From assembly GCA_964437785.1 (NCBI GenBank), contig CAYTJL010000046.1, positions 16,610 to 32,338 of the forward strand: 15,729 nucleotides of DNA, written 5' to 3'. Positions 1-15,729 of the stretch are shown here, one piece after another. The stretch is from an uncultured Polyangiaceae bacterium. Lineage in GTDB: Bacteria > Myxococcota_A > Polyangia > Polyangiales > Polyangiaceae. The first letter of the stretch is position 1; every line of letters begins with the position of its first letter. The notes under the pieces are model-generated. The model searched no databases and had not been told where the DNA came from. It saw nothing but the letters and a program-made list of their open reading frames with translations. The translations under genes and the position numbers were made by a program.

Positions 1-60
1 CGCGCTGAGGAGCGATCCGCGCGCGCTGAGGAGCGATCCGCGCGCGCCGAGGAGCTCGCG
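1..60. repeat. 21-bp tandem repeat (2 full copies plus a diverged partial copy)
   Basis: CGCGCTGAGGAGCGATCCGCG occurs at 1-21 and 22-42, then CGCGCCGAGGAGCTCGCG at 43-60. The period of 7 codons is in frame with the partial CDS and gives RAEERSA heptads. Confidence 0.85.
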
Positions 61-168
61 ACCATCGCGCTTCAAACGCTGTCGGCGCTGACGCGCGACC
101 TCATCGCGATCGGGCTGCGCACGAGGGCGCTCGAGAAGGCCGCGGGCATGCCCGACCCCCTCGCTTGA
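1..168 (+). CDS. 3' end of an unidentified CDS (partial; start lies left of the window)
   Basis: Frame 1 is open from position 1 to TGA at 166-168 with G/C-rich third codon positions. It translates to ...RAEERSARAEERSARAEELATIALQTLSALTRDLIAIGLRTRALEKAAGMPDPLA*. No family recognised. Confidence 0.4.
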   Translation, partial: RAEERSARAEERSARAEELATIALQTLSALTRDLIAIGLRTRALEKAAGMPDPLA

Positions 169-192
169 GACGACGAGCGGTCGCGGGCTCGA

Positions 193-1014
193 TCAGCCGC
201 GCTTCTTGATCCGCTGAAACACGTTGGGGAGGATGGTGCTCTGAAAGAGCTCGGGCGAGGTGCGTTTGACGCGCCACGCGGTGCGCCCGTCGGCGTGCGG
301 GAGCGCGTAGAGCTTGCCCCGCTCCGACGTGTCGAGCGCGAATTTGGCGACGCCGTCGGCTTGGATCGACGCGCGACCCATGAGCTTCTCGATGCGCTCG
401 ACCATGCCGGTGCCCTCTGCGTGGGACCGGCCGGAGCGCGCGATGTTGGTGCGGAAGAACGTGGGGCACAGGACCGTGATGCCGACGCCCGTGCCGCGGA
501 GCTCGCCCGCGATCGTCTCGGAGAGCGCGACCACGGCGGACTTGGTCACGTTGTACGGCGACATCTCGGGCACCGAGATGAGCCCCGCGGAGGAGGCCAC
601 GTTGAGCAGATGACCGCGGCCGCGCTCGCGCATCCCGGGGAGAAACGCGCGGCAGCCGTAGATGACGCCCCACAGGTTGATGCCCATGATCCACTCCCAG
701 TCCTGGAGAGGGATCTTCTCGAACGGGCCGCCCACCCCGACGCCCGCGTTGTTCGCGACGAAGTCGACCGCGCCGAGCACGCGCTCCGCCTCGGCCGCGA
801 GCGACTCGACCTCGCTCCATTTGGCGACGTCGCACGCGTACGCGTGCGCCTTCGCGCCGCGATCGCGGAGCAGGCGCGCGGTCTCTTCGGCCGTGTCGAG
901 GTTGATGTCCGCGACGAGCACCGATGCGCCGCGCGCCCCGAGCTCCACCGCGATCGCGCGACCAAGGCCGCTGCCCGCGCCCGTCACCACCGCGCGCGTC
1001 GGTCTACCCGGCAT
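193..1014 (-). CDS. short-chain dehydrogenase/reductase (SDR) family oxidoreductase
   Basis: 273 aa with ATG start (CAT at 1012-1014). It has the Rossmann motif [14 protein letters not shown], and catalytic S...YNVTK (YxxxK). Its start overlaps the hemL stop by 11 nt. Confidence 0.9.
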
Positions 1015-2302
1015 GACGCGGACCTCCGTCGCGGAGCGACTCGAACGCCGCGCTCACCGTGCGCGCGACGTCGTCCTCCGTGTGCGCGCCCGAGAGGAAC
1101 GCGGCCTCGAACTGCGACGGCGGCCAATACACGCCGCGCGCGAGCAACCCCGCGTGCCACGATCCAAAACGCTTCGTGTCCGCGCCCTTCGCGTCGGCCC
1201 ACGAACGCACCGGCCCGCTCGTGAAGAACAGCGTGATCATCGAGCCCACGCGCTGCACCACCGCTTGCACGCCCGCGCGCTTGGCCGCGTCGGCGAGGCC
1301 CGCTTCGAGCGAGGCGCCGAGCCGTTCGAGCTTCTCGTAGAGCGCGGCGTCGAGCCGCTCGATCGTCGCGAGGCCCGCGGCCACGGCGACGGGGTTGCCG
1401 CTCAACGTGCCCGCTTGATACACGGGGCCGAGCGGCGCGATCACATCCATGATCGGCGCGCGCCCGCCGTACGCCGCGAGCGGCATGCCGCCGCCGATGA
1501 TCTTGCCGAGCGTGGTCATGTCCGGCACGACGCCGTAGCGCTCCTGCGCGCCGCCGCGCGCGAGGCGGCAGCCCGTCATGACCTCGTCGAAGATCGAGAG
1601 CGCGCCGTGCTCTTTGCAGACGCTCACGATCGCCTGCAAAAAGCCCTCGGCCGGCGGCACGCAGCCCATGTTGCCGACGACGGGCTCGGTGATCACCGCG
1701 GCGATCTCGCCGCCGCGCGCGGCGAAGAGCGCGCGGAGCGCGGCCTCGTCGTTGAACGGCAGCGTGAGCGTGGTGCGCGCGATGCCCTCGGGCACGCCGC
1801 CCGAATCGGGCTCACCGAACGTGGCGAGCCCCGAGCCCGCTTTGACGAGCAGGTGATCGGCGTGGCCGTGATAACAGCCCTCGAACTTGACGATGAGATC
1901 GCGCTTGGTGAAGCCGCGCGCGGCGCGGATCGCGCTCATCGTGGCTTCGGTCCCGCTCGACACGCACCGCACTTTGTCGAGGTGCGGATACATCGATCGA
2001 ATGGCCTCGGCGAAGCGCACCTCGCCCGCCGTGGGAGCGCCGAACGAGAGCCCTCCTTCGGCGGCCTTTTGCACCGCGCGAACGACGTCGGGGTGCGCGT
2101 GGCCCAAGATCGCAGGCCCCCACGAGCCCACGTAATCGATGTACGCGGCGCCGTCCTCGCCGTAGACGCGCGCGCCCTGCGCTCGCTGGATGAACACGGG
2201 CTCGCCGCCCACGGCGCGGAACGCGCGCACGGGGCTGTTGACGCCGCCGGGGATGAGCGCGCGCGCGCGCTCGAAGAGACCTTTGGAGATGGGATCGGAC
2301 AT
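1004..2302 (-). CDS. hemL: glutamate-1-semialdehyde 2,1-aminomutase
   Basis: The product begins [33 protein letters not shown]... and contains the class III aminotransferase core with PLP lysine context [13 protein letters not shown] trimmed the track ORF (start 2404) to the internal ATG at 2300-2302, where similarity to HemL begins. Confidence 0.93.
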
Positions 2303-2351
2303 CGCTCGACGGACCCTTTCCGCGCGGAATAGCCTTATTTTTGAGGAGATC

Positions 2352-3002
2352 TCAGTCGGGTCGCTCGATGGGCAGGCCCTCGGCCTCCCACGCGAGAAAA
2401 CCACCTTCGAGGAAGCCTACGGGGATGCCGCTGTCCGCGAGCTTCTGGGCGAGGTCTTTGGTCTTGTCGCCCGAGCGGCAGTACACGACGGGCGCGCCCG
2501 GCAACATGTGGAGCTCGGCCAAACGGTTCTCGATCTCGTCGATGGGCATGTTGACCGCGCTCGGGATGCGCGCGCGGCCAAACGTCGGAGCCTCGCGCGT
2601 GTCGACGGGGACGGCTTGGCCCTCACGGATGAGCTGCGCCAGCTCCATCGCACGGATCGCGCCCTCGGCGCGCGGGAGGAAGGGCTCGACGAGCTCGCGG
2701 AGCTGGTTGCGCCGCAGCACGCCTTGATCGGCGGCGACCGGCCGGCCCTTGAAGAACACCATGAACATGGGCACGGCTTGCACGCGCAGCATGGTGGCGA
2801 TGCGCTTGCTTCGATCGATGTCGATCTTGACCACCTTCGCTTTGCCTTCGAGCTCACGCGCGACCGCGTCGACCTCGGGAGCGACGGTTTTGCAGGGAGC
2901 GCACCAATCGGCGGTAAAGTCGATGAGGACAGGGAGCTCGCTCTTGATGACCTCGCGCTCGAAGGTCTGCTCCGTGACGAACGGGATGGGAGAGCCGGGC
3001 AT
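2352..3002 (-). CDS. thioredoxin domain fused to a C-terminal rhodanese-like domain
   Basis: 216 aa starting at the ATG (CAT 3000-3002), [18 protein letters not shown].... It has the Trx active site WCAPCK and a C-terminal rhodanese loop [10 protein letters not shown]. The track ORF extension to 3368 is Arg/Ala-rich and overlaps the methyltransferase gene, so I rejected it. Confidence 0.85.
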
Positions 3003-3019
3003 GGGGCCGACCCTTAGTG

Positions 3020-4690
<1,671 letters not shown>

Positions 4691-4691
<1 letters not shown>

Positions 4692-5389
4692 CACAGTTGA
4701 CAATCCACCCATGAGACGAACGCGCTCCTGTTGATGGCCTCGGCCGAGCACCGCTTTTTGTCGCGCGAGGTGTTCCACTCGCAATACTCTTTGCCGAGCT
4801 GCGCGAACTCGTTACCGAGCCACAAGAGGCCAACCTGCTTGTCGAGGTCGGGCTCCTTGAATTTGTCGGACAAGAAGAAGAGCACCGAGTTGGCGCGCTT
4901 GTGCGAGAGCGTCCGGTTGAAGTCGGCGCCGCCGGTCTTGGACGCGCGCGCCACGACGAAGAAGTACCGCGCGCCGCGCCGGTCGGTCCACAGCTCCTCG
5001 ATCATCTTCTTGGCGCCCTCGTCGAGCTTCTCGGCGCCGTCGTCGAACATGATGACCGCCCCGCGCGACTTGAGCGGCGTAAAGAGCGCGTTGAAGTCAT
5101 CATCGCTGATCTGCGCGAGCGACTTCACGTCGGCCGGCTGGCACCCCCGCCGCTCCTGCCCGCCCACGAGCCCACAGGCGTGCAGCACCTTCTCGAGCAC
5201 CGTCTTGAACTGCGGTGTGCAATAAGGCGCCTCCGCGTCGTTGGCGATGGCCGCTTTGGGCTTCTTGTCCTCGGTCACGCCCGTGCGGAGGCGCACCGCC
5301 GCGTCGCTCACCTCGGCCTTGACCACCAGCGTGCTCGCCGCGATGAGCACGCACCCAATCGTAAGACCGATGACCCCAGCGCCCTTCAT
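4691..5389 (-). CDS. membrane-anchored Cys-rich protein with OmpA_C-like domain
   Basis: 232 aa with an N-terminal TM helix (GVIGLTIGCVLIAASTLVV). FVVARASKTGGADFNRTLSHKRANSVLFFL resembles the OmpA/MotB peptidoglycan-binding signature (N..LS..RA..V..L). It has eight Cys and a GAGGTG Shine-Dalgarno sequence upstream of the ATG. Confidence 0.6.
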
Positions 5390-5393
5390 GATG

Positions 5394-6671
5394 TCACCTC
5401 GCGACCAGCGCAGGGGCGAGCCTGCGCATCGTGTAGGAGAGGCCCATGTCCGTGTCTTCGTCGCAGAGCTTCGTGTCGCCGATGAAGACCTGCGGCGTCG
5501 AGACCGGCAGTTGATTGGCGATGATGAAGCGCAGCATCCTATGGAGACGTTGCGTCGTGTCTTTGCTGTCGATGCAGGTGTCGAGCCCGGGCCACGCCGC
5601 CGCGATCATCGCGCGCACGTTGGGGATGCCGCCGCCCGCCTTGGCCGCGGCCAAGATGTCGTCTTGGTTGTCATAGGCCCACTCCAAGACGCGCATGGCG
5701 CGGTGCTCGCTGCACAAGATGGCTTTGGTCACCGCGCACGAGCCCGGGTGAAGGGGCCTATCCAGCATCCAATTGCAGTCGCTGTCGAGCGGGAAGAGCA
5801 CCAGCGTCATGTCGAGTTGATCCAAAAAGCCCTCCGCGCTGAGCCTTTTGTGGAGCGCTTTGCACGTCGGGCAGAGCGGATCGACGAACAACGTGGCCGG
5901 CTGCTTGGCGCCCGGAGGCGTGAAGTGGAGCAGCGTGCTCGGCGGCTCGGCCGGCTTCGGGAGCTTGCCGCACGCGGTGATCACCGTGGTGTAGCTGGGC
6001 AGCGCGCTCACGTAGAGACCCGCCGGCGTCACCGACGCGACCGCGAGCGCGACCGCCCACGCGGCGACCTGCCAGAGCTGCCCATCGGGCCGGAGCCCGG
6101 GCGGCAGGACCTCGTCGAACGACGTCTTGGCCGCGTCGGGGATGGGCCCGGGATCGCGCCGATCGCGCTCGGCGCGCGCGTCGACCACGACGCCGATCCA
6201 CCCGAAGATCGCGAGCGACGCCGACGCGATGTAGATGCCCGTGCACGTCTTGCAGAACTGGCCGAGCTTGGTCGCCGAGATAAAGGCCATGAGGCCCGAC
6301 ACGAGGAGCGGGCTCGTCGCCATGATCGCGAAGAAGCGCGGCGCACGCCGCGGCGCGCGCGTCCCTGCGAGCGAGAGGTAGAGCGCGAACGCGGCGAAGA
6401 ACGAGAAGGCCCCGAGCGCGAAGAGCGAGATGGGGACGCCGCCCCAATACCGATCGCGGAAGAGCGCGGCGTACGGGCTGTACATCGCCGCGCGGCACGC
6501 GTTGTCTTTGGAGGCCGGGGCGGCGCCGGGGATGTACGAGCAGTGGACGTCGTGCATCTGCCGATCGAGGTGGCGCGCATAGTCGTTCGAGGACAAAGCC
6601 GCGAAGAAGAGGCCGAACAGGCACGCCACGAACGCGAGCACAAAGGGCCAGCGCTGCCCTACTGCTTTCAT
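5394..6671 (-). CDS. vitamin K epoxide reductase (VKOR)-family membrane protein fused to a DsbA-like thioredoxin domain
   Basis: The N-terminal half has multiple TM helices, loop cysteines (HCSY...NAC) and an in-membrane CKTC motif typical of bacterial VKOR homologues. The C-terminal half has CPTC in a DsbA-like context (LFVDPLCPTCKALH). I chose the ATG start (CAT 6669-6671); the track ORF start at 6707 is a TTG codon and remains possible. Confidence 0.8.
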   Translation of the reverse strand: MKAVGQRWPFVLAFVACLFGLFFAALSSNDYARHLDRQMHDVHCSYIPGAAPASKDNACRAAMYSPYAALFRDRYWGGVPISLFALGAFSFFAAFALYLSLAGTRAPRRAPRFFAIMATSPLLVSGLMAFISATKLGQFCKTCTGIYIASASLAIFGWIGVVVDARAERDRRDPGPIPDAAKTSFDEVLPPGLRPDGQLWQVAAWAVALAVASVTPAGLYVSALPSYTTVITACGKLPKPAEPPSTLLHFTPPGAKQPATLFVDPLCPTCKALHKRLSAEGFLDQLDMTLVLFPLDSDCNWMLDRPLHPGSCAVTKAILCSEHRAMRVLEWAYDNQDDILAAAKAGGGIPNVRAMIAAAWPGLDTCIDSKDTTQRLHRMLRFIIANQLPVSTPQVFIGDTKLCDEDTDMGLSYTMRRLAPALVAR

Positions 6672-6851
6672 GGCCAAGGGCTTACGCGCGTTGCCGCGGA
6701 TCGTCAAACCCGGATCGACGTCGCCATCCGCGGGCCGCGACGAGGGGGGCGCGCGCGCCGCGCGACGATCGCGGCCGTCACCCTTGAATTACCGCGCTTT
6801 CTCGCGCACGTTTGCTGACTCGTCGCGGCGCTGCTACGGCCCCGGGCCACC

Positions 6852-7376
6852 ATGCCCGTGCCCGCGTCTCTGCCGCTTCGCTTCCGCGACGACCCCGCCT
6901 TTTTGGCCGATCTGCCGTACGGACCGGACGTCCTCTTCTTCGACACGCTCCTGGAGCTCGACCGCGAAAAGAGCACGATCCGCTGCTCGATGCCGACGGA
7001 TCAGCCGATGCCGTTCACGTCGTCGCAGCGCGCGCACCCGACGCTCCACCCGAGCCACGTGGCCGGCGCGGTGATGGTCCACGCGACGGGGATGCTCGGC
7101 TTCATCCACCTTTATTACGCGCTCGACTACCGCCATCGCGACGGGTGGATCGGCTACGGCACGCACATCCACAAAGTGGTCTTCCGCAAGCTCGTGCCGC
7201 CGGGCGCGCCCATCGAGGCGCTGTGCGTCGCGACCAAACAGCGGCTCGGCAAGACGCGCCACGTGATCCGTTATTCGTTCGAATTCCGGCACGAAGGGGC
7301 CATTTGTTACGAGGGCGATCAGACCGCGATGTGGTTCAAGGTCGATGATCAAAACCCCGTCTCGCTCGGCGCTTGA
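6852..7376 (+). CDS. hotdog-fold protein (FabA/FabZ-like dehydratase or thioesterase superfamily)
   Basis: 174 aa with coding-like composition. The central HP..H..GAVMVHATGMLG segment and C-terminal beta-rich region resemble FabZ-type hotdog folds. The function call is weak. Confidence 0.45.
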   Translation: MPVPASLPLRFRDDPAFLADLPYGPDVLFFDTLLELDREKSTIRCSMPTDQPMPFTSSQRAHPTLHPSHVAGAVMVHATGMLGFIHLYYALDYRHRDGWIGYGTHIHKVVFRKLVPPGAPIEALCVATKQRLGKTRHVIRYSFEFRHEGAICYEGDQTAMWFKVDDQNPVSLGA

Positions 7377-7398
7377 GCCTCCCCTATAGACAACCATC

Positions 7399-8016
7399 AT
7401 GACAGACATCCGCGCCGGCACCATCGTCCCCTCCACACGGGATTTGCTCCAAGCCCTCTCCCGGCGGCGAAAGGCGCTCGCGCTCGTGCCGCTCCTCCTG
7501 CCCGAGCGCGCCGCGGAGGACGCGGCGCACCTCGACGCGGCCAACGCGCCTGCGTTCGCGATGGAGGCGCCGGGGCCGGCGATGGTGGCCGCTGCGCGCG
7601 CCACGCGATCGATCCCGATGTTGAGCCTCGCGTTGGCCGAAGCGGCGGACGACGCGCTCTTCGCGCGACAAAACGGCGCGGACGGCGCGTGCGCTCCGCT
7701 CGCGTCGTGGGCGGACGTCTCCGCCGCGATCAAGTCCACGCGGATGGCGCCGCTCGCGTGGGCCACGTCGATCGACGCGTGCAAACAGGCCGTCGCCGCG
7801 GGCGCCAAAGGCATCGTGATCCGGGCGGGCTCCGTCCGCGAGGCCGCGTCGATCGCCGCAGAAGCGCCGCGCGGGCCGGTGATCGTCGTGTGGGTCGACG
7901 ATCTCGACGAGGCGGGCGCGCGATCGCTCGTCGGTGTGGCCGACGCGGCGATCGCGCCGGCCTCGCTCTATGCTTCAACGAGCTTCGCGTCGCTCATCGA
8001 GGAGGTGGATCCGTGA
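7399..8016 (+). CDS. hypothetical protein, distant indole-3-glycerol-phosphate-synthase-like TIM-barrel resemblance
   Basis: 205 aa, Ala-rich, ATG at 7399. Segments such as ARQNGADG, AVAAGAKGIVIR and GVADAAIAPASLY loosely parallel IGPS strand-loop blocks, but catalytic residues are not evident. Its stop overlaps the ygfZ GTG start (GTGA at 8013-8016). Confidence 0.45.
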   Translation: MTDIRAGTIVPSTRDLLQALSRRRKALALVPLLLPERAAEDAAHLDAANAPAFAMEAPGPAMVAAARATRSIPMLSLALAEAADDALFARQNGADGACAPLASWADVSAAIKSTRMAPLAWATSIDACKQAVAAGAKGIVIRAGSVREAASIAAEAPRGPVIVVWVDDLDEAGARSLVGVADAAIAPASLYASTSFASLIEEVDP

Positions 8017-8918
8017 CAGGCTTGGTGCTTCATCCGCGGCCGGATCTCGCGGTCTTCACCGCGCGCGGCGCCGATCGCGCGCGTTGGCTCAACGGCCTCG
8101 TCACGTGTGATCTCGCGATCCGAAAGCCGGGCGAGGGGGCTTATGGCCTCTCGGTCGGCAAGACGGGGAAGATCCTCGCCGAGCTCTGGGTGCTCTTCGG
8201 CGACGACGCGCTCACCGTGGTCGTCTCCGGCGCGATCGCCGAGCGCGTGCGCGACACCTTCGATCGTCATTTGATTATGGAGGACGTCGAGCTCGGCGAG
8301 ATCGAGCCGCGCGGCGTCGTCTTCGCGCACGCGGGCGGCCCGATCGAGGCCAAGGCGCTCGTCGCGCGCGCCCGATCGCTCGGCGCCGAGGCCGCGATCG
8401 TCGATTGGACCGGGCGCGGCGATGCGGTGGTGATCGTCGCGAACGAGCCTGCCGCGGCGCTCGCGGCGACGATCGCAGGCGCGGGGGGAGCGCGCGTGAT
8501 CGACGACGCCGCGTGGGAGCCGCTCCGCCTCGCGTGGGGATTGCCCCGCTTCGGCGTCGACTTCGACGATCAATCGCTCCCTCAAGAGGCCTCGTTGGAG
8601 AAGGTGGCCGTGAGCTTCACCAAGGGGTGTTACCTCGGCCAAGAGACGGTCTTCATGGTGGAGAAGCGGGGTCACGTCAAAAAGCGCCTCATGCGCCTCA
8701 CGGTCCAAGGCGATGAGGCGCTCGACCGGAGCGCTCCTCTTACGTTGCCTTCCGGCGAAGAGGTCGGCTCCATCACGAGCGCGGCGATCGTCGACGGGTC
8801 ATGGGCCGCGCTCGGTCACGTCAAATACAAACATGCCAATCCGGGCGTAGAGCTCGTCGTCTCCGGGCGTACCGTGAACGTGGTCGGGCCGGCGGCCGAG
8901 CCTATCGCCCCGACCTGA
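8013..8918 (+). CDS. ygfZ: folate-binding YgfZ/GcvT-like protein (Fe-S cluster repair/tRNA modification associated)
   Basis: It carries the YgfZ signature KGCYLGQE (FTKGCYLGQETVFMVEKRG) and an aminomethyltransferase-like N-terminal fold. The GTG start at 8013 is in frame with the track ORF 7689..8918, whose upstream part overlaps the preceding gene. Confidence 0.8.
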   Translation: MTGLVLHPRPDLAVFTARGADRARWLNGLVTCDLAIRKPGEGAYGLSVGKTGKILAELWVLFGDDALTVVVSGAIAERVRDTFDRHLIMEDVELGEIEPRGVVFAHAGGPIEAKALVARARSLGAEAAIVDWTGRGDAVVIVANEPAAALAATIAGAGGARVIDDAAWEPLRLAWGLPRFGVDFDDQSLPQEASLEKVAVSFTKGCYLGQETVFMVEKRGHVKKRLMRLTVQGDEALDRSAPLTLPSGEEVGSITSAAIVDGSWAALGHVKYKHANPGVELVVSGRTVNVVGPAAEPIAPT

Positions 8919-9019
8919 CGCCCGACGATGGCACGATGGCACGATGGTGCCGAAGGGTGAGGGTCAAACCCACCTCCCAAAGCCCCTCAAAAAAAATGGG
9001 GCTTGAGGAAACTTTTTAC

Positions 9020-9047
9020 TTGCGCATCTCGTCTGAGGTCTTATACA
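9020..9047 (+). promoter_or_regulatory. sigma70-like promoter candidate (TTGCGC-N16-TATACA)
   Basis: TTGCGC at 9020-9025 and TATACA at 9042-9047, in the lower-GC stretch that opens the noncoding region after ygfZ. Confidence 0.25.
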
Positions 9048-9305
9048 GTCACCCAAGTCAGTCTGGGGAATCGCAATGTATCTCTGTCAACGCCAGCCCA
9101 TGCTTACCGCCACGTCGCTGAACGCGACGACGGGGCTGCTTGCGCTCGGTTGGGAGCATCGCGAATTTACCTCATTTCAACGAGGAACGCTCGTCCTCTC
9201 GGCGAATTTGGGCGGTCGTGGCTCCGTGAGCCCCAAAGCCAGCAGCATCAAGCCGGAGGATAGGCTTTAGGGCGGCGCTAGTATTCGTCTCTTCGAGACG
9301 CATGC

Positions 9306-9347
9306 GAAGGCCGCCCGGGATACCCCGAGGCGGCCTTCGGCGTTTCT
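9306..9347 (+). terminator. GC-rich hairpin with weak T-rich tail
   Basis: GAAGGCCGCC (9306-9315) pairs perfectly with GGCGGCCTTC (9329-9338) and is followed by GGCGTTTCT. More T-runs follow, including a GGCTTTTTCA x2 tandem at 9364-9383. Confidence 0.35.
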
Positions 9348-9634
9348 GGGCCTCGTTTTCCTCGGCTTTTTCAGGCTTTTTCAGTCGCTTTGCGTGACAA
9401 CGACGTTGCGCGAGCCTAGGTGTGGTGTGCCCAAAGGGGCGCCCAGCGGGCCTCTCGTCCGCATCTCTCGATACGGTATCTCCGCCGTTTAGGAGGTGAC
9501 GTGTGCCCGCTGTGATCGGATGAAGCAACAAGGGGGTTGAAGCATCGTGGGGAGGGGTGCGTCCGCGGAGCGGGCTCGCCGGAGGGGAGAGGTGCGCCCA
9601 GCGCGCGCGGCAGCAGATATCGAATCATTGTTTT

Positions 9635-9707
9635 GGACCTGTCGCTCAAAGGCCGAGCAGCCGTTTCTTACACGGCGTTCATGAGGGTTCGAGTCCCTTC
9701 AGGTCCT
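9635..9707 (+). tRNA. tRNA-Lys(CTT)
   Basis: Acceptor GGACCTG/CAGGTCC; D arm GCTC-AAAGGCC-GAGC; anticodon stem GCCGT/ACGGC with loop TTCTTAC; T arm GAGGG-TTCGAGT-CCCTT. The variable region is 6 nt and no CCA is encoded. Confidence 0.8.
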
Positions 9708-9795
9708 CCGTCCGTCAACAGGGTCTCTCCTCTTGATGGACTCTCACGAACACGAGGCCCGGGGCGCATCTCACGACGCGTCTTTGGGCCGATCT

Positions 9796-9867
9796 GAGCT
9801 CGTCACTCAACGGCCGAGTAGCCGCCTCTTAAGCGGTAGTATGAGGGTTCGAGTCCCTCCGAGCTCA
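9796..9867 (+). tRNA. tRNA-Lys(CTT)
   Basis: Acceptor GAGCTCG/CGAGCTC; D arm ACTC-AACGGCC-GAGT; anticodon stem GCCGC/GCGGT with loop CTCTTAA; T arm GAGGG-TTCGAGT-CCCTC; discriminator A; no CCA. Confidence 0.85.
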
Positions 9868-9897
9868 CCGAGCGCCTCGAACGGTCGAGGCGTGATT

Positions 9898-9969
9898 GGA
9901 CCCGTCTCTCAATGGTCGAGTCGCCGCCTTTTAAGCGGTCATATAGGGGTTCGAGTCCCCTCGGGTCCG
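9898..9969 (+). tRNA. tRNA-Lys(TTT)
   Basis: Acceptor GGACCCG/CGGGTCC; anticodon stem GCCGC/GCGGT with loop CTTTTAA; T arm AGGGG-TTCGAGT-CCCCT. The D stem TCTC/GAGT has a T:T at 10:25. Confidence 0.8.
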
Positions 9970-10005
9970 CTGGAGCACGCGCTCCTTTACATAGATGGTT
10001 TGCAC

Positions 10006-10078
10006 ATCAGGGTAGCCTAATCGGCGAGGGCAGCGGTCTCTGAAACCGCCTGTGTGGGTTCGAGCCCCACCCCTGGTA
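10006..10078 (+). tRNA. tRNA-Gln(CTG)
   Basis: Acceptor ATCAGGG/CCCTGGT (U2:G71); D arm GCCT-AATCGGCGA-GGGC; anticodon stem GCGGT/ACCGC with loop CTCTGAA; 4-nt variable region; T arm GTGGG-TTCGAGC-CCCAC. Confidence 0.8.
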
Positions 10079-10082
10079 CTAC

Positions 10083-10141
10083 GCGCGATCGAAGGCGATC
10101 GCGCCTTGGTCTCTGACAATCGATCTCATTGATTGTGATCA
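10083..10141 (+). promoter_or_regulatory. hairpin plus TGACAATCGA promoter-like junction module (copy 1)
   Basis: A 9-bp hairpin GCGCGATCG-AAGG-CGATCGCGC (10083-10104) is followed by CTGACAATCGA (10113-) and GATC..CACGATGGG. A second copy lies at 14803-14862. Confidence 0.3.
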
Positions 10142-10176
10142 CGATGGGGGTCGTCCGTCGACGACCTCTGTCATCT

Positions 10177-10248
10177 TGCGGCGTAGCCTAATGGTAGAGC
10201 ACTCGCCTGTTAAGCGAGCCCTTGGGGGTTCGAGTCCCTCCGCCGCAG
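10177..10248 (+). tRNA. tRNA-Asn(GTT)
   Basis: Acceptor TGCGGCG/CGCCGCA (U1:A72) with discriminator G; anticodon stem CTCGC/GCGAG with loop CTGTTAA; T arm GGGGG-TTCGAGT-CCCTC. The D stem GCCT/GAGC has one C:A mismatch. Confidence 0.8.
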
Positions 10249-10256
10249 CCGATCAC

Positions 10257-10328
10257 GCCCTCGAAGCTCAAGTGGCAGAGCACCTGACTCGTAAGCAGGT
10301 GGACCCGGTTCGACTCCGGGCGAGGGCT
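10257..10328 (+). tRNA. tRNA-Thr(CGT)
   Basis: Acceptor GCCCTCG/CGAGGGC; D arm GCTC-AAGTGGCA-GAGC; loop CTCGTAA; T arm CCCGG-TTCGACT-CCGGG. It has an A31:G39 mismatch and A at position 8. Confidence 0.75.
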
Positions 10329-10344
10329 CCACGTTGTTCACCTT

Positions 10345-10416
10345 GCCCCTGAAGCTCAAGAGGTGGAGCACCTGCCTTGTAATCAGGAGGACCCGGTTCG
10401 ACTCCGGGCTGGGGCT
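10345..10416 (+). tRNA. tRNA-Thr(TGT)
   Basis: Acceptor GCCCCTG/CTGGGGC (T:T at 6:67); D arm GCTC-AAGAGGTG-GAGC; loop CTTGTAA; T arm CCCGG-TTCGACT-CCGGG. It has a C31:T39 mismatch and A at position 8. Confidence 0.7.
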
Positions 10417-10430
10417 CCCTTCGCGTATTT

Positions 10431-10506
10431 GGCCCGTTCATCTAGCGGTCAGGATCCTGGTCTTTCAAACCAGTGTGGAGGGGTTCGACTCCCCTACGGG
10501 CTACCA
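10431..10506 (+). tRNA. tRNA-Glu(TTC), CCA encoded
   Basis: Acceptor GGCCCGT/ACGGGCT (G1:U72). The D arm has the Glu-type 3-bp stem, ATC-TAGCGGTCAG-GAT. Anticodon stem CTGGT/ACCAG with loop CTTTCAA; T arm AGGGG-TTCGACT-CCCCT; discriminator A followed by CCA (10504-10506). Confidence 0.85.
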
Positions 10507-10531
10507 TCTTCTTCTCTCCTTCTTCTCTCAC

Positions 10532-10606
10532 GGGTTGTGAGCAAGTCCGGTGATTCTGCGCGGAGCTGAAGCCTCCGAGAACCTGGTTCGACTCCAGGAC
10601 AACCCA
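10532..10606 (+). tRNA. tRNA-Phe(GAA)
   Basis: Acceptor GGGTTGT/ACAACCC; anticodon stem CGGAG/CTCCG with loop CTGAAGC; T arm CCTGG-TTCGACT-CCAGG; discriminator A. The D arm is oversized (19 nt, stem GCA(A)/(C)TGC) and position 8 is G. Confidence 0.7.
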
Positions 10607-10610
10607 CCTT

Positions 10611-10682
10611 CGAGACGTAGCCTAGTGGAAAGGCGCCTCATTTGGGGTGAGGAGCTCGCCGGTTCGATTCCGGCCGTCTCGA
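10611..10682 (+). tRNA. tRNA-Pro(TGG)
   Basis: Acceptor CGAGACG/CGTCTCG (C1:G72, typical of bacterial tRNA-Pro); D arm GCCT-AGTGGAA-AGGC; anticodon stem CCTCA/TGAGG with loop TTTGGGG; T arm GCCGG-TTCGATT-CCGGC; discriminator A. Confidence 0.88.
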
Positions 10683-10742
10683 CCGCTGAACCCATAACCA
10701 TCGCCCGCGACGAGCGGGCCGACACCGATAAAGGAGGACACC

Positions 10743-12374
10743 ATGGTGAGCTATGCCAAGCACTTCACGGCGCTCTTCACGCCGCAGCGGGAGAAGGCCC
10801 GTTCGGATCAGGTGAAGAACAACGCCGGAGGGTTCGTGTTCGAGCTCGGCCTCTGGCCCAAGCTCGATCGGTGGCTCATCCTCGGGTGCGAGGGTGGGTC
10901 GTATTACGCGACCGAGCGCGCGATGACCCTCGACAACGCAAAGACGGTCCTCGCGTGCTTGGCCAAGGACGGCCTCCGCACCGTCGCGCGCATCGTCGAG
11001 GTGAGCCGCGACGGGCGCGCGCCCAAGAACGCTCCCGCGGTGTTCGCGCTCGCCATGGCCTCCGCGGACACCGCCATTGACGTCCGCCGCGCGGCGCTCG
11101 CGGCGATCCCCGAGGTGTGCCGCACCGGTACGGATCTCTTCCACTTCGTCCGCGACGTGGAGGGCTTTCGCCGTTGGGGCCGCGGTCTCCGCAAGGCGGT
11201 CGCGGCGTGGTACAACGACAAGCCCATTCAGAGGCTCGCGTACCAGGCCCTCAAGTACCGCTCCCGCGACGGGTGGAGCCACCGTGACGTGCTGAGGCTC
11301 GCTCACCCCACGGCGCCGACACCGGAGCACCAGGCGCTTTATCGCTGGATCACCGGCGGTATGGAGGGGCTCCTCAAGGAGCCCACGAAGGGCGCGCCGG
11401 TCGAGCTCGACAAGCTGCCTGCGATGGTCACCGCGTTCGAGGCGCTCCAGGCGTCCAAGGACAAGAAGACCACGTTGGCGCTCATCCGGGAGCACCGTTT
11501 CACCCACGAGATGCTGCTCACCGAGTGGAAGAACGATCCCGACGTCTGGGAGGCGCTGCTCGAGGACATGCCTTTGACAGCGCTCCTCCGCAACCTCGGG
11601 AAGATGACCGCGGTCGGCCTCTTTGGCTCGTTCTCGTCCACGACGCGCAGGGTCGCGCGGCAAATCACGGACGCTCCGCGGCTCAAGAGGTCTCGTGTCC
11701 ACCCGGTCGCGCTGCTCTCGGCCCTCAAGGTCTATGAGCAGGGCCACGGCGAGCGAGCCATGCGGCGCGACAACGCGCTCTCATGGAAGCCCGCGCGCGA
11801 GATCGTGGACGCCTTGAACGACGCGTTTTATCTGTCGTTCAAGACCATCGATCCGACCGGCAAGCGGCACCTCCTGGCGCTCGACGTCTCGGGCTCCATG
11901 TGCGGGGGCACCATCGCCGGCGTCCCCGGCCTCTCCCCCCGCGTGGGGAGCGCGGCCATGGCGCTCGCGACAGCCAAGGTCGAGCCCTTCTATGATGTGG
12001 TCGGGTTCACGGGATCGCTCACGCGGCTCGGGATCTCCGCACATCAAAGGCTCGATGACGTGCTGAAGAGGGTGGATGGCCTGCCCTTCGGGAGCACCGA
12101 TTGCGCCTTGCCGATGATCTGGGCCAAGGAGAACAAGGTCGAGGTCGACACGTTCGTGGTCTACACGGACAACGAGACGTGGTTTGGGAAGGTCCACCCG
12201 TTCCAAGCGCTGCGCGATTACCGCCAGGCGACTGGGCGGGCGGCCAAGCTGGTCGTGGTCGGGATGACCGCCACGGGCTTCACCATCGCAGACCCGTCCG
12301 ACGCAGGGATGCTCGATGTGGTCGGCTTCGACGCGGCAGCGCCCGCGCTGATGGCCGATTTCGCGAGGGCATGA
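10743..12374 (+). CDS. rsr: Ro 60-kDa ribonucleoprotein orthologue (TROVE domain plus vWA/MIDAS domain), Rsr
   Basis: 543 aa with a strong Shine-Dalgarno AAGGAGG (10731-10737) 5 nt before the ATG. By my recollection of vertebrate Ro60, several blocks are near-identical: GCEGGSYY, WSHRDVLRLAHP, MPLTALLRNLGKMTA, GSTDCALPMIWA, VVYTDNETW, GFTIADPSDAGMLDVVGFD. The MIDAS motif is LDVSGSM. The gene starts 60 nt after tRNA-Pro. Confidence 0.95.
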   Translation: MVSYAKHFTALFTPQREKARSDQVKNNAGGFVFELGLWPKLDRWLILGCEGGSYYATERAMTLDNAKTVLACLAKDGLRTVARIVEVSRDGRAPKNAPAVFALAMASADTAIDVRRAALAAIPEVCRTGTDLFHFVRDVEGFRRWGRGLRKAVAAWYNDKPIQRLAYQALKYRSRDGWSHRDVLRLAHPTAPTPEHQALYRWITGGMEGLLKEPTKGAPVELDKLPAMVTAFEALQASKDKKTTLALIREHRFTHEMLLTEWKNDPDVWEALLEDMPLTALLRNLGKMTAVGLFGSFSSTTRRVARQITDAPRLKRSRVHPVALLSALKVYEQGHGERAMRRDNALSWKPAREIVDALNDAFYLSFKTIDPTGKRHLLALDVSGSMCGGTIAGVPGLSPRVGSAAMALATAKVEPFYDVVGFTGSLTRLGISAHQRLDDVLKRVDGLPFGSTDCALPMIWAKENKVEVDTFVVYTDNETWFGKVHPFQALRDYRQATGRAAKLVVVGMTATGFTIADPSDAGMLDVVGFDAAAPALMADFARA

Positions 12375-12380
12375 CCCTCT

Positions 12381-12420
12381 GAGGTGAGCCGCTTGGGCAA
12401 GAGCAGCTCACCTCGTTTAT
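12381..12420 (+). terminator. hairpin 6 nt after the rsr stop (attenuator, processing site or weak terminator)
   Basis: GAGGTGAGC (12381-12389) pairs with GCTCACCTC (12406-12414) and is followed only by GTTTAT. The next tRNA starts at 12421, so read-through or processing is likely. Confidence 0.3.
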
Positions 12421-12493
12421 ACCCCCGAGCCGACCTGGACTCGGAGCCGGTCTCCTAAACCGGAAGAAGCGGGTTCGAATCCCGCCGGGGGTG
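12421..12493 (+). tRNA. tRNA-Arg(CCT), slightly non-canonical
   Basis: Acceptor ACCCCCG/CGGGGGT (A1:U72); D arm CCGA-CCTGGAC-TCGG; anticodon stem CCGGT/ACCGG with loop CTCCTAA; T arm GCGGG-TTCGAAT-CCCGC. Two nt (AG) separate the D and anticodon stems, and position 8 is A. Confidence 0.65.
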
Positions 12494-12499
12494 CCGCAC

Positions 12500-12624
12500 G
12501 CCGTTGTAGCTCAGCCTGGTAGAGCACCTAAAACACCGTCTCTAATGTTTGCCTGCGAGGGCCGGTCAGGGATGGTTATCACTTTTCCAGTGGGATGACG
12601 CGGGTTCAAATCCCGTCAACGGCG
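12500..12624 (+). ncRNA. tRNA-like RNA with ~51-nt expansion between D arm and anticodon-like hairpin
   Basis: It has a canonical acceptor GCCGTTG/CAACGGC, D arm GCTC-AGCCTGGTA-GAGC and T arm GCGGG-TTCAAAT-CCCGT. However, 73 nt (12527-12599) occupy the space of a 22-nt anticodon arm plus variable loop. The only anticodon-like hairpin is ATCAC-TTTTCCA-GTGGG (12578-12594), with a pyrimidine at position 37. Confidence 0.6.
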
Positions 12625-12778
12625 CCGGATAGTAGAAGCCGTCTCATAAATCGTCGCGAGCGCCCCGATCACGTGTCCGAGCGAGAACCGGAGCGGAGAA
12701 TACTCCCGTATTTGAGCACCGGAAGCGCAGCGAGGACACGTCAGCGGGGCGCGCAGCAGATTTATGAGACGGCTTCTA
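12622..12778 (+). ncRNA. 157-nt extended imperfect hairpin with 20-bp perfect terminal helix (candidate Y-RNA-like ligand of Rsr, or MITE-like inverted repeat)
   Basis: TAGAAGCCGTCTCATAAATC (12622-12641) is the exact reverse complement of 12759-12778. Inner helices are GCGCCCCG/CGGGGCGC, ACGTGTCC/GGACACGT and CCGG/CCGG, with apical GGAG-AATA-CTCC. The third helix contains GUCCGA. Confidence 0.55.
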
Positions 12779-13081
12779 GACGATCGCTCGTGGATCGGAG
12801 GGGGTCATCGCGCATCGGGGGATTCGGAGGGCCACAGGTCGCTCCGTCGGGGACAGCCTCGCTCTGACACGTGGACCCGCATCACATGGAGGACGAGACG
12901 TCGCAAGTCCCCTCCTCCGCTCACGTGGCCCTCGCTCACCCCGCTCGCACGATAATCCCCCTCCGCCCACTTCGCTCGCGCTGTTGCAGCACTGTTTTTC
13001 AGGGCGATTCGAGCGATAACGCTGGCTTAATAGATGGCTAGATAAAAAGACGGGTGAAGAAAAAAGAATGAACCAAGTAGG

Positions 13082-13110
13082 TTGACAGAGCGTCTAAGAG
13101 AACATAAAAG
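13082..13110 (+). promoter_or_regulatory. sigma70-type promoter, cassette copy 1 (TTGACA-N17-TAAAAG)
   Basis: TTGACA at 13082-13087 and TAAAAG at 13105-13110, preceded by A-rich tracts (13041-13068). It lies within the ~40-bp repeat 13069-13108, which has a near-identical copy at 13225-13264. The predicted start is at or next to the tRNA 5' end (13118). Confidence 0.6.
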
Positions 13111-13117
13111 ATATCGA

Positions 13118-13190
13118 GTCTTCGATGTGCCCCCGGCGGGGCAGCCTGATTGTCGATCAGGTGAATGGGGTTCGACTCCCCTCGAAGACG
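13118..13190 (+). tRNA. tRNA-Asp(GTC)-like, non-canonical D region
   Basis: Acceptor GTCTTCG/CGAAGAC; anticodon stem CCTGA/TCAGG with loop TTGTCGA; T arm TGGGG-TTCGACT-CCCCT (T:T at 49:65). There is a 3-nt 8/9 linker (ATG) and a G/C-only D hairpin TGCC(C)-CCGGCG-(G)GGCA. Confidence 0.55.
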
Positions 13191-13237
13191 CCGCGAAGAA
13201 AAGAGCAAGGGAGATAAAAAAGAGTGAACCAAATAGG

Positions 13238-13266
13238 TTGACAGAGCGTCTAAGAGAACATAAGAT
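13238..13266 (+). promoter_or_regulatory. sigma70-type promoter, cassette copy 2 (TTGACA-N17-TAAGAT)
   Basis: TTGACA at 13238-13243 and TAAGAT at 13261-13266, preceded by A-rich tracts (13197-13224). The 17-nt spacer GAGCGTCTAAGAGAACA is identical to that of copy 1. Confidence 0.65.
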
Positions 13267-13285
13267 AAGACGCGCTGGGGGACAT

Positions 13286-13356
13286 AGGGTGTAGAGTCAA
13301 GGTGACCGCGGAGCCTCCAAATCTCCGGCGAGAGGGTTCGATTCCTTCACACCCTG
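13286..13356 (+). tRNA. tRNA-Trp(CCA)
   Basis: Acceptor AGGGTGT/ACACCCT (A1:U72) with discriminator G, as I recall for enterobacterial tRNA-Trp. The anticodon loop is CTCCAAA in stem CGGAG(C)/(T)CTCCG; T arm GAGGG-TTCGATT-CCTTC. The D arm is reduced to (A)GTC-AAGGT-GAC(C). Confidence 0.65.
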
Positions 13357-13449
13357 CCGGCGGGCCGGCGCTCGCGCGTTATCGGTGCTCGTGGCACGAG
13401 GTCGGTCGCGCGACGAAACCTCGTCCGTCTTCACGTCACATTGGTGTTT

Positions 13450-13521
13450 GCCCTCGTATGCCTCTGGTGAGGCAGCCTGACTGTCGATCAGGTGAGGGGA
13501 GTTCGATCCTCCTCGGGGGCG
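13450..13521 (+). tRNA. tRNA-Asp(GTC)
   Basis: Acceptor GCCCTCG/CGGGGGC (U5:G68); D arm TGCC-TCTGGTGA-GGCA; anticodon stem CCTGA/TCAGG with loop CTGTCGA; T arm GGGAG-TTCGATC-CTCCT; discriminator G. Confidence 0.85.
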
Positions 13522-13587
13522 CCGGGCCGCGGGCGTTGGGTTATCCTCTTAAGATACCCCCCAGCACCCTTCTTTTGTCCGATCTAT

Positions 13588-13658
13588 GGGGCGGTAATTC
13601 AACGGGAGAAGCTCACACTTGCAATGTGAATATCGGGGTTCGACTCCCCGTCGCTCCA
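13588..13658 (+). tRNA. tRNA-Ala(TGC)
   Basis: Acceptor GGGGCGG/TCGCTCC with the G3:U70 alanine identity pair and discriminator A. Anticodon stem TCACA/TGTGA with loop CTTGCAA; T arm CGGGG-TTCGACT-CCCCG. The D stem ATTC/GAAG has A:G at 10:25. Confidence 0.8.
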
Positions 13659-13672
13659 CCCATGGGCCGATT

Positions 13673-13741
13673 GTGTTGGGTTATCGGTTGATAGCCTGAA
13701 ACGCTGGCCGGGTCAAACCGGCCGTCCCAACACGTATTTTT
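13673..13741 (+). terminator. factor-independent terminator candidate
   Basis: The outer stem GTGTTGGG (13673-13680) / CCCAACAC (13726-13733) encloses the GGCCGG-GTCAAA-CCGGCC hairpin and is followed directly by GTATTTTT (13734-13741). Confidence 0.6.
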
Positions 13742-13773
13742 GCCCAGGTCTCCTTTCAGATATCGTATTTGTC

Positions 13774-13845
13774 GGGACGGTAGTTCAACCGGGAGAATCT
13801 TACCTTCGCAAGGTAGGGATCGGGGTTCGAGTCCCCGCCGCTCCA
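13774..13845 (+). tRNA. tRNA-Ala(CGC)
   Basis: Acceptor GGGACGG/CCGCTCC with G3:U70 (A4:C69 mismatch) and discriminator A; D arm GTTC-AACCGGGA-GAAT; anticodon stem TTACC/GGTAG with loop TTCGCAA; T arm CGGGG-TTCGAGT-CCCCG. Confidence 0.8.
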
Positions 13846-14060
13846 CCGGGACGAGCCGACCTCACGAGCAAGGAGCTCGATGGGAATCGCGTTCGCCCAC
13901 CAACTTCGCCGCCGGGCGCCGGATCCGTTCAATCGGTTCCACTTGTGTTTGTTCCCTGCTCGATTGGAGCAGGTTTCGCTGCCGAGGCCCAGAGAGCGGG
14001 GCGCCCGTTTGGTATGCGGGAGACGGTGAGTGCAATTCTCGCGGGCAGCTCGATAGTAAC

Positions 14061-14131
14061 GCGGTGACAGCTCAACGGTAGAGTGCGGGGTTGCCAGCCT
14101 CGCGGTAGGGGTTCGATTCCCCTTCACCGCA
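14061..14131 (+). tRNA. tRNA-Gly(GCC)
   Basis: Acceptor GCGGTGA/TCACCGC; D arm GCTC-AACGGTA-GAGT; anticodon stem CGGGG/CCTCG with loop TTGCCAG; T arm AGGGG-TTCGATT-CCCCT. Position 8 is C. Confidence 0.8.
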
Positions 14132-14175
14132 CCGATCGGCAGGGCTCTCTCGGCCGATCTCTCGACATACGATAT

Positions 14176-14248
14176 GTGGGCGTTACTCGTCTGGTGACGA
14201 GGGCAGACTGTGACCCTGCGGAGGCGGGTTCAATTCCCGTACGTCCAC
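14176..14248 (+). tRNA. tRNA-His(GTG) with encoded G-1
   Basis: G-1 (14176) lies opposite discriminator C73 (14248). Acceptor TGGGCGT/ACGTCCA; D arm CTCG-TCTGGTGA-CGAG; loop CTGTGAC (A31:C39 mismatch); T arm GCGGG-TTCAATT-CCCGT. Confidence 0.82.
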
Positions 14249-14250
14249 CC

Positions 14251-14272
14251 GGGCCCATGGAAGCATGGGCCC
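14251..14272 (+). other. perfect 9-bp hairpin with GAAG tetraloop in a tRNA spacer
   Basis: GGGCCCATG-GAAG-CATGGGCCC immediately 3' of tRNA-His. No T-tract follows. Confidence 0.6.
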
Positions 14273-14421
14273 TCAACCAAGCAACCGAGGAGAGGAGGCT
14301 CTTATGAAGCTCATGAAGCTGCGCGCCTGGATTGTCCGGTTCTGCCCTCCTGCTCCCCATTCCGACCCTCACCCCCCAACGAAGCGCGGGGGGTGAGGGC
14401 TCCTCCAACGAAGCACCCCAA

Positions 14422-14495
14422 GCGGGCATGGTCTATTGGCTGGGCCTCGGGCTTCCAACCCGGTGAAGTGGGTTCAATTCCCTCTGTCCGCTCCA
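14422..14495 (+). tRNA. tRNA-Gly(TCC), CCA encoded
   Basis: Acceptor GCGGGCA/TGTCCGC; D arm GTCT-ATTGGCT-GGGC; anticodon stem TCGGG/CCCGG with loop CTTCCAA; T arm GTGGG-TTCAATT-CCCTC (T:T at 50:64). Discriminator T is followed by CCA (14493-14495). Confidence 0.78.
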
Positions 14496-14505
14496 CATCA
14501 CGATT

Positions 14506-14574
14506 GAGCCGGTCCTCAGGCGAGGGACGTGGTCTGCAAAACCGTTTCTCCGGGTTCGATTCCCGGTCGGCTCT
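14506..14574 (+). tRNA. tRNA-Cys(GCA) with miniature D arm (69 nt)
   Basis: Acceptor GAGCCGG/TCGGCTC with discriminator T (U73 is the Cys identity base); loop CTGCAAA in stem GTGGT/ACCGT; T arm CCGGG-TTCGATT-CCCGG. The D region is T-CCTC-AGGC-GAGG-GAC, a 4-bp stem with a 4-nt loop. Confidence 0.65.
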
Positions 14575-14627
14575 CTGGAGGTCTCCGCCGCTCACGGCTG
14601 CTCGACGTGAAGGGCGGTGACCTCTGC

Positions 14628-14697
14628 GCCTCCGTCCCAGGGATGGGCGGGTCGTCTTCTAAACGACCGCACGCGGGCTCGACTCCCGCCGGGGGCT
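14628..14697 (+). tRNA. tRNA-Arg(TCT) with miniature D arm (70 nt)
   Basis: Acceptor GCCTCCG/CGGGGGC; anticodon stem GTCGT/ACGAC with loop CTTCTAA; T arm GCGGG-CTCGACT-CCCGC, with C rather than T at position 54. The D region is T-CCCA-GGGA-TGGG-CGG. Confidence 0.65.
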
Positions 14698-14723
14698 CTC
14701 TCGATAGACTCGTCTCTCTCTTT

Positions 14724-14796
14724 GTCCCTATCTGCTAACGGCTCAGGCGACTGGATTCTCGATCCAGGGATGCGGGTTCGAATCCCGCTGGGGACG
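14724..14796 (+). tRNA. tRNA-Glu(CTC)
   Basis: Acceptor GTCCCTA/TGGGGAC; Glu-type D arm TGC-TAACGGCTCAG-GCG; anticodon stem CTGGA/TCCAG with loop TTCTCGA; T arm GCGGG-TTCGAAT-CCCGC; discriminator G. Confidence 0.8.
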
Positions 14797-14802
14797 CCGC
14801 GC

Positions 14803-14862
14803 GCGCCTCGTCAATCGACGACGCGCCCGCTCTTTGACAATCGAACGGCTCATCGCGATCGT
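14803..14862 (+). promoter_or_regulatory. hairpin plus TTGACAATCGA promoter-like junction module (copy 2)
   Basis: A hairpin at 14803-14826 (10 positions, one C:C mismatch) is followed by TTGACA (14834-14839), a 17-nt spacer, GATCGT and CACGCGATGGG. It parallels the module at 10083-10141. The -10 match is poor. Confidence 0.3.
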
Positions 14863-14880
14863 CACGCGATGGGCCAAAGA

Positions 14881-14955
14881 CGGAGTGTGGCTCAGCCTGG
14901 CAAGAGCGTCTGTCTGGGGGACAGAAGATCGCCGGTTCGAATCCGGCCACTCCGA
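14881..14955 (+). tRNA. tRNA-Pro(GGG)
   Basis: Acceptor CGGAGTG/CACTCCG (C1:G72); D arm GCTC-AGCCTGGCAA-GAGC; anticodon stem TCTGT/ACAGA with loop CTGGGGG; T arm GCCGG-TTCGAAT-CCGGC; discriminator A. Confidence 0.88.
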
Positions 14956-15002
14956 CCCCGCGCGGTCCGCGCGCGGGAGAAGGCACGGGACTCGCCCGCT
15001 CA

Positions 15003-15073
15003 TTCAGAGTCGCCCAAGGGTAGGGCAACAGCCTCCAACGCTGTTCGCTGTGGGTTCAAATCCCATCTCGAAA
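15003..15073 (+). tRNA. tRNA-Trp(CCA)-like with defective/bulged acceptor stem (possible pseudogene)
   Basis: The D arm GCCC-AAGGGTA-GGGC, anticodon arm ACAGC-CTCCAAC-GCTGT and T arm GTGGG-TTCAAAT-CCCAT are all good. The acceptor TTCAGAG vs CTCGAA pairs only if A15006 is bulged. Confidence 0.5.
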
Positions 15074-15270
15074 CAAACATGCGCCGGCTCTCTACCCGTG
15101 CCCCCTCCCGCTCGCGGACGACACCGGTACTCACGCGCTCGTTCAGGAAACCACCCACGTTGAAAATGGGTCCGTAATTAAAACGGAACGACGAACCTCG
15201 AGCTCGTACCCTCTCCGGTGTCCCCGCGCGCCTCTCTCACCCGGGGAACTTTCGTGTCGGTTCAGAGACA

Positions 15271-15347
15271 TCGGCCTTTCCAGCCGAAGGTGCTGGTTCG
15301 ATTCCAGCTCGCCCCACTCTACGGGGCGATGGTCCAATGGTAGGACA
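15271..15347 (+). ncRNA. circularly permuted tRNA-like element (anticodon-like hairpin, T arm, closed acceptor hairpin, D arm)
   Basis: The element reads TCGGC-CTTTCCA-GCCGA (15271-15287), AGGT, T arm GCTGG-TTCGATT-CCAGC. Then TCGCCCC (15309-15315) is closed by loop ACTCTAC onto GGGGCGA (15323-15329), followed by TG and D arm GTCC-AATGGTA-GGAC (15332-15346). Joining 15323-15347 in front of 15271-15316 gives a perfect 71-nt cloverleaf. Confidence 0.6.
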
Positions 15348-15366
15348 TCAAAAACGACCCGAGCTC

Positions 15367-15383
15367 TATCCCCGGTTTTTTTT
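15367..15383 (+). terminator. U8 tract ending the RNA array (terminator candidate)
   Basis: TATCCCCGG is followed by TTTTTTTT (15376-15383). TCCCCGG can pair with CCGGGGA (15241-15247), or ATCCCCG with CGGGG(C)GAT (15322-15330). Confidence 0.45.
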
Positions 15384-15411
15384 CAAACAACCAACAAGGA
15401 GCGATCAACCC

Positions 15412-15729
15412 ATGACCATGCAACAGGTTGTCGAGAAGACCGTCAAGGCGACCGCCGCTGAGGTGTGGTCGCTCCCCGCCGACGTCGCCGCGAGCGACGC
15501 TGGCCAAATCACCCTCTCGTTCCTCGACGCCGCGATCACCGCGACCGCGAGGGCGACCCACGACAACACCCGTGAAGAGCAGATGGCGGCCGCGCAGCGC
15601 GCCCACGAGGCGATGCTGAGGCTCGATCGGAGGCTCTACGCGCTCTGCCTGGTGCTCCCGGGCGTCACCGACTACGCGCGCCAGCTCGGCCTCAAGAACC
15701 TGCTCGGCGAGAAGCGGATGGAGGATGAC
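15412..15729 (+). CDS. hypothetical protein (5' partial; runs off the right edge)
   Basis: AAGGAG (15396-15401) lies 10 nt before the ATG at 15412. The frame is open for 106 codons to the window end with G/C-rich third positions: MTMQQVVEKTVKATAAEVWSLPADVAASDAGQITLSFLD.... No family recognised. It is absent from the ORF track because no stop codon is in the window. Confidence 0.55.
   Translation, partial: MTMQQVVEKTVKATAAEVWSLPADVAASDAGQITLSFLDAAITATARATHDNTREEQMAAAQRAHEAMLRLDRRLYALCLVLPGVTDYARQLGLKNLLGEKRMEDD

Follow-up and report, generated by a model that had tools for sequence, protein, structure and literature searches.

An rsr (Ro60) gene within a tRNA array, with tRNA-shaped Y-RNA candidates, in a Polyangiaceae-like myxobacterium

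Anatomy of the locus

The window (the whole stretch of 15,729 nucleotides that was analysed, from an uncultured Polyangiaceae bacterium) contains an intact rsr together with 23 sound and two decayed tRNA genes, all on the + strand. The 5′ edge has a conserved promoter-like module, then a 64-aa ORF, then a hairpin; ten tRNAs, rsr, tRNA-Arg(CCU) and a tRNA-shaped RNA that we term R1 follow. Further 3′ lies a second tRNA block with its own promoter-like modules, closed by a YrlA-like RNA and a U tract. The features are listed below; bit scores are those of the Rfam tRNA model unless another model is named.

8990–9049, +: promoter-like module, array 5′ edge (A-tract 8990–8996, TTGCGC 9020–9025, TACAGT 9044–9049)
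9076–9270, +: 64-aa small ORF; motifs GWEH and, at the C-terminus, NPE[DN]; orthologues of 58 aa in Sorangium
9306–9350, +: 10-bp GC hairpin (arms 9306–9315/9329–9338), then GGCGUUUCUGGG
9635–9709, +: tRNA-Lys(CUU); ARAGORN, 49.4 bits
9796–9869, +: tRNA-Lys(CUU); ARAGORN, 59.5 bits
9898–9970, +: tRNA-Lys(UUU); ARAGORN, 52.6 bits
10006–10079, +: tRNA-Gln(CUG); ARAGORN, 59.6 bits
10177–10250, +: tRNA-Asn(GUU); ARAGORN, 59.3 bits
10257–10331, +: tRNA-Thr(CGU); ARAGORN, 55.3 bits
10345–10418, +: tRNA-Thr(UGU); ARAGORN, 53.1 bits
10431–10506, +: tRNA-Glu(UUC); ARAGORN, 54.2 bits
10532–10608, +: tRNA-Phe(GAA), atypical D arm; ARAGORN only, below Rfam cut-off
10611–10684, +: tRNA-Pro(UGG); ARAGORN, 63.4 bits
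10743–12374, +: rsr, Ro60 orthologue, 543 aa; TROVE 2e-41, vWA_Ro60 2e-64
12381–12414, +: 9-bp hairpin directly after the rsr stop, then GUUUAU; sequence reading
12421–12495, +: tRNA-Arg(CCU); ARAGORN, 41 bits
12500–12624, +: R1-type tRNA-shaped Y-RNA candidate; R1 model 121 bits
12633–12778, +: near-perfect hairpin of 146 nt whose outer stem is perfect over 20 bp; z = -7
13060–13110, +: internal promoter-like module 1 (A-rich tract, TTGACA 13082–13087, 17 nt, TAAAAG 13105–13110)
13118–13192, +: tRNA-Asp(GUC), 6-bp D stem, 4-nt D loop; ARAGORN, tRNA-Sec sub-threshold
13216–13266, +: internal promoter-like module 2 (TTGACA 13238–13243, 17 nt, TAAGAT 13261–13266)
13285–13356, +: decayed tRNA-Trp(CCA)-like element; sub-threshold tRNA-Sec match only (28.9 bits), no ARAGORN call
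13450–13521, +: tRNA-Asp(GUC) copy 2, long D stem; 48.3 bits
13524–13545, +: R1-arm relic 1, GGGCCG-N9-GGUUAUC, then a CUCUUAA anticodon-like hairpin (repeat D14)
13588–13662, +: tRNA-Ala(UGC); ARAGORN, 55.9 bits
13664–13685, +: R1-arm relic 2, GGGCCG-N9-GGUUAUC, inside a structured spacer (repeat D14)
13774–13847, +: tRNA-Ala(CGC), G3:U70 retained; ARAGORN, 51 bits
13978–14050, +: degenerate tRNA-Thr(GGU)-like element; 34.8 bits, no ARAGORN call
14061–14133, +: tRNA-Gly(GCC); ARAGORN, 57.4 bits
14176–14250, +: tRNA-His(GUG), 6-bp D stem; ARAGORN, tRNA-Sec model 41.8 bits
14422–14495, +: tRNA-Gly(UCC); ARAGORN, 49 bits
14506–14575, +: tRNA-Cys(GCA), short D loop; ARAGORN, Rfam sub-threshold
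14628–14698, +: tRNA-Arg(UCU), short D loop; ARAGORN, Rfam sub-threshold
14724–14798, +: tRNA-Glu(CUC); ARAGORN, 52.6 bits
14881–14957, +: tRNA-Pro(GGG); ARAGORN, 63.5 bits
15003–15074, +: tRNA-Trp(CCA); ARAGORN, 47.5 bits
15240–15383, +: permuted YrlA-like RNA; fold, Rfam YrlA, Minicystis homologue
15412–15729, +: 5′ part of a protein gene that runs past the window end; BLASTP to Minicystis

ARAGORN called 22 tRNAs, on the + strand only, with ten in 9635–10684 and 12 in 12421–15074. At its gathering score the Rfam tRNA model backs 17 of these and adds three (13450–13521, 13978–14050 and 12500–12624). The five calls below its cut-off are Phe 10532, Asp 13118, His 14177, Cys 14506 and Arg-UCU 14628, all of which except Phe give sub-threshold tRNA-Sec matches. 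By sequence reading, the D arms of Asp and His have a 6-bp stem and a 4-nt loop, those of Cys and Arg-UCU a 4–5-bp stem and a 4-nt loop, and that of Phe is irregular; the D-arm type of Asp 13118 is present too in the array Asp genes of relatives. The second Asp gene is 79% identical to 13128–13193 (repeat D7) with compensatory D-stem changes, and Thr(UGU) shares 85% identity with Thr(CGU) just before it. In the degenerate Thr(GGU)-like element the T arm and acceptor are aberrant, and Minicystis has a Thr(GGU) in the same order position. Most array members pass covariance-model scoring, so the idea that they are pseudogenes fails. The co-directional array around rsr that was originally predicted is confirmed.

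The rsr product aligns end to end with solved PDB Ro60/Rsr structures (E about 1e-120), which together with its TROVE and vWA_Ro60 domains bears out its assignment as a true Ro60 orthologue. It is about 70% identical to the TROVE proteins of Sorangium, Minicystis and Chondromyces, and the MIDAS residues D381/S383/S385 are invariant. The quoted spacings proved correct on re-reading: a Shine-Dalgarno GGAGG (10733–10737) lies 5 nt ahead of the ATG, 58 nt separate the end of tRNA-Pro from the ATG, and 46 nt separate the stop from tRNA-Arg. The claim that 8919–15411 holds no other protein gene was wrong, given the conserved ORF at 9076–9270. The Sorangium orthologues share its start codon, its motifs and its stop, and it appears among the gene calls of Logan contigs; a family search found no match.

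The original prediction also had rsr co-transcribed with the array. The 5′ module (-35 TTGCGC, 18-nt spacer, -10 TACAGT) is a putative promoter. Both of its hexamers are conserved in alignment A6, and nhmmer found the segment conserved 5′ of the array in 31 loci. The hairpin at 9306–9350 is almost invariant in A6 and may be terminator- or attenuator-like. The two internal modules are sigma70-like and each stands directly 5′ of a tRNA or tRNA-like gene. Module 1, whose 48-nt core (13060–13107) is 96% identical to module 2 (repeat D10), ends 7 nt ahead of tRNA-Asp 13118; module 2 scores 10/12 matches in the promoter scan. Because of these two modules, transcription of the downstream block as a single unit is doubtful, and together with the conserved hairpin (9306–9338) they mean that the locus may comprise more than one operon. 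For the ten tRNAs ahead of rsr, transcription jointly with it is plausible; scan and sequence reading found no promoter or terminator consensus between tRNA-Pro and rsr. The hairpin after the rsr stop, a sub-part of which appears in the terminator scan, resembles a weak terminator or processing signal and has no sequence-level conservation among the fetched loci. The hairpin at 12633–12778 has no homologue in any fetched locus and is, on that comparison, apparently lineage-specific; a second long hairpin lies at 14367–14400.

Two tRNA-shaped Y-RNA candidates

The Rfam tRNA model scores 12500–12624 at 46.2 bits, as a tRNA of 125 nt that bears a large insertion. This RNA belongs to the R1 class of about 130 nt, in which the acceptor, D and T arms keep their usual order and an extra arm is added. 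It has a 7-bp acceptor stem, and N-CC is encoded as in the neighbouring tRNAs. The extra-arm stem (12535–12543/12568–12576) ends in an apex of UUUGCCU (12548–12554) and GGGCCGG (12559–12565) with a bulged C. GGUUAUC (12574–12580) and a decayed anticodon-like hairpin come next; relic 1 has the same motif spacing. The class consensus for the apex, UYGCCY/GGGC[C]GR with a bulged C, matches the bulged GGUCCGA helix of Y RNAs that Ro60 contacts (Chen 2014, PMC4201824). The apex is probably a copy of the Ro-binding helix, which makes R1 a candidate partner of Rsr.

Homologues of R1 (n = 92) occur beside rsr in 62 of 80 loci, always on the same strand as rsr and no more than about 2.5 kb away, and R1 is next to rsr in about 20 viral contigs as well. 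In 15 of the 62 loci there are fewer than five nearby tRNAs, mostly none. In an alignment that had been fitted to the R1 model, 95% of cells are paired, none of 500 shuffles matches the observed covariation, and all five helices covary. In the apex helix, pair 77–133 is standard in 92/92 and the C132 bulge is conserved in 90/92.

The RNA that closes the second tRNA block is a permuted YrlA-like RNA, whereas R1, with its arms in normal tRNA order, reads as an unpermuted YrlA. A closing stem (15240–15247/15369–15375), followed by a U8 tract (15376–15383), encloses a V hairpin with GCCGAAG (15283–15289), a T arm (15292–15308), a capped acceptor-like stem (15309–15329) and a D-like arm (15330–15347). 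The match of 15240–15375 to Rfam YrlA is partial (26.1 bits, E = 0.027). A full-length Minicystis homologue (L014:14898–15014, E = 1.6e-9) has an identical fold, and its V, T and acceptor-like stems differ by compensatory changes. The YrlA of M. smegmatis is cleaved by RNase P and has CCA added (PMC4201824). The aberrant elements of the original prediction resolve into R1, the Trp-like and Thr(GGU)-like elements and the YrlA-like RNA (15240–15375), and at least two of them, R1 and the YrlA-like RNA, hold up as candidate Y-RNA-type tRNA mimics.

The product of 15412–15729 is 55% identical over 103 aa to a 534-aa Minicystis protein (BLASTP, E = 2e-33), and the order in Minicystis is YrlA-like RNA, 534-aa protein, ARPP-1/ARPP-2 protein. 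By analogy with Minicystis, the sequence past the window end probably holds the 534-aa gene and the ARPP gene, along with an HNH endonuclease and a third block of tRNAs (Met/Val/Ile/Leu and others).

Conservation, precedents and relation to phages

When the 80 rsr loci of GTDB genomes that are nearest to this one are compared, five or more same-strand tRNAs lie within 6 kb of rsr in 57, and they flank it on both sides in 52. Gene order is collinear from Polyangiaceae through Kofleriaceae to the IMG/VR contig L087, and tRNA-Arg(CCU) directly follows rsr in Minicystis and Byssovorax too. A 170-aa HNH endonuclease lies inside 45 arrays, with homologues in contigs L087, L116, L123 and L125. The layout recurs in the whole class of soil myxobacteria, in other phyla and in some phages.

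In 39 array orthologues of Asn(GUU), compensation is seen at 16 of 19 pairs and the anticodon loop is nearly invariant; Gly(GCC) shows T-stem compensation in near-identical orthologues. The cloverleaf of the array tRNAs is under purifying selection. Sequence reading finds G3:U70 and A73 retained in Ala(UGC), and G-1 encoded opposite C73 in His(GUG). The compensation in Asn(GUU), G3:U70 of Ala and G-1:C73 of His make the array tRNAs look functional. Because of the frequency of the arrangement, its collinear order and this selection, the linkage of rsr and tRNAs is clearly functional or selected, in line with the functional tie that had been proposed.

A search of the window flanks for phage hallmark genes found none. 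A true phage contig (L123, with terminase and endolysin genes) carries the same cassette, with the trio of rsr, tRNAs and HNH endonuclease. The architecture has precedents, which are partial: a TROVE gene occurs in 20 of 29 haloarchaeal tRNA clusters (PMC6333295), annotated actinophages have Ro genes within tRNA-rich regions, and Y RNAs have been described next to tRNAs. Damaged tRNAs induce the Salmonella rsr-yrlBA-rtcBA locus (PMC7790460). Two results count against the role proposed below: RNA-repair genes (RtcB, RtcA, Pnkp/Hen1) are absent from the window and the inspected relatives, and PADLOC, apart from generic HNH matches, assigned no protein of the cassette to a defence system.

A possible role in tRNA supply and clean-up

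With moderate confidence, we propose that this Polyangiaceae-like myxobacterium has on its chromosome a copy of a conserved cassette, an accessory ‘tRNA array unit’ with rsr and its tRNA-shaped Y RNAs at the core, combining spare tRNAs with an RNP that handles damaged tRNA-like RNAs. The tRNA blocks would be transcribed as polycistrons, from which RNase P and 3′-processing enzymes would excise the tRNAs and R1, freeing the rsr mRNA. Rsr would bind the bulged helix at the tip of the R1 extra arm, and the tRNA-like body of R1 may recruit a tRNA-handling or RNA-decay partner, for example PNPase as in Deinococcus and Salmonella. A single locus would then supply spare tRNAs fit for charging, along with an RNP for removing or handling tRNA-like molecules that are damaged and misfolded. 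This would most probably matter when tRNAs are damaged in conflict or stress, such as by anticodon nucleases or toxins; related phage cassettes would play an equivalent part against host tRNases. The cassette may serve as a tRNA back-up plus clean-up kit, in quality control or as a decoy. Such a layout would connect the biology of Ro60 directly with the supply or repair of tRNAs.

The array tRNAs look accessory, given the duplicate and decayed copies in the window and the strain-variable content: Sorangium strains differ in the presence or absence of Trp, His, Gln and Arg. The array could also supply a large part of ordinary translation, because in Minicystis rosea the locus has 54 ARAGORN calls, compared with 88 tRNAs reported genome-wide (PMC8436480).

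The rsr gene and the tRNA genes of the window

In the window, ARAGORN identified 22 tRNA genes. All are on the + strand, in two blocks with the Ro60 orthologue gene rsr between them. Seventeen of the 22 are backed by the Rfam tRNA model at its gathering score, and this model adds a second tRNA-Asp, a Thr(GGU)-like element with the low score of 34.8 bits and a 125-nt "tRNA with a large insertion". The last of these is the window copy of R1, a class of cloverleaf RNAs of about 125-130 nt with an extra arm. The original prediction of about two dozen co-directional tRNAs together with rsr is borne out by ARAGORN, by Rfam and by the TROVE and vWA domains of the protein, and its coordinates and spacings around rsr are correct by sequence.

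Genes and RNA elements of the locus (window coordinates)
9635-10684, + strand: first tRNA block, 10 genes
10743-12374, + strand: rsr
12421-15074, + strand: second tRNA block, 12 genes
12500-12624, + strand: R1
13450-13521: second tRNA-Asp, added by Rfam
13978-14050: weak Thr(GGU)-like element, added by Rfam
13118-13192, 13450-13521, 14176-14250, 14506-14575 and 14628-14698: genes with a tRNA-Sec-like D arm
15240-15375, + strand: YrlA-like RNA, followed by a U8 tract

The 23 tRNA genes in 9635-15074 (5.4 kb, including the 1.6 kb of rsr) correspond to about 4 genes per kb in a single orientation, which excludes chance as the cause of the density. This size and density are those of a tRNA array unit, set at a minimum of 20 tRNA genes and at least 2 per kb by Tran et al. 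2016 (PMC4758250). The GC content falls from about 0.70 to about 0.60 over the array, as expected for RNA genes. Five ARAGORN tRNAs (Phe, Asp 13118, His, Cys and Arg-UCU) are below the Rfam tRNA cut-off, and all of them except Phe have sub-threshold tRNA-Sec matches in Rfam. Read from sequence, these four miss the cut-off because of D arms with 4-6-bp stems and 4-nt NGGN loops. The tRNA-Sec-like D arm (5-6-bp stem, 4-nt UGGN loop) is a feature of array tRNA-Asp and tRNA-His, in which it is kept from Polyangiaceae to Kofleriaceae (rsr loci L004-L080) with compensatory changes; it is weaker in Cys, Arg-UCU and some Lys and Gly array genes. The His-Gly spacer 14304-14400 contains a 30-codon ORF (ATG at 14304) with a strong GGAGAGGAGG Shine-Dalgarno, which overlaps a 12-bp GC hairpin (14367-14400).

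Most array tRNA genes encode N-CC without the final A. G3:U70 is retained in both tRNA-Ala genes of the window and G-1:C73 in its tRNA-His. Among 39 array Asn(GUU) genes, 16 of the 19 cloverleaf pairs have double changes and the anticodon loop is nearly invariant, being fully so across the main Myxococcota array orthologues; the array Gly(GCC) orthologues have compensatory changes in the T stem. Based on these alignments, there is evidence that the array tRNAs are functional and under strong purifying selection. Indirectly, they also appear to be redundant with other copies. Sorangium strains vary in the presence of Trp, His, Gln and Arg genes in the array, and because Trp, with its single anticodon, is in only some of these arrays, other copies must exist elsewhere. 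Against this, in Minicystis rosea there are 54 ARAGORN calls at the locus, compared with 88 tRNAs reported for the whole genome (PMC8436480). Three ARAGORN calls in other loci were rejected: a "tRNA-Gly" (L022:19337) sits in a coding repeat, and two "tRNA-Asn" (L018:11914 and L079:12447) are pieces of R1-like elements.

The rsr ORF, preceded by GGAGG 5 nt upstream, is intact and encodes a 543-aa protein (Rsr) with a TROVE (HEAT-repeat ring) domain at residues 24-327 (PF05731, E = 2.2e-41) and a C-terminal Ro60-type vWA domain (PF25045, E = 2e-64). The MIDAS residues of the DxSxS motif (D381, S383 and S385) are invariant in a 21-sequence alignment. Rsr aligns end to end (residues ~9-542) with the solved Ro60/Rsr structures 9nen, 2nvo and 1yvp at E = 1e-119 to 1e-122, which upholds the earlier assignment of rsr as a Ro60 orthologue; the NCBIfam Rsr equivalog scores 550 bits, under its strict 900-bit cut-off. 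The closest named proteins, from Sorangium, Minicystis, Chondromyces, Byssovorax and Polyangium, are 66-72% identical at 100% coverage, and within Polyangiaceae identity drops roughly with taxonomic distance. Identity is 54-58% to proteins of Chloroflexota, Armatimonadota and Brocadia and 51-56% to those of other myxobacterial orders. An identical protein was found only on three short metagenome contigs, which end just past rsr. The window is accordingly assigned to an uncultured myxobacterium of Polyangiaceae type. A haloarchaeal origin, considered on account of a report on haloarchaeal tRNA clusters (PMC6333295), was rejected, since the nearest Rsr proteins are all from Polyangiaceae.

When all non-tRNA spacers and both long hairpins were searched with nhmmer, only the module upstream of the array was conserved, plus one marginal viral match. 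This module, at the 5' edge of the array, is conserved in 31 Polyangiaceae loci and looks like a leader/attenuator or a small-protein gene that might control entry into the array.

Putative control elements of the array (window coordinates)
8964-9360: in order, an A-tract, a promoter-like TTGCGC-18-TACAGT, a 64-aa ORF and a GC hairpin
9076-9270: the 64-aa ORF, with GWEH and NPE[DN] motifs retained in 58-aa Sorangium orthologues
Within 8964-9360: nearly invariant 10-bp GC hairpin with a weak U tract, followed by GCGUUUCU
13060-13110: promoter-like module 1, A-rich tract and TTGACA-17-TAAAAG, ending 7 nt before tRNA-Asp
13216-13266: promoter-like module 2, A-rich tract and TTGACA-17-TAAGAT, ending 18 nt before a decayed Trp-like element

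The two promoter-like modules in the second tRNA block are 96% identical. Judging by their consensus elements, this block probably has its own promoters, and transcripts from module 1 would be nearly leaderless. A sequence scan found neither a promoter nor a terminator consensus in the interval from tRNA-Pro to rsr, so read-through from the tRNAs is plausible; tyrU-tufB of E. coli is a known tRNA-mRNA operon. Downstream of R1, 12633-12778 forms a 146-nt near-perfect hairpin with a perfect 20-bp outer stem (z = -7). It has no homologue among about 130 fetched loci, and metagenome contigs of the same organism end within it; it may have arisen as a palindromic insertion confined to this lineage or represent an additional structured RNA.

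The cassette in relatives and phages

The 80 closest rsr loci, with 10 kb flanks, were retrieved from GTDB species genomes using a profile of 21 Rsr proteins. In 57 of the 80 loci, five or more tRNAs share the strand of rsr and lie no farther than 6 kb from it; in 52 they are on both sides of rsr. Every complete Sorangium chromosome in the sample has 6-13 of these tRNAs (L006-L013, L016, L017, L019-L022), and the numbers per locus are 26-29 in Polyangium, 34-35 in Byssovorax, 38 in Chondromyces apiculatus and 54 in Minicystis rosea. Arrays are also present in Haliangiales/Kofleriaceae MAGs and in single MAGs of Oscillatoriaceae, Sericytochromatia, Caldilineaceae and Armatimonadota, and Desulfonema magnum has five same-strand tRNAs close to rsr. 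The original observation is real, and larger than was first seen; its descriptive part is secure.

The order of the tRNAs is collinear across loci. On the 5' side it is (Tyr) Lys Lys Gln Asn Thr Glu Phe Pro His, then rsr; on the 3' side it is Arg-CCU, R1, Trp/Asp/Ala... Gly Gly Cys Arg-UCU Glu and so on; and at the distal end it is Arg Arg Met Met Pro Pro Val Ile Val Leu Leu Leu. The window array matches this order as far as the window reaches, and the fuller arrays cover nearly every amino acid. Inside 45 arrays a 170-aa HNH endonuclease (PF01844/PF14279) is encoded on the same strand, usually past the Leu block. The protein, encoded at 13270-13788 of L136 and with homologues in 55 loci, matches the HNH domains of IscB/Cas9d (NCBIfam) and of PtuB (PADLOC). 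The likeness to IscB/Cas9d probably explains the "Cas9" annotation of such genes in Mycobacterium arrays.

At the 3' end of the window, an ORF from 15412 (to the window end, 15729) shares 55% identity (E = 2e-33) with the N-terminal part of a Minicystis protein of 534 aa. There the order is YrlA-like RNA, 534-aa gene, ARPP-1/ARPP-2 gene (the two genes at 15072-17632 of the Minicystis locus L135), a third tRNA block and the HNH gene, and by analogy the window cassette probably continues beyond the window end. The pair of genes was found only in Minicystis and at the window locus, of which the window shows the 534-aa homologue only; the ARPP-1/ARPP-2 domain has been tied to ADP-ribose conflict systems (Iyer et al. 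2022). No PADLOC or NCBIfam match was obtained for the 534-aa protein, the ARPP protein, the small ORF or the other upstream ORFs, nor a PADLOC match for Rsr; matches are limited to the methyltransferase, the YgfZ-like gene and the HNH gene, those of the HNH gene being to generic domains.

The genes upstream of the array encode an aminotransferase, a thioredoxin/rhodanese protein, a type II DNA methyltransferase, a redoxin, VKOR, two unknown proteins and a YgfZ-like protein. The methyltransferase (3020-3994, - strand) is an N6/N4 enzyme by PADLOC (MTase_II, E = 4e-131), and no restriction partner is recognisable among the neighbouring ORFs scanned. Based on tblastn, the proteins flanking the array share no synteny with the GTDB-derived rsr loci and match only Logan contigs of the same organism, plus one weak methyltransferase match in L037. 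The flanks of the rsr loci also differ among Sorangium, Polyangium and Minicystis. As the flanks are not shared, and Rsr proteins of other phyla are as close as those of other myxobacterial orders, we conclude that the cassette moved between lineages.

The array might also have been an already annotated prophage tRNA block, which the data do not support: Pfam and PHROGs searches found no phage structural, integrase or transposase genes in the 9.6 kb upstream or just downstream, and megablast of 9000-15729 against 50,697 phage records gave no match. Phage relatives of the cassette do exist. About 9 of the 51 IMG/VR contigs that encode an Rsr relative have tRNA arrays beside rsr. One of these contigs, L123, with 41 tRNAs, rsr and an HNH gene of the same family (40% identity), also has a large terminase, an endolysin and a helicase and is thus a real phage; in another IMG/VR contig, L087, the myxobacterial tRNA order is repeated around rsr. 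Ro-like proteins are encoded by 356 GenBank phages, two of which were examined. In Streptomyces phage Paradiddles the Ro gene lies within a tRNA-rich region and adjoins an HNH gene, and in the Bxz1-type phage ArcherS7 it is 3 kb from the last tRNAs. A cassette of rsr, a tRNA-shaped Y-RNA candidate and a tRNA array, with or without HNH, is conserved and shared by Polyangia, other phyla and phages.

R1 and the YrlA-like RNA

R1 recurs directly downstream of rsr in relatives, and its window copy begins 126 nt past the rsr stop. Seven copies align over an acceptor stem, a D arm, an extra 9-bp arm with an inner hairpin, a further hairpin and a T arm, of which the acceptor stem, D arm and T arm are of normal tRNA type. 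A covariance model made from these seven copies found 92 copies above 60 bits in 62 of the 80 loci, all on the rsr strand and within about 2.5 kb of rsr. Fewer than five tRNAs are nearby in 15 of the 62 loci, and most of these have none. About 20 viral contigs, with 35-65% GC, have R1 copies; the Paradiddles and ArcherS7 loci have no match at E <= 1e-10.

In an alignment fitted to the covariance model, covariation is seen in all five helices, with 95% of cells paired, double changes in 25 of 30 pairs and none of 500 shuffles reaching these values. The invariant nucleotides are of two sets: those of tRNA tertiary structure (U8, A14, GG, GGUUCGAnUCC) and those of the extra arm (UuGcCc ... GGGCCG ... 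GGUUAuC). At its tip, this arm adopts the fold 5'-U Y G C C Y / G G G C [C] G R-3', with the C bulged in 90 of 92 copies and the adjoining Y-G pair standard in all 92. In vertebrate and Deinococcus Y RNAs, Ro60 contacts a bulged helix with the sequence GGUCCGA (Chen et al. 2014). At the level of sequence, the R1 arm tip is of the same architecture, and this apex helix (GGGC[C]GR / UYGCCY) is a candidate Rsr-binding site. A Y RNA ends at the Ro helix, whereas in R1 a loop closes the helix at that place.

YrlA and R1 have the same cyclic order (Ro motif, YUAY, hairpin, T arm, acceptor, D arm). In R1 the GGGCCG(R) motif is nearly invariant and UUAU or UUAC precedes the next hairpin; the window copy has normal tRNA order and not the permuted topology of YrlA. 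From this shared order, R1 is best read as a YrlA without circular permutation. The Rfam YrlA model did not detect R1 at its gathering score in 14 related loci, nor any tandem R1 copy at E <= 0.01. R1 can stand in tandem: L029 has seven copies, of which six exceed 60 bits, a Chthonomonadaceae MAG has three and a Chloroflexia MAG four, and runs of three to seven lie beside rsr without arrays (L029 11890-13817; L049 9221-9918; L044 8591-9822). A transcript from the arm of one tandem R1 to the next arm would have the exact permuted order of YrlA.

The hairpin that follows GGUUAUC has a 7-nt loop in about 19 of the 92 copies, mostly anticodon-like and of CUNNNAA type (CUGUUAA, CUCUUAA, CUUUUAA, CUGCAGA and others), which points to descent from real tRNAs; in the remaining copies, including that of the window, it is decayed. 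Two further segments of the window, 13524-13545 and 13664-13685, have GGGCCG-N9-GGUUAUC, which matches the 3' strand of the extra arm in R1, spacing included. They directly follow tRNA-Asp and tRNA-Ala, respectively, and the first is itself followed by a CUCUUAA anticodon-like hairpin. By this resemblance they are probably relics of decayed R1 copies.

The second tRNA-mimic of the window, the YrlA-like RNA, has the permuted topology of YrlA: its two ends pair in a long stem, inside which lie a V hairpin, a T arm, an acceptor-like stem of 7 bp capped by a loop, and a D-like arm, and the U8 tract (15376-15383) follows. It lies about 2.9 kb past the rsr stop on the same strand, within the 4 kb used for YrlA. 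Its V hairpin contains GCCGAAG (15283-15289), compared with the YrlA motif GNCGAAN0-1G near the 5' end. The only homologue, in Minicystis (E = 1.6e-9), has the same fold, with compensatory changes in three stems and ACCGAAA in place of the motif, and likewise closes the second tRNA block. The YrlA family (RF02553) gathering score of 69 bits was not reached in the window, where the best matches are 33.9 bits at the tRNA-Arg/R1 junction and 26.1 bits at 15291-15346, and with this score family membership is not established for 15240-15375. A permissive YrlA/Y_RNA match at 12461-12531 was discarded as a "dimeric tRNA" artefact of the tRNA-Arg/R1 junction (per Chen et al.). Of the aberrant tRNA-like elements originally noticed, R1 and the YrlA-like RNA are tRNA mimics and Y-RNA candidates; in the window the Rfam YrlA and Y_RNA models match only below threshold.

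The mechanism we infer, and hold to be slightly more likely than not, is that R1 would be processed as a tRNA-type transcript, that Rsr would bind it at the bulged helix, and that the spare tRNA pool would be serviced under tRNA damage. A more far-reaching reading, which we offer tentatively and with low confidence, is as follows. R1 would be a widespread and hitherto undescribed class of "five-arm tRNA" Y RNAs, with a canonical Ro60-binding bulged helix on the extra arm; it would be the unpermuted ancestral form of YrlA and tether Rsr to tRNA-handling enzymes, and the cassette would serve against anticodon nucleases as a mobile "replace and clean up" kit that phages and at least five bacterial phyla have passed among themselves.

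Other readings and known systems

It is rather unlikely that the array is a housekeeping tRNA super-operon in which rsr and the Y RNAs, as tRNA-derived elements sharing the processing enzymes, are passengers with no special link between Rsr and the array. The purifying selection on the array tRNAs with their retained identity elements, the high share of Minicystis tRNAs in the locus, the conserved strong promoter-like module and A-tract upstream, and the rough agreement of Rsr identity with taxonomic distance inside Polyangiaceae are all consistent with it. However, array content varies among Sorangium strains (Trp is not in all arrays), the window array has no Tyr, Met, Ile, Val, Leu or Ser tRNA (ARAGORN) yet contains duplicated members and two decayed copies, and several D arms have unusually long stems. 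The same cassette with HNH in phages, and flanking genes that differ between genera, also argue against this reading.

These last observations would fit a selfish or relic array, mobilised by phages or HNH, landed in the chromosome and now drifting, with rsr as co-inherited cargo of little present benefit, which we consider unlikely. Homologous rsr, HNH and arrays occur in the true phage contig and other IMG/VR contigs, Paradiddles has Ro, HNH and tRNAs together, and HNH is the commonest CDS of Mycobacterium arrays (PMC5966550). The variable genomic context, the equal closeness of Rsr from other phyla and from other Myxococcota orders, and the decayed tRNAs and R1-arm relics in the window point the same way. 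Against drift, the intact rsr keeps about 70% identity from genus to genus at full coverage, the compensatory evolution of the tRNAs and R1 indicates long-term selection, the promoter and small-ORF module is conserved, and the 9.6 kb upstream and the stretch just downstream of the window array are free of phage, integrase and transposase genes.

Another reading is that many array members are non-decoding look-alikes: they would be bound by Rsr, act as decoys for tRNA-targeting nucleases or yield regulatory fragments. R1, with its varied or decayed "anticodons", shows that cloverleaf RNAs can be re-purposed here, five ARAGORN tRNAs are under the Rfam cut-off (four with the 4-6-bp D stems and 4-nt D loops), and the final A is mostly not encoded. 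We regard this as improbable: 18 members score 41-63.5 bits on the Rfam tRNA model, the anticodon loop of Asn and the identity elements of Ala and His are retained, and the fuller arrays cover nearly all amino acids in conserved order. That R1 is an ordinary tRNA gene with a short intron or insertion excised to a normal tRNA is very improbable and was rejected: the Rfam tRNA model aligns R1 end to end with a 52-66-nt insertion, and the CUNNNAA-type loop persists in about 19 of 92 copies, but the insertion is the most conserved part of R1, covaries as a helix, lies between the D and anticodon stems rather than at a known intron site and is too short for a group I intron (these are far longer), while most anticodon-like loops are decayed and R1 elements follow rsr, not arrays.

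The cassette combines two known kinds of system and has partial precedents. In the Rsr/Y RNA modules (YrlA, YrlB, Yrn1) of Salmonella, M. smegmatis and Deinococcus (Chen et al. 2013/2014; Wang et al. 2018), tRNA-mimic ncRNAs likewise lie on the same strand within a few kb, and the window elements have a candidate for their GGUCCGA-like Ro-binding motif and the same cyclic order of arms. A YrlA can be cut by RNase P and get CCA; in some bacteria Y RNAs are neighbours of tRNAs, and a dimeric-tRNA origin has been proposed for them (Wang et al.; 10.1101/312249). Unlike these modules, the window locus has about two dozen real tRNA genes on both sides of rsr and no rtcBA/rtcR neighbourhood; its main putative partner RNA, R1, has both termini in the acceptor stem, carries the candidate Ro site on an extra arm that is closed, and is not permuted, and R1 and the YrlA-like RNA are both below the Rfam YrlA gathering score. 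In the work of Chen et al., YrlA hits overlapping tandem tRNAs were discarded and few YrlAs were reported in delta-proteobacteria and cyanobacteria.

With tRNA array units (Tran et al. 2016, PMC4758250; Mycobacterium, Morgado & Vicente 2018, PMC5966550; M. avium linear plasmids, PMC12803027), the cassette shares size, density, co-orientation, coverage of most amino acids, a recurrent embedded HNH gene and other ncRNAs inside. Those units are likewise found on chromosomes, plasmids and phages, have deviant D or anticodon arms and are suspected of an anti-defence role. In the searched literature, the surveys of Firmicutes, Cyanobacteria, Actinobacteria, gamma-Proteobacteria and Mycobacterium report no rsr/TROVE and no Myxococcota, whereas rsr and Y-RNA candidates are integral, conserved parts of the cassette. 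A TROVE gene lies inside 20 of 29 haloarchaeal tRNA clusters (Morgado & Vicente 2019, PMC6333295). These clusters, compared here by description only, also have some pseudogene members and a suspected mobile-element context, but belong to a different domain of life, and the TROVE gene is given one sentence there, with no interpretation and no Y-RNA candidates described. The Ro-like proteins of tRNA-rich actinophages (Bxz1-type mycobacteriophages, Paradiddles) are 38-51% identical, and in those phage genomes, in contrast to the window, the tRNAs are mixed with many small ORFs. TROVE has also been listed among RNA-repair genes in jumbo-phage work. In the searched literature, the main Ro60 review and supplementary tables aside, we found no description of bacterial rsr-centred arrays or of an unpermuted YrlA-type RNA.

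Two open questions meet at this locus, namely the targets of bacterial Ro60/Y RNA and the purpose of accessory tRNA arrays. The physical fusion of rsr and array in culturable Sorangium, Chondromyces and Minicystis makes it a testable hypothesis that Rsr polices or services a spare tRNA pool. R1, a complete cloverleaf with a candidate Ro-binding helix of metazoan type, bears on the proposed tRNA origin of Y RNAs. Because the Rfam YrlA and Y_RNA models miss R1, the number of Y RNAs may be underestimated for Myxococcota, Chloroflexota, Armatimonadota, relatives of Cyanobacteria and phages. In an uncultured gammaproteobacterium, the 145 nt right after rsr (L062 2636-2780) reach the gathering score of Rfam RF01656, the family of the nematode ceN72/74 RNAs, which we take to be stem-bulge RNAs, the worm homologues of Y RNAs. 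By this model match, the segment is a metazoan-type Y RNA signature beside a bacterial rsr.

Follow-up and report, generated by a model that had tools for sequence, protein, structure and literature searches.

The hairpin downstream of rsr in an uncultured Polyangiaceae bacterium is one copy of a dispersed, TA-flanked repeat with IS5-family ends

The long hairpin that follows rsr, the gene for a Ro60 orthologue, raises the question of whether it encodes an RNA partner of Rsr or belongs to a mobile element. The initial annotation of the window (the whole 15,729-nucleotide stretch of DNA analysed here, from contig C46 of a 10.5-Mb, 628-contig assembly) preferred the first of these readings, a Y RNA, and named as its alternative a MITE bordered by TA...TA, with terminal inverted repeats of 18-20 bp. 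Here, we show that the hairpin is a copy of a dispersed repeat that is non-coding, flanked by TA and provided with IS5-family ends, and that it is not tied to rsr. Very probably, it is a 142-bp non-autonomous DNA transposon (MITE) that combines IS5-family ends with a Polyangiales interior and that lies beside rsr by an accident of insertion.

The rsr gene is embedded in an array of over 20 tRNA genes, all oriented in the same direction. On its 3′ side it is followed, in this order, by a terminator-like hairpin, a tRNA-Arg(cct)-like gene, a second tRNA-like gene that stops 8 nt before the hairpin under study, this hairpin itself, a second repeat and two promoter-like repeats (Table 1).

Table 1. 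Features of the window from rsr to the promoter-like repeats
Feature	Position	Strand	Evidence or remark
rsr (Ro60 orthologue)	10743..12374	+	ORF
tRNA-Arg(cct)-like gene	12421-12495		
tRNA-like gene, expanded anticodon arm	12500..12624	+	Rfam tRNA 46.2 bits, 64-nt insert
Left copy of the duplicated TA target dinucleotide	12633..12634	.	sequence
Left terminal inverted repeat, GAAGCCGTCTCATAAATC	12635..12652	+	perfect complement of 12759-12776
Internal hairpin, Polyangiales repeat family	12653..12760	+	covariance model R1, 110.7 bits
Inner helix 1, GCGCCCCG/CGGGGCGC	12660-67 / 12745-52		
Inner helix 2, ACGTGTCC/GGACACGT	12671-78 / 12734-41		
Most conserved, strand-asymmetric core	12681..12730	+	39-copy comparison
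Inner helix 3, CCGG/CCGG	12688-91 / 12719-22		
Right terminal inverted repeat (GATTTATGAGACGGCTTC on the + strand)	12759..12776	-	sequence
Right copy of the duplicated TA	12777..12778	.	sequence
Second, unrelated dispersed repeat, ~240 nt	12783..13020	+	copies elsewhere in the genome
AT-rich 48-nt direct repeats, 96% identical	13060-13107 and 13216-13263		flank tRNA-Asp

The hairpin is bounded by a perfect 20-nt inverted repeat, TAGAAGCCGTCTCATAAATC / GATTTATGAGACGGCTTCTA, with arms at 12633-12652 and 12759-12778. The exact complementarity of the arms and the place of the 3′ arm are as first described; the 5′ arm, previously put at 12622-12641, lies eleven bases further to the right and, since it begins at 12633, the palindrome measures 146 nt and not 157 nt. 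The two inner 8-bp helices and the CCGG/CCGG pairing proposed earlier were all found, whereas the apex drawn as GGAG-AATA-CTCC is supported neither by the minimum-free-energy fold nor by covariation in 39 relatives, both of which point to GAAUAC-UCCC-GUAUUU (12698-12713). The + strand folds with a minimum free energy of -90.4 kcal/mol, as compared with -53.8 +/- 4.1 kcal/mol for shuffled sequences (z -8.9; none of 200 shuffles equals it), and the complementary strand reaches -87.8 kcal/mol (z -7.2). Both strands fold strongly because the DNA is palindromic, and the RNA-like fold follows from this palindromic nature.

In its structure, the copy in the window has the features of a MITE: a length of 142 bp (12635-12776), no coding capacity, perfect 18-bp terminal inverted repeats and a TA at both borders, which reads as ...GGATAG TA GAAGCCGTCTCATAAATC ... 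GATTTATGAGACGGCTTC TA GACG... across the junctions, the duplicated TA being contained in GTAG at the left and in CTAG at the right. The GAAGCCGTCTCATAAATC type of end is present at four other sites of the host genome, solo or truncated, and the exact pairing of this end with this interior occurs there as one complete copy and two partial ones (C4, C69). The copies, the target duplications and the IS-derived ends described below bear out the alternative that the initial annotation had offered, with the exception of its assignment to the IS630/mariner superfamily.

The origin of the ends became apparent when TAGAAGYCRTCTCATAAA was scanned in one genome per species, which gave at least 120 loci in Acidobacteriota, Verrucomicrobiota, Gemmatimonadota, Chloroflexota and others. 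Among the matches listed there are 59 two-ended elements, about 45 of 80-330 bp, 12 of 809-897 bp and one of 1872 bp. The left TA was dictated by the search pattern and the right flank was left free; among these same listed elements, 54 of the 59 have TA as their right flank, a C stands before the left TA in 44/59 and a G after the right TA in 45/59, and the usual target is therefore CTAG with the TA duplicated. Duplications in the IS427 group are 2-4 bp in size (ISfinder). One 854-bp copy contains two overlapping ORFs, which match DUF4096 (100.9 bits) and DDE_Tnp_1 (63 bits) and both of which match the NCBIfam model transpos_IS5_3 (115.5 and 112.5 bits; cut-off 110). Within the IS5 family, such a pair of overlapping reading frames linked by a frameshift is typical of the IS427 group (PMC3281130). 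On sequence comparison, then, the GAAGCCGTCTCATAAATC ends are those of a widespread insertion sequence of about 850 bp, of the IS5 family, with many MITE derivatives, and ends in common with an autonomous element, as expected of a MITE, are provided by the 809-897-bp elements of other phyla. As the ends match IS5-family, IS427-like elements (DUF4096 plus DDE_Tnp_1, transpos_IS5_3), the copy belongs with IS5 and not with IS630/mariner, with whose DDE_3 elements it has only the TA duplication in common; MITEs flanked by TA need not derive from IS630/mariner.

A Chloroflexia metagenome-assembled genome contains a 1876-bp element (L151:4799-6674) with the window's type of end and a single 587-aa DDE_Tnp_1 protein (27 bits). 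Ends of the window copy's type therefore seem to be used by transposase genes of two quite distinct kinds. Closer to the host, the window's end was sought in 201 genomes of the family with three mismatches allowed, a search that returned mostly noise, with similar counts in the controls, and in which two genomes were informative. One of them (G067) contains a clear TA-flanked MITE with the window's type of end and an unrelated interior. The other (G152, loci L123-L130), also of Polyangiales, holds a different modular repeat, made of tandem 57-nt units with GAGRCYGTCTCAWAACTCGAGCC at the start and GCGCGGGGTTGAA at the end; these units are grouped in inverted orientation on either side of a ~200-nt core and have only the motif GTCTCA in common with the window's ends.

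In the host 628-contig draft assembly, searches for DDE_Tnp_1 (PF01609), DDE_Tnp_1_2 (PF13586), DUF4096 (PF13340) and DDE_3 (PF13358) gave no hits, and the ORFs that run inward from all solo ends of the genome yielded nothing transposase-like. With no matching transposase assembled, the copy is probably immobile at present, or else it is served by an unassembled insertion sequence. The way in which the element reached its place can be outlined as follows. The shared ends and the duplicated TA suggest that a frameshifted DUF4096 plus DDE_Tnp_1 transposase, supplied in trans, would move the MITE by cut and paste into (C)TA(G) sites. The MITE would have landed 8 nt downstream of the tRNA-like gene behind rsr, at a site that should have read ...GCGCCGGATAG-TA-GACGATCGC... 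before the insertion. Its proximity to rsr would then be accidental, the intergenic region serving as a landing pad that also hosts the second repeat. The copy is probably stranded now, and if the tRNA array is read through it may form a long double-stranded RNA stem.

The interior of the element also occurs elsewhere in the order. Its inner 112 nt recur on four other contigs of the host with 88-94% identity, and the host genome holds 12 copies by the covariance model R1, built on the inner 107 nt, or 14 by nhmmer with the family profile. Of 151 genomes of the family, 39 contain R1 matches, nine of them with at least 25 hits, and matches also occur in 21 of the 151 genomes of an order-level sample, where they extend over at least seven families. 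The genome G071 contains 99 end matches, which amounts to about 50 copies. The 35 copies that were examined all lie between genes, in both orientations and for the most part at the 3′ end of a gene; relative to close 3′ ends the orientations are distributed 15 against 6, which is no significant rule given the crude GC-frame ORF calls and copies that are not independent. Such sites fit insertion at TA-containing targets, because in a GC-rich genome these are often stop codons, and their occurrence in both orientations argues against a simple role as a 3′-UTR RNA. The full-text literature searched, that outside subscription journals, gave no account of such elements in myxobacteria, and the hairpin family is apparently an undescribed repeat of Polyangiales.

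In G071, one site (C11:5013021-5013450) carries three head-to-tail copies of a 144-bp MITE subfamily. The autonomous parent of this subfamily was not found in that genome, where all unpaired ends proved to be those of truncated or variant MITEs and where the sole DDE_3 element carries unrelated ends.

Within the interior, a core of about 50 nt stands out, which in the window reads GCGAG-AA-CCGG-A-GC-GGAG-[GAAUAC UCCC GUAUUU]-GA-GC-A-CCGG-AA-GCGCAG and has the consensus gcGAG.aCCGgAgCGGA.c.taC....Gta..tGAGCAcCGgAAgCGCAG. This core is found between at least five types of end, with duplications of 2, 4 or 10 bp. In the host genome, four copies (C138, C144, C229 and C13) end in CAGCCCGTTGAATTATC and are flanked by perfect 4-bp duplications (CTAA, TCAG, TTAG and CTAA, respectively), and at least nine further copies, which form subfamily C, end in GAGGGTGTTCCACAG with a duplicated TA. 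The approximately 50 copies of G071 have GGTGGCTGGTGTTTTTC as their end, also with TA, that of G109 is TCCTRCTGCCG with a 4-bp duplication xTAG, and in G133 and G155 the end CATCSCC... is accompanied by a clean 10-bp duplication. Conversely, the window's type of end carries unrelated interiors both in G067 and in other phyla, and in 100 loci of other phyla with these ends R1 detected no core, one 22-bit hit aside. The interior is a separate, Polyangiales-specific hairpin and no deletion remnant of the IS5-family insertion sequence.

This arrangement has led us to consider that the core itself may be functional. Rather doubtfully, we propose that the ~50-nt core, GCGAG-NA-CCGG-A-GC-GGAR-[stem-loop]-UGA-GC-A-CCGG-A(A)-GCGCAG, is a functional module of one strand, which has been coupled repeatedly to different ends (IS5-type with TA, YTAR-type with 4 bp, and those with a 10-bp duplication) and has spread in Polyangiales as MITE cargo. 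In favour of such a module, the mean pairwise identity among 39 copies from 30 genomes is 85% in the core and 49% in the outer arms; in an ordinary MITE it is the ends that are better conserved, and the inverse pattern seen here may point to a role beyond mobility alone. In the same direction point the covariation (both sides have changed in 21 of the 25 pairs, and 92% of cells are paired, as compared with about 30% when the partners are slid), the exchange of one core between different ends and its near confinement to Polyangiales. The two strands also differ: the + strand of the window shows conserved purine-purine mismatches (A.A and tandem G.A/A.G) and one core position that alternates between G.U and A-U, G.U occurs 37 times and A.C 12 times, and in 27 of 39 copies the + strand folds more stably, although the excess of G.U is only suggestive, as it is partly biased by an alignment fitted to the + strand model. 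Such a module might serve, as RNA or as single-stranded DNA, as a binding motif for a protein of the host or of the transposon. In the window, the copy could act in the array transcript, for instance as a processing or stabilising hairpin where the rsr / tRNA-like transcription unit ends, new promoter-like repeats beginning about 280 nt downstream; against this, no U-tract follows the hairpin.

A strand-specific RNA or single-stranded-DNA module of this sort, riding in MITEs, is compatible with the hairpin being a MITE, and as an explanation of the hairpin in its own right it seems unlikely to us. Its copies keep no consistent orientation to neighbouring genes, and their patchy distribution, from 0 to about 50 copies per genome, is that of selfish DNA. 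Should the one-strand reading be true, selection would act on the cargo and not on the ends alone. A conserved, covarying interior with interchangeable ends inverts what is usual in MITEs, namely conserved ends and a drifting interior, and a functional core would illustrate how a structured module can spread by borrowing several transposition systems.

The element, taken as a MITE, can be placed among known systems. It resembles the IS427-like IS5 MITEs in being a 142-bp non-coding element whose 18-bp ends are identical to those of ~850-bp elements and which duplicates TA, and it differs from them in that its interior is a Polyangiales-specific hairpin also found with other ends, and in that no parent is assembled. 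The Correia elements or NEMIS of Neisseria are likewise TA-flanked MITEs of about 100-150 bp, with inverted-repeat ends, that insert near genes and, when co-transcribed, fold into long hairpins cleavable by RNase III. Correia elements make up a single family, all with the same kind of end, and what they conserve internally is an IHF site; the element described here has unrelated ends and interior, with a GC-rich asymmetric hairpin core in place of the IHF site. The pneumococcal BOX elements and the enterobacterial BIMEs/REPINs are intergenic, hairpin-forming mosaics of exchangeable modules that vary in copy number, and to our knowledge they are without DDE-type terminal inverted repeats and without target duplications, whereas in our case the exchangeable modules are transposon ends. 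A REP/REPIN-type palindrome, moved as single-stranded DNA by a RAYT (Y1 HUH) transposase, would account for a long hairpin and for an intergenic, multi-copy family, but it is very unlikely in view of the terminal inverted repeats of a DDE insertion sequence and the TA, 4-bp or 10-bp target duplications, which REPINs lack, and of the host genome, in which Y1_Tnp (PF01797) has no hits.

The reading that was originally preferred, in which the hairpin is a Y RNA, that is, a dedicated non-coding RNA whose stem would bind Rsr, is extremely unlikely. Like YrlA and other bacterial Y RNAs (Rfam RF02553; PMC4201824), the hairpin is encoded on rsr's strand and has a long stem with internal loops. Bacterial Y RNAs are expected on the strand of rsr and no more than about 4 kb away from it (PMC4201824), and the hairpin, of about 146 nt, begins 259 nt downstream of the rsr stop at 12374, in agreement with the approximate 250 nt given before. 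It also contains the hexamer GUCCGA, which, as already noticed, is fully paired (12675-12680) and not set in a bulged helix as the Rsr-binding motif GGUCCGA would be, and in most members of the hairpin repeat family the hexamer is replaced. Dispersed copies had been named from the start as the observation that would speak against a Y RNA, and the 12-14 copies in the host genome, with their target-site duplications, refute that reading: the hairpin is a multi-copy, dispersed element, unlike a dedicated Y RNA. Nor is it conserved beside rsr, for R1 has no match in 16 other rsr loci, and at the orthologous sites in G003 and G005 the hairpin is absent, the next tRNA following the tRNA-like gene after 27 nt and about 80 nt, respectively. 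The motif GNCGAAN0-1G, to which bacterial Rsr binds (Chen et al. 2014, PMC4201824), is missing from the hairpin, as is any domain like a T or D arm, and the Rfam Y_RNA and YrlA models find no match in 12633-12778 at E values up to 10.

The YrlA model does match the window at 12461-12531 (33.9 bits, the gathering score being 69). This match joins the T arm of tRNA-Arg(cct) to the D arm of the next tRNA-like gene and is a tandem-tRNA artefact, of the kind that was described and discarded by Chen et al. (2014, PMC4201824).

With the hairpin removed from the list of Y-RNA candidates, attention shifts to the tRNA-like gene that precedes it. This gene still follows rsr where Rsr identity has dropped to 46-48%. 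In addition to the window copy (12500-12624), we found it at L023:646-783(-), L031:7814-7958(-), L090:2452-2575, L095:4915-5053 and L033:5728-5863(-), and it is kept downstream of rsr in G003, G005, L090, L095 and L033. The D and T arms are intact and the acceptor stem covaries, while the expanded anticodon arm is built on a covarying helix (CCGUCUC/GGGAUGG, CCGUCUUC/GAGGACGG or CCAUCUC/GAGAUGG) that is followed by GGUUAU(C). On the 3′ side of this arm, L090 and L033 carry GCCGAAG and GACGAAAG, which fit the Rsr-binding motif GNCGAAN0-1G; a site of this kind would sit where the motif falls in a circular permutation of YrlA. To judge by these sequence features, the gene at 12500-12624 is a likelier partner of Rsr than the hairpin, and it looks like a real Y-RNA candidate, a Y RNA with the ordinary tRNA topology. 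The motif CCGTCTCTAAT, which the initial annotation had recognised inside this gene, does exist, one base away from the 12535-12545 assigned to it, at 12536-12546. The competition of its CCGTCTC for pairing with the hairpin, suggested at the same time, looks coincidental, because at unrelated sites CCGTCTC forms part of the transposon end, and because that of the tRNA-like gene pairs inside the gene's own covarying helix.

In the metagenome contig L090 (2190-2450), which encodes a 69% Rsr orthologue, a module UUGCCC...GGGCCGAAGGA(C/G)GACGGUU is present three times between rsr and the tRNA-like gene, and two of the three modules fall outside any full tRNA shape.

The surroundings of rsr are partly preserved in its relatives. 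Rsr orthologues with 69-72% identity lie in tRNA arrays of G003, G005 and one metagenome contig, with the tRNA-Arg(cct)-like gene kept in two of these three loci and the expanded tRNA-like gene in all three. The closest relatives of Rsr are 72% identical among genomes and 69% among metagenome contigs; the element is absent in the other genera, and the spacers are too divergent to be aligned.

Downstream of the hairpin, the second repeat, which contains ACGTGGAC(C/T)CGCATCACATGGAGGA, has copies on C63, C5, C566, C275, C127 and C300, with 69-73% identity and 25-27-nt matches of 93-100%. Several of these copies sit at contig ends, so that the repeat probably breaks the assembly. Finally, the AT-rich 48-nt repeats are likely promoters internal to the array: the second of them contains TTGACA-17-TAAGAT and precedes a tRNA(cca)-like gene at 13285-13356.

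What the first reader, a model, noticed from the sequence alone, without database searches (positions are those of the whole stretch)
15168..15383. Circularly permuted tRNA-like element with YrlA-like topology, a Ro-site-like bulged helix and a U8 terminator
Seen: the order is anticodon-like hairpin (15271-15287), T arm (15292-15308), a perfect 7-bp acceptor helix closed by a 7-nt loop (TCGCCCC-ACTCTAC-GGGGCGA, 15309-15329), TG, and a canonical D arm (15332-15346). Rotating the sequence yields a flawless 71-nt cloverleaf, whereas the normal-order 5' acceptor strand upstream (GGGGAAC, 15243-15249) pairs at only 4 of 7 positions. The element ends in TTTTTTTT (15376-15383). Further out, GGGTC-C-GT (15168-15175) can pair with AC-GACCC (15354-15360), leaving a single bulged C. 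By my recollection this mimics the conserved GGUC(C)GA / UUGAC Ro-binding helix of Y RNAs. Established: YrlA-type bacterial Y RNAs are single chains whose ends form the Ro-binding stem while a tRNA-like domain sits at the other end, which requires this permuted order. Inference: this is the best YrlA-like Rsr ligand candidate in the window. The alternative is a decayed, rearranged tRNA gene remnant. About 95 nt with extra hairpins lie between the 5' strand and the T arm, more than I would expect for YrlA. The 7-bp bulged helix could also be chance.
Basis: partly seen in the sequence, partly recalled or inferred. Interest (0 to 1): 0.72.

Follow-up and report, generated by a model that had tools for sequence, protein, structure and literature searches.

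The report
Permuted tRNA-like Y RNA candidate
At the end of a tRNA gene array next to a Ro60/Rsr gene lies a ~140-nt element built like a bacterial YrlA Y RNA (a tRNA turned inside out on a long stem), but it lacks the usual Rsr-binding motif, and the same window holds better Rsr-partner candidates.

Summary
The tRNA-like parts are real. An anticodon-like hairpin, T arm, perfect 7-bp closed acceptor, UG, D arm and U8 sit exactly where stated. The rotated sequence is called tRNA-Glu(UUC) by ARAGORN.

The window encodes Ro60/Rsr (10743-12374) 2.9 kb upstream on the same strand. A covariance model built from 8 rsr-adjacent YrlA RNAs of other loci, window excluded, makes 15239-15377 the best hit in the window. 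It scores 41.8 bits over the full model length. Tandem-tRNA artefacts reach about 34 bits.

The architecture matches phage YrlAs: two-part basal stem, V hairpin, T arm, closed acceptor, D arm. I therefore support the YrlA-like topology, with different boundaries (about 15241-15383).

The proposed Ro-site helix (15168-75/15354-60) is not supported. It is no better than chance, is absent from all minimum-free-energy (MFE) folds, and its 5' strand sits inside a separate hairpin (15110-15231).

The basal stem lacks the clade's GNCGAA(N)G motif. No homologous locus was found, so covariation is untested.

It is not the best Rsr ligand in the window. 12500-12624 belongs to a conserved, covarying family of tRNA-order Y RNAs that carry the motif, and mini-Y RNAs lie at 13523-13585 and about 13663-13745.

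Verdict: probable new YrlA-family member, or a young tRNA-derived one; function unproven.

The parts
15241..15247 (+). Helix 1, 5' strand (CCGGGGA); pairs with 15369-15375
   Evidence: MFE folds; CM R2 alignment. Flank duplex -23.4 kcal/mol versus -14.6 +/- 3.1 in shuffles, reached by 14 of 2000.
15251..15259 (+). Helix 2, 5' strand (UUCG-U-GUCG); pairs with 15355-15363 with one U.C mismatch. It is followed by GGUU, as in the GGUUAYC motif of YrlA and mini-Y RNAs.
   Evidence: Compared with Cashline, L029 and L025 elements.
15260..15270 (+). Single-stranded linker GUUCAGAGACA, in the position of the YUAY linker of YrlA (here UUCA, not YUAY)
15271..15287 (+). Anticodon-arm-like hairpin (5 bp, loop CUUUCCA), in the position of the YrlA 'V' stem-loop. 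Position 37 is C, not a purine.
15288..15291 (+). Variable-loop equivalent AGGU. U15291 can form the 15:48 Levitt pair with A15337. GCCGAAG (15283-15289) happens to match GNCGAAG but is misplaced for a Y-stem motif.
   Evidence: Direct reading; weak nhmmer match, -1.1 bits
15292..15308 (+). T arm GCUGG-UUCGAUU-CCAGC
15309..15329 (+). Closed acceptor stem, 7 bp (UCGCCCC / GGGGCGA), with the 7-nt loop ACUCUAC. By analogy with M. smegmatis YrlA, RNase P would be predicted to cut 5' of G15323.
   Evidence: Analogy from PMC4201824.
15330..15346 (+). UG linker (positions 8-9) plus D arm GUCC-AAUGGUA-GGAC
15347..15354 (+). Linker AUCAAAAA between the D arm and the 3' strand of helix 2
15355..15363 (+). 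Helix 2, 3' strand (CGAC-C-CGAG)
15369..15375 (+). Helix 1, 3' strand (UCCCCGG)
15376..15383 (+). U8 run directly after helix 1; probable intrinsic terminator and 3' end of the tRNA/Y RNA array. A Shine-Dalgarno sequence (AAGGAG, 15396-15401) and an ATG (15412) of a + strand gene follow.
   Evidence: GC3 is 0.87 in the frame of the downstream ORF.
10743..12374 (+). Ro60/Rsr gene (543 aa), the presumed protein partner of the Y RNAs in this array
   Evidence: Pfam TROVE 2.2e-41 and vWA_Ro60 2e-64; about 70% identity to Polyangiaceae Rsr

Best explanation
Window 15241-15383 (+) most likely encodes a ~140-nt YrlA-type non-coding RNA, that is, a circularly permuted tRNA-like domain carried on a stem formed by its own 5' and 3' ends.

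Shown:
- The sequence folds as helix 1 (7 bp), an internal loop, helix 2 (4+4 bp), then a junction carrying an anticodon-arm-like 'V' hairpin, T arm, closed 7-bp acceptor and D arm.
- All nucleotides needed for the tRNA elbow and core triples are present.
- Helix 1 is followed directly by U8.
- It is the last unit of a tRNA/Y RNA array, 2.9 kb downstream of rsr on the same strand.

Inferred:
- It is co-transcribed with the array and terminated at U8.
- It folds into an L-shape that tRNA enzymes recognise. With a 7-bp acceptor and an A-C after it, RNase P cleavage 5' of G15323 and CCA addition are expected, as for M. smegmatis YrlA.
- It acts as a tRNA-mimic module of the Rsr system.

Rsr binding is the weakest step, because the clade's GNCGAA(N)G motif is missing from the basal stem (it reads GGGGAAC). 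The tRNA-like core is of ordinary tRNA type (Glu/Pro-like arms), not the conserved YrlA T/D-stem type. This suggests a young or independently derived member.
For: - Rsr ORF in the window.
- CM R2 was built from 8 rsr-adjacent YrlAs of other loci (95.9% of cells paired, 32 of 37 pairs compensatory) without the window. Its best hit in the whole window is 15239-15377: 41.8 bits, E about 2e-7, model positions 1-131.
- The core alone scores 33.5 bits, so the stems add about 8 bits.
- In 794 kb of tRNA-rich loci, tandem-tRNA artefacts score about 34 bits or less. An intact tandem pair with the same T/D arm type (L055) scores 30.8.
- A single-sequence model from Gordonia phage Cashline YrlA also aligns the element full-length (16.5 bits, E 0.014).
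- Fold of 15236-15384: -56.6 kcal/mol, z = -3.05. The same structure appears in the 310-nt fold.
- Flank complementarity is reached by 14 of 2000 shuffles.
- The architecture equals that of the Cashline, L029 and Catera YrlAs.
- Rfam YrlA gives a partial hit of 26.1 bits. Accepted phage-type YrlAs also score only 36-42 bits against the gathering threshold of 69.
- Criteria and precedents come from PMC4201824 and bioRxiv 10.1101/312249.
Against: - No homologous locus was found, so there is no covariation or conservation evidence for this element.
- The GNCGAAN0-1G motif is absent from the stem.
- The T/D stems (GCUGG, GUCC) and the UG linker differ from the strongly conserved YrlA versions.
- A sequence-only HMM of YrlAs scores it 20.0 bits, within the range of artificially permuted ordinary tRNAs (up to 22.5).
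- Flank similarity to the clade's mini-Y stems is only marginal.
- The margin over false positives is about 8-11 bits.
- There are no expression data.
Confidence: 0.5

Rival explanations
1. It is a non-functional by-product of tRNA-array rearrangement. Either two tandem copies of one tRNA-Glu-like gene lost their outer halves, or a unit-length permuted segment was inserted. The perfect closed acceptor is then simply the 3' acceptor strand of copy 1 facing the identical 5' strand of copy 2.
For: - Tandem identical tRNAs with perfect T arm, 'closed acceptor' and D arm junctions are common in related loci (L055, L036, L041, L049, L054).
- Rfam tRNA gives a partial normal-order hit at 15256-15308 (27 bits), with a degenerate D-like arm upstream.
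- C37 in the anticodon loop and the lack of the Rsr motif fit relaxed constraint.
- A sequence-only HMM cannot tell it from a permuted tRNA.
- No conservation is demonstrated.
Against: - The flanks show no significant similarity to the missing tRNA halves (1262/5000 and 3955/5000 shuffles reach the score). Meanwhile the 76-nt core has 21 of 21 intact pairs and all tertiary nucleotides. This asymmetry is unexpected under uniform decay.
- The flanks pair with each other beyond chance (14 of 2000), in the YrlA two-helix layout.
- The element scores 11 bits above intact tandem pairs in the YrlA model.
- Helix 1 plus U8 forms a proper 3' end.
Confidence: 0.3
2. It is mainly the 3'-terminal processing and termination module of the polycistronic tRNA array. 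A tRNA-like fold recruits RNase P/Z to trim the last precursor, and a GC-rich closing stem plus U8 stops transcription before the downstream protein gene. No Rsr-related role is needed.
For: - It is the last structured unit before U8.
- It is followed by a Shine-Dalgarno sequence and an ATG with GC3 of 0.87.
- No other terminator-like site lies on the + strand at the array end.
- tRNA-like 3'-end modules cleaved by RNase P are known for lncRNAs (cited in bioRxiv 10.1101/312249).
Against: - A 121-nt insert between the two arms of a terminator stem is atypical, and the consensus terminator scan did not call it.
- This reading does not explain the YrlA-like two-helix stem.
- It is compatible with, rather than exclusive of, the YrlA reading.
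Confidence: 0.15
3. One reading: a ~216-nt RNA (15168-15383) whose ends form a metazoan-type Ro-binding helix, GGGUC(C)GU / AC-GACCC, with a bulged C.
For: - GGUCCG (15169-15174) is identical to six bases of the animal Y RNA motif.
- It can pair with CGACC leaving a bulged C.
- Y RNAs up to ~220 nt are known.
Against: - The helix is no better than chance (1000 of 1000 shuffles).
- It is absent from the MFE and centroid folds.
- Its 5' strand lies in the apical part of an independent hairpin, 15110-15231 (z = -3.0).
- Its 3' strand is used by helix 2.
- It would leave 15 unpaired nucleotides before U8.
- The Rsr motif of this clade is GGG(U/C)CGAA(N)G, not GGUCCGA.
Confidence: 0.05

Closest known systems
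YrlA (Rfam RF02553), bacterial and phage Y RNA-like RNAs (Chen et al. 2014, PMC4201824), especially M. smegmatis YrlA and the actinophage YrlAs (Catera/ET08 type, Gordonia phage Cashline)
   Same: - Encoded within 4 kb of rsr on the same strand.
- The 5' and 3' ends pair into a two-part stem.
- V stem-loop, T arm, closed acceptor-like stem-loop and D arm occur in that order.
- tRNA tertiary nucleotides are present, including an A15:U48 Levitt pair.
- Length is about 140 nt (M. smegmatis YrlA is about 147 nt).
- It has a 7-bp acceptor, like M. smegmatis.
- It ends in a U-run.
   Different: - There is no GNCGAAN0-1G motif in the stem.
- The T stem is GCUGG/CCAGC and the D stem GUCC/GGAC, with a UG linker. 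YrlAs have the conserved GCGGG/CCCGC, GCUC/GAGC and UA.
- The V arm is a complete anticodon arm, so the rotated sequence is a flawless cloverleaf.
- It lies 2.9 kb downstream of rsr at the end of a tRNA array, not next to rsr.
- It is below Rfam's gathering score, as are accepted phage YrlAs.
Circularly permuted tRNA genes of Cyanidioschyzon merolae and some other algae and archaea (Soma et al. 2007; cited in bioRxiv 10.1101/312249)
   Same: - The 3' half is encoded upstream of the 5' half.
- The acceptor stem is initially closed by a loop.
- The termini are paired.
- The rotated sequence is a perfect cloverleaf.
   Different: - There is no bulge-helix-bulge motif at the junction.
- Bacteria and phages are not known to have the splicing endonuclease.
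- The break lies between positions 26 and 27, not in the anticodon loop.
- C37 argues against a decoding tRNA.
- The array already encodes tRNA-Glu(UUC) at 10431-10506.
tRNA-order Y RNAs found here (window 12500-12624 and 32 relatives downstream of rsr in Polyangiaceae-type loci), and the mini-Y (YrlB-like) RNAs of the same loci
   Same: - Same array and same strand.
- Same tRNA-like elbow idea.
- Helix 2 followed by GGUU.
- The 3' strand ends ...UAUCC(N)CGG followed by U-rich sequence, like the mini-Ys (...UUAUCCGUCCUCUUU).
   Different: - Those RNAs carry the conserved CGGG(C/U)CGAA(N)G and CUUGCCCG strands, and they covary.
- The tRNA-order family has open acceptor ends and a closed Y stem. 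The element studied here has the opposite arrangement and lacks the motif.

Membership tests
YrlA (Y RNA-like A) | Encoded within about 4 kb of a Ro60/Rsr (TROVE) gene, on the same strand | tested here: met
   The rsr gene is at 10743-12374 (+). The element starts 2,867 nt downstream on the + strand.
YrlA (Y RNA-like A) | tRNA-like domain in permuted order: (V), T arm, closed acceptor-like stem-loop, two-nucleotide linker, D arm | tested here: met
   Rfam YrlA positions 30-81 align.
YrlA (Y RNA-like A) | Nucleotides for tRNA tertiary contacts (U8, A14, G18G19, A21, G53, U54U55C56, A58, C61, 15:48 Levitt pair, 13-22-46 and 10-25-45 triples) | tested here: met
   Read directly: U15330, A15336, G15339-40, A15342, UUCGA T loop, A15337:U15291, C13-G22-G46, G10-C25-G45.
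YrlA (Y RNA-like A) | The 5' and 3' ends base-pair into a long stem that carries the Rsr site | tested here: inconclusive
   The stem is predicted. It is beyond chance at about 0.7% and adds about 8 bits in the CM. There are no homologs for covariation.
YrlA (Y RNA-like A) | GNCGAAN0-1G motif near the 5' end in the stem | tested here: not met
   The stem has GGGGAAC (15243-49). Exact or near matches lie elsewhere: GCCGAAG at 15283-89 in the V arm, and GACGAAC at 15190-96 outside the RNA. The clade consensus is GGG(U/C)CGAA(N)G.
YrlA (Y RNA-like A) | Strongly conserved T and D stem sequences and UA linker (GCGGG/CCCGC, GCUC/GAGC) | tested here: not met
   The element has GCUGG/CCAGC, GUCC/GGAC and UG. 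One accepted-type member (L029 13300-13431) also has a GUC./GGAC-type D arm.
YrlA (Y RNA-like A) | Score against family covariance models | tested here: inconclusive
   Rfam RF02553 gives 26.1 bits against a gathering score of 69. Catera and Cashline YrlAs score only 36.1 and 42.2, and tandem tRNAs reach 33.9. My own model R2 gives 41.8 bits full-length, is the top hit in the window, and lies above tandem-tRNA artefacts of about 34 bits or less.
YrlA (Y RNA-like A) | Bound by Rsr; expressed as a discrete RNA | not testable with these tools
   No expression or binding data are available.
Circularly permuted tRNA gene (algal/archaeal type) | Bulge-helix-bulge motif at the paired termini, allowing excision and circularisation | tested here: not met
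   The junction has 11-nt and 8-nt single strands on the same side of a 4-bp helix. There is no BHB geometry.
Circularly permuted tRNA gene (algal/archaeal type) | Rotated sequence is a functional decoding tRNA (purine at position 37, and so on) | tested here: not met
   The cloverleaf is perfect, but position 37 is C. A normal tRNA-Glu(UUC) exists at 10431-10506.
Animal / Deinococcus-type Y RNA Ro site | Conserved GGUC(C)GA / UUGACC bulged helix in the stem formed by the RNA ends | tested here: not met
   GGGUCCGU / ACGACCC can be drawn, but it is no better than chance. It is not in any predicted fold, and its 5' strand lies inside another hairpin.
Intrinsic (Rho-independent) terminator | GC-rich stem immediately followed by a U-run | tested here: inconclusive
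   A 7-bp stem with 6 GC pairs is directly followed by U8. However, the 'loop' is 121 nt, and the consensus scan did not call it.

The most novel reading that the evidence does not exclude
The element may be a recently and independently born YrlA, caught midway on the proposed path from a tRNA dimer to a Y RNA. It still has a complete anticodon arm and ordinary tRNA-type arms, has already closed its ends into a Y-like stem, and has not yet acquired (or has just lost) the Rsr motif.

It shares one array with an apparently undescribed family of unpermuted, tRNA-order Y RNAs (12500-12624 and relatives) and with mini-Y RNAs. Taken together, the locus would show that Y RNAs interconvert between tRNA-order, permuted and stem-only topologies within tRNA arrays.
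Probability: 0.3. Interest if true: 0.7.

Novelty: new member of a known kind. Interest (0 to 1): 0.42.

Why it matters
If it is expressed, this would be a YrlA-type RNA whose tRNA-like module is still a complete, ordinary cloverleaf. That makes it a concrete test case for the proposal that bacterial Y RNAs arose from dimeric tRNA transcripts.

It would also test whether Rsr binding needs the GNCGAA motif.

More broadly, the locus gives three RNA designs to compare experimentally with one Rsr protein: the tRNA-order Y RNA, the mini-Y RNAs and this permuted element. If it is only a rearranged tRNA remnant, the finding is ordinary.

Tried and rejected
Homolog searches for the element, all negative:
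- megablast and blastn against phage records
- exact and degenerate DNA patterns in viral, metagenome and genome collections; a looser pattern returned only tandem tRNAs and two unrelated YrlA-like modules
- blastn and nhmmer against all 56 fetched loci, which found only generic T-loop and D-loop similarity

Attempts to reach the element through neighbouring genes:
- The downstream ORF (15412 onward) has no relatives in the protein database or in viral contigs.
- Exact look-ups of spurious ORFs overlapping the region found nothing.
- Contigs carrying the identical or 97%-identical Rsr stop before the element.

Ideas rejected or set aside:
- Recent duplication of another tRNA in the window. The best identity is about 50 of 71, which is background.
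- Flanks as decayed halves of the same tRNA. The similarity is not significant.
- A MAFFT-based alignment of YrlAs and mini-Ys was structurally inconsistent. I used model-based alignments instead.
- nhmmer on short 'stem-only' constructs returned nothing, even for true members, so I disregarded it.
- PHROGs and Pfam annotation of neighbouring genes did not settle whether the window is from a phage or a cellular island.

Full report
**1. Setting**

The window has about 68% G+C. From about 9.6 kb to 15.1 kb it carries a + strand array of at least 22 tRNA genes by ARAGORN and a few more by Rfam.

In the middle of the array, ORF 10743-12374 (+) is a Ro60/Rsr orthologue (Pfam TROVE 2.2e-41, vWA_Ro60 2e-64).
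- Its closest relatives, at about 70% identity, are Rsr proteins of Polyangiaceae such as Sorangium, Minicystis and Chondromyces.
- Known phage Ro proteins are at most 51% identical.
- Neighbouring genes give no phage hallmark, so I cannot tell whether this is a phage or a cellular island.
- Related rsr loci in Sorangium chromosomes and MAGs are also embedded in tRNA arrays.

**2. The observation**

- hairpin 15271-87
- T arm 15292-308
- perfect 7-bp stem 15309-15/15323-29 with a 7-nt loop
- UG, then D arm 15332-46
- U8 at 15376-83

Rotating the sequence gives a 71-nt cloverleaf that ARAGORN calls tRNA-Glu(UUC). Position 37 is C, which is unusual for a decoding tRNA. Neither ARAGORN nor Rfam calls a tRNA at the native site. 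Rfam gives two partial matches: tRNA positions 10-63 at 27 bits, and YrlA positions 30-81 at 26.1 bits.

The tertiary-contact nucleotides of a class I tRNA are all there, including an A15:U48 Levitt pair. That is one of the two combinations reported for YrlAs (PMC4201824).

**3. The proposed Ro-site helix fails**

GGGUC-C-GU (15168-75) with AC-GACCC (15354-60) is worth -9.9 kcal/mol.
- All 1000 dinucleotide shuffles of the 155-nt upstream spacer gave an equally good duplex with the real 3' flank.
- The helix is absent from the fold of 15160-15385, which is itself not better than shuffles (z = -1.04).
- When the whole spacer plus element (15075-15384) is folded, two separate domains appear. The other is the element proper at 15241-15375.

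**4. A better-supported anatomy**

The fold of 15236-15384 has dG -56.6 kcal/mol and z = -3.05 (1 of 200 shuffles reaches it). Its parts are:
- helix 1: CCGGGGA (15241-47) with UCCCCGG (15369-75)
- helix 2: UUCG-U-GUCG (15251-59) with CGAC-C-CGAG (15355-63)
- a junction carrying the hairpin, T arm, closed acceptor and D arm
- U8 immediately after helix 1

The two flanks pair with each other at -23.4 kcal/mol, against -14.6 +/- 3.1 for shuffled flanks (14 of 2000 reach it).

This is the same layout as the YrlA-like RNAs next to rsr in Gordonia phage Cashline, mycobacteriophage Catera and a metagenomic locus, L029. Those have helix 1, an internal loop, helix 2, a GGUUAYC linker, a V hairpin, T arm, closed acceptor, D arm, a 7-9-nt linker, and the return strands. 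The length of about 140 nt matches M. smegmatis YrlA (about 147 nt), which also has a 7-bp acceptor and is cut by RNase P and CCA-tailed in vivo (PMC4201824).

**5. Membership test with independent models**

Rfam's YrlA gathering score (69 bits) is not a usable criterion here. Catera- and Cashline-type YrlAs score 36.1 and 42.2 bits, and adjacent tRNA pairs in this window score up to 33.9.

I therefore built a model from Cashline YrlA (R1) and collected 8 full-length matches next to rsr genes in five other loci. Their alignment has 95.9% of cells paired and 32 of 37 pairs with compensatory changes; slid controls give 38-47%. I then built R2 from that alignment, without any window sequence.

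With filters off:
- R2's best hit in the whole window is 15239-15377, at 41.8 bits, E about 2e-7, covering model positions 1-131, with exactly the anatomy above.
- The tRNA-like core alone scores 33.5 bits, so the stems contribute about 8 bits.

Across 794 kb of tRNA-rich loci, the hits that are plainly adjacent tRNAs score about 34 bits or less. An intact tandem pair with nearly the same T and D arms (L055 9596-9739) scores 30.8.

The element is therefore more YrlA-like than tRNA junctions, but by a modest margin. A sequence-only HMM of the same alignment gives it 20.0 bits, no better than artificially permuted ordinary tRNAs (up to 22.5).

**6. What is missing**

The Rsr-associated motif GNCGAAN0-1G (PMC4201824) is very clear in this clade. 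It reads CGGG(U/C)CGAA(N)G, followed by helix 2 and GGUUAYC, in about 30 'mini-Y' RNAs and 33 tRNA-order Y RNAs from related loci.
- The element's stem has CCGGGGAAC at that place. The best pairwise alignment to one mini-Y (L025) needs a 2-nt gap that removes the 'UC'.
- Similarity of its flanks to the mini-Y family is marginal once multiple comparisons are allowed for: 7 of 1000 shuffles for the mean score, but 0.07-0.17 for the maximum scores, and 23 of 500 random window segments.
- Its T and D stems and its UG linker are not the conserved YrlA versions.
- No homologous locus could be found by any route. Contigs with the same or the 97%-identical Rsr end before it. Conservation and covariation of this particular element are therefore untested.

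**7. Origin**

Wang et al. (bioRxiv 10.1101/312249) summarise the model that YrlAs arose from dimeric tRNA transcripts.

This element looks like such a product: the T arm and 3' acceptor strand of one tRNA, then the 5' acceptor strand and D arm of an identical one. Tandem identical tRNAs are common in related loci.

However, the flanks have no significant similarity to the missing halves, while the 76-nt core is flawless. That fits either selection on the permuted unit or a recent one-step rearrangement. I cannot distinguish the two.

**8. Better Rsr partners in the same window**

(a) 12500-12624, just downstream of rsr after tRNA-Arg, was called a 125-nt 'tRNA' by Rfam. It has a normal open acceptor, D arm and T arm. 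Its anticodon arm is replaced by a 42-nt arm followed by GGUUAUC and a V hairpin.
- When circularly permuted, it matches the YrlA HMM at 44.2 bits over positions 8-114. It scores 25.8 bits in native order, and permuted ordinary tRNAs score 22.5 or less.
- A scan and a dedicated model (R3) found 33 such RNAs of 118-140 nt in 24 rsr loci. All are downstream of rsr on the same strand and score at least 55 bits, whereas ordinary tRNAs score 45 or less. The window copy scores 87.8 bits.
- Their alignment has 97.7% of cells paired and 21 of 30 pairs with compensatory changes; slid controls give 36-54%.
- The arm consists of helix 2, an internal loop made of CUUGCCCG and CGGGCCGAAG, and helix 1 closed by a short loop.
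- This is a Y RNA in tRNA order: open acceptor, closed Y stem. It is the mirror image of YrlA.

(b) Mini-Y (YrlB-like) RNAs lie at 13523-13585 (28.3 bits, E 2e-8 against the mini-Y HMM) and at about 13663-13745. They share a 22-nt 5' strand, GGGCCG...GGGUUAUC (D13; fold).

The statement that 15168-15383 is the best Rsr ligand candidate in the window is therefore not supported.

**9. Verdict**

The Ro-site helix is not supported.

The most likely reading (about 0.5) is a YrlA-type tRNA-mimic RNA that ends the array at an intrinsic terminator and is handled by tRNA enzymes. Its binding to Rsr is doubtful.

A non-functional rearranged tRNA (about 0.3) and a mere terminator or processing module (about 0.15) remain open.

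It is a new, atypical member of a known kind. The more novel item in the window is the tRNA-order Y RNA family.

Noticed in passing
window 12500-12624 (+); also L006 11752-11873, L007 6610-6734, L001 11807-11941 and about 29 others: A family of 118-140-nt tRNA-shaped RNAs lies directly downstream of rsr. Each has an open 7-bp acceptor, D arm and T arm. The anticodon arm is replaced by a Y RNA stem (helix 2, internal loop CUUGCCCG / CGGGCCGAAG, helix 1 closed by a short loop), followed by GGUUAYC and a V hairpin. In effect this is YrlA in unpermuted tRNA order. There are 33 members in 24 loci. The alignment has 97.7% of cells paired and 21 of 30 pairs compensatory. I found no description in the searchable literature.
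   Followed up: yes
window 13523-13585 and about 13663-13745 (+): Two mini-Y (YrlB-like) stem RNAs sit between tRNAs. They share the 5' strand GGGCCG(N6)UUGGGUUAUC. The first scores 28.3 bits (E 2e-8) against an HMM of 30 Polyangiaceae mini-Ys (D13).
   Followed up: partly
L037-L054 at about 9897-9967 (35-100 nt upstream of rsr) and about 12206-12575 (downstream): Sorangium and Chondromyces rsr loci carry conserved ~68-nt mini-Y RNAs with an exact GGGUCGAA(N)G or GGGCCGAAG motif, helix 2, GGUUAYC, and a 3' ...CUUAUCCGUCCUCUUU end.
   Followed up: partly
window 15110-15231 (+): An independent long irregular hairpin lies between tRNA-Trp and the element (-47.3 kcal/mol, z = -3.0). Both strands give only weak Y-model hits (13.5 and 3.3 bits). 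Its function is unknown.
   Followed up: partly
window 12633-12778: A ~146-nt palindromic insertion has perfect 20-bp terminal arms (TAGAAGCCGTCTCATAAATC / GATTTATGAGACGGCTTCTA). It is absent from the 97%-Rsr relative L007, which has about 20 unrelated bases there. It looks like a mobile hairpin (MITE-like) element.
   Followed up: no
window 13060-13107 and 13216-13263: Two 48-nt direct repeats (96% identical) each contain TTGACA-N17-TAAGAT-type promoter-like hexamers and each precede a tRNA. They are likely internal promoters of the array.
   Followed up: no
window about 13146-13162 versus L007: The anticodon stem of tRNA-Asp shows a compensatory U-A to C-G change between the window and L007 (CCTGATTGTCGATCAGG versus CCCGATTGTCGATCGGG). 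L007 also has an extra partial tRNA-like T-arm segment that the window lacks, near 13415.
   Followed up: no
L010 12720-12854 (-), IMG/VR contig with 36% G+C; L019 10471-10583; L016 about 7483-7546 (-): Unrelated viral contigs carry YrlA-like RNAs. The L010 copy has an 8-bp closed acceptor whose loop begins G-CCA, like an encoded tRNA 3' end.
   Followed up: no
window 13285-13356, 13450-13521, 13978-14050: Additional tRNA-like genes were found by Rfam but not by ARAGORN, with weak or atypical scores (28.9-48.3 bits).
   Followed up: no
window 8013-8918 (+) and 2352-6671 (-): Genes upstream of the array encode a GCV_T/YgfZ-like folate-binding protein, thioredoxin/rhodanese, an N6/N4 DNA methyltransferase, a redoxin and a VKOR-family protein. 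There are no phage structural genes.
   Followed up: no
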